Origin: Obrimoposthia wandeli
Lineage: Eukaryota
Assembly: GCA_977020255.1 (NCBI GenBank)
Contig: CDROCS010001101.1
Location: 186,001-250,000 of the forward strand
DNA: 64,000 nt
Direction: 5' to 3'
Below, in pieces: positions 1 through 64,000 of this stretch (position 1 is its first letter; each line of letters begins with the position of its first letter). A model generated the notes under the pieces. It had not been told where the DNA came from, made no database searches, and was given only the letters and a program-made list of their open reading frames with translations. The translations under genes and the position numbers were made by a program.

Positions 1-101
1 CAATGAAGAAAGTGAATAGAAAATGGTTTGAAAAATTACTTTATTGCAGTATTTATGAATGTAATAACTGTAACCAAAAGATTAGACTTAAAAAGTCATA
101 G
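1..101 (+). CDS. 3' part of a small putative zinc-ribbon protein (probably truncated by the window edge)
   Basis: The frame from position 3 reads MKKVNRKWFEKLLYCSIYECNNCNQKIRLKKS* (TAG at 99-101). The R..K..YxCxxC pattern suggests the second knuckle of a Zn ribbon. Not in the ORF track. Confidence 0.4.
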   Translation, partial: MKKVNRKWFEKLLYCSIYECNNCNQKIRLKKS

Positions 102-227
102 TCAAAGAGTGTTAATGTTTCTGATAGCGCCTTATACTTCCCTACAGAGCAGCCGCCTGTCACCACTACCAGCGGCATGAAATACCATTCAATGTCGACG
201 TTAGTGCTTTCTAGTAGCGCACACAAA

Positions 228-289
228 GAACCCCGCTAACAGGGGCCAAACCTGTTATAACGGGGTTCAATTGGCCCTATTTTTAGGGC
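228..289 (-). terminator. Long imperfect hairpin plus a second short hairpin downstream of rmf
   Basis: GAACCCCG-C-TAACAGG/GGCCAAA/CCTGTTA-TAA-CGGGGTTC at 228-268, followed on the minus strand by TTTGT. Also GCCCT-ATTTTT-AGGGC at 274-289. Confidence 0.55.
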
Positions 290-309
290 TTTATTGTATC
301 TGTTAATCA

Positions 310-486
310 CTACTTCATGAAGAGTCCTGTTCCTCGAATCTCTTGTGCTTCACGCCATCCACCTAACCACTGTCCTCGCGAATCTGCGCTTTGAAATGGA
401 CAAACTTCATTCGAGCGGCCTGCTGTGCCAGCTTGATAGCCTTTCGAATATGCTCTTTCCAAACGATCTCGTTTTTGTCTCTTCAT
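310..486 (-). CDS. rmf: Ribosome modulation factor
   Basis: MKRQKRDRLERAYSKGYQAG...CPFQ...WLGGWREA is the RMF signature. Start moved to the ATG at 486, which has a GAGG RBS. Confidence 0.96.
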   Translation of the reverse strand: MKRQKRDRLERAYSKGYQAGTAGRSNEVCPFQSADSRGQWLGGWREAQEIRGTGLFMK

Positions 487-574
487 TCTAGATTCCTCAA
501 AAAATGTATAACTTAAAGCTGAGACTTTCCAAGCCTCAATTAAGTAATAGTGTAAGATATCCGACAAATCAAAT

Positions 575-609
575 AAAAAAAGCCACAGTAATTAAATTAC
601 TGTGGCTTT
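575..609 (-). terminator. Intrinsic terminator of the DUF3466-type gene
   Basis: Perfect stem GCCACAGTAAT/ATTACTGTGGC followed by a T7 run on the minus strand. Confidence 0.85.
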
Positions 610-639
610 CAAAGACAAGACATAATGTTTAGTGTTTAA

Positions 640-2454
640 TTAAACACGCTTAAAACGGCGGAATAAAAGCATCATGGTCGGTAATAGTATAAACCAACCC
701 ATACCAGCCCCACTACGCTCATAGTCTTCATCAGCTTTAATTGGACACTGAGACGATGTAGGTAAGTTAGCTAAATCATCCGATGTAATAGTCATTGATA
801 ATACAACTGGCGTTGAACCAACTCTATTTTTGTAGTTTTCAGCGTTTTTATAATCAAAACCATTAGCAACAATGGTATATGAAGCATTATCAGGATCACT
901 TGTCGTATTATCAGTGATACTAATTGCATTAGAAAAACGATATTTAACTGCACTATCGTCGATACCCTGACAATATAAATCATCTAAATAAGCAGATTTT
1001 TTATTCTTGTAATCATAGATGAATGCACTTTGGACACGTGCACTACCCTCGGCAGTCGGACTTGTTTCACCTCGCGCATCACGCCAACCAACAGCTAACC
1101 CGTCATTATTAATTTTGCTTACTTGTGAGTTAGCGCCTTTAATCGGGTTCTCCGCGAATGGGTAACGTGTTGTCCCTGTATTTAGGTTATAAGTGAAAAA
1201 CTCCGTTGCATAACTACGATTTTGTGATTGAGCATATTGACGATTGCCTACGACAACAAAAGCTTCGTTTACATTATCTTTACCTAGAGCGGTATTGAAG
1301 ATACCATCACTATTAACAACAGTATCAGTAATATCAACCGCAACAGTATTTCTGATAGCGTCATCAAAATCACTTACATCATCTCTCAGCTTAGTAATTT
1401 CAGTCATCTTATAGGTTAGTGATGACCCATCAGAGCTTACTTTTGGCTTAAAATAAACAGCTCGACCACGTCCACCACTATGGCTATTAAACGCTTGTTC
1501 GGTTGAAAAACCAACCCCGACACCTGAGTTATTCATAGAATAAGCGTTTGCCACGTAGGATGCATCACTATCATTATCTATCCATCCTGTAGCAGATGGA
1601 GTAAGGTATTTAACTGCAGATGCATTTGAACCATCAATTTCCCAATAGCTAGCCTGCAGATCAAAACCAGGACAATAATACAAATCATCAAAGTAAGCCC
1701 TATCATCATCAATAACGCTATTGTAACAGCGGTTAAACCTATCACTGTTGGAATCGGCAGAGCCCCAACGAACGCTAGATTGACCGAAAGCCAAACGCTT
1801 TGTATATGTTTGAGTGCTACCGATAACTTTAATATCGACCAACCCATATGCGCTACTAAAACCACCATTACTAGTAAAACTTGGTATTAATTCAACATCA
1901 ATATTAGTGGTCTGAACTGGAGAATTGTAAAATCCTCGGCGAACAATGCGCTGATTAGAGCTACTGTCGGTACCAAACCCAACAAAATCACTATCCTTAT
2001 TGATACCTGTGATTTTTCTCGACTCAGTTAAATTTGCAGTATCTCCTTGTACAGTGTTACTTACTACACTAGTAGTTTCTGATTTATAGTTACCATTTCT
2101 ATCTGCATAAGTACTTAAAATATTACGGCGCCAAGCATAAAGCCCATCACTTCCATCCCCACCTTGCTTACCGTCCCAAAACAACTCGCATACATCACTG
2201 TTGTATTGACAATATTCGTTGTATGTCCAAGGCGCACCTATATCATAAGTAAATTGCTGGCCATAAGTACTAGTATAAGTCGCTACGTTTGTAGTAGCGA
2301 CTGCTGTACTAGATGTATCCATAGCTGATACAAATGGTCCAAATTTATTGCTGCCTTGAATTGCAATTGGCGGATCACTAATGTCAACAGCCATTGCATT
2401 CGAACAGAATAAGAGACTAATAATCCCTGCTAATTTAGTCTTTTTTAAAAGCAT
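640..2454 (-). CDS. DUF3466-family exported protein with C-terminal GlyGly-CTERM (rhombosortase) signal
   Basis: N-terminal signal peptide (..SNAMA). C-terminus SGAGMGW + hydrophobic stretch + RRFKRV. Sits between rmf and uup, as DUF3466 does in vibrios. Confidence 0.8.
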   Translation of the reverse strand: MLLKKTKLAGIISLLFCSNAMAVDISDPPIAIQGSNKFGPFVSAMDTSSTAVATTNVATYTSTYGQQFTYDIGAPWTYNEYCQYNSDVCELFWDGKQGGDGSDGLYAWRRNILSTYADRNGNYKSETTSVVSNTVQGDTANLTESRKITGINKDSDFVGFGTDSSSNQRIVRRGFYNSPVQTTNIDVELIPSFTSNGGFSSAYGLVDIKVIGSTQTYTKRLAFGQSSVRWGSADSNSDRFNRCYNSVIDDDRAYFDDLYYCPGFDLQASYWEIDGSNASAVKYLTPSATGWIDNDSDASYVANAYSMNNSGVGVGFSTEQAFNSHSGGRGRAVYFKPKVSSDGSSLTYKMTEITKLRDDVSDFDDAIRNTVAVDITDTVVNSDGIFNTALGKDNVNEAFVVVGNRQYAQSQNRSYATEFFTYNLNTGTTRYPFAENPIKGANSQVSKINNDGLAVGWRDARGETSPTAEGSARVQSAFIYDYKNKKSAYLDDLYCQGIDDSAVKYRFSNAISITDNTTSDPDNASYTIVANGFDYKNAENYKNRVGSTPVVLSMTITSDDLANLPTSSQCPIKADEDYERSGAGMGWFILLPTMMLLFRRFKRV

Positions 2455-2469
2455 TATGTTTAAGTTTCC

Positions 2470-4374
2470 TTAGCCTTTCATTTCTTCTAGCTCTTCCCAA
2501 CGAGTGAAAGCAGTCTCTAGTTCTTGCTCTTTACTTGCAAGTTTTTCAAGCATTGCTTTCGATTCATCAGCTGGCTTATTAAAGAATTCAGGTTGATTAA
2601 TTTCAGCTTGCAAAGTTTCAACTAATTCTTCCAGTTGTTCCATTTTTGCAGGCAGTTTTTCGAGTTCAACTTGTATGTTATACGGCAGTTTTTTAGCTTT
2701 AACTGCTTTAGCTGGTTTCTCTTTTTTTACTGATGTATCAACGACAGCAGCTTTTGGCTTTGCTGACATAGATTGTGTATTTGCTTGTTGATTCTTAGCA
2801 TCATGGTAACCACCAACAAAGTTAGTGATGTTACCTTCACCATCAAAAATCCAGCAGCTTTCTACTGTGTTATCGATAAAGTTACGATCATGGCTTACTA
2901 ATAATAACGTACCCTGATAATTGGCAAGTAATTCTTCTAAAAGTTCCAATGTTTCGATATCTAAATCATTTGTTGGTTCATCCATAATCAAAAGATTAGA
3001 TGGTTTTAGGAATAACTTAGCTAATAATAGACGGTTACGCTCACCACCAGACAATACTTTTACCGGAGTACGAGCACGTTGTGGGTGGAATAAGAAGTCT
3101 TGTAAGTAACCTAGTGCATGACGTGGTTTACCGTTAACAACAACTTCTTGTTTACCGTCAGCTAAATTATCGATTACTGTTTTTTCAAGATCAAGCTCTG
3201 TACGATGTTGATCGAAGTAAGATACTTCTAATTTAGTACCGCATTTAAGAAGACCAGACTGTGGTACTAACTCTTCAAGTAATAATTTGATTAATGTACT
3301 TTTACCACAACCATTTGGACCAACAAATGCAATTTTGTCGCCACGCATAATATTAAAGGTAAAATCATTAACAATTTGCTTGTTCTCGTAACCGTATGTA
3401 ACGTTTTCACCTTCAAAGATACGCTTACCTGAACGAGAAGTCTCATCAACTGTGATCTTCGCTTTACCTTGTACGTTCAAGCGGTCGCTACGTTCGTTAC
3501 GCATTTCTTTAAGCGCTTTAACACGGCCTTCATTACGTGTACGACGGGCTTTAACACCTTGACGGATCCACACTTCTTCTTGTGCTAAACGTTTATCGAA
3601 TAACGCATTTTGTTCGTCTTCTACACGTAATGCTTCTTCCTTACCTACAATGTATTCATCATAGTTACCAGGGAAAGACATCAAGTTACCACGGTCGATA
3701 TCAATAATACGTGTTGCCATAGAACGAATGAAACTTCTATCATGGCTTACGAAGATAATTGTACCGGCGAAGTCTTTTAAGAATTCTTCTAACCAAAGGA
3801 TAGATTCAATGTCCAAGTGGTTTGTTGGTTCATCAAGTAATAAGATATCAGGCTTGCTTGCTAGTGCACGCGCTAATGCTGCACGACGTAACCAACCACC
3901 CGACAAATCATCAAGCATCATATCAGCGTCTAAATCTAGACGTGTTAGTACTTGTTCAATGTTTTGCTCAAACTCCCAACCGTTACGGTTATCAAGTTCT
4001 TCTTGAAGACGCATTAATTTGTTTAATGCTTTTTCACTGTAATCTTCACCTACAAGGATTGCTTGGTGATGGTAGTCTTTTAGCACTTGACCGATGTCAG
4101 CTAAACCGCCCGCAACAAAATCAAAAATTGTAACGCCACTTACTTTCGGTGGATCTTGCTCTAAACGAGATACAACAGCATCTTGTTCAATACGCAATAC
4201 GCCATCATCAAGTTGGATTTCGCCGCCGATAACTTTCATCATTGTCGATTTACCAGCACCATTACGACCCACAAGACATACGCGCTCTTTGCGTTCGAAT
4301 ACAGCATCTGCATGGTTTAATAACGGTAGGTCGCCAAAGGCAAGACAAGCATTTTGTAACGTGATAACAGCCAC
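2470..4374 (-). CDS. uup: ABC-F ATPase Uup
   Basis: Two ABC cassettes (GRNGAGKST, LSGGW, DEPTNHLD; GPNGCGKST, LSGGE, DEPTNDLD), no TM segments, C-terminal coiled coil. Confidence 0.93.
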   Translation of the reverse strand: MAVITLQNACLAFGDLPLLNHADAVFERKERVCLVGRNGAGKSTMMKVIGGEIQLDDGVLRIEQDAVVSRLEQDPPKVSGVTIFDFVAGGLADIGQVLKDYHHQAILVGEDYSEKALNKLMRLQEELDNRNGWEFEQNIEQVLTRLDLDADMMLDDLSGGWLRRAALARALASKPDILLLDEPTNHLDIESILWLEEFLKDFAGTIIFVSHDRSFIRSMATRIIDIDRGNLMSFPGNYDEYIVGKEEALRVEDEQNALFDKRLAQEEVWIRQGVKARRTRNEGRVKALKEMRNERSDRLNVQGKAKITVDETSRSGKRIFEGENVTYGYENKQIVNDFTFNIMRGDKIAFVGPNGCGKSTLIKLLLEELVPQSGLLKCGTKLEVSYFDQHRTELDLEKTVIDNLADGKQEVVVNGKPRHALGYLQDFLFHPQRARTPVKVLSGGERNRLLLAKLFLKPSNLLIMDEPTNDLDIETLELLEELLANYQGTLLLVSHDRNFIDNTVESCWIFDGEGNITNFVGGYHDAKNQQANTQSMSAKPKAAVVDTSVKKEKPAKAVKAKKLPYNIQVELEKLPAKMEQLEELVETLQAEINQPEFFNKPADESKAMLEKLASKEQELETAFTRWEELEEMKG

Positions 4375-4555
4375 GGTAATTCCTTAATAAAATAATTTAT
4401 TGTTCTTCGTTGAAAATTCAAACCGAAGAAACAAGCAGTTAGTTAGATTCTAACATAAAGTTGTAAAATAGAAAAAATCCGAGCATAACTATTCATTTAA
4501 AAGGAATAAAAAATTCACTTTGTAATTGAAAGAGGCTCGGATTTAATCAAATAAA

Positions 4556-4792
4556 TCAGTATTGGTTGATAAAATCAGCTAATTCTGTCACATCAAAAGG
4601 CCAACCAATTTCCTTATCAGTTTCACAGTCCCTAATCACAGGGATACGAACACCATAACGGGCAATATCTGCCTCGTCGTGAATAATCTCAATTGGTGTC
4701 ATGTCGTTAACTAAGTCTAGCGCAATAACGAGCGCCCAGGCTTGTTCACATAAATGACAACCTTCTGTTGTGTAGAACGCGAATTTAGTCAT
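4556..4792 (-). CDS. Glutaredoxin-like (DUF836) protein
   Basis: YTTEGCHLCE (CxxC) ... YGVRIPV ... WPFD. The ATG at 4792 overlaps the rlmKL stop (TAATG). Confidence 0.85.
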   Translation of the reverse strand: MTKFAFYTTEGCHLCEQAWALVIALDLVNDMTPIEIIHDEADIARYGVRIPVIRDCETDKEIGWPFDVTELADFINQY

Positions 4793-6924
4793 TAACCTAC
4801 ACGCGTTACAAGCCAGCAATTGTTGATGTTCTTGTTACGAGCGAAATCTTTAGAACGGTTTTGTTCAGTAATATTTTTTGCTTTTAAACCTAGTTTTTCT
4901 AACGCTTCAGTATCTAATTTAAAGTTACGTTTGTTGTTAGAGAAAACAATCTCACCACGAGCTGAAAGGATGTTTTCTAGCCAAGTGAATAACTGAATAT
5001 GATCACGTTCAACATCAAAGCTGTCTTCCATACGCTTTGAGTTTGAGAATGTTGGTGGATCAATAAAGATAAGGTCAAACTTGTCTTCACAACGAGCCAA
5101 CCAAGCTAAGCAATCTGCTTGTACAACTTCGTGCTTGCGCATGCTGATGTTGTTTAACTCAAAGTTACGTTTAGCCCAATCAAGGTAAGTATTAGACATA
5201 TCTACCGTTACAGATGATTCAGCGCCACCAAGGATTGCATGTACACTTGCACTACCCGTGTATGAGAACAAGTTTAAGAAACGTTTACCGGCACTCATTT
5301 CACCTAACATACGACGCGTTAAACGGTGATCAATGAATAAACCTGTATCAAGGTAATCTTTCACGTTCACTTCAAATTCAGCGCCATATTCATTTACGGT
5401 AAATACAGACTTAACCTGTTGCAGTTTTTCGTACTGGTTATTACCTTTCTGCTTTTGGCGTACTTTTAATACTAGTTTGTTTGGATCAATGCCTGTTACA
5501 TCAAGCGTTACAGCAACAATATCCATGATACGTTGTTTTGCTTTCTGCTCTGGTACATCTTTCGGTGCTTGATATTCTTGTACTACAATCCACTCACCAT
5601 ACATATCGATAGCGGCATTGTAGTTTGGTAAATCAGCATCGTACAGACGGTAGCAGTTAACGTTTTCTTTTTTAGCCCATTTTGATAACAGTTTGATATT
5701 TTTCTTCAAACGGTTACGGAAATCTTCCGCAAAACCAGGTGTCATCTGTGTTTCAACATGCGCTTGTACTTGACGTGCAACCGATGAGATTTGATAAAGT
5801 TTAAGGAAACACTCAAGGCCACCATTAAACAATTTGTATTGTTTGTTGGCACGCATGCCTAAACGAGACAGTAAATCAGGGTTTGATGAGAAGAACGCAA
5901 CGTTCCAACCAGAGAATTCACTCTTTAATCGCTCACCTAATACTTGGTGTAAAACAATCAGTTCTGGTTGCTCACCCATACGTTCACCATACGGAGGGTT
6001 ACAAATTAATGTACCTTCACTAGTGAAATCGTTAACCAAATCTTTCGCATCACCGGTTTCTAATTCAATCACATGCTCTAGACCAGCAGCGCGCACGTTG
6101 GCTTTTGCTTGGTCAAGTACACGCCAGCTTTTATCAAAGCCGTATACTTTTAGATCTGTATTCGCGATATTTTTACGTGCTTGGTATTTAGCTTGTGCAA
6201 CTAACTCTTCCCAACCTGATTGATCGTAATCATTCAGCTGTTGGAAACAATAACGTGAACGTAAAATACCTGCTGGTACTTTAAGCGCCATTAATGCAGC
6301 TTCAATTAGTAGCGTTGCAGAACCACACATAGGATCCACTAATAAACCATCAGTGTAACCACTACGTTTAATGATTGCGGCTGCTAAGTTTTCTTTCAAT
6401 GGTGCCGCGCCAGTACCTTGACGGTAACCGCGTTGGTGCAAACCGTTACCACATAAATCAAGAGACAGTGTCGCGTCTTCACGACGAATATGCAGGTGAA
6501 TACGCACATCAGGGTCGTTTTTCGCTACGTTTGGACGCTCGCCTACGCTTTTAGTAAAACGATCAACGATACCATCTTTCACTTTCAACGCACCGAACTG
6601 AGTATCACGGATGCTGTCGTTAGTACCAGAGCAAGAAACGGCAAAGGTCTTATCAAGATCAAAGATTTTGTCCCAATGCATACCAGTTACCGCAAGGTAA
6701 AGATCTAAAACATCGAAAATTTTAAATGTTTTTAATTGCAAGGTCACTCGAGATGCTAAGCGGCTCCACAAACAAATTTTATACGCTGTTAATTGAGTAG
6801 ATTTAAATGCGACACCAGCCATTGTTTCACGGCAGTCTTGTGCGCCAAGTTCAATTAGCTCTTCTTTAAGCAGAAGTTCTAAACCCTTAGGGGAAGAAGC
6901 AAAATAAGTGTTGAGTTTAGTCAA
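4792..6924 (-). CDS. rlmKL: Bifunctional 23S rRNA m2G2445/m7G2069 methyltransferase RlmKL
   Basis: THUMP region, LHQRGYR, APLKENLAAA, NPPYGER, second MTase domain with DTGLFIDHR and DPPTFS. TTG start. Confidence 0.96.
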   Translation of the reverse strand: MTKLNTYFASSPKGLELLLKEELIELGAQDCRETMAGVAFKSTQLTAYKICLWSRLASRVTLQLKTFKIFDVLDLYLAVTGMHWDKIFDLDKTFAVSCSGTNDSIRDTQFGALKVKDGIVDRFTKSVGERPNVAKNDPDVRIHLHIRREDATLSLDLCGNGLHQRGYRQGTGAAPLKENLAAAIIKRSGYTDGLLVDPMCGSATLLIEAALMALKVPAGILRSRYCFQQLNDYDQSGWEELVAQAKYQARKNIANTDLKVYGFDKSWRVLDQAKANVRAAGLEHVIELETGDAKDLVNDFTSEGTLICNPPYGERMGEQPELIVLHQVLGERLKSEFSGWNVAFFSSNPDLLSRLGMRANKQYKLFNGGLECFLKLYQISSVARQVQAHVETQMTPGFAEDFRNRLKKNIKLLSKWAKKENVNCYRLYDADLPNYNAAIDMYGEWIVVQEYQAPKDVPEQKAKQRIMDIVAVTLDVTGIDPNKLVLKVRQKQKGNNQYEKLQQVKSVFTVNEYGAEFEVNVKDYLDTGLFIDHRLTRRMLGEMSAGKRFLNLFSYTGSASVHAILGGAESSVTVDMSNTYLDWAKRNFELNNISMRKHEVVQADCLAWLARCEDKFDLIFIDPPTFSNSKRMEDSFDVERDHIQLFTWLENILSARGEIVFSNNKRNFKLDTEALEKLGLKAKNITEQNRSKDFARNKNINNCWLVTRVG

Positions 6925-7079
6925 TTTGAAAGCCTATATTATTTCGAGATACTCTCTAGTAAAAAAGAAAGTAAGCAATGTGATTATTAATGGGGGCAAA
7001 TTATACCACGCAGCCTTATAGTCGCATAGTCATGTTGGGGAAATTGTTAGATAATCGGGGAGTTTATTGCTAGATTATT

Positions 7080-7640
7080 TTATGCCATGTTCTGAACGTA
7101 GGAAAATGAATCATCTGTTAATTGTTTTGCAACAATTGGTTGCAGTTGTACACGATCGTTCATGACGCGGATAACGTCAAATTTGGATAATGTCTTCATG
7201 TCAGACAGCTTTATTGTGTCTTCTAATAGCATGCAAGTCGATACACGTTCGTCTGCTTCAAGTACAACAAATTGAACCTGAGTAGCTCGTAAAGATAAAG
7301 TGATTAAATCACCTGTGCTAAACGATGTGTCTAAGTTTTTATAATCGAAGAACCAGCTTTGGGGCATTTTAACTTTTTGAAAACGCAGGCTAGTTACTGC
7401 ATTTAATGCAATCTGTACTTTTTCAGGCACACTAATAGCTAAATCTTTAAGCGCTTCTAAGAAATAGTAATAATAGCTTGAATCTTCTGCGCAAAAGTTA
7501 ATCCGTCCTTTGCACAAATTGTTCATATTGCGTTTGTCTAAATGGCAAGACATTGCAAGTCCATCGGATAATTGAATAACGATGTTTTGACTTACGCAGT
7601 CATATTGCCAATACCACTTATTGCTCGGTTCTAGTAACAT
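7080..7640 (-). CDS. zapC: Cell division protein ZapC
   Basis: MLLEPSNKWYWQYD N-terminus, MPQSWFF, KVMNDR-like C-terminal motif, located between rlmKL and pyrD. Confidence 0.85.
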   Translation of the reverse strand: MLLEPSNKWYWQYDCVSQNIVIQLSDGLAMSCHLDKRNMNNLCKGRINFCAEDSSYYYYFLEALKDLAISVPEKVQIALNAVTSLRFQKVKMPQSWFFDYKNLDTSFSTGDLITLSLRATQVQFVVLEADERVSTCMLLEDTIKLSDMKTLSKFDVIRVMNDRVQLQPIVAKQLTDDSFSYVQNMA

Positions 7641-7740
7641 CCTGATACCAGTAATGTAATTAACTACTCACTAGTGTAACTACACCCGTTCTATAAGTAA
7701 ATAGGTGTAACAGAAAAATAGACTAAAACCAAGCGTAAAA

Positions 7741-8751
7741 TTACAGGTTTTTTACAATATTTTTAACTAATTTAGGGCCTTTATAGATAAAACCACTATA
7801 TACCTGTACTAATTCTGCACCAGCGACAAATTTTTCTTTTGCCGAAACCACTGAATCGATGCCGCCTACCCCGATAATCGGTAATTGACCATCAAGTAAT
7901 ATCGCAAGTTTACGTACAATCTCAGTACTTGCATGTTGCACTGGACGTCCACTTAGACCACCCGCTTCACACGCATGTGGCATATCATGTACCAAGGTTC
8001 TATCTAACGTCGTATTTGTCGCAATCACACCATCCATTTTATACTTAACTAATGACTCTGCAACTTGTGCTAGTTCGTCATCGGTTAAATCAGGGGCAAT
8101 CTTCACAGCTAAAGGTACATACTTCTCATATTTCTTCGTCAATTCAGATTGGCGATCTTTAAGACAACTCAATAAGCTATCCAAAGCTTCACCATACTGT
8201 AGCGTACGTAGCCCAGGTGTGTTTGGTGACGAAATATTAATGGTAATATAAGACGCGTGTTGATAAACCTTATCCATACAAATAAGGTAATCATCGTTAC
8301 CTTTTTCGATCGGTGTATCTTTATTCTTACCAATGTTGATACCTAAAATGCCTTTGTAGTTAGCATTTTTAACGTTTTCAATTAGCGCATCAACACCAGC
8401 GTTATTGAAACCCATACGGTTAATGATTGCTTCAGCTTCAGTGATACGGAAGATACGTGGCTTTTCGTTACCGTCTTGTGGACGCGGTGTAACAGTACCA
8501 ACTTCGATGAAACCAAAACCCATTGCAGCAAAGGCATCGATACACTCGCCATTTTTATCAAGACCGGCAGCTAAGCCAACAGGGTTATCAAATGTGAGTC
8601 CCATTACTGTCACTGGTTTACTTGGTAATTTCTGCGAATATAAGCAACTTAAAGGAGTAGAACCCGTTAATTTTAACCCTTTGATTGTCATTTCATGCAC
8701 TACTTCTGGATCTTGCATAAAGAAAAATTCACGTGCAATACGATATAACAT
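7741..8751 (-). CDS. pyrD: Quinone-dependent dihydroorotate dehydrogenase
   Basis: [37 protein letters not shown]. Confidence 0.97.
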
Positions 8752-8765
8752 TTTCTATTCCTCAT

Positions 8766-8791
8766 AAAAAAGCACTGTATCAACAGTGCTT
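8766..8791 (-). terminator. Terminator between gdh and pyrD
   Basis: GCACTGT-ATCA-ACAGTGC with a T6 run on the minus strand. Confidence 0.7.
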
Positions 8792-8841
8792 CATAATTAA
8801 ATCATTTTAATTGTATGCCTACGCAAACATCAATTTACTTG

Positions 8842-11800
8842 TTAGCTCGCATTTCTGCAGCTTAACTGAAGTAAATTTAATTCTCGTAACGCTACTGAGA
8901 ATTTAGCAAATTCATGCGAAGAGCTCATATTAAAATCAGCCAACATTTGCAGCCAACGAACAACAAGCGTGTCGTTATCAGATAACCATTCGTCAATGAT
9001 TATATCGCACTTACCTGTTGATGAACAAGTAGATAACACCACTGATGTTAAGCTACGTTGTTGTAGAGCAAGTTCTTCACGGAAAGCGGCTCTTGCAAGT
9101 GCTTGCCAATGGTTCGCAACCGGTTGCAAGTTAATCTGATGCATAAAGTCATGTAACTGTAGTTTGTTACCTAACGAGAAGAATACAGATTGTACTAACG
9201 ACATTGGTACTTGATGCTGTTGACATACATCTGCAATATCGAATACCGAGAACAAGGTATTCTGATGCACGATCTCATTGGCAATATCGACAGGTACTGA
9301 TTTCTCAATCAATGCTTCAATACGTTTACTTTGTTTTGCTTTGTCAGCATCAACCAGCACTTGCTCGGTATTCTCTTTCATACCGTTGTAGATAGGTTTG
9401 TAAAAAGCAATGGTATCCGAAATGCTCTTGTTACGATCGCGGTAACGTACTAACCAGCACGACGCACGACGAATATAGCGGCGACTTTCAAATAACATAT
9501 CAAGTTGTGTTGCTGAATCAACTTCGTTATCCAAGCCTGTCACTACATCCCACATGTTTTCCATGCCGATAACATGTTTCGCAATAACAAAACACTTAGC
9601 AATTTCAACAACGCTTGAACCAGTTTCATCTTGCATGCGGCCAACAAAGTTAAGGCCCATGTCATTAATGATTTCATTAGCAAGACGTGTTGCAATGATT
9701 TCATTTCTAAGTGGGTGATCTTGCATCTGCGCTTTGTACTTGTCTTGCATCAACTGCGGGAAAGCAGTGATAAGTAATTCTGACAAGAATTCATCTTCAA
9801 ATACTTCAGGGCAATTTAACTGTTCTTTCAACTGCATTTTTGCGTAAGCAAGTAATACAGCTAATTCAGGACGCGTTAAACCTTCATTTTTAGCCAGGCG
9901 TTCAGCTAATTCATCTTCGCTTGGTAAGAATTCAAGTTGACGATTTAACTTGCCGTTACGTTCAAGCATTTGCATGAAACGGATTTGTTCTTTTAACTGC
10001 TCTGCAGCACGTGTTTGCGTAACTGATACTGACAATGTTTGCTTGTAAGCATTATTCAATACTATTTCAGATACTTCGTCTGTCATTGAGTACAATAATT
10101 CATTACGTTGCTTACGTGTTAAGTCACCGCTACTTACAATGCTGTTAAGTAAAATCTTAATGTTAACTTCATTATCTGAGCAATCTACACCACCCACGTT
10201 ATCAATGAAGTCACTGTTAATACGACCGCCATTTCTGCCGTATTCAATACGACCAAGCTGTGTACAACCTAAGTTACCACCTTCGCCAACAATCTTAACG
10301 TTAAGTTCATTACCGTTAATACGTACGTGGTCATTGGCACGATCACCTACATCATTGTTGGTTTCAGACTCAGCTTTAACGTAAGTACCGATACCGCCAT
10401 TCCACAATAAATCTGCTTGTGACGTTAAGATCGCTTTGATTAAATCAGTTGGCGTCATTAATGATACTTTCGTACCAAGCATTTTCTTAATTTCTGGCGT
10501 TAGCGTGATCGCTTTTGCTGAACGTAAGAAGATACCGCTGCCTTTAGACATAATTGAACGATCGTAATCAGACCAGCTTGAACGCGGTAGCTTAAATAAA
10601 CGATCACGTTCAGCATAACTTGTTGCGCAATCTGGATTTGGATCGATGAAGATATGCATGTGGTTAAATGCGGCGATTAACTTGGTGCTTTTTGATAACA
10701 ACATACCGTTACCGAAAACATCACCGGCCATGTCACCGACAGCAATACAAGTAAACTCTTCTTCCTGACAGTTAATGCCCATTTCGCGGAAGTGACGTTT
10801 AACCGATTCCCATGCGCCTTTTGCAGTGATGCCCATTTTCTTATGGTCATAACCAACAGAGCCACCTGATGCAAATGCATCACCTAACCAGAAGTTATAT
10901 TCATCACTGATTTCGTTAGCGATATCAGAGAATGTAGCAGTACCTTTATCTGCTGCAACAACTAGGTATGAATCATCTTCGTCATAGAAACGTACATTTG
11001 TTGGATGAACAAGTTCGCCGTCAACAATGTTATCAGTGATATCAAGTAAACCACGAATAAACGTACGGTAACATTCTTTACCTATGTTGAATGCTTCATC
11101 ACGGTTGTGGCTAGGCTGAATTTGTTTACAAACAAAACCACCTTTAGCACCAACAGGGACAATTACGGTGTTTTTAACTTGCTGTGCTTTAACCAGACCA
11201 AGTACTTCAGTACGGAAATCTTCACGACGGTCAGACCAACGTAGACCACCACGAGCAACTTTACCACCACGTAAATGCACACCTTCTACTTGCGGTGAAT
11301 ACACAAACACTTCAAATTTTGGTAATGGTAATGGCATATCAGGGATCAGCGATGACTCAAATTTGAATGAGATATACGCTTTACTTTGATCAGCTGTTTT
11401 CAAGCGTGAGTCGATTTGATAGAAGTTAGTACGCGATGTTGCTGTAATAAGGTCGATGAAACGACGGATAATACGGTCATCATCCAAGTTATTCACTTGC
11501 TCTAACTTCGTTTCAAAATTAGCAATGATATCTAGGCTATCTATTTCGCCCTGATCCATCGCAAATTTTTGATGGAAGTAGCAGTATAAACTACTCGCTA
11601 GTTCTGGTAATGACGCTAATGTATTCTCGATGTATGCTTGGCTAAAGTTGTTACCAATTTGACGCATGTATTTAGCATACGAGCGCAATACCGATATTTG
11701 ACGGCCAGATAAGTTGGTTTTAAGCACTAACTTATTAAAACCATCATTTTCTAAACGGTTTTCCCATACTTGATGGAAGGTAGACATAAAGTCTGCACTA

Positions 11801-13692
11801 CGCTCTGTCGTATCAAGTACATTATCGCCCGTATAAAGCATGGTAAAATCAAGTACCCAATACACTGTACCGTCTGCTGTTTTAACTTTAAACGGTGTTT
11901 CGCCAAGTACTTTTAGTCCCATGTTTTCTAACATAGGTAATACATCTGACAAATGGATTGGTTGATCTTTATGGAACAATTTTAAGCGTACGTGGTTCGA
12001 GTCATGTTGCTCTTCTTGCGCACGGTAGAAAATCATTTCCAGTTTGTGTTCAGTCGATAGTGTTTCTAATTTGATAATATCTGCAACGGCAGAGTTAGGT
12101 AACACATACTCTTTATATGACTGTGGGAAAGCCAGGATGTATTTCTGAGAAAGAGAACGGCCTTTTTCTTCACCATAATGGTTGACGATAGCTGTTTTAA
12201 GCTTATCATTCCACGATTTAGCTGCTTCAGCTAAGTTCTGCTCGATTTCAGCTAAGTTTACGTTTACTTCTTTTATATTTTGATCAACGTGTACAAGATA
12301 TTGTGTTCTAGCCATATTACCTTCAGAGAAATAAGTATTAAATTCAACTTCTTTATCACTGCCTAGATAGTCAGCTAATACTTGCTGGGTCTTTTCACGT
12401 AACTGCGTGTTGTAACGCTCTTTAGTCACATAAACCATACAAGAATAATAACGACCGAATAAGTCTTTACGCACAAACAATTTAACTTGATCGCGGTCCT
12501 GCATGTGTAAAACACCCAAAGCACAATGCAAGATATCTGCTTCGCTCGATTGGATCAGTTCATCACGTGGATACGTTTCTAAAATGTTTAATAATGCTTT
12601 GTACGAGTGATTTATCGGGTTATAACCTGAAGATTCAAGTACACGTTTTATCTTGTCGCTGATTAGCGGGATATCGATAGCGCTGCTGTTATAAATAGAT
12701 GACGCGTATAAACCAATGAAACGCTCTTCACCAATAACATTATTGTTATCATCGAACAATTTTATGCCAACGTAATCGATATTTGCCGGTCTGTGTACAC
12801 GTGATTGTGCATCACTCTTCGTTAAAATAAGGGTATTCTTCGACAACACTTCGCTTTTTGCATCTGCTGATAAATTAGCAAGACCATAACCTTGGTTATT
12901 GGTCGAGTTTTTCATGATGCCCAGACTTGAATTACAGTCTGGTGTGATCACGTAATCGCCTTTTACAGGTTCGATATCGTAATGACGGTAGCCGAGTAAC
13001 GTGAAGTTATGATCGCTCAACCACGATAAAAATTTAAGCGTATCGGTATAGTCGATCGTTTTCTTGTTCGATTTTTTAGATAACTCATCAATGACAGACA
13101 GTAATTTGTCTTGCATTGGTGACCAGTCATTAACCGCAAGTGCAATTTCATTTAATACAGAGGTGAGTTCCGCACTAATGGCATCTAATTTACTGCTTTC
13201 TGTTTGACGATCAATTTCAATTAAAAATACCGTTTCTGAAGTGAAGTTCTTGGCATTTTTAGGATTTGTTAGAATTTTGTTTACACGACCGCTATCATCT
13301 CGTTTCAAAGCAATTGGCTGATGTAACATCAAATGTGAGATTACGCCAAGTCGAGATAAGGCCATCATTACGGATTCAGTCAGGAAAGGTGAGTCAGCGA
13401 CAATAATTTCAACAATCGTGTGTGTTGATTGCCAACCATTAAGACTGATTTCAGGATTGTAAACACAAATATCTGGACCGTTATTGTTGCTACTGTTTAA
13501 TCTGTTCCACAAACTAATTGCAGCACAATACAGATCGCTATCACTACGCGAAGAGAGATCTTCCTGCCTCATTCCAGCATATAATGCAGTGACAAACTGC
13601 TCGACTAATGTATTGCTTTTCGCATCTACTTTGGTCTTTACAAGGCTGATTACGTTTTCCAGTAACACGGGAATAGGCGTTTTATTCAACAT
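8842..13692 (-). CDS. gdhB: Large NAD-specific glutamate dehydrogenase (GdhB type)
   Basis: 1616 aa. ARGGLRWSDR, VKNTVIVPVGAKGGF, VVAADKGTATFSD, GDMAGDVFGNGML, NGGIGTYVK. Confidence 0.93.
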   Translation of the reverse strand: MLNKTPIPVLLENVISLVKTKVDAKSNTLVEQFVTALYAGMRQEDLSSRSDSDLYCAAISLWNRLNSSNNNGPDICVYNPEISLNGWQSTHTIVEIIVADSPFLTESVMMALSRLGVISHLMLHQPIALKRDDSGRVNKILTNPKNAKNFTSETVFLIEIDRQTESSKLDAISAELTSVLNEIALAVNDWSPMQDKLLSVIDELSKKSNKKTIDYTDTLKFLSWLSDHNFTLLGYRHYDIEPVKGDYVITPDCNSSLGIMKNSTNNQGYGLANLSADAKSEVLSKNTLILTKSDAQSRVHRPANIDYVGIKLFDDNNNVIGEERFIGLYASSIYNSSAIDIPLISDKIKRVLESSGYNPINHSYKALLNILETYPRDELIQSSEADILHCALGVLHMQDRDQVKLFVRKDLFGRYYSCMVYVTKERYNTQLREKTQQVLADYLGSDKEVEFNTYFSEGNMARTQYLVHVDQNIKEVNVNLAEIEQNLAEAAKSWNDKLKTAIVNHYGEEKGRSLSQKYILAFPQSYKEYVLPNSAVADIIKLETLSTEHKLEMIFYRAQEEQHDSNHVRLKLFHKDQPIHLSDVLPMLENMGLKVLGETPFKVKTADGTVYWVLDFTMLYTGDNVLDTTERSADFMSTFHQVWENRLENDGFNKLVLKTNLSGRQISVLRSYAKYMRQIGNNFSQAYIENTLASLPELASSLYCYFHQKFAMDQGEIDSLDIIANFETKLEQVNNLDDDRIIRRFIDLITATSRTNFYQIDSRLKTADQSKAYISFKFESSLIPDMPLPLPKFEVFVYSPQVEGVHLRGGKVARGGLRWSDRREDFRTEVLGLVKAQQVKNTVIVPVGAKGGFVCKQIQPSHNRDEAFNIGKECYRTFIRGLLDITDNIVDGELVHPTNVRFYDEDDSYLVVAADKGTATFSDIANEISDEYNFWLGDAFASGGSVGYDHKKMGITAKGAWESVKRHFREMGINCQEEEFTCIAVGDMAGDVFGNGMLLSKSTKLIAAFNHMHIFIDPNPDCATSYAERDRLFKLPRSSWSDYDRSIMSKGSGIFLRSAKAITLTPEIKKMLGTKVSLMTPTDLIKAILTSQADLLWNGGIGTYVKAESETNNDVGDRANDHVRINGNELNVKIVGEGGNLGCTQLGRIEYGRNGGRINSDFIDNVGGVDCSDNEVNIKILLNSIVSSGDLTRKQRNELLYSMTDEVSEIVLNNAYKQTLSVSVTQTRAAEQLKEQIRFMQMLERNGKLNRQLEFLPSEDELAERLAKNEGLTRPELAVLLAYAKMQLKEQLNCPEVFEDEFLSELLITAFPQLMQDKYKAQMQDHPLRNEIIATRLANEIINDMGLNFVGRMQDETGSSVVEIAKCFVIAKHVIGMENMWDVVTGLDNEVDSATQLDMLFESRRYIRRASCWLVRYRDRNKSISDTIAFYKPIYNGMKENTEQVLVDADKAKQSKRIEALIEKSVPVDIANEIVHQNTLFSVFDIADVCQQHQVPMSLVQSVFFSLGNKLQLHDFMHQINLQPVANHWQALARAAFREELALQQRSLTSVVLSTCSSTGKCDIIIDEWLSDNDTLVVRWLQMLADFNMSSSHEFAKFSVALRELNLLQLSCRNAS

Positions 13693-13846
13693 ACTAGCAA
13701 TCCTTTAAATCTTGGTTTATTAAGTCTAGCTAAAAAAGTAACTTATGAGGTGTTTCAAGCGGGCATTCTAACATTAATATTTGTAATAAAAATGCTACAG
13801 AGGCAACAAGATAGAAAGATAAATTCAGATTTTTAAGAACAAAACC

Positions 13847-13860
13847 TTGATATATATCTA
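13847..13860. promoter_or_regulatory. FNR-like box with one mismatch, upstream of gdh
   Basis: TTGAT-ATAT-ATCTA versus the consensus TTGAT-N4-ATCAA. The region is AT-rich, so a chance match is possible. Confidence 0.25.
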
Positions 13861-13946
13861 AAGATGGGCATAAGACGCCAAAATTGGTCTATATACCCAT
13901 TTAATGTAAAACAAACGTTTAACTAAATGTTAAATTATTTGTGGTG

Positions 13947-16559
13947 TTAAGCTAACGCACGGTCAATTTTTTCAAATAGATCGGCAGCTAGCGCATCAAT
14001 TTGACTTAATCTCACTAATTGCGCTTTCATTAAAGCTTGGCGTGCTGAATCAAACTTTTTAAATTCAATTAACGGTGTAATTAATCGTGAAGCCACTTGC
14101 GGGTTACTGCTGTTTAGCTGACATAAAATATCCGCTAAGAACACATAACCACTACCGTCGAGTGCATGGAATGCTTTGGTATTAAGTGCAGAGAAACTAC
14201 CAATCAATGAACGTGTTCTGTTAGGGTTAACTAACGAGAAGCTGCCATGTTCAAGGGTTTCTTTCACGACGTCCAAACAGTTTTCACTTGGGCTGAGGCC
14301 TATTTGTACAAACCATTTATCCATCACTAAACCATCATGTGACCAAGTTGATTCAAATGCAGACATCATCGTTTTAAAACAAGGTAATTGTGCTTTGTTT
14401 GCTGCACTAATCGCCCCCATCGTATCTGTCATATTATCAGATTGTTCAAACTGATTTAAAACCAATTCATTTACATTAGCTACATTCGCTAGAGCAATAT
14501 ATTCAAGGCATACATTTTTTAACGAACGTAAAGCAATATGTTCATGTTCGATTGCATAAGCACGTTTAGGCATAGCAGCGTAAATAGTCGCGCATGTTGA
14601 CGCTACGTTGCTAGCAATCTCTGCTTTAATGAAGCCAGTCACTGCCAATAGCGCATCGACATCGACTTCGTCAAATAAACCCATGAGGCTATTTGTTGAC
14701 GGAAATTGTAACATTTCGGCTTTTAATGCTGGGTCTAACTGCTCATTAGCAACAAGATCACGGAAAGCTTGTCCGAACACGGCCGGCAATTCAAGCGCTT
14801 GTTGATCACGAACACGAGCTACATTTTCAACCACGTGTTTATTGATCAATAACTGTGATGCATCCCAACGGGCAAAATCGTTGCTTGCATGCACCATTAA
14901 CATGGTGAGTTGTTCATTGGTATATGCGTAATTAAGTTTAACTGGCGCCGAGAACTCTCTGAACAAACTCGGTACTGGTGCTGACGTTACATTGTCGAAC
15001 ACAAAGTCTTGTTGTTTTTCAGTCAAGTTCAGCACGTGATGCACAGGTTTACCTGCAAATGTCAGTGCTAGTGGATTACCCTGCTCGTCCAGTAATTCAA
15101 TATCAACTGGGATATGCAGAATTTGTTTTATTTTTTGATCTGCCGTGCTTGGCGTGTGCTGCTGGATTGATAAAGTGTAGACTTGCGTTTCAGCGTTGTA
15201 ATGGTCGGTAACTGTGATACTTGGTGTACCCGATTGCGAATACCAGTTTTTAAACAAAGTAAGATCAACACCTGAAGCATCTTGCATTGAAGCAACAAAG
15301 TCATCGCAAGTAACCGCTTGGCCATCATGGCGTTTGAAGTATAAATCCATACCAGCGCGGAAATTGGCTTCACCTAATAGCGTATGGATCATACGTATAA
15401 CTTCAGCACCTTTATTATAAACGGTCGCAGTATAGAAGTTATTCATTTCGATAACAGAAGCCGGGCGAATTGGATGTGCCATTGGGCCTGCATCTTCAGG
15501 GAATTGCGCAGAACGTAACACTTTTACGTTTTGGATACGATTCACCGCACGAGAGCCAAGATCAGAACTGAATTCTTGGTCACGGAATACAGTTAAGCCT
15601 TCTTTTAGACTTAACTGGAACCAATCACGACAAGTAATACGGTTACCCGTCCAGTTATGGAAATACTCGTGACCGATTACCGCTTCAATGCCTAAATAAT
15701 CGGTATCTGTTGCACTTGCTGCATCAGCTAATACATATTTAGAGTTGAATACGTTAAGGCCTTTGTTTTCCATTGCGCCCATGTTGAAGAAATCAACAGC
15801 AACAATCATATAAACATCAAGGTCATATTCTAACCCGAAACGGTCTTCATCCCACTTCATTGATTTTTTGAGTGATTCAACAGCATGATGACCACGTGAT
15901 AAGTTACCTTTATCAACAAATAGCTCTAACTTCACATCGCGACCAGAAGCCGTAATGTAGTCATCTCTTAATACATCAAAGTCACCGGCTACTAATGCAA
16001 ATAAATAAGCTGGTTTTGGATACGGATCACGCCATTGTACCCAGTGTTGACCATTTTCCAAATCACCACTATCAACACAGTTACCGTTAGACAATAGGTA
16101 TGGGAAAGCAGCTTTATCTGCAGTGATCTTAGTGCTAAATACAGCCAGGACATCTGGACGATCAAGATAATAAGTTATCTTACGGAAACCTTCTGACTCA
16201 CATTGAGTACAAAAAGCATCAGCCGATTTATATAAACCTTCCAGGCTAGTGTTTTCCAGCGGGTTTACTTCAGTTTCGATGATAAGTACACATTCAGAAG
16301 GCAAATCAGAAATGATAAGTTGATTATCTTTAACCAAGTAATTGTCAATGGGATGACCATCTATCGATACTGCAAGTAGAGTAAGGTCGACACCATCTAA
16401 TATCAGCGGGTCATTGTGACTACCACTGCGGCGCACCTTATTAATAGCAACAATTTTAGTTTTACTGTCATCGAGATTGAAGTCTAGATCGATATTATCA
16501 ATGAAGTAGTTTGGTGCGGTATAGTCTTTTAAATGCTTAGCATTAGGCTTAACTGTCAT
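13947..16559 (-). CDS. pepN: Aminopeptidase N (M1 family)
   Basis: GAMENKG, GHEYFHNW...LKEGL zinc motif, NPQVASRL C-terminus. Confidence 0.97.
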   Translation of the reverse strand: MTVKPNAKHLKDYTAPNYFIDNIDLDFNLDDSKTKIVAINKVRRSGSHNDPLILDGVDLTLLAVSIDGHPIDNYLVKDNQLIISDLPSECVLIIETEVNPLENTSLEGLYKSADAFCTQCESEGFRKITYYLDRPDVLAVFSTKITADKAAFPYLLSNGNCVDSGDLENGQHWVQWRDPYPKPAYLFALVAGDFDVLRDDYITASGRDVKLELFVDKGNLSRGHHAVESLKKSMKWDEDRFGLEYDLDVYMIVAVDFFNMGAMENKGLNVFNSKYVLADAASATDTDYLGIEAVIGHEYFHNWTGNRITCRDWFQLSLKEGLTVFRDQEFSSDLGSRAVNRIQNVKVLRSAQFPEDAGPMAHPIRPASVIEMNNFYTATVYNKGAEVIRMIHTLLGEANFRAGMDLYFKRHDGQAVTCDDFVASMQDASGVDLTLFKNWYSQSGTPSITVTDHYNAETQVYTLSIQQHTPSTADQKIKQILHIPVDIELLDEQGNPLALTFAGKPVHHVLNLTEKQQDFVFDNVTSAPVPSLFREFSAPVKLNYAYTNEQLTMLMVHASNDFARWDASQLLINKHVVENVARVRDQQALELPAVFGQAFRDLVANEQLDPALKAEMLQFPSTNSLMGLFDEVDVDALLAVTGFIKAEIASNVASTCATIYAAMPKRAYAIEHEHIALRSLKNVCLEYIALANVANVNELVLNQFEQSDNMTDTMGAISAANKAQLPCFKTMMSAFESTWSHDGLVMDKWFVQIGLSPSENCLDVVKETLEHGSFSLVNPNRTRSLIGSFSALNTKAFHALDGSGYVFLADILCQLNSSNPQVASRLITPLIEFKKFDSARQALMKAQLVRLSQIDALAADLFEKIDRALA

Positions 16560-16601
16560 TTATAGTCCTAATCTATCCACGGATAGAGACGTAAAATAAT
16601 G

Positions 16602-16628
16602 AAAAAAGTGCAGCATCCTGCTGCACTT
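16602..16628 (-). terminator. Terminator after prc
   Basis: AAGTGCAGCA-TCC-TGCTGCACTT with a T run on the minus strand. Confidence 0.8.
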
Positions 16629-16647
16629 GGAGTAAAAATAGAGGGGG

Positions 16648-18648
16648 TTAGCTAGATTTGCTTAAATCTATCGCTATATTGGCTGCTTCTAATAGGAAGG
16701 CATCATCAAACTCAAAGTCCTCAGGTTTATCATCAAATGATTTAACCTCAGGTAATTCTTTACGAACTAAGCGTTCATTCAAACGTTTCAAACGAATTGC
16801 TTCGCTTTCTTCGCGTTCTTTAATGCGCACAGACTCTTTTAAAGAAATAGTTTTACTATCAAGTTCCTGTTTGTATTTAATAATATCTTCTTGGATATAA
16901 CTAAACTCAGGATTAACAGCAACTCGCTTTTTATGACCTTCAGTTAACAAGTTAATTGAAGATTGCAGCGCTAATGATTGTGCATAACTTGCTTTTCGGA
17001 CCTGATCCCAAGCTAATGCATTATCTTCAATAGACTCGCCCGTGTCTTCTGGGTTAACAGCCGATGGGAAAGTTATGTCAGGTAATACACCACGTAACTG
17101 GGTGCTGCCGCCATTGATACGATAGAATTTTGAAATAGTGTATTGAACACTACCAATTGGCTTATCATATAAATCATATAAACGGGCTAAGGTTCGGTGC
17201 TGTTGCACTGTGCCTTTACCGAATGTCTGTTCACCGACAACAAGTGCACGACCATAATCTTGCAATGCCGCAGCAAAGATTTCTGACGCAGATGCACTAT
17301 AACGGTTCACTAAGACAACCAATGGACCATCGTAAAATGTTTTACCGTCACGATCTTCTAATACATTTATTTTATTGCGGGCATCACGTACTTGTACTGT
17401 TGGACCGTCATCAAAGAATAAACCTGAAAGTGAGTTTGCTTCTTTTAACGCACCGCCACCATTATCACGTAAATCAATAATGATAGAACTGACTGAATCT
17501 TTCTTCAGTTTATCCAGCTCTGTCAGTACATTTTTAGTCAGACCATCATAGAAACTTGGGATCTCGATAACACCGACCTTCTCGCCTTCAACTTCGATTA
17601 CTTTCGATTTTGCGGCGCGGTCTTCTAAACGTACTTTGTCACGAACGATTTCAACAATTTTATGTTTTGCACTCGCACCTTCACCGCGTACGATCTCAAG
17701 ACGGACTTTGGTACCTTTAGGCCCTTTAATCTTATCGACAACGTCATCAAGACGCCAACCAACAATATCAACAATGGTTTTATCGTCTTGTGCAACACCA
17801 ACAATTTTATCTTCGGCTTTTAATTCTTTAGTCGAATCAGCCGGTCCACCTGCCACCAAAGAACGGATAACGGTATAGTCATCAATCGTCTGTAGTACAG
17901 CACCGATACCTTCTAATGACAGGTTCATTTCTGTTTTAAAACGGTCGGCATTACGTGGCGATAAATACGATGTGTGCGGCTCAATGCTGCGAGCATAAGA
18001 GTTCATTAATGTTTGGAAAACATCTTCACTCTGTGTCTGTTTTAAACGTTTGATTGCGGTATCGTAACGCTTATGCAGTAATTTTTTAATCTCAGGCCAG
18101 TCTTTACCGGTTAATTTTAAATTCAGTGCTTCATATTTAACTTTTTGACGCCAAAGTTCATTGAGTTCATCAGTTGTCTTGGCCCAATCAGATTCAGATG
18201 TATCGAAATAATATTCGTCATCAGTATCAAATTTGATCTCTGTTTCAAGCAAGGTTAATGCATAAGCAAATCTTTCATAACGGCGTTGTAGACCGACAGT
18301 ATAGATATCATAAGCAGGTGCAAGACGACCTTGACGGAAATCATTTTTAAATGACAGCGCATACTTGTTAAAGCTATCTATATCACTCTGTAAGAAAATA
18401 GTACGGTAGGCATCGAGTTGCTTTAGGTAACGATCGAAAACTTCGACAGCAAAAGTGTCATCAAAATCGACTGATTTATAGTGAGAGCGTGTAAAAAGAT
18501 TAACAAGACGTTTACTGGCTTCAGAATGCTGAGCTTCTTGCTTTAATGTGGGGAGTTCTTGAATCGAAACAGTGGGTTCAAATGCATGAGCATGTATGGC
18601 GAATAGTACCGAAGCACTGATAAAAGTCCGTGTTAAAACTTTTTTCAT
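16648..18648 (-). CDS. prc: Carboxy-terminal processing (tail-specific) protease
   Basis: Signal peptide, DPHTSY-like EPHTSYLSP, PDZ (LEGIGAVL), SASASEIFA and FGKGTVQ catalytic motifs. Confidence 0.95.
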   Translation of the reverse strand: MKKVLTRTFISASVLFAIHAHAFEPTVSIQELPTLKQEAQHSEASKRLVNLFTRSHYKSVDFDDTFAVEVFDRYLKQLDAYRTIFLQSDIDSFNKYALSFKNDFRQGRLAPAYDIYTVGLQRRYERFAYALTLLETEIKFDTDDEYYFDTSESDWAKTTDELNELWRQKVKYEALNLKLTGKDWPEIKKLLHKRYDTAIKRLKQTQSEDVFQTLMNSYARSIEPHTSYLSPRNADRFKTEMNLSLEGIGAVLQTIDDYTVIRSLVAGGPADSTKELKAEDKIVGVAQDDKTIVDIVGWRLDDVVDKIKGPKGTKVRLEIVRGEGASAKHKIVEIVRDKVRLEDRAAKSKVIEVEGEKVGVIEIPSFYDGLTKNVLTELDKLKKDSVSSIIIDLRDNGGGALKEANSLSGLFFDDGPTVQVRDARNKINVLEDRDGKTFYDGPLVVLVNRYSASASEIFAAALQDYGRALVVGEQTFGKGTVQQHRTLARLYDLYDKPIGSVQYTISKFYRINGGSTQLRGVLPDITFPSAVNPEDTGESIEDNALAWDQVRKASYAQSLALQSSINLLTEGHKKRVAVNPEFSYIQEDIIKYKQELDSKTISLKESVRIKEREESEAIRLKRLNERLVRKELPEVKSFDDKPEDFEFDDAFLLEAANIAIDLSKSS

Positions 18649-18760
18649 TAAAAATCCTTTTGAAAATAAGTAACGCTAAATTAATAATAGTCAAGTATTA
18701 GCCATTTTTCATATGTTTAGCTAACACTCGACTACTAAAAATTCAGAACACTCTTATTGT

Positions 18761-19393
18761 TTATACAAAAAGGTGCTCTCTTTTTACTTTTAGAGAAAGT
18801 CCTGATAGTAACTGAACTTGAACACCGTCTTTAGATACTTCAACGATAGTTGCTTGTACCGGTGCTTTACCAACTACAACTTTGACAGCTTGACCTGATT
18901 TAAGTTCAGCTTCATTGATTGGGCGTTCAACTTGAATTGTAGGTTTTTGATCTGCTTTAGGAGCTGATTTTTTAACTACTTTTTTAGGTGCTCGTTTTAC
19001 AGCAGGCTTTTTCTTTTCAGCAATAGCCTTCTGTTCTGCATTTTTCTTATTACGTTCAGCAAAGAATTTAGTTTTGCTTTCTTCAAGTGTTTTTTGTGCA
19101 TGCTCAATATGCTCTGCATCTAAAACACCTGCGTCGTTGCCATCTAAGTCAACTCGTACAGCATCTTTTTTAGCGCCGTGAAGGTAACGCCAGCTTGCAG
19201 TATACTGACGAAGAGCCGTACGTAATAATGTTTTACTAACTTTAGAGTCTTCTTTTAGACGCTCAGCCAGATCTTGAAAAATGCCAATTTTTAGCGGTTT
19301 AGCTTCGCCTTTTGCAGTGAAACATTTCGGGAATATTTCTACCAAATAAGCGATAACTTCTTTGCTATTTTTTAGCTTTTCAATGTTTTCCAT
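18761..19393 (-). CDS. proQ: RNA chaperone ProQ
   Basis: [28 protein letters not shown] FinO-type domain, C-terminal Tudor-like domain; upstream of prc. Confidence 0.95.
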
Positions 19394-19597
19394 GAATGAC
19401 CTTAAATTACTTCTAAATGTTCAGATATAACAAAACGTATTCTTGCTATATCGCATGTATAAAATTTATCGTTATTATAGAGCGATTGCAATTAAATGCT
19501 ATCTTTAATCCGTCCACTTAACCCCAAAAGGTGTTAAAAAATAACTATTCCGGTGATTTTTTAGACGTTCACAAACAATAATTAAGCGCATGGAAGA

Positions 19598-19909
19598 TTA
19601 AGCTGCTGCTTTTTCGACTGGAGTTTTTGGTGCTTTTTTAGCTTTCACGCTCTTTTCTTCTGTCTCTACAGGCGCTTTCAATTGTCCACCTTTCAAAAGA
19701 ACTTGTAATGAAGCGCTATTTTGAGCCAGATATAACGCTAACTCTTCAGCCAGGCGATCATCTATTTCAAGTGGTGATGTACTTATAAAATCAGTTAGGC
19801 CATCGGCAACATCTAACATCTTGTCATATGCATCAGCTTCTTTTTTACTTGTAGACGTCATTTTTTCCACACCATTTCGTTCAACTACATACTTTACTAT
19901 TACGGCCAT
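19598..19909 (-). CDS. yebG: DNA damage-inducible YebG-family protein
   Basis: MAVIVKYVVERNGVEKMT..SKKEADAYDKMLD. Start moved to the ATG at 19909. Confidence 0.9.
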   Translation of the reverse strand: MAVIVKYVVERNGVEKMTSTSKKEADAYDKMLDVADGLTDFISTSPLEIDDRLAEELALYLAQNSASLQVLLKGGQLKAPVETEEKSVKAKKAPKTPVEKAAA

Positions 19910-19929
19910 GAACTTATCCCTTGGATACA

Positions 19930-19945
19930 CTGTATATTATGACAG
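19930..19945. promoter_or_regulatory. LexA (SOS) box upstream of yebG
   Basis: CTGTATATTATGACAG matches CTG-N10-CAG and lies 20 nt upstream of the yebG start. Confidence 0.88.
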
Positions 19946-20186
19946 TGTATTTAGTATTCCCCATTAATTCAAGTGACTGTTCACAAATTATGCTTTATTG
20001 CAGTGTCGACATGCTAATTCACTCCGCTAACATGCAAATACCGTATAGGGTATTACAAATCTTCAAGGATAAACTTGTGATCGTGTTGATATTAGAGATA
20101 AAATAATGCTATTAATAAACGCATGGAATAGTGCTACATTTTAACAGTAAGATGTAAACAGCGTAAATGACTACTAGCGGGTATCA

Positions 20187-20795
20187 ATGTCGAATATTAA
20201 TGTCTGTAATAAATGTGATCTCATTGTCGATCATATCCCATTAGAAAAAGGCAAGCATGCGCACTGCCCTCGCTGTAATACTCTCTTATATACCAACAAG
20301 ATTTTTTCGATCAGTACTATTTTAGCGCTTTCAATAACAGGCCTTATACTTGTAGTACTTGCTAATGTGTTCCCGATGTTTACGATCACACTGTTAGGTG
20401 TCAAAGAATCAGCAACGCTTATCCAAGGTGCGTGGGCGTTATTAGAACAGAAGTTTTATTTTGTTGGTTTATTGGTGATTTTTTGCAGTTTCATTGCCCC
20501 CTTTCTATTTCTATCTTGTCTAGCGCAAGTTTGTTTATTGTTACTAACGAAACGTAATACACCACAATTGATTTTATTACTTAAGCTCATAAACTTTACG
20601 ACCAAATGGAGCATGTTAGAAGTTTACCTTGTTAGCTTTTTGATTGCGGTATTTAAGCTCTCTGATATTGCTGACATTGAGTTACAACTCGGATTATTGA
20701 GTTTTGTCTCACTTATGTTCATTTCAAGCCTTATTATGTATGGACTTAACCTGGAACTTTTCTGGCAAAAGATGGAGCGAAATGCAAAACGCTAA
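20187..20795 (+). CDS. PqiA/LetA(YebS) family, N-terminal half
   Basis: CNKC..CPRC Zn motif, then TM helices with KWSMLEVYLVS. Confidence 0.85.
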   Translation: MSNINVCNKCDLIVDHIPLEKGKHAHCPRCNTLLYTNKIFSISTILALSITGLILVVLANVFPMFTITLLGVKESATLIQGAWALLEQKFYFVGLLVIFCSFIAPFLFLSCLAQVCLLLLTKRNTPQLILLLKLINFTTKWSMLEVYLVSFLIAVFKLSDIADIELQLGLLSFVSLMFISSLIMYGLNLELFWQKMERNAKR

Positions 20796-21405
20796 AGAAA
20801 ATAAAATAGCCCAGTGCCAAGAGTGTCATCTCCTTATTAAGGTGGAGGAAGATGTTAAACGTCAGCGCTGTCCGCGTTGCTTTACACAGGTTGACTTTAG
20901 AATTCCGCGGAGCATTCAAAAAACGTGGGCATTTTTGATCTCTGCCATGATCATGATGATACCGGCCAATTTTTTACCTATTAGCACGTTAACGAGTACT
21001 GGCAACGCTACTCCGGATACCATCATGTCCGGTACTATCGCGTTAGCAAAAAGTGATAATCTAGGTATCGCGATTATTATTTTTATCGCCTCTATTCTAG
21101 TACCCTTATTTAAAATCATTGGTTTAATGCTTATTTTGTTGTCTGTACAAAACAAGATTTTTATTACACCAAAACGAAAATTAATATTATTTAATGCCAT
21201 TCATTGGATCGGAAAATGGTCCATTATGGATTTGTTTGTTATATCGATTATGGTCGCGGTGATCAACCGAGGTAATTTACTCTCTGTTGATGTCGGATAT
21301 GGAGCAACTTGCTTTGGTCTGGTTGTTGTTTTAACAATCTTAGCTGCAGAAAGTTTTGATACACGTTTAATTTGGGATTTAAACCATAAAAATGAAAGAA
21401 AATAA
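20782..21405 (+). CDS. PqiA/LetA(YebS) family, C-terminal half
   Basis: ATG at 20782 with GGAG upstream. CQEC..CPRC, SIQKTWAFL, IGKWSIMDLFV, FDTRLIWD. Confidence 0.85.
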   Translation: MQNAKENKIAQCQECHLLIKVEEDVKRQRCPRCFTQVDFRIPRSIQKTWAFLISAMIMMIPANFLPISTLTSTGNATPDTIMSGTIALAKSDNLGIAIIIFIASILVPLFKIIGLMLILLSVQNKIFITPKRKLILFNAIHWIGKWSIMDLFVISIMVAVINRGNLLSVDVGYGATCFGLVVVLTILAAESFDTRLIWDLNHKNERK

Positions 21406-24097
21406 CGAACCACAAATGCCGGAAAATTGTAATGCGCCTAAGCCTGTATTACATAAACCGAATGTGATGTCACCTATCTGGTTGTTGCCCATCGTCGCCG
21501 TTGTTCTTGGGCTTTACCTCATGTACCAAAGTATTACTCAGGCAGGTATTGAGATCCGCGTACATTTTGATAATGCTAATGGTATTGTTGAAGGTAAAAC
21601 GCTGATCAAATACCAAGGTTTGAATATTGGTAAAGTAAAGCAGATTGCATTAGATGACGATCTTAAAGGTATCTACGTCACAGCAGAAGTAGACAGCAAA
21701 GCAGAACAGGTATTACGCAGCAATACACAGTTCTGGTTAGTAGCACCGAAAGCGTCAATTGCTGGCATTTCAGGTCTTGATGCTCTTGTGACAGGTAACT
21801 ACATCAACTTATCACCGGGTGATGGTGAATACAGCGTTGAATTTGATGCCGTTAAAACTGCGCCAAATACATTACCTGACGATAAGGGGTTGATTGTACG
21901 ACTTACAGCAGACAAGCTTGCATCTGTTCGTCCTGGTTCGGAAATATTTTATAAAAAGATCCCTGTTGGTCAAGTACACAGTTTCGTACTCGACAAAAAA
22001 ACCGATGACATATTAGTAGAAGCAGTCATAAAGCAGCAATATAGCTACCTAGTAAAAGACTCTTCACGTTTTTGGAATGCCAGTGGCATCAATGCAGAAT
22101 TTGGCTTTGATGGTATTAATATCCAAACTGAAAGTCTCACGGCCATTATCAGTGGTGCGTTGGCATTCGACTCTCCAGCAGATGGTAACCAAGCAGAAAA
22201 TAATCAAGCTTATAAACTCTATAGCAGTATCAGTAATGCCGAGCGCGCCGTTCAAATAGAACTTAACCTCAGCAATACCAACGATATTAAAGCGGGTAAC
22301 AATATCTATTTAAACGGCCAGCAAGTCGGTGAAGTTACCCAAGTAATTAGCCAATCGACTGATCCCGCAACAAATAAAACAACATCGCTTGCAAAAGCGT
22401 TTGCCGATGTTGACCCTGAAATCGTTGAGTTATTACGTGACGGCACACAGTTCTGGGTTGAAAAAGCTAACCTGTCGTTATCAGATATTAAAAATGTAGG
22501 AAATCTTGTTACTGGTAATTATATTCTCTTTACCCCAGGACAAGGCGAGCTCCAAACAACGTTTGATTTAGTGTCTAACGTTGATGATCTTATTCCTCAC
22601 CAGAAAATCGCCATTTCAGCAAGCGATGCTAATGGTTTAGCGGTTGGTAATAAGATCTATTATAAGAATTATCCGGTAGGTCATATTAGCCGCGTGACGT
22701 TTAATACTAAAACCAACTTAATTGATTTAAATGTCAATATCTACCAAGACTATGCTCATCTACTGCGCCGTTCAACACGCTTTATTAATATCAGTGGTGT
22801 CTCAGTTGATGCGAGTGTTACTGGTCTGAATATCAAGTCAGCGCCTATTGCGGCCTTGGTTAGTGGCGGTATCGAACTGGTTAATGACGCAGTGTTTAAA
22901 CCAAAGGGTCGTGATCAACAATACCAACTATATCCTTCTCTAGCGCTTGCCAAGTTAGGCAGTAATGCATTTAAAGCCAACAAGAAAATTACCCTATTGA
23001 GTAAACCAAGTCATGTGATCTCAAGTGGTGCTCCGGTTTACTACCGCAAACTTGAAGTGGGTTCAGTCGCCGACTTTAAATTAGCTGCTGACAATGAACA
23101 TGTTGTTATTACGCTAGATATACAGAGTCAGTACGCCCACTTAATCAATGAGAACAGTGTATTTTGGGACGTATCAGGTATTGATATCTCGGGTAGTTTA
23201 AGTAACTTAAAGGTGCAAACAGAGTCCTTGCTTACTATCGCTGCTGGTGGTATTAATTTTGATAATATTAAACCAGTGAATAAAAATAAAGTACGACTGT
23301 CTAAATCGAAAACCACGCATTATAAACTATTCCGTAGTTTAGCAGCCGCTACCGATGATCGCCCGACGGTGACACTTACCTTTACGTCAGGCTCTGACAT
23401 TCATGTCGGCACTGAAATTAAACATAAAGGCATCAAAGTCGGTGAGATTAGTGAGATTAAATTAAATGTCGAGCAAGGTTTTATCGAGGCTAAAGCTAAG
23501 TTAGAAACCGATTACGCCAACCATTTCGCACGACAAGGCAGCCAATATTGGTTGGAAAGTATTGAAGTCGGATTGGAAGGTATCAAAAACGCCAATACGC
23601 TAATATCTGGTGCCTATATTAATGTAACGAAGGGCCAAGGTAACCGCCTCACTCGTTTTAAAGTGTTGAATGGCGCGCCTGAAATTGCCGCTGAACATGT
23701 TGGTCTATCTATCACTGTTATCAGTAAACGGTTAATGGGATTAACAGCTGGCACACCGGTTTACTTCCGTCAAATTGAAGTGGGTTCAGTGACTCACTCT
23801 GAATTGTCGGAGCAGAGCGATAAAGTCCTTATCACCCTGAATATTGAACCTAAATACCAACACCTAGTCCGCGATAATAGTCAGTTCTGGGCGGTATCAG
23901 GTTTCAATGTTGATATTGGTCTTACTGGTGCAACGTTAAAAGCAGAATCATTAAAAACGATCCTAGCCGGTGGTATTGCCTTTGCGACACCAAACTCAAC
24001 GAATGGCAGTGCGCCAGCAGCCCCCTTTAGTCGATTCAATTTGGCTCAAGAAGTGAATGCCGATTGGCTAGACTGGGATACCAAAATAGCTAAATAA
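21392..24097 (+). CDS. letB: Multi-MCE-domain lipid transport protein LetB (YebT)
   Basis: MSPIWLLP TM anchor. Repeated MCE motifs (YQGLNIGKV, YKKIPVGQV, YKNYPVGHI, YRKLEVGSV, HKGIKVGEI, FRQIEVGSV). Lies between the yebS halves and rsmF. Confidence 0.88.
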   Translation: MKENNEPQMPENCNAPKPVLHKPNVMSPIWLLPIVAVVLGLYLMYQSITQAGIEIRVHFDNANGIVEGKTLIKYQGLNIGKVKQIALDDDLKGIYVTAEVDSKAEQVLRSNTQFWLVAPKASIAGISGLDALVTGNYINLSPGDGEYSVEFDAVKTAPNTLPDDKGLIVRLTADKLASVRPGSEIFYKKIPVGQVHSFVLDKKTDDILVEAVIKQQYSYLVKDSSRFWNASGINAEFGFDGINIQTESLTAIISGALAFDSPADGNQAENNQAYKLYSSISNAERAVQIELNLSNTNDIKAGNNIYLNGQQVGEVTQVISQSTDPATNKTTSLAKAFADVDPEIVELLRDGTQFWVEKANLSLSDIKNVGNLVTGNYILFTPGQGELQTTFDLVSNVDDLIPHQKIAISASDANGLAVGNKIYYKNYPVGHISRVTFNTKTNLIDLNVNIYQDYAHLLRRSTRFINISGVSVDASVTGLNIKSAPIAALVSGGIELVNDAVFKPKGRDQQYQLYPSLALAKLGSNAFKANKKITLLSKPSHVISSGAPVYYRKLEVGSVADFKLAADNEHVVITLDIQSQYAHLINENSVFWDVSGIDISGSLSNLKVQTESLLTIAAGGINFDNIKPVNKNKVRLSKSKTTHYKLFRSLAAATDDRPTVTLTFTSGSDIHVGTEIKHKGIKVGEISEIKLNVEQGFIEAKAKLETDYANHFARQGSQYWLESIEVGLEGIKNANTLISGAYINVTKGQGNRLTRFKVLNGAPEIAAEHVGLSITVISKRLMGLTAGTPVYFRQIEVGSVTHSELSEQSDKVLITLNIEPKYQHLVRDNSQFWAVSGFNVDIGLTGATLKAESLKTILAGGIAFATPNSTNGSAPAAPFSRFNLAQEVNADWLDWDTKIAK

Positions 24098-24140
24098 GCT
24101 CATTTATAAACAGACGAAACGAACACAACAAGCCTATCAA

Positions 24141-24179
24141 ACCAGCTACTTCAATAATCCTAACTTTGAAGTAGCTGGT
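24141..24179. terminator. 14-bp perfect hairpin between letB and rsmF
   Basis: ACCAGCTACTTCAA-11 nt-TTGAAGTAGCTGGT. There is no clear U-tract, so it may be a stabiliser or processing site rather than a terminator. Confidence 0.5.
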
Positions 24180-24223
24180 GGATATGATAAAATACCCCCC
24201 TATTTTTCAATCGAGCTTGTAAA

Positions 24224-25684
24224 GTGCATTCTAATATCAAACTGCCTGAAGATTACCTGACATTAATGGGTAACATTATCCCCGATCATCTTTCTATGGA
24301 TGACTTTATTGCTTGTTGTAAGACACCATTGAAAACCAGTGTTCGTGTTAATACACTTAAGATCTCAGTTGAAGAATTTAAACAATTAGCCAAAACTAAA
24401 CAGTGGTTATTAACCCCTATCCCTTGGTGTTTAGAAGGTTTTTGGTTAGAGCAAGAAAATACAGAAACAAAACTCGGTAACAGCTGGGAACATATCGCAG
24501 GGCTTTTTTATATTCAAGAAGCCAGCTCAATGTTACCTGTTACTGCGTTATTCAAAACACAAGTCACTGATGCTGCTGCGCAATACGACACGATCTTAGA
24601 TTGTGCTTCTGCACCGGGTTCTAAAACCAGTCAGATAGCTGCACACTGTAATAACAACAATTTCGTCGTTGCCAATGAGCTATCTTCAAGCCGTTTAAAA
24701 GTGCTTAGTGCGAATATCCAGCGCTGTGGTATTAAAAACATCGCCCTTAGCCACTATGATGCCAACGTATTTGGTACTTGGTTACCGGAAATGTTTGATG
24801 CCGTATTACTCGATGCACCTTGTTCTGGTGAAGGCGCGATCCGTAAAGACGACAAAGCTATGCTTAACTGGTCGTTAAAAAGCATCAATGACATTGCTGA
24901 CATTCAAAAAGACTTAATTGAAAGTGCATTTAAAGCGTTAAAACCAGGTGGTACGTTAATCTATTCAACCTGCACATTAAATGAAACAGAAAACCAAGCT
25001 GTTTGCCAACACTTACTAGACTTGTATCCTGATCACGCAGAGGTTGTGCCGCTTAACGATTTATTCCCAACAGCGAATAATTGTTTAACTGCAGAAGGCT
25101 TCTTGCACGTATGGCCGCAAATTTATGACAGTGAAGGTTTCTTCGTTGCGAAGTTTACTAAAAAAGAAACGCAAAATTTACGTCCGATTAAAAAGAAAAA
25201 ACGTTTAATCTTTCCATTCAGCCCTGTAAGCCGTGACGAAAATGACGCTATCCGCGATTATTTCCGTGATGCATTTAGCTTTGAATTTGAGAGCGGTGTT
25301 TTCTATCATCGCGATAGCGAAATCTGGTTATTCCCGAAAGAGTTCCCAGCGTTCATTGGTAAGTTTAAATTTGATCGTATCGGTATCAAAATAGCCGAGA
25401 AATTCAAAAAAGGTTTCCGCGCTCAACATGAATGGGCTCGTACTTTCGGTCATCATTGTGATAAAAACACGGTGTCACTGAATATAGAACAAGCAAAACA
25501 ATACATCATGGGCCGTGATATTAATTTCTCTGATATCGAGATTGAAGATTTAGATGCCCTACAAGGTGAACTTGTTGTATTACTTGAAGGCAGTGTGCTT
25601 GGTTTAGGTAAGCGAGTTAATCAACGCTTGAAAAATAATTACCCACGCGACCTAGTACGTGATAACAACTTGTTTAATGAATAA
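24224..25684 (+). CDS. rsmF: 16S rRNA m5C1407 methyltransferase RsmF
   Basis: YIQEASSMLP, APGSKT, LLDAPCSGEG, YSTCTL, WPQIYDSEGFFVA. GTG start. Confidence 0.95.
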   Translation: MHSNIKLPEDYLTLMGNIIPDHLSMDDFIACCKTPLKTSVRVNTLKISVEEFKQLAKTKQWLLTPIPWCLEGFWLEQENTETKLGNSWEHIAGLFYIQEASSMLPVTALFKTQVTDAAAQYDTILDCASAPGSKTSQIAAHCNNNNFVVANELSSSRLKVLSANIQRCGIKNIALSHYDANVFGTWLPEMFDAVLLDAPCSGEGAIRKDDKAMLNWSLKSINDIADIQKDLIESAFKALKPGGTLIYSTCTLNETENQAVCQHLLDLYPDHAEVVPLNDLFPTANNCLTAEGFLHVWPQIYDSEGFFVAKFTKKETQNLRPIKKKKRLIFPFSPVSRDENDAIRDYFRDAFSFEFESGVFYHRDSEIWLFPKEFPAFIGKFKFDRIGIKIAEKFKKGFRAQHEWARTFGHHCDKNTVSLNIEQAKQYIMGRDINFSDIEIEDLDALQGELVVLLEGSVLGLGKRVNQRLKNNYPRDLVRDNNLFNE

Positions 25685-25729
25685 AGAGTTAATGAATAAC
25701 TGATTTAACAAATAAGGCATTTGTTAATG

Positions 25730-25762
25730 AATTAAGACCCCATCGATAGTGGGTTCTTAATT
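25730..25762 (+). terminator. Terminator after rsmF
   Basis: AATTAAGACCCC-ATCGATAGT-GGGTTCTTAATT followed by T. Confidence 0.6.
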
Positions 25763-25915
25763 TGCTCAAGCGCACAATAAAATGACGGTAATTTGATATA
25801 TGTAAATAATTTACTATATTTAAATACACGTTCATACCAATTTCCCTAAGCTCATTACAAGGATTTGTACTGGGCTTTTTTTTATTTTTTTTATATTTAT
25901 TAAAATATAACTAAG

Positions 25916-25948
25916 CTTGAAAATACGTTTCTAATTATTCCCGCTAAT
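25916..25948 (+). promoter_or_regulatory. Possible sigma32-type promoter upstream of the DUF2760/Hsp70 cluster
   Basis: Perfect -35 CTTGAAA, 17-nt spacer, degenerate -10 CCCGCTAAT (consensus CCCCATnT). Confidence 0.3.
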
Positions 25949-26092
25949 ATGGCTACTCTTTGTTCCTAACTACAAATGATTTGTACCTAACTACAGGCTA
26001 AATAAGCAAAAAAATCACATTATACTCCGCAACATAAATAACTATGATAAAATCGCCGATAATATTGATTTATACAAACTTGAGTAAAATAT

Positions 26093-26737
26093 ATGAACTT
26101 CGACCTTACAAATATCTCTGAACTACCTGCTGGCCCTGACGCAGCGCACATTGCTTTATTCGCGCTTTCCGTGATCCTGTTACTACTCACTCTCATTCGA
26201 GGCGGTAAAAAAACAGTTGAAATAGAAAAGATTGTTGAAAAAGAAATAGAAGTTAAAGTGGAAGTAGAAAAAATTGTAGAGGTAATCAAACACGTTGACG
26301 TTGAGAAAATCGTTGAAGTTGAAAAGATTGTCGAAATCAAAGCCCCACTACAAGAAGCAAGCCCTGCAGCCGCTTGCCAGCTTTTATCATTACTCCAAAA
26401 TGAAGCGCGTTTCGTTGACTTCATTCAAGAAGATTTAACCGGTGCATCGGATGAACAAATTGGTGCAGCAGCACGCATCATCCACACTGGCAGCAAAAAA
26501 GTAATCAATGAATACTTTAGCTTCACGCCAATCCGCACTGAAGAAGAAGAAAGCCAAGTAACCGTTGCTGAAGGTTTTAACCCATCAGAAATAAAACTGA
26601 TTGGTAACGTATTAGGTTCTGCACCTTACCGTGGCATTTTAGTACACGCTGGTTGGAAAATCAGTAATGTAAACTTACCTAAATTAGCACAAGGCCATAA
26701 CGCAAATATCGTTGCGCCAGCAGAGGTAGAACTATGA
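26093..26737 (+). CDS. DUF2760-family protein with N-terminal TM helix and VEKIVE repeats (putative GrpE-like)
   Basis: TM AHIALFALSVILLLLTLI; four (V/I)EKIVE repeats; QLLSLLQNEARFVDFIQEDL...GFNPSEIKLIG...GILVHAGW...APAEVEL. The stop overlaps the next ATG (ATGA). Confidence 0.8.
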   Translation: MNFDLTNISELPAGPDAAHIALFALSVILLLLTLIRGGKKTVEIEKIVEKEIEVKVEVEKIVEVIKHVDVEKIVEVEKIVEIKAPLQEASPAAACQLLSLLQNEARFVDFIQEDLTGASDEQIGAAARIIHTGSKKVINEYFSFTPIRTEEEESQVTVAEGFNPSEIKLIGNVLGSAPYRGILVHAGWKISNVNLPKLAQGHNANIVAPAEVEL

Positions 26738-28563
26738 GCGACACGACGATGAGCGACATAGCAGCAAGATACAGTATTGGTATCGATTTAGGTACAACAC
26801 ACTGTGTATTATCGTATATCGATTTAGAGCAAGAAGGTGATAAAGCGGTTAAGCAATTGTTTGCTATTCCGCAGCTATCTGCACCGGGTTCAGTAACAGA
26901 AAAACATCAACTGCCATCTTTTGTCTATCAAGCACATGAAGATGAGATAAGTAAAGATCAAACGCCATTACCTTGGAACGCTGAAAATACTGTGCTTGTG
27001 GGTGATGTAGCACGTAAATTGGGTCTTAAAACACCGATCCGTTTAGTCTCTAGCGCAAAAAGCTGGTTAAGCCATGCAACAGTAAGCCCGCATGATGCAA
27101 TCTTACCGTTCTCAAGCCCTGATGAAGTTGAAAAGATCTCACCAGTAACTGCGACATCACTGTATTTACGCCATTTAGCGGATGCTTGGAACAATGCACA
27201 TCCTGACTCTCCTATGTCAGAACAAGATGTAACGATCACTATTCCTGCATCGTTCGATCCTGCAGCGCGAAACTTAACGGCGCAAGCCGCACAAGATTTA
27301 AATCTTAAGCATTTAAACCTGCTTGAAGAACCACAAGCTGCCGTATATAGCTGGTTAGAAGCATGCGGTGATGAATGGCGTGAGCAAGTTAATGTTGGCG
27401 ATACGATCTTGGTGGTTGATATTGGTGGTGGTACGACCGATTTATCATTAATTTCTGTGGAAGAATTAGAAGGTAACTTAACATTATCACGCGTAGCTGT
27501 AGGTGAACACATCCTACTCGGCGGTGATAATATGGATCTTGCCCTCGCTTATCGTCTAAAAATGAAATTGATGCAAGAAGGTAAGCAATTACAACCTTGG
27601 CAAATTCAAGCGATCACACACGCTTGTCGTGATGCAAAAGAACAGCTGCTATCTGACAATGACATTGATGTAATGCCAATTGTCATCCCTAGCCGAGGTT
27701 CAAAACTGATTGCAGGTACAATGCAAACAGAGCTAACGCGTGAAGAAGTGAAGCAAACTATTTTAGATGGTTTCTTCCCTGCGACTGAAGTGTCAGAAAT
27801 GCCACAGCAAAGCACACGTTCTGCATTGACACAAATTGGCTTACCGTATGCACAAGATGCGGCGATCACCAAACACATCGCTCATTTCTTGAATAAGCAG
27901 CATGACGCATTAGCATCAGATGCTGGTGACTTCATTAAGCCAACAGCGGTATTGTTTAACGGTGGTGTATTTAAATCAAATGCAATCAGCGAAAAACTAA
28001 TCGGTATTATTAACGATTGGTTAATTGCGGCTGACGTTGAACAAGAAGCGAAACTATTAACCGGTATCGATCTTGATCTTGCTGTAGCGAATGGCGCTTG
28101 TTACCACGGCTATGCTAAGCAAGGCAAAGGCGTTCGTATTAAAGGCGGCTTAGCAAGTTCATATTATGTCGGTGTTGAAAGTTCTATGCCTGCAATCCCA
28201 GGTTTTGAAGCGCCACTTGAAGCGGTATGTATCGCTCCGTTTGGTCTTGAAGAAGGCACCAATGTTAATGTAACAACGCACCAGTTTGGCTTAGTTGTTG
28301 GTCAACCGGTTAAATTTAAGTTCTTTGGCTCAACAATACGTCGCGAAGATGTTGTTGGTACTCACCTTGATTTCTGGCAGCCAGATGATCTGGAACAATT
28401 ACCAGACATCGAAGTGACGCTTGATTCAGCGAACCGTAATAGTGGTGATGTTGTGCCAGTATCGTTATCTGTAACTGTAACAGAAGTAGGTACACTTAAA
28501 GTTGAAGCACTTGCAAGTAACAGTGACGAAACTTGGGAAATTGAACTAACTGTTCGTCAATAA
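26734..28563 (+). CDS. Atypical Hsp70-family protein (NBD plus beta-domain, no helical lid)
   Basis: IGIDLGTTH, SAKSWL, TIPASF, LEEPQAA, DIGGGTTDLS, GGDNMD, LFNGG. Ends after about 140 aa of beta-rich sequence. Confidence 0.9.
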   Translation: MSDTTMSDIAARYSIGIDLGTTHCVLSYIDLEQEGDKAVKQLFAIPQLSAPGSVTEKHQLPSFVYQAHEDEISKDQTPLPWNAENTVLVGDVARKLGLKTPIRLVSSAKSWLSHATVSPHDAILPFSSPDEVEKISPVTATSLYLRHLADAWNNAHPDSPMSEQDVTITIPASFDPAARNLTAQAAQDLNLKHLNLLEEPQAAVYSWLEACGDEWREQVNVGDTILVVDIGGGTTDLSLISVEELEGNLTLSRVAVGEHILLGGDNMDLALAYRLKMKLMQEGKQLQPWQIQAITHACRDAKEQLLSDNDIDVMPIVIPSRGSKLIAGTMQTELTREEVKQTILDGFFPATEVSEMPQQSTRSALTQIGLPYAQDAAITKHIAHFLNKQHDALASDAGDFIKPTAVLFNGGVFKSNAISEKLIGIINDWLIAADVEQEAKLLTGIDLDLAVANGACYHGYAKQGKGVRIKGGLASSYYVGVESSMPAIPGFEAPLEAVCIAPFGLEEGTNVNVTTHQFGLVVGQPVKFKFFGSTIRREDVVGTHLDFWQPDDLEQLPDIEVTLDSANRNSGDVVPVSLSVTVTEVGTLKVEALASNSDETWEIELTVRQ

Positions 28564-28599
28564 TAATGACACAGTCATCATATTGATCAGTATGTACTT

Positions 28600-28626
28600 A
28601 ACTCAGGGCTCTTAGCCCTGAGTTTT
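28600..28626 (+). terminator. Strong hairpin/terminator between the two Hsp70 genes
   Basis: AACTCAGGGCT-CTT-AGCCCTGAGTT followed by TTATT. Confidence 0.75.
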
Positions 28627-28644
28627 ATTATATGGAGTTAATGA

Positions 28645-31455
28645 ATGCCCTCACCTGTTTCTAAAACAGCGCAATACGTAATTGGCATCGATCTGGGCAC
28701 TACTCACAGTGTGCTATCTTATAAAAACATCGATGATTATCAAACCAGCGCATCAGTATTCCATGTAGACCAATTAGTTGGTCCTGGCGAAGTTGCCAGA
28801 AAGCCGTTACTCCCTTCATTCCGCTATCACTTTAATGATAACGAAATTGCGACAACAGATTGTGTTTTACCTTGGCAACCGAGCCGATTTGAAGGTGAAA
28901 TCAGCAATGTGATCGTTGGCCAATGGGCTCGCGATCTCGGCACTAAAACTAAAGGCCGTTTAGTCTCTAGCGCCAAAAGTTGGTTATCGCATCCAAGCAT
29001 TGATGCGCAAGCTGCTATTTTACCTTGGGCAGTTGAAGATAATATTGAAAAAGTATCGCCAGTTATTGCCAGTGCCAGTTACCTTGCGCATTTTCAAGCA
29101 TCTTGGAATTACCATAATCCAACGCACTTACTTGCAGATCAGAATATTACCATCACAGTCCCTGCTTCTTTTAACGATACGGCCCGTGCGTTAACACTGG
29201 CTGCGGCAGATCTGGTTGGCTTAACAAATGTCACTTTATTAGAAGAGCCTCAGGCCGTTTGCTACGATTGGTATCATCGTAATAAACAAGCTAAAACAGA
29301 TTTGATCGAACATGATAAAACCATGCTTGTGTGTGACATCGGTGGCGGCACAACAGATCTAAGTTTAATTGAAATGTCATTAGAGCATGGAGAGTTGAAT
29401 TTAAATCGTGTCGCAGTTGGTGATCACCTAATGCTTGGTGGTGATAACATCGATTTAGCCTTAGCGCATATTGTCGAATCAAGAATTTCACCGGGGCAAC
29501 GTTTACAAGCGGCAGCACTGGGTCAACTTATCCAACAAACCCGTCAGGCTAAAGAGTTATTTTTATCAGAGCAACCACCAAGCACGACATCGATTACGTT
29601 GCTCGGTCGTGGCTCAAAGCTTGTCGCGCAATCAAAGAAATGCGAACTGACAAAAAATGAAGTCGTTGATATGGTATTTAATGGTTTCTTGCCAAATAGC
29701 AGCTTTAGCCAATTACCAAGTCACCGTAAGAATGCGGTTGTTGAATTTGGTTTACCGTATACGTCAGATCCCGCTATTTCAAAACACATAGCCGAATTCA
29801 TCCATACTTATTACGACGTGCCTGCAACTGAAGATTACGATCCTACGATCGTACCAGCAGCAATCTTGGTAAATGGTGGTATTTTCAATAGCCAACAAGT
29901 AAAACAGCACATCGAAAAAGTGTTATCTGGTTGGAAGAAACAAAAAGTGCAGATGCTCCACAATGGTAATCCAGATTTGTCTGTTGCTTTTGGCGCTGTA
30001 GAGTTTGCTTTTGCTAAGCTAGGTAAGCAAAAACAAATTGGTGGCGGTAGTCCGCGTAACTATTTCATTGAGATCACAGACCGTTCAGGTCAACCTCAAT
30101 CGATTTGTCTTTTACCTAAGGGAACAGAAGATGAACAAGTTATCAATTTAGATAGCCGTTTGTTCTCGTTAACCATCGGTGAACCAATTCGTTTTAATCT
30201 TGCGACCACGAGCCATGAGAGTAATTTCAAACCGGGGGATATTATTGAAGCGAAGTCAGCGACAGAATTGAAAGGTAAAACGCCTTTACCACCTTTTGTT
30301 GTGACGATCCCTGAGCATAAAGATCATAAACGTTTTGAATCTGTTTACCTGTCTTGCAAACTAAGCAGCATTGGTACCTTACAATTAGAATGTGTTAGCG
30401 AAACCAATAGTAAGCAACGTTGGGCTTTAGAATTTTCGGTACGCCCGAGTTTATCAAACAAAAACACTGGCGATGACAGTCATAGCGTCAATGATATTAA
30501 ACAGCGTCACCCTAAATTACCTGAAGCGATCCAGTTAATTGAATCAGTATATGGCGCGAGTAGTAAAAAGAGTGATCCTAAATTAGTTAAATCATTACGC
30601 AACGATTTGGATAAACGCTTAGGTAAGCGTGATACTTGGGATACTGATTTATTACGTGAACTGGCAGCGCCTTGTTTACAGTTTGCTAAAAACCGTCGTC
30701 GTACCGAACAACACGAACGTAATTGGTTAAAGCTAACCAGTTTCTTACTTCGCCCTGGTTTTGGTTACCCTGCTGATGATTGGCGTATTGAACAGATGTG
30801 GCCGATATTCAAATCTGCTATTCAATACAATAAATCGACACAGTCATGGAGTGATTGGTGGAATCTATGGCGCCGTATTGCTGGTGGTCTTAATGAACAA
30901 CAGCAAATAGAAATATACGACACGATTTCAATCTATTTTGTTGAAGACAATAATAAAAACGCCAAAGTGATCAACCAAGCTAAGCTACGCAGTTATGATG
31001 ATATTATCCGACTTGCGGCATCGCTAGAGCACATTCCGGTGGCTCTGAAAGTTGAATTTGGTGAATACTTGCTGACTAAATTGAAGAAACCACAAAATCA
31101 GCAACTACATTGGTGGGCTTTAGGCCGCATAGCGTCACGCGTTGCTTTTTATGGTAGTCAGCACAATGTCATTCCCCGTCATATTGTTGAGACATGGTTA
31201 AATACATTACTCGACGCTGATTGGCAAAAAGAACCACACATTGCATTTGCTGCTGTAATGATTGCCAGAAAAACCGGTGATCGAGAAATGGATATTCAGG
31301 ATAAGGTTAGAGACGCTGTTATTGAAAAGTTAACGCAGAATAAGTTATCTGAATCTTGGTTAGAACTTGTACGTGAAGTGCAAACCTCTGATGAAACAGT
31401 GATGAAGCGTATTTTTGGTGACAGTCTACCGACAGGCTTAACGCTTTTGTCGTAA
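28645..31455 (+). CDS. Atypical Hsp70-family protein with a ~330-aa C-terminal helical extension (DUF3731-type)
   Basis: IGIDLGTTH, SAKSWL, TVPASF, LEEPQAV, DIGGGTTDLS, GGDNID, LVNGG. The extension is Trp/Arg-rich (HERNWLKL..LRPGFGYPADDWR, WWALGRI). Confidence 0.88.
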   Translation: MPSPVSKTAQYVIGIDLGTTHSVLSYKNIDDYQTSASVFHVDQLVGPGEVARKPLLPSFRYHFNDNEIATTDCVLPWQPSRFEGEISNVIVGQWARDLGTKTKGRLVSSAKSWLSHPSIDAQAAILPWAVEDNIEKVSPVIASASYLAHFQASWNYHNPTHLLADQNITITVPASFNDTARALTLAAADLVGLTNVTLLEEPQAVCYDWYHRNKQAKTDLIEHDKTMLVCDIGGGTTDLSLIEMSLEHGELNLNRVAVGDHLMLGGDNIDLALAHIVESRISPGQRLQAAALGQLIQQTRQAKELFLSEQPPSTTSITLLGRGSKLVAQSKKCELTKNEVVDMVFNGFLPNSSFSQLPSHRKNAVVEFGLPYTSDPAISKHIAEFIHTYYDVPATEDYDPTIVPAAILVNGGIFNSQQVKQHIEKVLSGWKKQKVQMLHNGNPDLSVAFGAVEFAFAKLGKQKQIGGGSPRNYFIEITDRSGQPQSICLLPKGTEDEQVINLDSRLFSLTIGEPIRFNLATTSHESNFKPGDIIEAKSATELKGKTPLPPFVVTIPEHKDHKRFESVYLSCKLSSIGTLQLECVSETNSKQRWALEFSVRPSLSNKNTGDDSHSVNDIKQRHPKLPEAIQLIESVYGASSKKSDPKLVKSLRNDLDKRLGKRDTWDTDLLRELAAPCLQFAKNRRRTEQHERNWLKLTSFLLRPGFGYPADDWRIEQMWPIFKSAIQYNKSTQSWSDWWNLWRRIAGGLNEQQQIEIYDTISIYFVEDNNKNAKVINQAKLRSYDDIIRLAASLEHIPVALKVEFGEYLLTKLKKPQNQQLHWWALGRIASRVAFYGSQHNVIPRHIVETWLNTLLDADWQKEPHIAFAAVMIARKTGDREMDIQDKVRDAVIEKLTQNKLSESWLELVREVQTSDETVMKRIFGDSLPTGLTLLS

Positions 31456-31489
31456 ACCTTTTTAAAAATAAATCATATGTGATTTAAAT

Positions 31490-31522
31490 AGCAGGCTACT
31501 GTATGTATATAGTAGACCTGCT
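31490..31522. terminator. Hairpin between the convergent Hsp70 and TerB genes
   Basis: AGCAGG-CTACT-(10 nt)-AGTAG-A-CCTGCT. Confidence 0.6.
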
Positions 31523-31559
31523 AACAAGGCTCAAAAACCATGACTAAAATGAGTGACAA

Positions 31560-32003
31560 CTAGACACATGCCGCTAACTTAGCTTTGATGTAATCTGAAT
31601 GTGTAATGTAAATGAGATCCGCCACTTGTCTAATTAAAGCCTCTTCATGTGGATCAATAACACCGTCCGCATAAGCAACACGCCACATAGATTCTATAAG
31701 TACATACCTTTGTTTATATTCAACATTCCGTAATTTGGATGTGAATTCATAAATTGATACCGCATCTTCACTGTTCTTTTTGGCTGTGGCTAACAACGTA
31801 CTGGCTCTATCAGTATCTATATTCAGTAACAAGGAAAGTTGATGTATTTTAGCAATGCTTTCTTTTTCAGTTATATCATTATCTGCACTCGCCACTTCGC
31901 ATAATAAAGCCGCCATCGATAATTCAAAGCCCTGATCATCAGCCGTATTTGATGATGAGTCTTCAGACAACTGCTTAAATAAACTGTGTAATGCTTTAAA
32001 CAT
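31560..32003 (-). CDS. TerB-family (tellurite-resistance/DjlA N-terminal fold) protein
   Basis: AALLCEVASADND and MWRVAYADGVIDPHEEALIRQVADL: the two AxADG-type TerB motifs. Confidence 0.85.
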   Translation of the reverse strand: MFKALHSLFKQLSEDSSSNTADDQGFELSMAALLCEVASADNDITEKESIAKIHQLSLLLNIDTDRASTLLATAKKNSEDAVSIYEFTSKLRNVEYKQRYVLIESMWRVAYADGVIDPHEEALIRQVADLIYITHSDYIKAKLAACV

Positions 32004-32322
32004 ACATGTATCACTCTTATTAATAGAAGGAATTATTCCACAACATAAATTTATGACAGCAAAATGTATAAAAAGTTTTGATCCATTACAGGCTCTATTA
32101 CTAGCCTGATTTTGTATTGTTAATTGTTAATTGTTACTTATTATTGTTTATTCATCTTAATGACAGCTTGTTATTTATGAGACTAAGCGTTTGTTTTCTA
32201 TATGTAATCATTCTATTTACTTGATACTTTGTTATTATTAACACCTTATTGGTACTTTTTGATTTGCTAATTCATATCGTACCAATTCACAATTTGGCGT
32301 GAATATAATTCCCTAGGTAAAT

Positions 32323-34191
32323 ATGTTGCATTTAAAACTACAACCAAGACTCTTTATTTCGATGATTTATCCGCTGTTAGTGTTAATCATCTTTAGCTTA
32401 ATGTATGTTGGTTACTCTGATTATAGGTATATAAAAACAAATACTTACCAACAAGCTGAAAACAATTTAGATATTGCTAAGGAATACCTAGACCAGCACT
32501 TAAACGCGGTAAATAACCAGCTGTTTCTTTTGGGTGAAACGTACAAGTATAACTATAATTTAACCGATTTTTTATTCAGTGCCCAACATATACTTAATAA
32601 TGAAGACAAGTACTTAGAGATTGGTTTATTAACCGCTGAACATGCATATTATGCCACTAATTATGTCTACAATGGCGATGCTGATGATAATCGCTCACGT
32701 CCTTGGTTTAATAAAGATATGGATTATGAAACCCCTTTTATTTCATCATTATATAAAAGTGAGCAAACTCAAAAGTGGACAGTTGCCTTTGTCTATTTAT
32801 TAAAGCTTAATAATGGGGAAAATGCCCGTCTTATCTTAGAATTAGACATACTTGCCTTGTATGACAAGTTATCTCTACTTAAAACGTTAATGAATGGCTA
32901 TGTTTATGCTGTGGATGCAAAAACAGGTCAAATAGTCATGCACCCTGACCCATCAAGAATCTCAACTCAGTCAATAAGCCTTCCACCCAATGAAATCGAG
33001 CGTATTGTCAGTAATACTCAATTAAAAAAAGAGTTAAATAAAGAATTAAATAAAGAACTGAATAAAGACGTAAATGAAGAGCCTGGCACCGAATTAACGA
33101 TAAAAAATATCATTAACTATTCCTATCACAATCAGAAAAAATTTAGTATATACCAAGTAGATAATCAACTAGGTTGGATATTACTTTCAAGCTCTAACAA
33201 CGCCGAAATGAAATATAAAGTATTTAATATCGGCGTGGTATCTTTTGTATTACTGGCATTGATAGTTGTTTTATCAATGATTTACTTCATCTCAAGCCGT
33301 GTACATAGTAAGGGGCAAGTACTTTCAGGCTCAACGAGACTAGAGGATATCTACCTTGCATTATCACAAATGGCCAGTGAGTTAACTCATTTCGATAACA
33401 TGTTTTTTATTATATATAATCCATACAACCGACATTTTGAAGAACCCATTCACAATTTAAGCTTGAATGCAGATGACATATTTACCGAAATAACACACGA
33501 TAAAGTGACAAAGCTTAAGATAAAAACCCCATTAATAGCCGGTATTTTACCGCACCAAACTTGTACGCGTATTCCGTTATATAACAAGGCTGAGCTTATT
33601 GGTGTCATATACCTGACAAACAGCAATTTAAAGTCGCTTCACTTTATGAATATATTTCGTAACTATGCGCAGAGTGCTCTTATCAATATGCTACTAACAC
33701 AAAAGATAAGAAGTGAAGATTCAATGACTCAGCTGATGAACAAGGTATATTTACGCCAGCAAATGGGTACTCAAATAAGATGTAAGACACCTGACACTTA
33801 TCTAGCAATGATCGATATTGATGATTTTAAATTGATTAATGATAACTTTGGTCACTTGTTTGGCGACCGGGTTATTATCAAGACTGCAGATATGCTCAAG
33901 CATTATTTTAATCATAGAGCGGTTAGCGCACGTTATGGTGGCGAAGAGTTTGCCGTACTATTTTATGCCGTTGATGAACAACAGGCATACCAAAAATTAG
34001 AAGAATTTCGTTATGGTATAGAGACAACAATGGTAAAATCCGAGCTTAAGCAATGTGCTCTGACAGTAAGTATCGGTTTTAGTGCACTTCGTGATAGCAT
34101 AGATAAAACGATTTATGATGCTGATAAAGCCTTGTATTTAGCTAAAAATAATAACAAAAATAAAGTATACCAAGCTGTCGAAATAACTTAA
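32323..34191 (+). CDS. Sensor diguanylate cyclase (TM-dCache-TM-GAF-like-GGDEF)
   Basis: Two TM segments. Cache motifs RSRPWF, PFISSLY, GYVYAVD..IVMHPD. Catalytic-domain motifs MIDIDDFKLIND.FGH..GD and ARYGGEEF. Confidence 0.9.
   Translation: MLHLKLQPRLFISMIYPLLVLIIFSLMYVGYSDYRYIKTNTYQQAENNLDIAKEYLDQHLNAVNNQLFLLGETYKYNYNLTDFLFSAQHILNNEDKYLEIGLLTAEHAYYATNYVYNGDADDNRSRPWFNKDMDYETPFISSLYKSEQTQKWTVAFVYLLKLNNGENARLILELDILALYDKLSLLKTLMNGYVYAVDAKTGQIVMHPDPSRISTQSISLPPNEIERIVSNTQLKKELNKELNKELNKDVNEEPGTELTIKNIINYSYHNQKKFSIYQVDNQLGWILLSSSNNAEMKYKVFNIGVVSFVLLALIVVLSMIYFISSRVHSKGQVLSGSTRLEDIYLALSQMASELTHFDNMFFIIYNPYNRHFEEPIHNLSLNADDIFTEITHDKVTKLKIKTPLIAGILPHQTCTRIPLYNKAELIGVIYLTNSNLKSLHFMNIFRNYAQSALINMLLTQKIRSEDSMTQLMNKVYLRQQMGTQIRCKTPDTYLAMIDIDDFKLINDNFGHLFGDRVIIKTADMLKHYFNHRAVSARYGGEEFAVLFYAVDEQQAYQKLEEFRYGIETTMVKSELKQCALTVSIGFSALRDSIDKTIYDADKALYLAKNNNKNKVYQAVEIT
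33028..33075 (+). repeat. In-frame 12-nt tandem repeat (KELN x3 + KDVN) inside the periplasmic sensor domain
   Basis: AAAGAGTTAAAT AAAGAATTAAAT AAAGAACTGAAT AAAGACGTAAAT. Confidence 0.85.
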
Positions 34192-34209
34192 TTACACACA
34201 GGGAATACC

Positions 34210-36006
34210 ATGAGCACATTAGGTAAAGATAAAATAAGTCAGACACCATCATTCACGAGCTTATTACCTATTTTTGCCTTTATCAAACCCTATAAATTAA
34301 TGGTGTTCTATGCCCTGATCGCATTATTACTGACCGCAGGTGTTAATTTATCACTTGGTCAAGGTGTTAAATACGTCATTGATAATGGCTTTATTGCAGG
34401 ATCTGAAACCCAGTTAAAATCTGCAATATTAGCACTTGTAGTACTGATCACGCTGTTAGCACTTGGTACATTTAGCCGATTTTATTTAATGTCATGGTTG
34501 GGCGAACGCGTGAGCGCTGACATTCGAAAAGCAGTTTTTAATCAGGTTATTAAGTTACACCCAAGTTATTTTGAAGAAAACAGAAGTGGTGAAATCATGT
34601 CAAGATTAACGACAGATACCACACTACTGCAATCCATCATTGGTTCTTCATTCTCGATGGCTCTTCGCAGTGCATTAATGCTGATTGGTGGCTTAGTTAT
34701 GCTGCTCGTCACGAATATAAACCTAACGCTTTGGGTTATTGCCTTTGTCCCCTTCATTCTTATCCCAATCTTAATTTACGGTCGAAAAGTACGAGTATTA
34801 GCCGCGAATAGTCAGGATGCTATTGCTGATATAGGCAGCTATGCAGGCGAAATAATTCAAAACATTAAAGTAGTGCAAAGCTATACTCATGAGCAAACCG
34901 AACAAGCCTCTTTTGCCAATGAAGTAGAGAAAGCATTTTCGGTTGCCAAAGACAGGATAAAACAACGGTCGTTATTGATTGCGATTGTCATATTTCTTAC
35001 TTTTAGTGCGATCAGCATTATGCTTTGGGTTGGTGGCATGGATGTACTGAATGGCCAAATGACGGGTGGTGAATTAGGCGCGTTTGTTTTCTACGCGGTG
35101 ATGGTTGCCATGTCTGTTGCGACTATTTCTGAAGTGTATGGTGAACTGCAGCGGGCAGCGGGTTCTGCGACTCGATTATTAGAACTCCTCGAGGTCACCA
35201 GTAAAATACAATCACCAGAGCAGCCTAAAATAATTCATGATAATCAAGCGACAGTTATCGAATTCAAAAATCTGGATTTCTATTACCCATCCCGCCCTAA
35301 TATAGCCGCCTTGGAAGCCATTAATTTAAAGATCCCCAAAGGTAAAGTGATCGCATTAGTCGGGCCGTCTGGTGCAGGTAAAACGACTTTATTTGAATTA
35401 CTACAACGTTTCTATGACCCACAATCAGGTGAAGTTCTATTTAATAATACCAACATTAAACAATTAGCACTAAACCAAATACGAAAACGAATGGGGATGG
35501 TCCCACAACATCCGGTATTATTTAGCTCTAACGTCTGGCACAACATACGCTATGGCGATCCAACAGCGACAAATGAACAAGTTATTACCGCAGCAAAACT
35601 TGCCCATGCCCATGACTTTATTCTGCAATTACCGGAAGGTTATGATAGTTTTTTAGGTGAACAAGGAGTGCGTTTGTCAGGGGGACAAAAACAACGTATC
35701 GCCCTCGCCCGTGCCATTTTAAAAGACCCTGAAGTATTGTTATTAGATGAAGCAACCAGCGCACTAGATGCCGAAAGTGAGCACCATGTGCAAGCTGCAT
35801 TAGAAGAATTAATGCAAAACAGAACAACATTAATTATTGCGCATCGTTTATCAACAGTCATTAATGCAGATGTTATTTTACTCATGGACCAGGGAAAAGT
35901 AATAGCGCAAGGCAACCATCATCAGCTAGTCGAGTCATCGACATTATATCGACGCTTATGTGAATTACAGTTTGATAACGCAGGTAATAAGGAGGGTTTT
36001 AACTAG
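34210..36006 (+). CDS. MsbA-related ABC exporter (fused permease/ATPase)
   Basis: Six-TM domain with GERVSADIRK and GEIMSRLTTDT; NBD with GPSGAGKTT, LSGGQKQR, LDEATSALD, IAHRLST. Confidence 0.9.
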   Translation: MSTLGKDKISQTPSFTSLLPIFAFIKPYKLMVFYALIALLLTAGVNLSLGQGVKYVIDNGFIAGSETQLKSAILALVVLITLLALGTFSRFYLMSWLGERVSADIRKAVFNQVIKLHPSYFEENRSGEIMSRLTTDTTLLQSIIGSSFSMALRSALMLIGGLVMLLVTNINLTLWVIAFVPFILIPILIYGRKVRVLAANSQDAIADIGSYAGEIIQNIKVVQSYTHEQTEQASFANEVEKAFSVAKDRIKQRSLLIAIVIFLTFSAISIMLWVGGMDVLNGQMTGGELGAFVFYAVMVAMSVATISEVYGELQRAAGSATRLLELLEVTSKIQSPEQPKIIHDNQATVIEFKNLDFYYPSRPNIAALEAINLKIPKGKVIALVGPSGAGKTTLFELLQRFYDPQSGEVLFNNTNIKQLALNQIRKRMGMVPQHPVLFSSNVWHNIRYGDPTATNEQVITAAKLAHAHDFILQLPEGYDSFLGEQGVRLSGGQKQRIALARAILKDPEVLLLDEATSALDAESEHHVQAALEELMQNRTTLIIAHRLSTVINADVILLMDQGKVIAQGNHHQLVESSTLYRRLCELQFDNAGNKEGFN

Positions 36007-36187
36007 ATCTTAATTTGTTTAATGAATTAATTTAGGAAACTTGTGGTTTGTTAATCACTGTCTACTATTAAGGTATAAGACATAATGCAGATAGATAAAT
36101 ACCTGTATTCACTTATAAAATCTATATCGATTATAAGAACTATATCAATTATAGACCTATACCAATTATAAAAATAGTAGGATAAGT

Positions 36188-36361
36188 ATGAGTAAATTAA
36201 TTTTAACTATTACGTTTATTATCGCTTCAGCTACATTCAATGTGAGCGCAACTGAAGGACAAGGCTCTGGAGTATTAGGGCCAGAAGTACAATGCAAACT
36301 ACACAATGGTGATGTAATTAAAACCTATGCGCAAATCTGCGAAGCACGTAAAATCGGTTAG
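36188..36361 (+). CDS. Small secreted protein, 57 aa, two Cys
   Basis: MSKLILTITFIIASATFNVSA|TEGQGSGVLGPEVQCKLHNGDVIKTYAQICEARKIG*. AGGA RBS-like motif upstream and a clear Sec signal peptide. Below the ORF-track cutoff. Confidence 0.7.
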   Translation: MSKLILTITFIIASATFNVSATEGQGSGVLGPEVQCKLHNGDVIKTYAQICEARKIG

Positions 36362-36440
36362 TTGTCAAAGCAAGCACAGTTCTATCATGTTACAAGCATC
36401 AATTGGTACCAGTGCACTGCGCTTGTACCAATTGAAAAGC

Positions 36441-36998
36441 TTATTTAATGCTGTTCTCAATTTGATTTTGAACTTGAACTTGCTCATAACCCGTCATATA
36501 CGTACTAGGTAATGAAATAACTGCACCATGTTTACTGTTTGCTTTTTCTTGCAATTTGATCACAAGGTTCTCATTAGTATTCACTGAATCAGGAACCGAG
36601 AACGAAAACATTTGGTCAAAAACACACAACTCATCACATGTTCTAAATGTACCACGTTCTTGTTTTATCTTTACCGATTCCAAGCCATTGATAGATACAA
36701 ACCCGTATTCAAAACCAAAGTCGGTATGCTTAACTAAAAGGTTAACACGTGTATCGATCTGATGCTTTTCATTGCTACTTTCTCTGCCATACATGTAAGC
36801 ATCTGCTTTAAACAATGCTTGTGTCGTGCCCGCTTCAGGCGTCAGTGTAATGGTAGGTCCCGTAATACGCTTCCCTTCCCAAGTCTGTGTTACTGAAACC
36901 ATGTCTTGAAACTGTTCAGAGCTCGCGTCTTCATAAGTATTCGAACAAGCTGTAAGTGCGAGTGGTAATAATAGTGGCGCTAAAAATTTTAGTTTCAT
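36441..36998 (-). CDS. Lipoprotein of unknown function
   Basis: MKLKFLAPLLLPLALTAC lipobox; beta-rich mature part. Confidence 0.75.
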   Translation of the reverse strand: MKLKFLAPLLLPLALTACSNTYEDASSEQFQDMVSVTQTWEGKRITGPTITLTPEAGTTQALFKADAYMYGRESSNEKHQIDTRVNLLVKHTDFGFEYGFVSINGLESVKIKQERGTFRTCDELCVFDQMFSFSVPDSVNTNENLVIKLQEKANSKHGAVISLPSTYMTGYEQVQVQNQIENSIK

Positions 36999-37171
36999 TT
37001 TAAGTCTTCCTTGTTACATCGCAGACAGTTTAATCATACGATTTTGTGTTCGATTTATGAAATGTGTTTTATTTATGATAAATGCTATAAGAAATAAAGG
37101 CGATTGAATTAATATCCAACCACCTTTACCTTTTATTTTAAGCCATTATTTTAAGCTATTATAAATTCGGC

Positions 37172-39826
37172 TTACTTTACTGCGGTAATACGGCTAAAGC
37201 GTTTGCCATCTGGTGACACAGTTCTTAATTCCGCAGACGTTACAGAGACAGGTTTTGTCCATGTTGTCCATGTTGAACCAGCATCTGTACTATATTGTAC
37301 TTCTAGTCCAGGGAAAGCTACGTTAGTTAATAACTTGCCAGATTCAATCTTACCCCCTGGTACTGGTAAGCGATACTGAACACCAGACTTGTCAATCTTA
37401 GCTAATTCACGTTGACCGACAATGTTAGCGAATTGAGTCCACTCTGCTTGCTGTTTATCAGCATCAACAAACGTTGTTTCGCCGCCTTTGAATTCACGAT
37501 CTTTAACGTAATCAAGTTCCCATGATGCTTTATGCCATGCGCGCTCTGCTAATGGTAAGATCCGTGGGTAAACCATGTATTCAAATTGTGAATCGGTACG
37601 TACTGACTCACTCCAAAGTTGACCAGAAATACCATTATAACCACGGTTTTCAGTGTCGCCTTTTATATTAAAGTTATTACCATCACGGTCTTTTGATGTT
37701 TCAGCGTTCTGAGGTAAATTATTCGGCGAGAATTTAAATACCTTTTTGCTGTCTGTATAACGTGTTGCCCAGTAGTAACCACGTTCTTTTGAGTTTACTT
37801 CATAAGGGAAATCGAAATACAGGTAATCAGGGTGCGACTGTACAACTTCAAAGCCTTTTTCTGTCATGTGGTTCGAGGTATTTGCTCCGCCCCAATATAG
37901 GGTTTCCCATACATTGGCGACAGCTGTTATCGGTAAGTCTTTAGCGTCAACGTCTTTTAGTCCATCTTGCCATAACTGCGTTTTTTCAATACCGGCAGCA
38001 GCAATAATGTTAGCTACTTTTTTAACAAACATTGGACCAAGATCGTGTGGTGTTTCTAAGCTATCATCTGCAGCTACTTGCGCAACACACTGTGGCGATT
38101 TAGCCCAAGGCATTGATTCCTTAGTTAAGTCTTTATCACCTTTCCAACCAGTTGTACCACCAGTTTGTTCGAAACCGTTACCAAGATGAATATTCTTCGC
38201 TTCATCGCCACCCATGTGCCATGTTTTCAGTGGTTGGCCAGCTTCATTGTGCATCGCTTGAACTTCTGCAATGACTTTACCGATGAAGTTATAAGTCGAA
38301 TCCATACAAGGGTTTAAGATACCATCATTGTAGAATTGAATCGTTGTATATACTGATTTGTCATCTGGATCAGCTAGGCGATATTCTTCTGCTTTTTGTA
38401 AATCTGAATCTTTGTATTTGTTGTAACGCGCTTCCATCGCCACGACACCGGCACGAGCATGTGCTGGCATATCAATTTCTGGAATAACTTCAATATTACG
38501 CGCCTGCGCATATTTCACTAACTCAATATAATCAGCTTTGGTTAAATAACCTGTACCACGATTATCAGAGTCCGGACCTGAGCCCAGTTGCGGTAATAGA
38601 CACGTATTTTCTTCTAAATCATGGCAACGTTTTCCGCCAATATCAGTTAATTCAGGTAAACCAGGGATAGCTAAACGCCAGCCTTCGTCATCGGTTAGAT
38701 GTAAGTGGAATTTATTCATCTTATACGCACTCATTTGATCAACTAAGCGCAATAGTGACTCTTTACTGTGGAAGTTGCGGGCGATATCAACTTCCATACC
38801 ACGGTACTCAAAATTTGGAGCATCTTTTACACTGACTTGTGGGATACTTTTGTTCACAGCAAAGTCAGACGGGACTAATGACACGATTGATTGTAAAGCA
38901 TAAAGTGCACCAGCATTATCAAAGGCTACAACTTCTGTGCTGTCGGCGGAAACGTCAAGTGTGTAACCACCTGATATTGCGTATTCTTCTGTAAGTTGTT
39001 GTGGTGCAATAGTGATATTAATAGGATAGCTACCTGCTACATTAACACCAAAATTTTCAAAGCGTTGGGTTACAGCATCAAGTGAACTTTGTTGCATTGC
39101 TGGTGCGTGTATACTAATGCCAGCACTTAAATCAGCAAAGCCTGTTACTTTTTCATCTTGCCACACTGGCGTTGGGATTATTTTGTTCGCTACAGAAGCG
39201 GCTGATAATTGTGCAGTGGCTTCATTAGATTCAAAACGCGTATTAGCGTTCATGATGATGTTGTTATCACCTGCATGTCTTTTTAAGTTTTCACCTGTTA
39301 TTGGTGTCATGATTTCTGACATATCTTCAGTGTCAGTATTACTGATCACTTTCGGTTCTGCATTTTCAGCTGTCACATAATAACGCGGCATCACATCTGT
39401 TTCGAATAATGACCAATATTCAGCGATGAAGTTAACATCTACAGTGGCGTTCTCAGCGAAACCTTTAAATTCAGCAGTTGGTGTGAGTCTATGAAGATCA
39501 CCATTGATATGTTCAATCGTAAATTCTGGAGATTTAACTTCTAATATACGGCGGATACTATGAAAATATATTTCCCAATCAGCAGACTCAATCGCTGCGC
39601 CACTGTTCGTTAGTTGTATCGTAGCATCCTGACATGCTGCCCACTCTGCTTCAAGAGCTTTACATGTGGCAGCGGCGTCACCTTCAAGCTTTTGATTTAC
39701 CGTATAAGTGACCGCGACAGATGATGCAATAGTATCAACGACTTGTTGTGTTGATGATATCTCTTGCGTCGCACTACAACCAGCTAAAGCAACACTTAAC
39801 CCGAGTGCTATTGTTGTTTTTTTCAT
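37172..39826 (-). CDS. chb: GH20 beta-N-acetylhexosaminidase (chitobiase), lipoprotein
   Basis: LAGC lipobox, CBM-like N-terminus, DAPNFEYRG..DIARNF, HLHLTDDEGWR, PEIDMPAHA, HMGGDE, GQLWSE. Confidence 0.92.
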   Translation of the reverse strand: MKKTTIALGLSVALAGCSATQEISSTQQVVDTIASSVAVTYTVNQKLEGDAAATCKALEAEWAACQDATIQLTNSGAAIESADWEIYFHSIRRILEVKSPEFTIEHINGDLHRLTPTAEFKGFAENATVDVNFIAEYWSLFETDVMPRYYVTAENAEPKVISNTDTEDMSEIMTPITGENLKRHAGDNNIIMNANTRFESNEATAQLSAASVANKIIPTPVWQDEKVTGFADLSAGISIHAPAMQQSSLDAVTQRFENFGVNVAGSYPINITIAPQQLTEEYAISGGYTLDVSADSTEVVAFDNAGALYALQSIVSLVPSDFAVNKSIPQVSVKDAPNFEYRGMEVDIARNFHSKESLLRLVDQMSAYKMNKFHLHLTDDEGWRLAIPGLPELTDIGGKRCHDLEENTCLLPQLGSGPDSDNRGTGYLTKADYIELVKYAQARNIEVIPEIDMPAHARAGVVAMEARYNKYKDSDLQKAEEYRLADPDDKSVYTTIQFYNDGILNPCMDSTYNFIGKVIAEVQAMHNEAGQPLKTWHMGGDEAKNIHLGNGFEQTGGTTGWKGDKDLTKESMPWAKSPQCVAQVAADDSLETPHDLGPMFVKKVANIIAAAGIEKTQLWQDGLKDVDAKDLPITAVANVWETLYWGGANTSNHMTEKGFEVVQSHPDYLYFDFPYEVNSKERGYYWATRYTDSKKVFKFSPNNLPQNAETSKDRDGNNFNIKGDTENRGYNGISGQLWSESVRTDSQFEYMVYPRILPLAERAWHKASWELDYVKDREFKGGETTFVDADKQQAEWTQFANIVGQRELAKIDKSGVQYRLPVPGGKIESGKLLTNVAFPGLEVQYSTDAGSTWTTWTKPVSVTSAELRTVSPDGKRFSRITAVK

Positions 39827-39932
39827 ATCCGATCCTTCCTTTGAATGAAATATTTAAACTAGACGTTAAACTGAAAACTTAATACGCACTGTAAAGTAAC
39901 CTGCGTTATTTACTATCTGAATTTTCATTTCG

Positions 39933-39948
39933 TGTGACTATTGTCACC
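39933..39948. promoter_or_regulatory. CRP-like site upstream of chb
   Basis: TGTGA-CTATTG-TCACC. Confidence 0.6.
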
Positions 39949-40306
39949 AATATAATTAACTTTATAGAAACATACGTGATTAATATCAATTTAAATGACA
40001 CATCCATTCACGACTAGGTGTTGTGAATAAGTATAACCTCGGCATAAAACACTTCCAGAACACGTTTGATTTTACATTAAAATAACATTGTAAATTTTTA
40101 ATTTAAGTTGAACTAAAATAACTGAGATCATAAACACACTTAAAACAATAACTTATTAACTTTGATAAATATCAAGAAACAGAGTTGTTTTATATTTGTT
40201 TCAATACTCCATTGATTATCCCCTTAAATTAATAGCGCGAATTAATCACTAAAAATAGGTATAAATGGGATCTTTATCGTTCTTTATGTCTTTTTATTAA
40301 AATTAT

Positions 40307-40322
40307 TGTGAGTTTTATCACG
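40307..40322. promoter_or_regulatory. CRP-like site upstream of the porin gene
   Basis: TGTGA-GTTTTA-TCACG. Confidence 0.65.
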
Positions 40323-40333
40323 ACTGCGAACAG

Positions 40334-40356
40334 CTTAATTTGCATGATGAATTAAC
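40334..40356. promoter_or_regulatory. NagC-like operator
   Basis: CTTAATTTGCATGATGAATTAAC closely resembles the E. coli nagB-type operator (TTAATTT-N7-GAATTAA), recalled from memory. Confidence 0.65.
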
Positions 40357-40450
40357 AAGGGAGTAGACTCCAAACCATCAAGTAACAAAGTTCATTATTA
40401 ATTAACAAATCAATATAAATAGCATTTACATCTACTAAAAGGAATTTAGA

Positions 40451-41572
40451 ATGAATAAATTAAGCTTATCTATGGTAGCCGCAGCGGTTTCAACTGCTTT
40501 ATTATCAACAGCAGCTAATGCATACGTATTAGGTACAGAAAATACAGGTAACATCGAAGTGTATGGTGTTGTCGCTGTTTCAGCTTATGGACATGGTGGT
40601 GACGATACCAGCGTGACTGATTACAGCATTGATAATGAAACCCGTGTAGGTTTTCGTGGCAGTAAACAGATGACTGAAGGTATCAATGTGATATTCCAAG
40701 TTGAATCTGGTTATACCGACGTAGATGACTGGTCTGGTGGTGGTCTAGGTTTCCGCGATACATTCGTAGGTGTAGAAGGTGATTATGGTAAAGTGACTGT
40801 CGGTCGTCAGTTAACGCCTATGTATGAAATTGTTGATTGGCCTTTCACAAACCCAGGTCTAGGCCGTGTATTTGATCCTGCTGCAACCGGTGATATTGCT
40901 TACATGTACGATCGTACTGAATCTATTCGTTATTTTGCCCCTGCAATGGGTAACTTGAATATTAACGTGGCAACTGGCCGTGCAGGCAGTGGCGACAATG
41001 CACATTGGTTTGGTGGTGCAGCTAAATATAAAGCATTTGATGCGATCACATTACATGCGACGTTTGAATATGGTAATAACAGACAAAAATCAGCTGCTGT
41101 AGCAGGTGGTGTATATTCGATTGATAATGATAAAACTTCACCTACTTATGGTCAAAATGTTGCAAGCGTAGGAAAATCTGAAGTAACAGCTGATACTTTT
41201 ACGTATCTCGTTGGTTTTGAAGCCCCGATTGCAAGTACAGGTATCAGCATTGCTGGTGCATATAAATATGGTCAATCTGAAGATAACGTAACTAAAAGCA
41301 CTGACTCACAAGGTTCTTACTCTTTAATCGCGCAATATTGGAATGGTCCATTAGGCGTTAAGTTAGGTTATGCCGCAGTTGAAGATGTTGAATCAGATGA
41401 TAATTCAAATAAAGAAAAGGGTTCTTCAGTTACTTCACTACAAGTAATGGGTGTGGTTAACGGCTTTGTACCTTACGTACGTCTTGGTATGACAGATCAA
41501 CTTGGTTGGGGTGCAGCACCACTTGAAGACCAGGAAGTATTCGCACGTGTAGGTCTTGAATACGGTTTCTAA
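40451..41572 (+). CDS. chiP: Chitoporin-like outer membrane porin
   Basis: Signal peptide, EVYG, NETRVGFRG, RDTFVG, and TPMYEIVDWPFTNPGLG matching Vibrio ChiP as I recall it. C-terminal Phe. Divergent from chb. Confidence 0.8.
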   Translation: MNKLSLSMVAAAVSTALLSTAANAYVLGTENTGNIEVYGVVAVSAYGHGGDDTSVTDYSIDNETRVGFRGSKQMTEGINVIFQVESGYTDVDDWSGGGLGFRDTFVGVEGDYGKVTVGRQLTPMYEIVDWPFTNPGLGRVFDPAATGDIAYMYDRTESIRYFAPAMGNLNINVATGRAGSGDNAHWFGGAAKYKAFDAITLHATFEYGNNRQKSAAVAGGVYSIDNDKTSPTYGQNVASVGKSEVTADTFTYLVGFEAPIASTGISIAGAYKYGQSEDNVTKSTDSQGSYSLIAQYWNGPLGVKLGYAAVEDVESDDNSNKEKGSSVTSLQVMGVVNGFVPYVRLGMTDQLGWGAAPLEDQEVFARVGLEYGF

Positions 41573-41606
41573 TTATTGTTCCTTAATATAGGACCACATA
41601 GACAAT

Positions 41607-41648
41607 AAAAGACCGGCTGCAGATGTTAAAATTTGCAGCCGGTTTTTT
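41607..41648 (+). terminator. Terminator after the porin gene
   Basis: ACCGGCTGCAGA...TTTGCAGCCGGT followed by a T run. Confidence 0.85.
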
Positions 41649-41813
41649 AATTCTACATACCAATATTGTCTACAACTTAGCCTAGTGTCAGTTTAACCCA
41701 TCGAATCACTCATTATCTGCGTTTTTTGTCCATAAATTGAAGTTTGATCAAGACGTTATTACATTTTAAATCTAAAATACGAAACATATTTCATTTTCCA
41801 CTTAGGTTTATTC

Positions 41814-42485
41814 ATGAAAAAGTTAACAACAAAGAAAAGTTTAGAACAACAAAAGAAAAATAAATTCATATCCATTGCAATATTAAGCATCGTAGTTGTG
41901 ATTGGTGCATTCTTATTAATACCGTCAACTGCTGATGAAAATATTGAACAACATCTATATAGCGAGAACGCGCCTATTTTTGGTAGTAAAAATGCCAAAG
42001 TAACCATTGTTGAATTCTTTGATCCTGCTTGTGAATCTTGCCGTGCCTTTTACCCGCTCGTTAAAAGCCAAATAAAACAATATAAAGGTAAAGTTAACTT
42101 AATTGCGCGACCTGTTGCATTCCATAAAAACGTAGGCCCTGTTGTGGCAGCGTTAGAAGCAACAAAAATGCAGAATAAGTTCTGGGATGCGCTACGCATT
42201 ACCTTATATTATCAAAATAATTGGGCAATCAATCACACAGCCAATGTAGATTTGTTATATCCATACCTACAGGACGCTGGTATAGACATTGCAAAACTTA
42301 AGGTTGATATGGAGAACCCAGTTATCGCAGCACGTATGGCGCAAGATGCTAAAGATGCTAAAACACTGAAAGTATTCAAAACACCGACATTCTACGTTAA
42401 TGGTGTCGCGCTAAAACAGTTTGGTGCAGAACCATTTAAAGCACTCATTGCACGTGAAGTAAAAAAAGCATACTCAGAAAAATAA
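41814..42485 (+). CDS. Membrane-anchored DsbA-family thiol-disulfide oxidoreductase
   Basis: N-terminal TM, IVEFFDPACESC (CxxC), KTPTFYVNG (cis-Pro loop). Confidence 0.85.
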   Translation: MKKLTTKKSLEQQKKNKFISIAILSIVVVIGAFLLIPSTADENIEQHLYSENAPIFGSKNAKVTIVEFFDPACESCRAFYPLVKSQIKQYKGKVNLIARPVAFHKNVGPVVAALEATKMQNKFWDALRITLYYQNNWAINHTANVDLLYPYLQDAGIDIAKLKVDMENPVIAARMAQDAKDAKTLKVFKTPTFYVNGVALKQFGAEPFKALIAREVKKAYSEK

Positions 42486-42506
42486 TGCCCTTAAAAATAC
42501 ACGCAT

Positions 42507-42548
42507 AAAAAAAGCCCTCAATTCAAATGATGAACTGAGGGCTTTTTT
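42507..42548. terminator. Bidirectional terminator (dsbA-like / ppiC)
   Basis: A7-GCCCTCA...TGAGGGC-T6. Confidence 0.85.
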
Positions 42549-42569
42549 GTGGCAGCTAAAACAGCTCTA

Positions 42570-42851
42570 TTATGTTCTAAATAAGATTTTCACAATATGC
42601 CAGCCATGTTTCGTCTTCACAAGGTGAGGCGTTAAGATTTCACCATTGAAACAAACTTTATCGAACGCAGGAACCATAGCTCCCTTTCTGAATTCGCCTA
42701 AGTTACCACCGTCTTTTTTACCAGACGGACAAAGAGAATGAGATTTTGCTAACTTTTGAAAGTTCTCTCCCTTCTCAAGTTTTTCCAATATTTCATATGC
42801 TTTAGATTCGTGTTTCACAAGTATGTGTAGTGCTGCTGCTGTTCTAGCCAT
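42570..42851 (-). CDS. ppiC: Parvulin peptidyl-prolyl isomerase C
   Basis: [46 protein letters not shown]. Confidence 0.93.
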
Positions 42852-43099
42852 GATTAACTCTAGTTAAAATAAATAATTTATGAGCTGATTTTATCATAAG
42901 CAATCCTCATCTGACTAGAGTCTTAATTAATCCTGTTAATTTACTGGTTATAGAAACCGCAAAAATAACTGTTAAGACCAGTTTTTGGCAAATAAATAGG
43001 CTTTCAAATGAAACGGAGTGCCAAAATTAACTTATAAGAGGTATAATGATAACAATTTAATTCATAATCGCTTTCATTTATTTAAGGACAACATCGCAC

Positions 43100-44737
43100 A
43101 TGGCAGTTCATCCAAGAGCCGGACAAAAGGCGCAAAACTCAGATCTTTGTAACATTCCCGCACTCGTGTCTCACTATTACATCAATAAGCCTGATGTAAC
43201 TCAAATTGCGCAGCGTGTTGCATTTGGTACTTCTGGTCATCGCGGTAACGCTTTTGCATCTTCTTTCAATGAAGATCATATTTTAGCGATTAGCCAAGCA
43301 ATTGCTGAATATCGATTTGAACAAGGCATTACCGGTCCTTTATTCATAGGTAAAGATACTCATGCATTATCAGAACCTGCAAACATTTCAGTTATTGAAG
43401 TATTAGTTGCTAATGGTGTGGATGTACGTGTTCAGTCAGATGACGGTTTTACCCCAACGCCTGTTATCTCACATGCAATTTTAGCGTATAACAGCAACAA
43501 CACTATTCAAGCTGACGGTATTGTGATTACACCATCACACAATCCACCACAAGATGGCGGCATTAAATACAACCCACCACATGGCGGCCCAGCAGACAGT
43601 GATGTAACTAAGATCATTGAAAACCGTGCTAATGATATTATCGCAGAAGGCTTAGTGGCAGTTAAACGCATTAGCTTTGCGATCGCGACTGAATCTGCAC
43701 ATTATCAAGAAATTGATTATGTTGAAGCTTATGTAGCGGATTTAGAAAACGTGCTTAACCTAAAAGCAATCTCTGATGCTGGCATCAAGATCGGCGTTGA
43801 TACATTAGGTGGTTCAGGTTTTGCTTATTGGGATGTGATTGCAGCGAAATACAATTTAGACATTACTGTTGTGAATGATCGCGTTGACCCAAGCTTCTCA
43901 TTTATGTGTCTGGATAAAGATGGCAAGATCCGTATGGATTGCTCGTCACCGTATGCAATGGCAAGCCTGATCAGCTTAAAAGATGATTTTGATATCGCTA
44001 TTGGTAATGATCCTGATTATGACCGTCACGGTATTGTCACTAAAAGCGGTTTGATGAATCCAAACCATTACCTTGCTGTTGCAATCCAATACTTATTTAC
44101 TAACCGCACAAACTGGCCAGTAAATGCAAAAGTAGGTAAAACACTGGTATCAAGTTCGATGATTGACCGTGTAGCCGCTAAGATTGAACGCCCACTTTGT
44201 GAAGTGCCTGTAGGTTTTAAATGGTTTGTTGAAGGCCTGCACACTGCTGAATTTGCCTTTGGTGGCGAAGAAAGTGCCGGTGCATCATTCTTGCGTACAG
44301 ACGGTACTGTTTGGACAACCGACAAAGACGGTATTATTTTAGCGCTATTGTCTGCAGAAATACTTGCTGTAACAGGTAAAGATCCAGCACAACTTTATGC
44401 TGAACTAACCGAAGAATTCGGTTCTCCTGTTTACAACCGTATTGATGCTCCTGCTTCATTTGAAGAAAAAGCTATTCTTTCTAACTTATCTCCAGAACTT
44501 GTTCAGGCAAAAACGTTAGCAGGCGAAACGATTACGGCTAAATTAACAAACGCACCGGGTAACGACGGCAAAATTGGTGGTTTGAAAGTAACCACTGAAA
44601 ATGGTTGGTTTGCAGCTCGTCCATCTGGTACTGAAGCAATCTACAAAATCTATGCTGAAAGTTTCAAAGATGAAGCACATTTAGCGTTAATTTTAAGCGA
44701 AGCACAAGAAATTGTGTCAGCAGCACTAAAAGCTTAA
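43100..44737 (+). CDS. pgm: Phosphoglucomutase (alpha-D-glucose-1,6-bisphosphate-dependent)
   Basis: [35 protein letters not shown]. Confidence 0.96.
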
Positions 44738-44932
44738 GAATATGACGAAGAACGAATTGAAATAAAATTAAGCGTTAATAGAACTGAAAGACAGAATACT
44801 CAATTTATAGCGAGAGTATTCTGTCTTGTTTTACTTAACATCTTGTTAACCATACCTGAACAACATTTTTTATTTGTATGTAGATTTATATATATACTCG
44901 TTGATTTAATAAAATCCCCTGCCATTTTTTGA

Positions 44933-44946
44933 TTGATCATTATCAA
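44933..44946. promoter_or_regulatory. FNR box 1 upstream of ccoN
   Basis: TTGAT-CATT-ATCAA, perfect consensus. Confidence 0.8.
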
Positions 44947-44983
44947 TGCACATGTCGAAATCCTATTTTTCATACTCGTTTAC

Positions 44984-44997
44984 TTGATCTAAATCAA
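44984..44997. promoter_or_regulatory. FNR box 2 upstream of ccoN
   Basis: TTGAT-CTAA-ATCAA, perfect consensus. Confidence 0.8.
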
Positions 44998-45193
44998 GTC
45001 AGCTTCAACGTACTATTTTTAGAACGTTTTTAACAATGTAACAAACAAATTCCCCTGTTAATGTTACGAAAAATCGCGTAATATCCCCATCTGAGTATGA
45101 CTGTCAATTTAGATTACTTAGATTTACACACATACTTTTTGGGTATTCACGCATCAAAAGATGTTTAATTATTCGTACGCACCGGAAGCAAAT

Positions 45194-46621
45194 ATGAGCT
45201 CTCATTCACCTATAAAAACTGACTATAACTATAAAGTTGTACGACAGTTTACTGTGATGACTGTTATCTGGGGTATTGTTGGAATGTCAGTGGGTGTGCT
45301 AATTGCAGCACAGCTAATTTGGCCTGCACTAAATTTCGATACACCTTGGTTAACTTATAGTCGTCTTCGTCCCCTACACACCAATGCAGTAATCTTTGCA
45401 TTTGGTACTTCGGCCCTAATGGCAACATCTTTTTATGTTGTTCAACGTACGTGTCAAGCACGCCTATTTGGCGGTGTTTTACCTGCGGTTGTATTTTGGG
45501 GTTGGCAACTAGTTATTCTTTCTGCTGTTATATCATTACCACTTGGTTATAACACAACAAAAGAATACGCAGAACTTGAATGGCCGATTGATATCTTAAT
45601 CACGCTAGTTTGGGTTGTTTATGCGGTTGTATTCTTCGGCACCATCATTAAACGCCAAACATCGCACATTTATGTTGCGAACTGGTTCTTTGGTGCATTC
45701 ATCTTAACCGTTGCTGTTTTACATATTGTGAACAGTGCAGCGATCCCACTAAATATGATGAAATCTTATTCTATTTATGGTGGCGCGATCGATGCAATGG
45801 TTCAGTGGTGGTACGGCCACAATGCAGTTGGCTTCCTGCTAACAGCTGGTTTCCTAGGTATGATGTATTACTTCGTACCGAAACAAGCAAACCGTCCTGT
45901 TTACTCATACCGTTTATCAATTGTTCACTTTTGGGCATTAGTATCGCTGTACATTTGGGCTGGTCCTCACCACCTTCATTACACAGCACTACCTGATTGG
46001 ACTCAATCAGTTGGTATGGTTATGTCGTTAATCTTATTTGCTCCATCATGGGGTGGTATGATCAACGGTATCATGACGCTTTCTGGCGCATGGCATAAAC
46101 TACGTTATGACCCTATTCTACGTTTCCTAATTGTTTCTTTATCTTTCTACGGTATGTCTACGTTCGAAGGTCCAATGATGGCAATTAAGAGTGTTAATGC
46201 ACTATCGCATTACACTGACTGGACTATTGGTCACGTACATTCAGGTGCGCTAGGTTGGGTTGCGATGGTATCTATCGGTGCTATCTATCACTTAATCCCA
46301 GTGTTATTTAACCAAGGTCGTATGTACAGCGTTAAGCTGATCAACGTTCACTTCTGGTTAGCAACTGTTGGTACTGTACTTTATATTGTTGCAATGTGGA
46401 TCTCGGGTGTAATGCAAGGTCTGATGTGGAGAGCGGTAAATGCTGACGGAACTTTAACGTATAGCTTCGTTGAGTCACTTCAAGCTTCATATCCATTCTA
46501 CTTCGTACGCTTCATTGGCGGTGTGTTCTTCCTGACTGGTATGTTATTGATGGCATACAATGTCTTTAAGACAATATCTGCGACTGATCACTCAATCAAA
46601 GCTGACGCAGAAGTCGCATAG
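45194..46621 (+). CDS. ccoN: cbb3-type cytochrome c oxidase subunit I
   Basis: [44 protein letters not shown]. Start likely 45194 (ORF track gives 45161). Confidence 0.97.
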
Positions 46622-46634
46622 AAAGGAGATATCT

Positions 46635-47237
46635 ATGAAACATGAATTAATTGAAAAGAACATTGGTTTATTAGCAATCTTCATCGTCTTTGCGATCAGC
46701 TTAGGTGCGATGGTTGAAATTACCCCACTGTTCTGGCAAAAAGATACGACGGAACCGCTTGATACTCTACGTCCTTATACGGCGCTAGAGATGGAAGGCC
46801 GTGATATCTACATGCGTGAGAACTGTGCAGTTTGTCATAGTCAAATGATCCGTCCTTTCCGTGCAGAAACAGAGCGCTATGGTGCATATTCTGTTGCTGG
46901 TGAATCTGTTTGGGAACATCCGTTCCTTTGGGGTTCTAAACGTACTGGTCCAGATCTAGCCCGTGTTGGTGGTCGTTATTCTGATGATTGGCAACGTGCG
47001 CATTTACTTGACCCACGAAGTGTTGTTCCAGAGTCAAATATGCCTGCTTTCCCTTGGTTAGCTGAAAATGTATTAGATGGTTCAGAATCTGCTGCGAAAC
47101 TAAGTATCTTTAAAGACTACTTTGACGTTCCGTATACTGATGCTGATATTGCTGGTGCAGAAGAAGCTGTTAAAGGTAAGACTGAATTAGACGCGTTGGT
47201 TGCTTACCTGCAATCATTAGGTCATGCATTAAAATAA
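46635..47237 (+). CDS. ccoO: cbb3 oxidase subunit II
   Basis: CAVCH heme motif, [18 protein letters not shown] at 46635 with an AAGGAG RBS. Confidence 0.96.
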
Positions 47238-47247
47238 GGATGTAATT

Positions 47248-47427
47248 ATGTTTCAAGGGATTTATACCCTAGTACTAATGGCCATTTTTATCGCTATTAT
47301 TGCCTGGGCTTACAGCAAACGACAAAAAAGTGCGTTTAATGAAGCTGCTAATTTAGTATTTGCTGATGAAGCTGCTCACACTGATTCACTTAATGGAGAG
47401 CAGAAGAACAAATCTGCTCATATTTAG
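47248..47427 (+). CDS. ccoQ: cbb3 oxidase subunit IV (CcoQ), 59 aa
   Basis: MFQGIYTLVLMAIFIAIIAWAYSKRQKSAFNEAANLVFADE... between ccoO and ccoP. Not in the ORF track. Confidence 0.9.
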   Translation: MFQGIYTLVLMAIFIAIIAWAYSKRQKSAFNEAANLVFADEAAHTDSLNGEQKNKSAHI

Positions 47428-47439
47428 GAGTTTATGATT

Positions 47440-48351
47440 ATGAGTACTTTTTGGAGTATTTGGATCACAGTGATCACACTAGGCACTATCTTTGCTTGCC
47501 TAGGCCTACTTTGGGTGTGTAATAAAAACGACACAGGCGTTAAAGAAGGCGAATCAATGGGTCACTCTTTCGATGGTATCGAAGAGTTAAATAACCCATT
47601 ACCAACCTGGTGGAAATATCTATTTATTTTCACTTGTATTGGTGGTTTTATCTATTTCGCGCTTTACCCAGGTCTAGGCAGCTATAAAGGTTTACTTGGC
47701 TGGACTAGTACTAATGAGTATGAGCGTGAAATTGAATCAGCTGACGAAAAATATGCAGCTGTATTTAACAAACTAGTTAAAACAGAAACCAGTGACTTCA
47801 CTGAATACCGTGAAATTGCTGACATCGCTAAAGACCCTGAAGCAGTAAAAGTAGGTCAACGCCTATTTTTACAAAACTGTTCACAGTGTCACGGTTCTGA
47901 TGCACGTGGTGCAAAAGGCTTCCCTAACCTAACTGATGGTGATTGGTTGTACGGCGGTAACCCTGCTGACATCAAAGCAACTATCATGAACGGCCGCGCT
48001 GGTGTAATGCCGGGTTGGTTGCCTGTTCTAGGTGATGAGAAAGTTGATCAAGTAACAACGTATGTTGTTGGTTTATCAGGTCGTAAAGTAAATGCTCGTG
48101 AAGAAGCCGCAGGTAAAGAAGTATTCCTTCAAACTTGTTCAGCTTGTCACGGCGCAGATGCTAAAGGCATGACTATGCTAGGCGCACCAAATCTGACTGA
48201 CAAAACTTGGTTGTACGGTGGCTCACGTAAAGCTATCGAACAAACTGTTAAGTATGGTCGTAACGGTGTAATGCCAGCATGGAGTCACATCCTTGGTGAA
48301 GATAAAGTAATGCTATTAAGTAGTTACGTTTACAGTTTAAGTGTAAAGTAA
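47440..48351 (+). CDS. ccoP: cbb3 oxidase subunit III
   Basis: GHSFDGIEELNNPLP, CSQCH and CSACH heme motifs. AGGAG RBS; alternative start at 47434. Confidence 0.96.
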   Translation: MSTFWSIWITVITLGTIFACLGLLWVCNKNDTGVKEGESMGHSFDGIEELNNPLPTWWKYLFIFTCIGGFIYFALYPGLGSYKGLLGWTSTNEYEREIESADEKYAAVFNKLVKTETSDFTEYREIADIAKDPEAVKVGQRLFLQNCSQCHGSDARGAKGFPNLTDGDWLYGGNPADIKATIMNGRAGVMPGWLPVLGDEKVDQVTTYVVGLSGRKVNAREEAAGKEVFLQTCSACHGADAKGMTMLGAPNLTDKTWLYGGSRKAIEQTVKYGRNGVMPAWSHILGEDKVMLLSSYVYSLSVK

Positions 48352-48368
48352 CGTAATAGTGCTAATTT

Positions 48369-48400
48369 AAAGCTCCATTTACTGAATGGAGCTTTTTTTT
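48369..48400 (+). terminator. Terminator after ccoP
   Basis: AAGCTCCATT-TACTG-AATGGAGCTT followed by a T run. Confidence 0.85.
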
Positions 48401-48447
48401 TGGCTGTAACTTTGTTAAATTTCACCTTTCCCTTCTTGGAGTTCAAA

Positions 48448-48939
48448 ATGAAATCTTATTGGTATAAAGAACCATGGTTCTGGTTCGTTATCTTCTTCCC
48501 TACGATATCTGTAATAGCGGGCACTTCTACTTTTATTGTTTTTCAAAACAATCAACCGGATATGGTTTCTGACGATTACTATAAAGACGGCAAAAAGATT
48601 AACCAAGACCTAACTAAGTACCATGAAGCGTTAGCTCGCAACATTACTTTTTCGCTTAAATTCGAAGACGGTTTCGCGGTATTCAAGCCAGCAACTGGCG
48701 ACATGAAAAAAAATGAAGCGCTTAACATTTCATTCTTCCACGTGACATTAGCAAAACATGATATTTCAGTACTCGCTACCGCATTTGGTGATGGCAGCTA
48801 CCGTGTAGAGATCCCTGCTGACATGCTACAAGGTAAATGGCGTGTACGTGCAGAGTCATTTGATGGCACATGGCGCGTGCAAGAATATGTCCAATATCCA
48901 AATACTTCTGTAATTAAGTTAGACGGCGAGCAAGATTAA
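48448..48939 (+). CDS. ccoH: FixH/CcoH family protein
   Basis: WYKEPWFW TM anchor, DDYYKDGKKIN; position in the cco cluster. Confidence 0.85.
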   Translation: MKSYWYKEPWFWFVIFFPTISVIAGTSTFIVFQNNQPDMVSDDYYKDGKKINQDLTKYHEALARNITFSLKFEDGFAVFKPATGDMKKNEALNISFFHVTLAKHDISVLATAFGDGSYRVEIPADMLQGKWRVRAESFDGTWRVQEYVQYPNTSVIKLDGEQD

Positions 48940-51353
48940 TGTCAAACGGTACTAATTGTTATCACTGCGGTGAAGCTGTTTTAGCAGCAGACCAAAATAA
49001 ATTTAAAGTTTATATTGCACCTGAAGAGCGCGAAATGTGTTGTCCAGGTTGCCAGTCTGTCGCAGAAATGATTGTCGGGTCTGGTTTGAGTTCTTATTAC
49101 GAACATCGAACTGATTTATCACCCACCGCTAAGCAGTTAGTACCGGATGAATTGTTACGCTTAGAAATTTATGACGATAATGAAATTCAAGACGAGTTTG
49201 TTTATCAAGACGGTGATATAAAAGAGATAACGCTGACAGTAGAGGGGCTTTCCTGTGCTGCCTGTGCCTGGTTAATTGAAAGAAGCTTTCGTAACACTAA
49301 AGGTATTCACTTTATTAATGTGAATGCCACAAGTAACCGCATTGCAATCAAGTGGATCGACGAACAAATAAAACTCAGTGATATTCTAAAACGTATCAGT
49401 AACCTCGGTTACAGTGCATCGCCGTTTCAAGCTGACCAGCATGAGTTGATGTATAATAAGCAGCTTAAATCTTATTTTAGACGCTTAGGTTTAGCTGGAT
49501 TGGCAACAATGCAAGTCATGATGTTTGCTGTTGCGCTCTACTCTACTTGGTTTGGCGATATGGAAGAAATGTATCGCCAACTTTTCCGCTGGGTAAGTTT
49601 GATCGTCGCTACACCTGTACTACTTTATTCGGCGCAGCCTTTCTATTCAAACGCGCTGCGTAACTTACGCACCAGAACCTTAGGCATGGATGTTCCCGTT
49701 TCCATCGCATTACTGGGGGCATATACCGCATCTGCTTATGCGACAATGACAGGAACGGGTGAAGTCTATTTTGAATCCATTTCCATGTTCACATTTTTCT
49801 TGCTGTTTGGTCGTTACTTAGAGTTAAGAGCACGTAAGAAAACGTCAGAGCTCAGTGCCAACATGGCTAAGCTTATTCCGAACATGGCATTGCGTGTTAA
49901 TGAAGATGACAGCGAACAACTGGTACCAACCAAGCAGCTTAAAATTAACGACTGTGTGATAGTGAAAAGTGGCGAGGTTATTCCTTGTGATGGCATGATT
50001 ATCAAGGGTAAAACAAGCGTTGATGAATCAATGCTAACGGGTGAGTTTTTACCGATCGTTAAATCGCTAGAAAGTGACGTTTATACAGGTAGCCTTAATG
50101 TCGAACAAACGATCACCGTCAGTGTAACGAAAACCCATAAGCATAATCTAATATCAGAAATCATCCGTTTACAAAATACGGCGCAATCGTCAAAACCACA
50201 GATTTCAATTTTGGCTGATAAAATATCACGTTACTTTGTACTCGCATTACTGATTATTTCTGCTGGGACTTACTTATTCTGGCTTGGTTATGATCCAGAT
50301 AAAGCATTTTGGATCACCTTATCTGTTTTAGTCGCCACCTGCCCCTGCGCGTTGTCATTAGCGACACCGACGGCATTAACCTGTGCGACGAGTAATCTAT
50401 CTCGACAAGGTATCTTAATTCGTAAAGAGCATGTAATTGAGTCACTCACCAAGATTGATGAAGTCGCGTTTGATAAAACCGGTACCTTAACCAAAGGATC
50501 TTTCACGCTAACGAAGATAAAATCTGATGCTGGAAGCGAATTGCAAGAAAGCGAAGTAGAACAAGCCGAGCTATTGCGTATAGCGACCTCACTTGAACAA
50601 CATTCAACACACCCTATTGCATCAGCCTTTAAAACCAATGAAGAAAAAATACGCTTTGATAAGACCGAGAATCATATCGGCTTAGGTATCTCAGGGACCG
50701 TTGGCGAAGACAGCTACAAGATTGGATCAGCTAAATTTACTCAACAAATAAGTTTAGAATCCGATGGTAAAGACATTCTCGTCTACCTGACTAAAAACGA
50801 ACAACTGATTGCACGTTTTTATATCCAAGACGAAATGCGCGATAACGTGGCAACCACACTAGACTACATTGCTGAATCAGGGATAGATGTAACTTTACTT
50901 ACCGGTGATAGTGAAAATAATACCGATAAAGTAACTCAAAACTTAGCAATTACGAATAAGAAAACAAGCCAGTCTCCAGAAAGTAAGCTCGCTTACATTA
51001 ACGCCCAACAGGCCGACGGTAAATTCATGTTAATGGTGGGTGATGGCGTAAATGATGCACCAGTACTCAGTGCTGCAACAGTATCCATTGCGATGGGTGA
51101 AGGGTCTGACTTAGCAAAAAATAGTGCAGATGTGGTGTTATTAAGTACTGATTTCATCGCTGTAAAATATATGCTGGCTACAGCGAAAAAAACCTATAAA
51201 ATCATTAAACAAAACTTAATGTGGGCGCTGGGGTATAATTCATTAATTTTACCGTTAGCGATCTCTGGCAGTGTACCCCCGTATATTGCCGTGATTGGCA
51301 TGTCATTAAGTTCACTATTAGTTATTGGTAATTCATTAAGGTTGTTGAAGTAA
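48939..51353 (+). CDS. ccoI: Cu-translocating P1B-type ATPase CcoI/FixI
   Basis: CYHC..CPGC, CAAC HMA domain, YFES, DESMLTGE, CPC, DKTGT, GDGVND. Confidence 0.93.
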   Translation: MSNGTNCYHCGEAVLAADQNKFKVYIAPEEREMCCPGCQSVAEMIVGSGLSSYYEHRTDLSPTAKQLVPDELLRLEIYDDNEIQDEFVYQDGDIKEITLTVEGLSCAACAWLIERSFRNTKGIHFINVNATSNRIAIKWIDEQIKLSDILKRISNLGYSASPFQADQHELMYNKQLKSYFRRLGLAGLATMQVMMFAVALYSTWFGDMEEMYRQLFRWVSLIVATPVLLYSAQPFYSNALRNLRTRTLGMDVPVSIALLGAYTASAYATMTGTGEVYFESISMFTFFLLFGRYLELRARKKTSELSANMAKLIPNMALRVNEDDSEQLVPTKQLKINDCVIVKSGEVIPCDGMIIKGKTSVDESMLTGEFLPIVKSLESDVYTGSLNVEQTITVSVTKTHKHNLISEIIRLQNTAQSSKPQISILADKISRYFVLALLIISAGTYLFWLGYDPDKAFWITLSVLVATCPCALSLATPTALTCATSNLSRQGILIRKEHVIESLTKIDEVAFDKTGTLTKGSFTLTKIKSDAGSELQESEVEQAELLRIATSLEQHSTHPIASAFKTNEEKIRFDKTENHIGLGISGTVGEDSYKIGSAKFTQQISLESDGKDILVYLTKNEQLIARFYIQDEMRDNVATTLDYIAESGIDVTLLTGDSENNTDKVTQNLAITNKKTSQSPESKLAYINAQQADGKFMLMVGDGVNDAPVLSAATVSIAMGEGSDLAKNSADVVLLSTDFIAVKYMLATAKKTYKIIKQNLMWALGYNSLILPLAISGSVPPYIAVIGMSLSSLLVIGNSLRLLK

Positions 51354-51613
51354 TGGAAGTTATTTTTATGTTAATCCCAATTGCGATGATTTTTGTCGCG
51401 ATTGCAGTAGCCATTTTCTTTTGGGCTGTTAAATCCGATCAATTCGAGGATTTAGAACGCGAAGGCAGTAATATTCTGTTTGATGACGAGGGTAATAACG
51501 AAGTACCACTAAACAAGCAGAATAACTCAGATAGTAGCTCACAAAGTACTTCAAATAGCACTTTGGATAGCTCTTCACATGACTCTTCACACAGTGATAA
51601 GCATGATAAGTAG
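51353..51613 (+). CDS. ccoS: cbb3 oxidase maturation protein CcoS
   Basis: MEVIFMLIPIA...FFWAVKSDQFEDLE; Ser-rich C-terminal tail. Confidence 0.9.
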   Translation: MEVIFMLIPIAMIFVAIAVAIFFWAVKSDQFEDLEREGSNILFDDEGNNEVPLNKQNNSDSSSQSTSNSTLDSSSHDSSHSDKHDK

Positions 51614-52289
51614 TTTTATTGCCGCCTTTATGATTGGCGTATTAGGAGCTGGTCATTGTATTGCCATGTGTGGTGGTATTTCAGGTGCGATTGCCCATGC
51701 AAATAAACAGACCGATCATTCCAATTCACTCGCTCCACTTTTTTATAATCTAGGTCGGATCACCAGCTATACTTTAATTGGTGCTATTGTTGGTTTAACC
51801 GCACAAATTGGGTTGAATTTTGGTGCAGGTTACGATTTTTTAGTCATACTGCGTTTTGTTTCAGGTATGACATTAATTCTAATTGGCTTGTATATTGCGC
51901 AACTTAACTCCAGCATCTTACAGCTTGAAAAAGTGGGACGTTTAGTCTGGCGCTATATTCAGCCACTTGCTAGTCAATTTCTACCTTTGAAAACACCTTA
52001 CCATGCATTTCCGTTAGGTTTTTTATGGGGTTGGTTACCCTGTGGTCTCGTTTATTCGGCATTAACACTCGCATTATCTAGCGGTACTGCGTTGTCGTCA
52101 GCCTTGACCATGTTTGCGTTTGGCTTGGGCACCTTCCCTATCATGTTCTTAGTAGGTAGCTTTTCCACTAAATTCAATGGTTTAATACAAAACACCAAGT
52201 TCAAACGGTTTAGTGGTTTATTACTTGTTTTATACGGTTTACATATTATTTATATAGCGTTAGTACAATTAAGTGCTTATGGTATTTAA
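51603..52289 (+). CDS. Sulfite exporter TauE/SafE / DsbD_2-family membrane protein
   Basis: GHCIAMCGGI, YNLGRITSY, GWLPCGLVY, FGLGT. Confidence 0.88.
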   Translation: MISSFIAAFMIGVLGAGHCIAMCGGISGAIAHANKQTDHSNSLAPLFYNLGRITSYTLIGAIVGLTAQIGLNFGAGYDFLVILRFVSGMTLILIGLYIAQLNSSILQLEKVGRLVWRYIQPLASQFLPLKTPYHAFPLGFLWGWLPCGLVYSALTLALSSGTALSSALTMFAFGLGTFPIMFLVGSFSTKFNGLIQNTKFKRFSGLLLVLYGLHIIYIALVQLSAYGI

Positions 52290-52302
52290 ATTTGATACAA
52301 TA

Positions 52303-52316
52303 TTGACATATATCAA
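52303..52316. promoter_or_regulatory. FNR-like box immediately upstream of fnr (autoregulation)
   Basis: TTGAC-ATAT-ATCAA, 17 nt upstream of the start. Confidence 0.65.
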
Positions 52317-52333
52317 AAGAGTTTATTGGAATT

Positions 52334-53080
52334 ATGGCCTTAGATAAAAAGATACCAACACGAACTACTGCTGCAAAGTGTGAAATTCACTGCCAAAACT
52401 GTAGTATTAGCCAGCTCTGCATACCATATTCTTTGAATGATTCAGAGCTAGATTCTCTCGACCAAATTATTGAACGCAAAAAGCCTTTTCAAAAGAATGA
52501 TGAAATATTTAAAGCCGGTGATAAAGTTAAATCACTTTATGCGATCCGCTCAGGTTCGGTAAAGTCATATACAATTACAGAACAAGGTGATGAACAAATC
52601 ACAGGTTTCCATTTAGCGGGTGACTTGATTGGTTTTGATGCATTAAGCTCAGGCATACACCCTAGCTTTTCACAAGCACTCGAAACATCGATGGTTTGTG
52701 AAATTCCGTATGACACCCTTGATGACTTAATTGGTAAAATGCCAATGTTACGTCGCCAGGTTATGCGCTTAATGAGTGGTGAAATTGCAGCAGATCAAGA
52801 AATGATTTTATTACTGAGTAAGAAAAATGCTGAACAACGCCTTGCTGCCTTCTTGAATAATCTGTCAGTTCGTTTTTCTGAACGTGGTTTTTCACCTAAA
52901 GAGTTTCGTTTAACCATGACTCGTGGTGATATCGGTAATTATTTAGGCCTTACTGTTGAAACAATTAGCCGCTTACTTGGCCGTTTTCAAACCAGTGACA
53001 TGATTGAAGTAAAAGGTAAATACATTAGTATTATCGACCGTGAAAGTCTTGCTTTACTCGCTGGAAAGAAAGAGTCTTAA
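52334..53080 (+). CDS. fnr: Fumarate/nitrate reduction regulator FNR
   Basis: N-terminal [14 protein letters not shown] Fe-S ligands, MVCEIP, HTH with GLTVETISR. Confidence 0.97.
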
Positions 53081-53317
53081 TTGACTGCTATAAATAACAG
53101 TTATAGTAATAGTAATAGCTGTTATTGTTATCATTGCATATATAATCGATAGACTAAGCGTGATTGATTTAGAGTACTTTACTCAATACGCTTAACAAAA
53201 AAACTGCCCATATATGGCATCTATCACAAATTGGGATATAGTTACAATATTGGTTATGTATAATCAATATAATAAACATATACTTAATCTCTACTCAATT
53301 TGTTATCAAGGTGCCTT

Positions 53318-54229
53318 ATGAATAAATATAAAAATATTCTAGTGGTTGCAGATCCAGTTAACACACCACAAGTTGCACTCTCTCGTGCTTTGTATCTTGC
53401 GTCTCAACAAGATAACGTTTCTATTTCACTTCTCTTAGTTATTTATGATCTATCTTATGAACTCACTTCGCTATTTTCGAGTGATGAACGTCAGTCTATG
53501 CAAGATGCGATCGTGGTCGAAGAACAAAAATCATTCACCAAGCAGCTAGAACAAGATTATCCAGATGCTAAAATAAATTTAAAACTGGTGTGGCATAAAC
53601 GTCCATTTGAATCGATTTTAGAAGAAGCCAAACTTAACAATCATGATTTAATTGTTAAAAGCACCCATGATCATAATAAACTCAGTGCTGTTGTTTTCAC
53701 CCCTACAGATTGGCACTTATTACGAAAAAGCCAATGCCCGGTATTACTAGTTAAAGATCACGATTGGCCAGTCAATGGCAATATAGTCGCGGCAATTCAA
53801 GTTTTAGAAAGCACCAATTTAAGTGCACAAGACGATGATTCAATTAATGAGCGTATCACGCAAGAAGCATTACAATTAAAACAATTGTTAAATGCCAATA
53901 TACATTTAGCGAATGCCTACCCTAGTACCCCTGAACATATCTCCATTGAAATCCCTAATTTCGATGCCGTAGCTTACAACCAAGAAATCGAAGAACACCA
54001 TAAGAGTGCAATGTATAGCCACGCTGAAAAATTCAATATTGCCAAAGAAAATGTCCATATTCGTTCTGGCGCACCAGAAGATGTAATTGCGGATATTGTT
54101 CAAGACGTTGATGCAGAGCTAGTCATTCTCGGCGCACCAACACGTAATGGCTTTTCTGCATTTTTGATTGGGAATACCGCTGAAATGGTCATCGACTCAA
54201 TTAACTGCGATCTTTTAGCATTAAAATGA
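53318..54229 (+). CDS. uspE: Universal stress protein E
   Basis: Tandem Usp domains, TPTDWHLLRKSQCPVLLVK, IGNTAE..ID..CDLLALK; downstream of fnr. Confidence 0.92.
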   Translation: MNKYKNILVVADPVNTPQVALSRALYLASQQDNVSISLLLVIYDLSYELTSLFSSDERQSMQDAIVVEEQKSFTKQLEQDYPDAKINLKLVWHKRPFESILEEAKLNNHDLIVKSTHDHNKLSAVVFTPTDWHLLRKSQCPVLLVKDHDWPVNGNIVAAIQVLESTNLSAQDDDSINERITQEALQLKQLLNANIHLANAYPSTPEHISIEIPNFDAVAYNQEIEEHHKSAMYSHAEKFNIAKENVHIRSGAPEDVIADIVQDVDAELVILGAPTRNGFSAFLIGNTAEMVIDSINCDLLALK

Positions 54230-54348
54230 TTACAAAATAATAACCTAGATACTTAGGTAGCACAGTACATCCAAGCGTAGGAACTTGCTTTTCCGGGATG
54301 CTTGGGTATACTGCGCTGCTTACAGCAATATTAATCCTGAGTGTCCGA

Positions 54349-55278
54349 ATGAATCCTGAAAATTTTACCGCTTTAGAAAAAAAGCAATTTGCTAAACTGC
54401 AAAAAAAGCTGCGCCACGAAACAGGTAAAGCAATCATTGATTATAATATGATTGAAGATGGTGACAGAGTCATGGTTTGTTTGTCTGGTGGCGCTGACAG
54501 TTTTACAATGCTCGACATTCTGCTTCAGTTACAAGCAGCAGCACCGATCACTTTTGATATTATCGCGGTTAACTTGGATCAAAAACAACCAGGTTTCCCA
54601 GAAGACATCCTGCCTAACTATCTTGAAAATCTTGGTATTGAATACAAGATTGTGCAAAAAGATACCTACAGCATCGTTAAAGAAAAGATCCCAGAAGGCA
54701 AAACAACGTGTAGCTTATGTTCACGTTTACGTCGTGGTATCTTGTATAACGCTGCCGTTGAGCTTGGCGCAACAAAACTTGCACTTGGTCATCATGCCGA
54801 CGACATCGTTGAAACATTATTCTTGAATATGTTTCATGGCGCGAAAATGAAAACAATGCCACCGAAACTTATCTCTGACGATAAACGTAACATTGTTATT
54901 CGCCCGCTAGCGTATTGTCGTGAAAAAGATATTAAAGCTTTCTCTGCATTTAAAGCATTCCCGATCATCCCTTGTAACCTGTGTGGTTCACAAGAGAATC
55001 TACAACGCCAGGCTGTTAAAGCAATGCTTTCGCAGTGGGATGAAGCAAATCCAGGTCGCGTGAACAATTGTTTCAACGCAATCCGTAATATCGTGCCAAG
55101 TCACCTTGCTGATACCAAAGCATTTGATTTTGTGAACATGGATCTTGAACGCGCTGATGAACTGACTGAGTTTGATACTGCGTTCGATAATGAAATTGAG
55201 ATGGTACCGACTGAACAATCTAAGTCCGGTGTTGAGAGTTTCGATCCGAATGAAATGGTTACTATAGTTGAATTGTAA
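54349..55278 (+). CDS. ttcA: tRNA 2-thiocytidine(32) synthetase TtcA
   Basis: SGGADS PP-loop, [31 protein letters not shown]. Confidence 0.95.
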
Positions 55279-55340
55279 TAGCTAAGGTTGAATTGTAATA
55301 GCTGAGGCTGAATTGTAATAGCTAAGGTTGAATTATAACG
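55267..55340 (+). repeat. 20-bp tandem repeat (about 3.5 copies) starting across the ttcA stop codon
   Basis: GTTGAATTGTAATAGCTAAG / GTTGAATTGTAATAGCTGAG / GCTGAATTGTAATAGCTAAG / GTTGAATTATAACG. Confidence 0.9.
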
Positions 55341-55382
55341 ACCTCTGCCGTTAATTACTTTAGTTAACAACATCATTGATAT

Positions 55383-55413
55383 AAAAAAGCACTGCCTTAT
55401 CGCAGTGCTTTTT
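55383..55413. terminator. Bidirectional terminator (ttcA / DUF2987-type gene)
   Basis: A6-GCACTGC-CTTATC-GCAGTGC-T5. Confidence 0.85.
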
Positions 55414-55417
55414 ATTA

Positions 55418-56065
55418 TCAGATTTCTGTTAACGGTATGATTCGCAGTGGCTGCTTGCTGAATTTTATACCAGCAATTTTATCGCGAATGATTTCATCTT
55501 GCGACAATGAAATTTGCTCACCGCTTTTAAAGAGATCACCGCTCATCGTATAAGCCTCAACCGGTTCATCAAAAATAAATTGAACCCCGATAGTCGTCGG
55601 TAAATTCATTCTGCCGAAATAACCCGCCATGTTACCTAAAAACAAATCAAACTCTTCAATTTGCTTAACAAGTGCTAATGATGAATATTCTGAACTGGTA
55701 TTTTCCGAGGCCATAATTTGTAGTGCTAAATCACACGATGCAGTGTCGGTAACGTTCACATGTAATTTTGCTTTGTCATCACGCAGCTGTTTGTTAAAAG
55801 GCAGTAAAAGCTCAAAATCCTTACCAATTTCAACATCAGTAATTGCACCTTCAAAATTAATAAATGCATTTTCAATCTGGCAATGCTTACCTGTCTGACT
55901 ATTATTAAGAAAAACACCCATTTTTGTATTGTCGTATTGTTCTTTTTTACTGCTTTTTATTCTGTTATAAAAGCCATCATACCCAACGACTAATTCTTGA
56001 GCGCTTAAAGAAGGGACAAGTAGACTTGAAAGAAGCACCACTTTAATGAAATGGTTATTGAACAT
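55418..56065 (-). CDS. DUF2987-type exported protein
   Basis: Signal peptide, then GYDGFYNRIK and LLLPFNKQLRDDKA. Conserved position next to ttcA as in vibrios. Confidence 0.7.
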   Translation of the reverse strand: MFNNHFIKVVLLSSLLVPSLSAQELVVGYDGFYNRIKSSKKEQYDNTKMGVFLNNSQTGKHCQIENAFINFEGAITDVEIGKDFELLLPFNKQLRDDKAKLHVNVTDTASCDLALQIMASENTSSEYSSLALVKQIEEFDLFLGNMAGYFGRMNLPTTIGVQFIFDEPVEAYTMSGDLFKSGEQISLSQDEIIRDKIAGIKFSKQPLRIIPLTEI

Positions 56066-56330
56066 GAACAGATCCTTAATTAAAACTAAACGGCTAACGA
56101 AAACCAAAATTTATATCTCGCTGATTATACCTAAAATACACCATAAATTAGAGCACATATTCCGACTTTATTGCTTTTCAAGTTTTAAAAATGACCTGGA
56201 TATGTTTTAGATCCATTATTTTGAATAATGTGCAAATTTATACTTCATTTTTGTGAGATATAGCATTAGAATTCACGCAAATTGTTCATCTTACTTGATT
56301 AGATGGATCTCTTATCATTTAGGTTTATTG

Positions 56331-57434
56331 ATGCTTAATAAAAAAACTAACTCAATCATTAGACTTGCTAACGCAAAAAAGTCATTTGATAACAAACTTA
56401 TTATTAATGATTTAACATTAGATATTTATGATGGTGAGTTTGTCACCATTTTAGGGCCTTCAGGTTGTGGTAAAACCACAGTTTTGCGCGTGCTTGCTGG
56501 ATTAGAAACACTTGATAGTGGCGACGTCTATCTTGAAGATAAATGTATCACCAATCTCGATGCTGAAAAACGTAATACCAACACTGTATTTCAAGGATAT
56601 GCACTCTTTCCACATATGACAGTGTTTGAAAATATTGCTTTTGGTTTACGCATGAAGAAAGTGCCGGCACTTGAAATCAGTAAACGCGTAGATGAAATAC
56701 TCGCGATTGTAAAATTAACTGAATTTAGCGAGCGAAAACCATCGCAATTATCAGGAGGTCAACAACAACGCGTTGCAATCGCACGTGCAGTCGTGAACCA
56801 GCCAAAAGTATTATTATTGGATGAATCACTCAGCGCGCTAGATTATAAGTTGCGTAAAGAAATGCAGAACGAACTTAAAATGCTGCAACGTAAACTTAAT
56901 ATTACCTTTATATTCGTTACCCACGATCAAGAAGAAGCTCTGACTATGTCAGATCGTATCATCGTGATGAATAGCGGTAATGTAGAACAAATAGGTACAC
57001 CGCGTGAGATCTATGAAACACCCATAAACTTGTTTGTGGCTAAATTCATTGGTGAGATCAATATTTTTCCGGCTGTCATTGAATCGCAAACCGGAGCAGG
57101 TAAATACTTAGCTAATGTACACGGCTGTCAGTACGCAATTTCAACTGACCAAGCATTAACAGCTAACCAGTCTGTGAATATATTACTACGCCCTGAAGAC
57201 CTCAGAATCAAAGAGATTGACGATAAGGCAACCTCAGCACAAATTACCGGTCATATTGTTGAGCGTAATTATAAAGGCATGACGCTGGATTCAGTGATCC
57301 GCTTAGATTCTGGTGAACGAGTACAGATTAGTGAATTTTTTGATGAAGATGATCCAGATTTTGACCATAGTTTAGGTCAAAAAGTAGCGGTATCCTGGGT
57401 TGAAAGCTGGGAGGTTATCTTAACAAATGATTAA
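56331..57434 (+). CDS. potA: Spermidine/putrescine ABC transporter ATPase
   Basis: [31 protein letters not shown]-terminal [10 protein letters not shown]. Start moved to 56331. Confidence 0.94.
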
Positions 57435-58284
57435 TTCGTCGCTGTTTAAGCGCTTCTCAATTGGCCTATTGTTAGTCTGGTTAAGTGTATTTGTTCTTGT
57501 GCCTAATGTGATGATTATCGTGACTAGTTTTCTAACTCGTGATGATGCAAATTTAATTAGCCTGACTTTTACATTAGACAACTATGTACGCTTATTTGAT
57601 CCGCTGTACTTTAAGGTATTAAGTCACTCTGTTTACATGGCGAGTATTGCGACCTTAATTTGTTTAATCATCGGCTATCCATTTGCCTATACGATCACGC
57701 AATTACCTAAAAAAGTAAGACCTATATTGTTATTTCTAGTTATCGTCCCATTTTGGACGAATTCATTAATCAGAACATACGGTATAAAAATATTACTGGC
57801 TAAAAAAGGGCTGCTCAACGCCCTACTGCTTAATTTACATATTATCGATAAACCGTTAAAGCTTATGTACACAGAGTTTGCCGTCATTTTTGCTTTAGTA
57901 TATATACTACTGCCATTTATGATTTTACCTTTGTATTCGAGTATTGAAAAAATTGATAAAAGCTTAATTGAAGCGGCGAAAGATCTTGGCGCGTCAAAGT
58001 TAATGACCTTTTTAAAAGTTGAATTACCGTTAACGCTACCTGGCATTATCGCAGGTATGTTATTAGTATTTTTACCGGCCATGGGCATGTTTTACATTGC
58101 CGACCTTGTGGGTGGCGCAAAGAACTTGCTGATTGGTAATACCATTAAGACACAATTTTTAAATATTCGTGATTGGCCATTTGGTTCTGCCGCGAGTATT
58201 ACCTTAACGGTGTTTATGGCGGCATTACTGTTCTTCTATTACAAGGTAGGGAAATCGATTAAAAACAGAGGTAACGATGCTTAA
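57427..58284 (+). CDS. potB: Spermidine/putrescine ABC permease
   Basis: [20 protein letters not shown] (EAA loop), RDWPFGSA. Confidence 0.93.
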
Positions 58285-59053
58285 ACGTCATATATCTAAA
58301 GTGTTGTTGCTATCCGTGTATGTCTATTTATATACACCTATTTTTATATTAATCGGCAATTCATTTAACGCATCCAAATATGGACTAAAATGGAACGGCT
58401 TCACCACCAAATGGTATGAATTATTGTGGGTGAACGATACTTTACTTGAAGCCGCATTTAACTCGATTACCATCGCGGTTCTAGCATCATCAATCGCGGT
58501 GATAATTGGTACACTAGGTGCTGTGGCTTTGTTTAAGCACCAATTTAAAGGTAAAAGGTTTATATCTGGGCTACTCTTTGTAGTGATGATGTCACCGGAT
58601 ATTGTGATGGCAATTTCATTATTATCTTTATTTATCATACTTGGTTTAGATCTAGGTTTTGTTACCCTGCTTATCGCCCATATTACCTTTTGTATCCCGT
58701 TTGTCGTGATCACGGTTTATAGCAGATTAAGTAATTTCGATAATGCTATATTAGAAGCGGGTAAGGATTTAGGCGCAAGTGAAGGCACTATCTTTAAACG
58801 TATTATTTTACCAATAGCAAAACCAGCTATTATTGCCAGTTGGTTATTATCATTTACCTTGTCGCTTGATGATGTAATTGTAAGTTCGTTTGTTACTGGC
58901 CCAAGTTTTGAAGTCTTACCATTGAAGATTTATTCAATGGTTAAAGTTGGCGTATCGCCAGAGGTTAATGCACTGGCAACAATGATGATCGTCATATCGA
59001 TATCATTTGTCATTGCTGCTGCCGTTATTAATAAAAATGATAAGACTGTTTAA
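58277..59053 (+). CDS. potC: Spermidine/putrescine ABC permease
   Basis: MSPDIVMA, LEAGKDLGA, LSLDDV, LPLKIYSMVKVG. Confidence 0.93.
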   Translation: MLKRHISKVLLLSVYVYLYTPIFILIGNSFNASKYGLKWNGFTTKWYELLWVNDTLLEAAFNSITIAVLASSIAVIIGTLGAVALFKHQFKGKRFISGLLFVVMMSPDIVMAISLLSLFIILGLDLGFVTLLIAHITFCIPFVVITVYSRLSNFDNAILEAGKDLGASEGTIFKRIILPIAKPAIIASWLLSFTLSLDDVIVSSFVTGPSFEVLPLKIYSMVKVGVSPEVNALATMMIVISISFVIAAAVINKNDKTV

Positions 59054-59142
59054 CCACTCTCTATCATCGATTATGCCGTCCTGTATGTTTATTTGTATTA
59101 AGTAATACATGACGGCTATTTTTTACACTTAGAAAAAGAAGA

Positions 59143-60183
59143 ATGAACATGTTTAAAACATCAGTAAAATGTTTTGCTGCAGCCCTACTTTTTAGTAGCT
59201 CTGCTTACGCAACGACAATTAATTTTTATAACTGGTCTGAATATATCCCACCAGGGCTATTATCTCGATTCACTGAAGAAACAGGGATTAAAGTTGTTTA
59301 TTCAACTTACGAATCCAATGAGTCTATGTATGCTAAATTGAAAACATATGACAAAAATGGTTATGACTTAGTTGTACCTTCAACTTACTTCATCAGTAAA
59401 ATGAAAAATGAAGGTATGCTTCAAGAGATTGATCATAATAAATTAACGAACTATAAAAATCTTGACCCTTCTTTATTAAACAAAGAATATGATCTCGGTA
59501 ATCGTTACAGTATCCCGTATATCTGGGGCGCAACTGGCATCGGTGTGAACACGGCTGACATTGAACTAGCCTCGATCACAAGCTGGACTGATTTATGGGA
59601 TCCAAAATGGGAAGGTCAGTTATTATTAACGGATGACGCACGTGAAATATTCCACATGGCCCTAAAGATCCAAGGTCACTCTGCGAATACTCAAGATCCT
59701 GCTGAGTTGGCTCAAGCTTATGAGTTACTAAAGAAGTTAATGCCTAATGTATTGGTATTTAACTCTGACACGCCAGCTAACCCATATATTGCCGGTGAAG
59801 TAGAGTTTGGTATGATCTGGAACGGCAGTACCTACATGGCGCAGCAAGAAGATAGCGACATTACGATGGTATACCCTAAAGAAGGTGCAGTATTCTGGAT
59901 GGACAGCTTAGCAATTCCTAAGAATGCGAAGAATGTGGATGCAGTGCATAAGCTCATCGACTTCTTATTGCGTCCAGAAGTGGCTGCAGAAGTGGCACTA
60001 GAGATTGGCTACCCAACTCCTAACCAAGCAGCTAAAAAGCTTTTACCGAAGGAGTTTACTGATAATAAAATCGTATTCCCGGACGCTGAAACTATTGCTA
60101 ACGGTGAGTTCCATTCAGATGTCGGTGAAGCGAACATCATATATGAACGTTACTTCGAAAAACTAAAAGCACAAAATATGTAA
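59143..60183 (+). CDS. potD: Spermidine/putrescine-binding protein
   Basis: YNWSEYIP, YESNESMYAKL, PSTYF, PYIWG, PKEG..FWMDS. Confidence 0.93.
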   Translation: MNMFKTSVKCFAAALLFSSSAYATTINFYNWSEYIPPGLLSRFTEETGIKVVYSTYESNESMYAKLKTYDKNGYDLVVPSTYFISKMKNEGMLQEIDHNKLTNYKNLDPSLLNKEYDLGNRYSIPYIWGATGIGVNTADIELASITSWTDLWDPKWEGQLLLTDDAREIFHMALKIQGHSANTQDPAELAQAYELLKKLMPNVLVFNSDTPANPYIAGEVEFGMIWNGSTYMAQQEDSDITMVYPKEGAVFWMDSLAIPKNAKNVDAVHKLIDFLLRPEVAAEVALEIGYPTPNQAAKKLLPKEFTDNKIVFPDAETIANGEFHSDVGEANIIYERYFEKLKAQNM

Positions 60184-60225
60184 TATATTTTTGCTCAAGC
60201 AAATTTAGGCTTAGATTCAGATAAT

Positions 60226-60253
60226 AAAAAGGTGCATTCAATGCACCTTTTTT
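60226..60253. terminator. Bidirectional terminator (potD / cobB)
   Basis: A5-GGTGCAT-TCA-ATGCACC-T6. Confidence 0.88.
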
Positions 60254-60277
60254 GATCAACACAATAAACTAAAATTT

Positions 60278-61003
60278 TTAGAAAAATTGCTTATCACGAG
60301 CCATTAACTCTTCAACCAATTCTCTTACTTCTTCTGTCGCTTTACCGACACGGTGTTCTTTAAAATTATCAGATATATGAGTTGCATCAAGATTGATTTC
60401 TATCGTGTGTGCACATGCTTTGTTGGCTTCATTAACGAAGTCAGCTGCAGGATAAACAGATCCTGATGTACCAATAGCAATAAATAGGTCAGCTTCACTC
60501 AATGCCTTATAGATATCATTCATAAACAACGGCATTTCGTTAAACCACACGACATGCGGACGCAAGTTGCCTTGCACTTTGCAACATGGGCATTTCAATG
60601 TTTTACTCAATTGCTTATATGAAAATAATTTTTGAGTTTTTTCGCAACGTGCTTTAACTAATTCACCATGCATATGAATGATACTGTGAGCACCACCTCG
60701 TTCATGCAGGTTATCAATATTCTGGGTAACAATCGTGACACTACCGGTATAATTCTTTTGTAATTCAGCCAACGCGGTATGCGCATCATTTGGCTGGATA
60801 CTAGGCAAAGATAATTGGTTAAATCGTTGATTATAAAAACTATAAACTAACTCAGGATCTCGACGATAACCATCTAGAGTTGCTATATCATCAATATGAT
60901 GTTTAGCCCATAAACCATCACTTGCACGGAATGTCTCAATACCCGACTCCGCTGAAATACCAGAACCAGTGAGGATGACTATGTTGTTATAGGTGTCAAA
61001 CAT
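60278..61003 (-). CDS. cobB: NAD-dependent protein deacylase (class III sirtuin)
   Basis: GSGISAESGIETFR, FYNQR (YxxR), TQNIDNLHE, HMHGEL, LRPHVVWF, IGTSG.VYPAA. Confidence 0.94.
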   Translation of the reverse strand: MFDTYNNIVILTGSGISAESGIETFRASDGLWAKHHIDDIATLDGYRRDPELVYSFYNQRFNQLSLPSIQPNDAHTALAELQKNYTGSVTIVTQNIDNLHERGGAHSIIHMHGELVKARCEKTQKLFSYKQLSKTLKCPCCKVQGNLRPHVVWFNEMPLFMNDIYKALSEADLFIAIGTSGSVYPAADFVNEANKACAHTIEINLDATHISDNFKEHRVGKATEEVRELVEELMARDKQFF

Positions 61004-61283
61004 TTAACTTCTCTTTATTATAATACATGCATTAACCTTACCATTTTTGTGTCTTTGAGGCACGGCGAAATGACTGTTTCAGTCGATTAATTTGTGTAAT
61101 GTGATACGTATTTAAAATTAGCTATTGAGATGATTATAAACAAAAAATCAGTTTAGACTAAGAGAGTAATTTCAGTAAATAGTTCATGCTACGATTAGAA
61201 GAAAGAGATGGTTGAACATGTTTAGGTTAACGGAAGATTGTTGAGATGAGCTGTGGGTAATTGTGCAGTTGTGGATAATTATT

Positions 61284-61363
61284 GAGATTGTAATAGCAGT
61301 GGAGACAGTAATAACCGTGGAGATATGGAAATTGTAATAGCTGTAGACCTTGTAATAATTGCG
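61284..61363. repeat. Degenerate 18-bp repeat array between cobB and the phasin-like gene
   Basis: GAGATTGTAATAGCAGTG / GAGACAGTAATAACCGTG / (GAGATATG) / GAAATTGTAATAGCTGTA / GACCTTGTAATAATTGCG. Confidence 0.6.
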
Positions 61364-61399
61364 GCGATTTACTCACCGCCACAATCAGTCATTTTTATA

Positions 61400-62128
61400 T
61401 TATGATTTTTTCTTTGCTACTGTTTTTTTTACACGACGATTTGATACTTTTTTAGTTGTTTGCTTAACAGCAGCAACTTTTTCAACAGCATCAGCGACCA
61501 CAGGAGTCACGACATCTTTAACTGTATCAGTCACGGTTACGACAACAGGTGCAGCTTGTGTTACAACTTCTGATGCAACCTCAGCAGCCTTTTCTACGAC
61601 AGGTGCTGCTTGCGATACAGTATTTGATACAGCTTCAGCAACTTTCTCAACGACAGATGTAACTTCAGCAGCAACCGCTGAAACTTTTTCTGTCACAGCT
61701 ACTTCAACTTTAGCAATCACTTCTTGTACAGCCTCAACTTCCGCAGCAACATCTACTGGTTGCTGTTTAGCGTCTGCCAATGCAAGTTCAATTTGCTCTA
61801 TTTTATCAATGATATTATCAAATGAATTCGCATCAATATGCGTTAAGCTTGTTACGGCACTATGTACTTTGCCTTGTAATGCATCGGTTGCATTCTGGCT
61901 TGCTGATGCCAATTTATCTTTTTGAGTCGAGAATGTCAGCGTTGTCTCGTCTTCTAATTTGCGGCCTCGTTCAACAAGCTCATCAAAAATTGATTGGCTT
62001 TTAGTCACAGTGTTCGATGCAGATTCATAACCTTTATCATAGGCACCTAGACCAGCTAACCAGATGTTACGTGTAATTTGATCTTTAGCAGACCATACTT
62101 GTTTTGCTGCAGTAATTACTTTAGACAT
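61400..62128 (-). CDS. Phasin/PhaF-like granule-associated protein with low-complexity repeats and a basic tail
   Basis: RNIWLAGLGAY...FDELVERG N-terminal motif; V/A/E/T-rich QAAPVV repeats; C-terminus KKVSNRRVKKTVAKKKS. Confidence 0.7.
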   Translation of the reverse strand: MSKVITAAKQVWSAKDQITRNIWLAGLGAYDKGYESASNTVTKSQSIFDELVERGRKLEDETTLTFSTQKDKLASASQNATDALQGKVHSAVTSLTHIDANSFDNIIDKIEQIELALADAKQQPVDVAAEVEAVQEVIAKVEVAVTEKVSAVAAEVTSVVEKVAEAVSNTVSQAAPVVEKAAEVASEVVTQAAPVVVTVTDTVKDVVTPVVADAVEKVAAVKQTTKKVSNRRVKKTVAKKKS

Positions 62129-62371
62129 AAATAACCCTTTTTGAAGCCACTAATACAATATAAATTTTATAACTCATATATTATCGAGGTAAATTAGAAG
62201 ATACATTCCAAAGTTTTAGATACTTACCCTAGTTCTCCTCCTTAAAACCAGCTTGTGACAAACATCGCTATAATAAATTTCAATTAAATGTAAAAAACCA
62301 ACATTTTTGCTAACAAATTAACTTAAATAGCACTAAAATAAGCATCCTTTTGTACTTCCCAGAATTTAACT

Positions 62372-63598
62372 ATGCCAAGCCAAACCCATAAACTGCAAAT
62401 AAATTTTATTATTAAGCTAGGACTTGCATTACATCGTTGCGGTGCAACAAGTTACCGAATTGAAAATCATCTAATTAATTTGGCTAAATTCTGGAATATT
62501 GAAGCTAGTTTTCTGGTGACACCGACTGCTTTTACGTTCATTTTTTCAAGCAATCCTGATGAGCAACACACACATATTGTTCGAGTCCAACCTTCTGGTA
62601 ATGATCTAGGTAAACTAGCGCGAATAGATGAAATTGTTGAAAAGGTAGTGGACTCACAAGTCACGCTAGACCAAGCAATGGAGTTACTAATCGAAGCCAA
62701 ACAACAGCCAAGTTTTTATGGTGTTAAAACTGAAGCTCTAGGTTGGTGTGTTACTGGTGGTGCATTTGCAATGTTACTGTCTTCATCAAGCTTGGATATT
62801 ATTAGTTCGTTCCTGTTCTCATTCTTGGTGTTTATACTATACAAATTATCGGCTCACTCTCAACGATTGGGATCCATCGTTGAATTTTTCGCCCCCTTTA
62901 TCTCAGCTATTCTCGCTTGCTTTGTGGCCAGCCTTGGCATTACGATCAACGTACCGTTTGTGATTTTATCATCGGTGATTATCTTCATCCCAGGTCTAGC
63001 GATCACGGTGGCATTAAGCGAAATCGTCAATAAAGATCTGGTATCGGGTACATCCAAACTTGTCGATGCAACGATGCTATTGTTTAAATTGTATTTCGGT
63101 GCGTTACTTGGCATTACACTGGGCAACCTGATATGGACTATCGATCCGCAAGTATTAGATATGAGCTATGCGTTACCTGATTGGAAAAACTATATTGCTG
63201 TAGCCGCATTATCAACAGGTCTTGTCGTGGCCTTTAATGTCCATAAATCAGATATGCTTTGGGGTATTGCAGCAGGTTTAATCGCATATGTCGTCAGTAC
63301 TTTTGCAGCACAATATTTAGGCTTTACGTTAGGTACATTTGTGGGCTCGTTTGCCGTTGGCCTGTTCAGTAATATTTACGCCATTATTAAAAACAGACCA
63401 GCATCAATTGTGTTAATCCAAGGTATCGTCTTATTAGTCCCTGGTAGTCGTACTTATATGGACTTAAACACGTATATATCAGGTCATGAAATAATAAATA
63501 ACATTAATGACAGTGGTTTTGTGTTTATGATTTTCATTGCGATCCTTGCAGGTATGATCCTAGCGAATGCTGTATTACCAGCTAAGAAAAGTCTGTAA
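62372..63598 (+). CDS. Threonine/serine exporter ThrE family
   Basis: GATSYRIE, FLVTPT, IPGLAITVAL.E..LVSG, LLVPGS. Confidence 0.85.
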   Translation: MPSQTHKLQINFIIKLGLALHRCGATSYRIENHLINLAKFWNIEASFLVTPTAFTFIFSSNPDEQHTHIVRVQPSGNDLGKLARIDEIVEKVVDSQVTLDQAMELLIEAKQQPSFYGVKTEALGWCVTGGAFAMLLSSSSLDIISSFLFSFLVFILYKLSAHSQRLGSIVEFFAPFISAILACFVASLGITINVPFVILSSVIIFIPGLAITVALSEIVNKDLVSGTSKLVDATMLLFKLYFGALLGITLGNLIWTIDPQVLDMSYALPDWKNYIAVAALSTGLVVAFNVHKSDMLWGIAAGLIAYVVSTFAAQYLGFTLGTFVGSFAVGLFSNIYAIIKNRPASIVLIQGIVLLVPGSRTYMDLNTYISGHEIINNINDSGFVFMIFIAILAGMILANAVLPAKKSL

Positions 63599-63695
63599 TA
63601 TAGTCAGCTCTCCTTAATAACTGTATATACATCCATGTACTCATGCTATCCTTGTGGCATGAGTATTTTTTTATAGTTAAATTGATAGCGACATC

Positions 63696-64000
63696 ATGGC
63701 CAAAACTCCCAAAACAAAAACTAGTTTCCTCTGTTCTGAATGTGGCGCTAATTTCCCGCGCTGGCAAGGACAATGTAATGCCTGTAAAGCTTGGAATACG
63801 TTAGCTGAATTCAAAGAGGCAACTCTACCGAGTCAGCAGCGCAGTATTGCATCCCAAGGTGGTTATGCCGGTACACTCGGTAACACCGTCAAAAAGATGT
63901 CTGAAGTATCACATGTTGAATTAAACAAGATTAATACTCAGATAGGTGAATTAGACCGAGTACTCGGTAACGGCCTTACCGTCGGTTCAATCGTACTGAT
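63696..64000 (+). CDS. radA: DNA repair protein RadA/Sms (5' part, runs off the window)
   Basis: MAKTPKTKTSFLCSECG..PRWQGQCNACKAWNT Zn finger, GELDRVLG.G. Not in the ORF track. Confidence 0.92.
   Translation, partial: MAKTPKTKTSFLCSECGANFPRWQGQCNACKAWNTLAEFKEATLPSQQRSIASQGGYAGTLGNTVKKMSEVSHVELNKINTQIGELDRVLGNGLTVGSIVL

Follow-up and report, generated by a model that had tools for sequence, protein, structure and literature searches.

Three adjacent genes on a Moritella chromosome are co-inherited as one operon and form a self-contained, conserved module. They encode a DUF2760 protein (D) and two Hsp70-like proteins (A and B). Our preferred reading, to which we assign a probability of roughly 0.55, is that this triad is a self-contained, membrane-recruited remodelling machine of two Hsp70s, predicted to run independently of J proteins and of GrpE. 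The first-pass annotation of this DNA had likewise proposed a membrane-tethered dual-Hsp70 machine; the conserved module, the ATPase residues and the membrane anchor have stood up, but the assignment of D as an exchange factor and a possible anti-phage role have not.

Organization of the operon

The window analyzed here is the whole 64,000-nucleotide stretch of DNA. An ORF check places the triad on it as three same-strand genes in the order D (DUF2760), A (Hsp70-A) and B (Hsp70-B with DUF3731). The co-oriented ORFs and the D/A overlap described earlier were found exactly so: the stop codon of D and the start codon of A share an ATGA at 26734-26737, and the two genes are translationally coupled. 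The features discussed below are as follows.

25685..26092, + strand: AT-rich intergenic region of 408 bp upstream of the operon, containing the best sigma-70-like match of the region
26093..26737, + strand: gene D, DUF2760 protein, 214 aa (Pfam PF10816, AF2 model, hydropathy, alignment)
26141-26203, + strand: transmembrane (TM) helix of D, residues 17-37 (hydropathy maximum 2.61)
D residues 38-89, + strand: low-complexity EKIVE-type spacer
26360-26734, + strand: DUF2760 alpha/beta domain of D, residues 90-214, ending in a conserved APAEVEL (Pfam, AF2)
26734..28563, + strand: gene A, predicted lid-less Hsp70-like ATPase, 609 aa (Pfam HSP70, motifs, linker alignment)
28129-28560, + strand: SBD-beta-like C-terminal domain of A, residues ~466-609 (predicted from the B model)
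28600..28624, + strand: hairpin (11-bp stem) with a U-rich tract behind it, within the 81-nt spacer between A and B (terminator scan)
28645..31455, + strand: gene B, predicted Hsp70-like ATPase with DUF3731, 936 aa (Pfam, invariant motifs, AF2, Foldseek)
B residues ~1-460, + strand: nucleotide-binding domain (NBD)
30058-30438, + strand: SBD-beta sandwich of B, residues 472-598 (AF2, Foldseek)
30478-31416, + strand: ARM/HEAT-like solenoid of B (DUF3731), residues 612-924 (Pfam, AF2, Foldseek)
B residues 925-936, + strand: conserved hydrophobic tail LPxGLxL
31490..31522, no strand assigned: imperfect inverted repeat between the convergent B and TerB genes (found by eye, not flagged by the terminator scan)

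The sigma-70-like match upstream of D (25793-25820) agrees with the consensus at 10 of 12 positions, which by itself does not count as evidence that it functions; promoter-like sites in this region are no more numerous than expected from shuffling. The hairpin between A and B is kept in another Moritella genome (L039) with a 10 bp stem, where the differences are confined to the innermost pair and the loop; it may act as an intra-operon attenuator or as an RNA-processing or stability element. The inverted repeat downstream of B may serve as a bidirectional terminator.

Housekeeping genes flank the triad, with the block prc-proQ-letA-letB-rsmF lying upstream. The stretch between letA and the B stop codon is colinear in the second Moritella genome, at 82% nucleotide identity, and the similarity stops at 31455. 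The TerB gene adjoins the triad in 4 of 81 loci and is not common to the two Moritella genomes. As noted in the first pass, there is no J-domain gene: a scan of the triad and of 19 further ORFs of the window detected neither a J domain nor GrpE.

Two Hsp70-like ATPases that lack the canonical linker and lid

Both A and B match the Pfam HSP70 NBD family (PF00012; E = 8.5e-16 and 2.8e-16, respectively), and each contains GIDLGTT, SAKSWL, LLEEPQA and DIGGGTT. These ATPase motifs are invariant across 57 B homologs and 37-55 A homologs, in keeping with the earlier observation that both proteins retain the ATPase residues. Pfam, motif and DnaK NBD alignment data show that the two proteins carry the defining elements of the Hsp70 superfamily NBD, namely the phosphate-1 motif, the catalytic Lys and Glu, and the phosphate-2 and adenosine motifs. 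A and B are ancient paralogs and share 38% identity over the full length of A. The linker consensus in both families is GxRIxGG (GVRIKGG in A itself) in place of the VLLLD of DnaK. In a profile-to-DnaK alignment, R167, N170 and T173 of DnaK, which we take to be its J-domain contact residues, align to T, E and Q.

The substrate-binding region was recognized from structure prediction. No SBD-beta was detected from sequence alone, and the C-terminal half of B matches only DUF3731 in Pfam (PF12531, "DNA-K related protein"; E = 7.8e-96, 321.2 bits against a cut-off of 25). For residues 455-936 of B, AF2 gave a model with a pLDDT of 89.4 and a pTM of 0.79. When this model was searched with Foldseek, the best 48 matches were Hsp70 SBDs or SBD-containing Hsp70 chains, followed by importin-alpha; the B domain matches the SBDs of BiP, DnaK and HscA with E of ~1e-4 and a probability of 1.00. 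As modelled, B keeps an Hsp70-type SBD-beta sandwich, and A is predicted to share this fold because the 38% identity runs through the region. A stops directly after the beta-domain and thus lacks a lid, and the lid position in B is occupied by an importin-alpha-like alpha-solenoid of ~17 helices (AF2 and Foldseek). The absence of a canonical linker and lid from both proteins, already remarked upon in the first reading, is therefore borne out. The solenoid contains invariant Arg/Trp motifs (W665, R671, R703-P704-G705, R743-R744 and R832); for the RPG motif and R743-R744 of the WRR motif, this means invariant or nearly so.

The DUF2760 protein

The sole Pfam match of D is PF10816 (E = 1.3e-50); it scores 170.8 bits, with the cut-off at 25, and spans profile positions 3-124 of 124. 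Its AF2 model has an overall pLDDT of 83.5, rising above 90 for residues 85-214, and R106, D109, D120, R128, E152, H185 and W188 are invariant in the domain alignment. Because the N-terminal TM helix has positive-inside topology, we place the DUF2760 domain in the cytoplasm; the membrane tether first suggested for this protein thus holds in this organism. A clear TM anchor is found in only ~40% of DUF2760 homologs, and the remainder have an aromatic/basic amphipathic N-terminal helix. The EKIVE spacer is flexible and disordered, and no tandem repeats were found in it at the DNA level.

D had also been suggested to be a membrane-bound exchange factor, a proposal that our searches do not support. 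In Pfam, PDB and Foldseek comparisons the protein shows no likeness in sequence or fold to GrpE, BAG or HspBP1/Fes1/Sil1. Foldseek found no PDB structure related to the confident model (lowest E = 1.4, TM score ~0.1), and no PDB sequence relative appears at E up to 1. Since D resembles no known Hsp70 co-factor, it is gene linkage that points to a regulatory role for this protein. We also considered, as a weak idea, that a free EEVD-like tail of D docks on the Arg-rich solenoid of B; this is made less likely by the model, in which the C-terminal tail is ordered (pLDDT ~89-90).

Conservation and inheritance of the triad

D, A and B are colinear in 57 of the 72 loci with enough upstream DNA to be informative, a frequency far beyond chance. 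These loci span ~10 phyla, and carriers include Gamma- and Betaproteobacteria, Myxococcota, Planctomycetota, Verrucomicrobiota, Desulfobacterota and Binatia, among others. In 35 of 59 loci the D and A genes share 4 or 1 nt. BLAST clustering of flanking ORFs from ~80 loci revealed no further conserved neighbor and only generic families (histidine kinase, GGDEF, ABC, LysR, SDR and MCP), and linkage to dnaK, dnaJ or grpE was not seen in 80 loci. The gene-neighborhood survey therefore agrees with the initial description of the triad as self-contained. The arrangement is not universal: B occurs without A or D nearby in ~8 loci and D-B without A in two, so a strict 1:1:1 model does not apply everywhere. 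The B-only loci share no alternative partner that we could find. One of them, from Planctomycetota, adjoins a SecA-like gene.

The B family comprises at least 1140 clusters (50% identity) matching B at E up to 1e-30, and the operon is present in many Vibrio (V. parahaemolyticus, V. alginolyticus, V. harveyi), in Burkholderia cenocepacia and B. multivorans, and in environmental phyla. The tree of B is mostly congruent with taxonomy, and inheritance is mainly vertical. Searches of 50,697 phage records and of 2.9 million IMG/VR contigs recovered no family members. Matches occur in 11 of 72,556 plasmid records, mostly Mb-size replicons, and true plasmids are almost without the family. A conjugative Bradyrhizobium plasmid carries the complete D-A-B set, showing that the module travels as a unit.

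Comparison with known Hsp70 systems

The first-pass annotation had allowed that A and B might be already-characterized paralogs, yet scores against the DnaK, HscA and YegD models fall 4 to 17 times below the curated cut-offs. The canonical DnaK models (TIGR02350 / PRK00290) have cut-offs of 648 and 822.55, of which A reaches 49 bits and B 52-55 bits, and the VLLLD linker, alpha-helical lid and J-contact residues of DnaK are all missing from both. HscA (TIGR01991 / PRK05183) gives 78-83 bits against 620 and 708.55, and there are no isc genes in the flanks. The YegD model (PRK11678) gives 29.5 and 34.6 bits where 331 are required, and YegD is an NBD-only protein, whereas A and B both have a beta-domain. 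The HscC-DjlC system was set apart by profile searches: NCBIfam gave no HscC match, and no J domain occurs in the triad or the scanned ORFs.

By the prevailing view, Hsp70s need J-domain proteins and exchange factors to function. The triad shares with DnaK-DnaJ-GrpE an actin-like NBD, the same catalytic residues and an Hsp70-type SBD-beta, but combines two Hsp70 paralogs with a co-factor that has no PDB-related fold, and has no linked J protein or GrpE. In E. coli, HscC-DjlC and DjlA-DnaK are specialized or membrane-recruited Hsp70 systems whose co-factors, DjlC and DjlA, are membrane-anchored. They resemble the triad in pairing a specialized Hsp70 with a dedicated membrane-anchored co-factor, but the co-factor of the triad lacks a J domain or PDB-related fold and serves two Hsp70s rather than one. 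A eukaryotic parallel is Hsp70-Hsp110 (Sse1/Grp170), in which two Hsp70-superfamily paralogs, which may heterodimerize in the triad by analogy, include one member that has diverged in linker and J-responsiveness and has an enlarged C-terminal region. In contrast to that pair, the triad is of independent bacterial origin, A and B are equally diverged from DnaK, and the extension of B is an ARM/HEAT-like solenoid instead of an extended three-helix-bundle lid. The Tim44-mtHsp70 import motor and BiP-Sec63 offer a functional analogy only, in that a dedicated anchor holds Hsp70 at a membrane to let it work on polypeptides there; Tim44 has no fold likeness to DUF2760, and no translocon gene is linked to the triad.

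Two bacterial systems with atypical Hsp70s were also compared. CnuD of CoCoNuT, a Type IV restriction system, has an Hsp70-like NBD/SBD followed by HEAT-like repeats; its Walker-like motifs are degenerate, and its gene lies with those for an McrB-like GTPase, McrC and HEPN proteins (PMC11090510). Compared at the level of architecture, CnuD and CnuCD share the three-part layout of B, but the ATPase motifs of B are invariant. We rejected identity with CnuD since none of the flank families that are conserved or frequent in the 80 loci is of McrBC type. Myxococcus xanthus StkA is an atypical, non-heat-shock Hsp70 of 540 aa that regulates exopolysaccharide; next in its locus come an SCP2-like protein and one of 89 aa. 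The stk locus resembles the triad in that such an Hsp70 shares an operon with small partners, but it has no DUF2760, second Hsp70 or DUF3731, and because of this different composition it is not homologous to the triad as a system.

Proposed mechanism and alternatives

In the mechanism that we propose, D would be an inner-membrane protein whose DUF2760 domain faces the cytoplasm and there recruits and/or regulates A and B. The two Hsp70s would act as a pair, possibly through NBD-NBD contacts like those of Hsp70-Hsp110, with each modulating the nucleotide cycle of the other. With ATP driving them open and closed, the two SBD-beta clefts would bind and release extended segments of a membrane-proximal client, and the solenoid of B may provide a docking platform for the client or a partner, or substitute for the lid. 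A bolder version, which we hold tentatively and consider possible but not probable, is that the triad embodies a third kind of Hsp70 regulatory logic. It would be an autonomous motor, independent of J proteins and GrpE, in which lid-less paralogs drive each other's nucleotide cycles, a PDB-unrelated adaptor places the pair on the inner membrane, and the lid gives way to an ARM-like solenoid that selects a dedicated membrane-proximal client; such a motor would be a bacterial, independently evolved counterpart of Hsp70-Hsp110. The triad is a sharply defined, very widespread operon and a well-defined experimental target: its three parts are inherited together, have confident models and contain invariant residues that can be mutated. 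Finding its client would show how an Hsp70 runs without a J protein and which membrane-proximal process needs a dedicated ATP-driven remodeller, and solving the system would give function to two Pfam DUFs.

The lost J-contact residues and canonical linker parallel Hsp110, and A and B could instead be accessory co-chaperones of housekeeping DnaK, acting as Hsp110-like enhancers of nucleotide exchange or disaggregation, with D only localizing them. A recent review proposes exactly such a role (FEBS J 2026, PMC13580251), noting that DnaK derivatives are unexplored and suggesting Hsp110-like co-chaperone functions for those that contain an NBD. We consider this unlikely, as two paralogs co-inherited with a dedicated third gene are more than a nucleotide-exchange factor needs, catalytic residues and SBD-beta are strictly conserved in both proteins, and the loci show no linkage to dnaK, dnaJ or grpE. 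We are similarly doubtful that the triad is a regulatory or signalling module, in which, as with Ssz1 or StkA, one regulator (of a specific process such as matrix production, motility or cyclic-di-GMP output) would be held or released at the membrane, in place of general remodelling. The effect of StkA on exopolysaccharide and the HapR-activated, biofilm-repressed expression of the probable V. cholerae operon favor such a role, as do histidine kinase, GGDEF and MCP genes, the commonest flank families. However, no other families are as abundant in these genomes, and those genes have no fixed position or orientation; the stk locus differs in composition, and the V. cholerae mapping depends on annotation names.

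Two further alternatives are much less probable than the membrane-recruited machine that we prefer. The Arg-rich solenoid of B might bind nucleic acid or ribosomes, such that a membrane-tethered Hsp70 pair would act on nascent membrane proteins as RAC/Ssb does. The Arg/Trp motifs of DUF3731 and the rsmF gene next to the operon in this genome would fit, and Koonin and colleagues suggest RNA binding for Hsp70-like proteins with HEAT repeats (PMC11090510). The idea is very unlikely, however: it is pure analogy, the rsmF adjacency is specific to Moritella, and no RNA-binding domain was detected with Pfam. Least probable, by a little, is the anti-phage or conflict role that the first-pass annotation had considered possible, in which the Hsp70-like proteins would sense infection and D would be a membrane effector, akin to CnuD. 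The architecture that B has in common with CnuD (PMC11090510), the self-contained module with variable flanks and its occasional presence on a plasmid are compatible with this role. Matches in PADLOC-DB v2 are weak, partial and restricted to PDC-M61B, covering ~100 residues at E = 6e-6 and 2e-5, with none for DUF2760. Against such a role are the lack of McrBC or nuclease neighbors, the absence from phage records and IMG/VR contigs, the scarcity on plasmids, a tree that tracks taxonomy, housekeeping flanks and ATPase motifs that are intact, unlike those of CnuD.

Literature and expression

DUF2760, DUF3731, PF10816 and PF12531 are not mentioned by name or accession, and have no functional study, in the literature searched; Mayer's 2021 review contains no mention of "YegD" or "lidless" Hsp70s. 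The V. cholerae genes VC1373-1375 are probable orthologs of the triad. We looked for the published HapR site in L037, a genome that is labelled V. cholerae BI-5D and is closest to the V. tubiashii / V. alginolyticus group. The site was not found, and the orthology is therefore mapped by annotation names only. HapR directly activates the promoter of VC1375 (PMC10328515), and the VC1373-1375 operon is repressed in biofilms (PMC9201469). Such expression of the probable orthologs suggests that the triad acts in planktonic cells at high density and not in heat shock.

Organization and genomic setting of the triad

Three co-oriented genes, designated D (DUF2760 protein), A (Hsp70-A) and B (Hsp70-B with DUF3731), are present in the window as the first-pass annotation had claimed.

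Triad genes in the window
26093-26737, plus strand: gene D, 214 aa; Pfam DUF2760 (PF10816), E 1.3e-50
26734-28563, plus strand: gene A, 609 aa; Pfam HSP70 nucleotide-binding ATPase domain (NBD), E 8.5e-16
28645-31455, plus strand: gene B, 936 aa; Pfam HSP70 NBD, E 2.8e-16, and DUF3731 (PF12531), E 7.8e-96

The overlap described for the first two genes was also found, with the D stop and A start codons sharing ATGA. With 88-97% identity between D and Moritella proteins, the source organism is identified on sequence grounds as a Moritella. The region is chromosomal and housekeeping in character: gdh, pepN, prc, proQ, letA, letB and rsmF lie upstream, and TerB, dCache-GGDEF, MsbA-like ABC exporter, chitobiase, porin and DsbA-like genes and pgm lie downstream. 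In a second Moritella genome (L039), colinearity with the window extends from letA through the B stop codon at 82% nucleotide identity and is lost directly past it, indicating that the downstream TerB gene is outside the unit. Among 81 loci, TerB is a neighbor in just 4, and it is absent from the L039 locus. Its product in the window (31560-32003, minus strand, convergent to B; 147 aa) shows weak similarity (NCBIfam E 3e-4) to the TerB-like region of DjlA, a membrane J-protein, and itself lacks a J domain.

Within the upstream prc-proQ-letA-letB-rsmF block, the letA/yebS-like gene appears as two plus-strand ORFs (20187-20795 and 20704-21405) with one PqiA domain each. They lie in different frames with a 92-nt overlap, and the split may be natural or may stem from a frameshift or sequencing error; both PqiA domains of E. 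coli LetA reside within a single protein. The product of the LetB/YebT-like gene of this block (21392-24097, plus strand) has 901 aa and seven MlaD/MCE stretches; its best NCBIfam name was PqiB.

D, A and B form a co-inherited operon

Counted as one per 50%-identity cluster, the relatives of B number at least 1140 at E up to 1e-30, with full-length matches at 33-48% identity. Taking one genome per species, we obtained 80 loci from Gamma- and Betaproteobacteria, Myxococcota, Planctomycetota, Verrucomicrobiota, Desulfobacterota, Binatia, Lentisphaerota, Fibrobacterota and Methylomirabilota. Gene order was determined by our own ORF calling with phmmer/hmmsearch at the 72 loci with enough upstream DNA. 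Colinear D-A-B was found at 57 of these informative loci, bearing out the suggestion of a conserved, self-contained module, and 3 further loci carried D, a fragmented A and B. Translational coupling is conserved too: of 59 D-A junctions, 35 have an overlap of 4 or 1 nt. We then clustered every flank ORF within 6 kb and found no other conserved neighbor. The commonest flank families (PAS histidine kinase, 13 loci; GGDEF, 11; ABC ATPase, 10; LysR, SDR and MCP) vary in side and strand and are the most abundant families of such genomes. D, A and B are therefore inherited together as an operon.

At about 8 loci (a Gemmataceae clade, some Planctomycetota, one Verrucomicrobiota and Methylomonas lenta), B has no A or D nearby, and no alternative partner is common to them. 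At one such planctomycete locus (L063, 5025-12877), B follows two genes on the same strand, one for a 976-aa OEP-domain protein and one for a 644-aa SecA-like protein. Two other loci lack A and carry B directly after D (L072, 9231-12862; L076, 9123-12784), and their nearest sister loci (L062 and L069) carry D-A-B. L072 comes from a complete 5.2-Mb Binatia chromosome. Every ATPase and DUF3731 invariant is kept in the B-only and D-B variants.

An AT-rich spacer of 408 bp precedes D, and promoter-like matches within it did not exceed chance. The A-B spacer contains a strong hairpin with an 11-bp stem and U-tract (28600-28624, plus strand), which is kept in L039 against 82% background identity, with changes limited to the innermost pair and loop. 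This hairpin may set the A:B expression ratio. A and B abut or overlap in most other lineages, and the gaps in Vibrionaceae are about 45 to 180 nt.

A and B are lid-less Hsp70 paralogs

A and B share 38% identity across all 609 residues of A, so B can be described as an A-like protein extended at its C-terminus by about 330 residues. Sequence constraint is strongest in A, whose mean column identity of 55% exceeds those of B (37%) and D (33%). DnaK/Hsp70 NBDs were the sole matches of A and B among PDB sequences. The ATPase motifs reported earlier occur in both proteins (as GIDLGTT, SAKSWL, LLEEPQA and DIGGGTT), and the ATPase elements are invariant in both families (B numbering: D16/G18/T19, K111, E200-E201, D231-x-GGGT236, GGDN268xD270 and NGG411). 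The catalytic Lys and Glu are K109 and E198 in A, and K111 and E200 in B. Past the NBD comes GxRIxGG-xARSYY in place of VLLLD-VTPLSLG, which agrees with the claim of a non-DnaK linker. In a profile alignment to E. coli DnaK, R167, N170 and T173, which we take to be J-domain contact positions, are replaced by T, E and Q. No J-protein or GrpE gene is linked to the triad, as had been noted for the J domain. We also considered whether A and B are characterized paralogs, YegD having been raised as an example, and rejected DnaK, HscA and YegD because both proteins missed the curated NCBIfam models by factors of 4 to 17.

We modeled B residues 455-936 with AF2 from a 57-sequence alignment and obtained a confident structure (pLDDT 89.4, pTM 0.79).

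Modeled features of B
Residues 472-598: beta-sandwich
Residues 612-924: about 17 helices
Residues 925-936: conserved tail LPxGLxL with a short terminal strand (932-934)

The best 48 Foldseek matches were all Hsp70 substrate-binding domains (SBDs) or SBD-containing Hsp70 chains (BiP, DnaK, mortalin and HscA; E about 1e-4, probability 1.00), followed by importin-alpha over 423 aligned columns. Global TM-scores and rmsd were poor, as the two domains are oriented unlike an SBD and lid, and the fold was therefore assigned domain by domain. The SBD is invisible to sequence methods. According to the model, B is an NBD followed by an Hsp70-type substrate-binding beta-sandwich (SBD-beta) and an ARM/HEAT-like solenoid (DUF3731), and A is predicted to be an NBD with SBD-beta. 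The absence of a canonical lid was thus correctly recognized: A has none, and B carries the solenoid there. Together, the alignments and models show A and B as catalytically intact, lid-less Hsp70 paralogs with a predicted SBD-beta. The solenoid invariants (W665, R671, RPG 703-705, D711, R743-R744, E795 and R832) are mainly Arg and Trp. For the B tail, GxxLPxGLxL (window 31417-31452), the model gives a short beta-strand at fairly high confidence, and the tail may pair with SBD-beta like a pseudo-substrate or clamp.

D is a predicted membrane-anchored partner

The AF2 model of D (overall pLDDT 83.5) contains two ordered elements separated by a disordered spacer.

Modeled features of D
Residues 17-37: helix, pLDDT 94
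Residues 85-214: compact domain of four helices then four strands, pLDDT above 90

D has an acidic N-terminus and RGGKK after the helix, and by the positive-inside rule the compact domain is probably cytoplasmic. The proposed membrane tether was upheld for D of the window, which has an N-terminal anchor. A clear transmembrane segment (19-residue window hydropathy of at least 1.9) is found in about 15 of 39 homologs; in the others, the helix is amphipathic and aromatic/basic, of the FxRxxLAFxxFF[RK]xL type. The spacer is EKIVE-like with hydrophobic/charged alternation in Moritella and Vibrionaceae, and Pro/Ala-rich in Betaproteobacteria. In the window, spacer residues 38-89 (26204-26359) consist of imperfect EKIVE/VEVEK units in strict alternation, and no DNA-level tandem repeat was detected there.

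The D model had no relative in the PDB by Foldseek (best E 1.4, TM about 0.1) and phmmer returned no match, so D is not recognizable as a GrpE, BAG, ARM-type exchange factor or J protein. These searches do not support the suggestion that DUF2760 is an exchange factor. The model instead presents D as a membrane-anchored partner whose fold lacks a PDB relative. Its domain invariants are R106, D109, D120, R128, E152, H185 and W188, and its C-terminal end is APAEVEL. The overlapping A ribosome-binding site, whose GAGG lies within the E-V codons of D, could explain part of the C-terminal conservation, which remains where D and A stand apart.

Inheritance, mobility and possible function

In a FastTree phylogeny of 78 B proteins, genera and families group in line with taxonomy; we counted 14 phylum changes (minimum 8, shuffled mean 30.8), and Myxococcota form several separate groups. 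B occurs on only 11 of 72,556 plasmid records, and Burkholderia and Caballeronia secondary replicons of Mb size account for most of these. The 110-kb conjugative Bradyrhizobium barranii plasmid pCC829_3 carries full D-A-B (L082, 6387-11796) between trb genes and the topoisomerase/traA region, with a MarR gene just upstream, showing that the module is able to move as a unit. An anti-phage role had been raised for the triad. However, DUF3731 had no match in phage records, IMG/VR (2.9 million contigs) yielded only generic DnaK-like NBD matches, none past residue 465, and PADLOC gave only 100-residue matches to PDC-M61B (E about 1e-5). This profile is not that of a defense island gene, and we regard a defense system as the least probable explanation.

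The best explanation as a whole, to which we assign a probability of roughly 0.55, is a membrane-recruited A/B pair that works with D in an ATP-driven manner on a membrane-proximal client. At the inner membrane, on its cytoplasmic side, D would recruit or regulate the two Hsp70s. These would act as a pair, for which an Hsp70-Hsp110-like arrangement is the obvious model, and ATP cycles would power client binding and release, with the B solenoid as a putative docking site for client or partner. That A and B are instead accessory factors of DnaK seems unlikely, and we judge a dedicated regulator to be just as doubtful. A ribosome- or RNA-associated pair is more improbable still, ranking close to defense. 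The triad occurs widely, has clear boundaries and lends itself to experiment, and it is relevant to the question of how an Hsp70 could run without a J protein.

Relation to described systems

Both families are already in Pfam and genome annotation, and the genes are thus known unknowns. Our literature search found no paper naming DUF2760 or DUF3731, and none that describes the triad as a system or gives it a function. A recent review describes bacterial DnaK derivatives as unexplored, except for HscA and partly HscC, and itself proposes Hsp110-like roles for them (FEBS J 2026, PMC13580251). The M. xanthus stk locus was considered and rejected as a different system. CnuD of the CoCoNuT restriction systems (PMC11090510) has the same architecture as B, an Hsp70-like NBD/SBD followed in one protein by a HEAT-like part, but differs in its degenerate Walker-like motifs and McrBC partners.

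The probable V. cholerae counterpart, tied to the triad by annotation, is the VC1373-1375 operon, in which VC1373 and VC1374 are annotated 'DnaK-related' and which is repressed in biofilms (PMC9201469). HapR binds and directly activates the VC1375 promoter in vivo and in vitro (PMC10328515), again linked by annotation. VC1374 is also listed, with a log2 fold change of -2.7, among transcripts that differ between wild type and a vc1639 sensor-kinase mutant in a polymyxin B response study. The published VC1375 HapR site is absent from L037 (JACGDM010000002.1), a contig labeled Vibrio cholerae BI-5D. Hsp70-A of L037 is 86-87% identical to V. tubiashii, V. natriegens and V. alginolyticus proteins, with no V. 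cholerae protein among its best 120 matches, and the species label looks doubtful.
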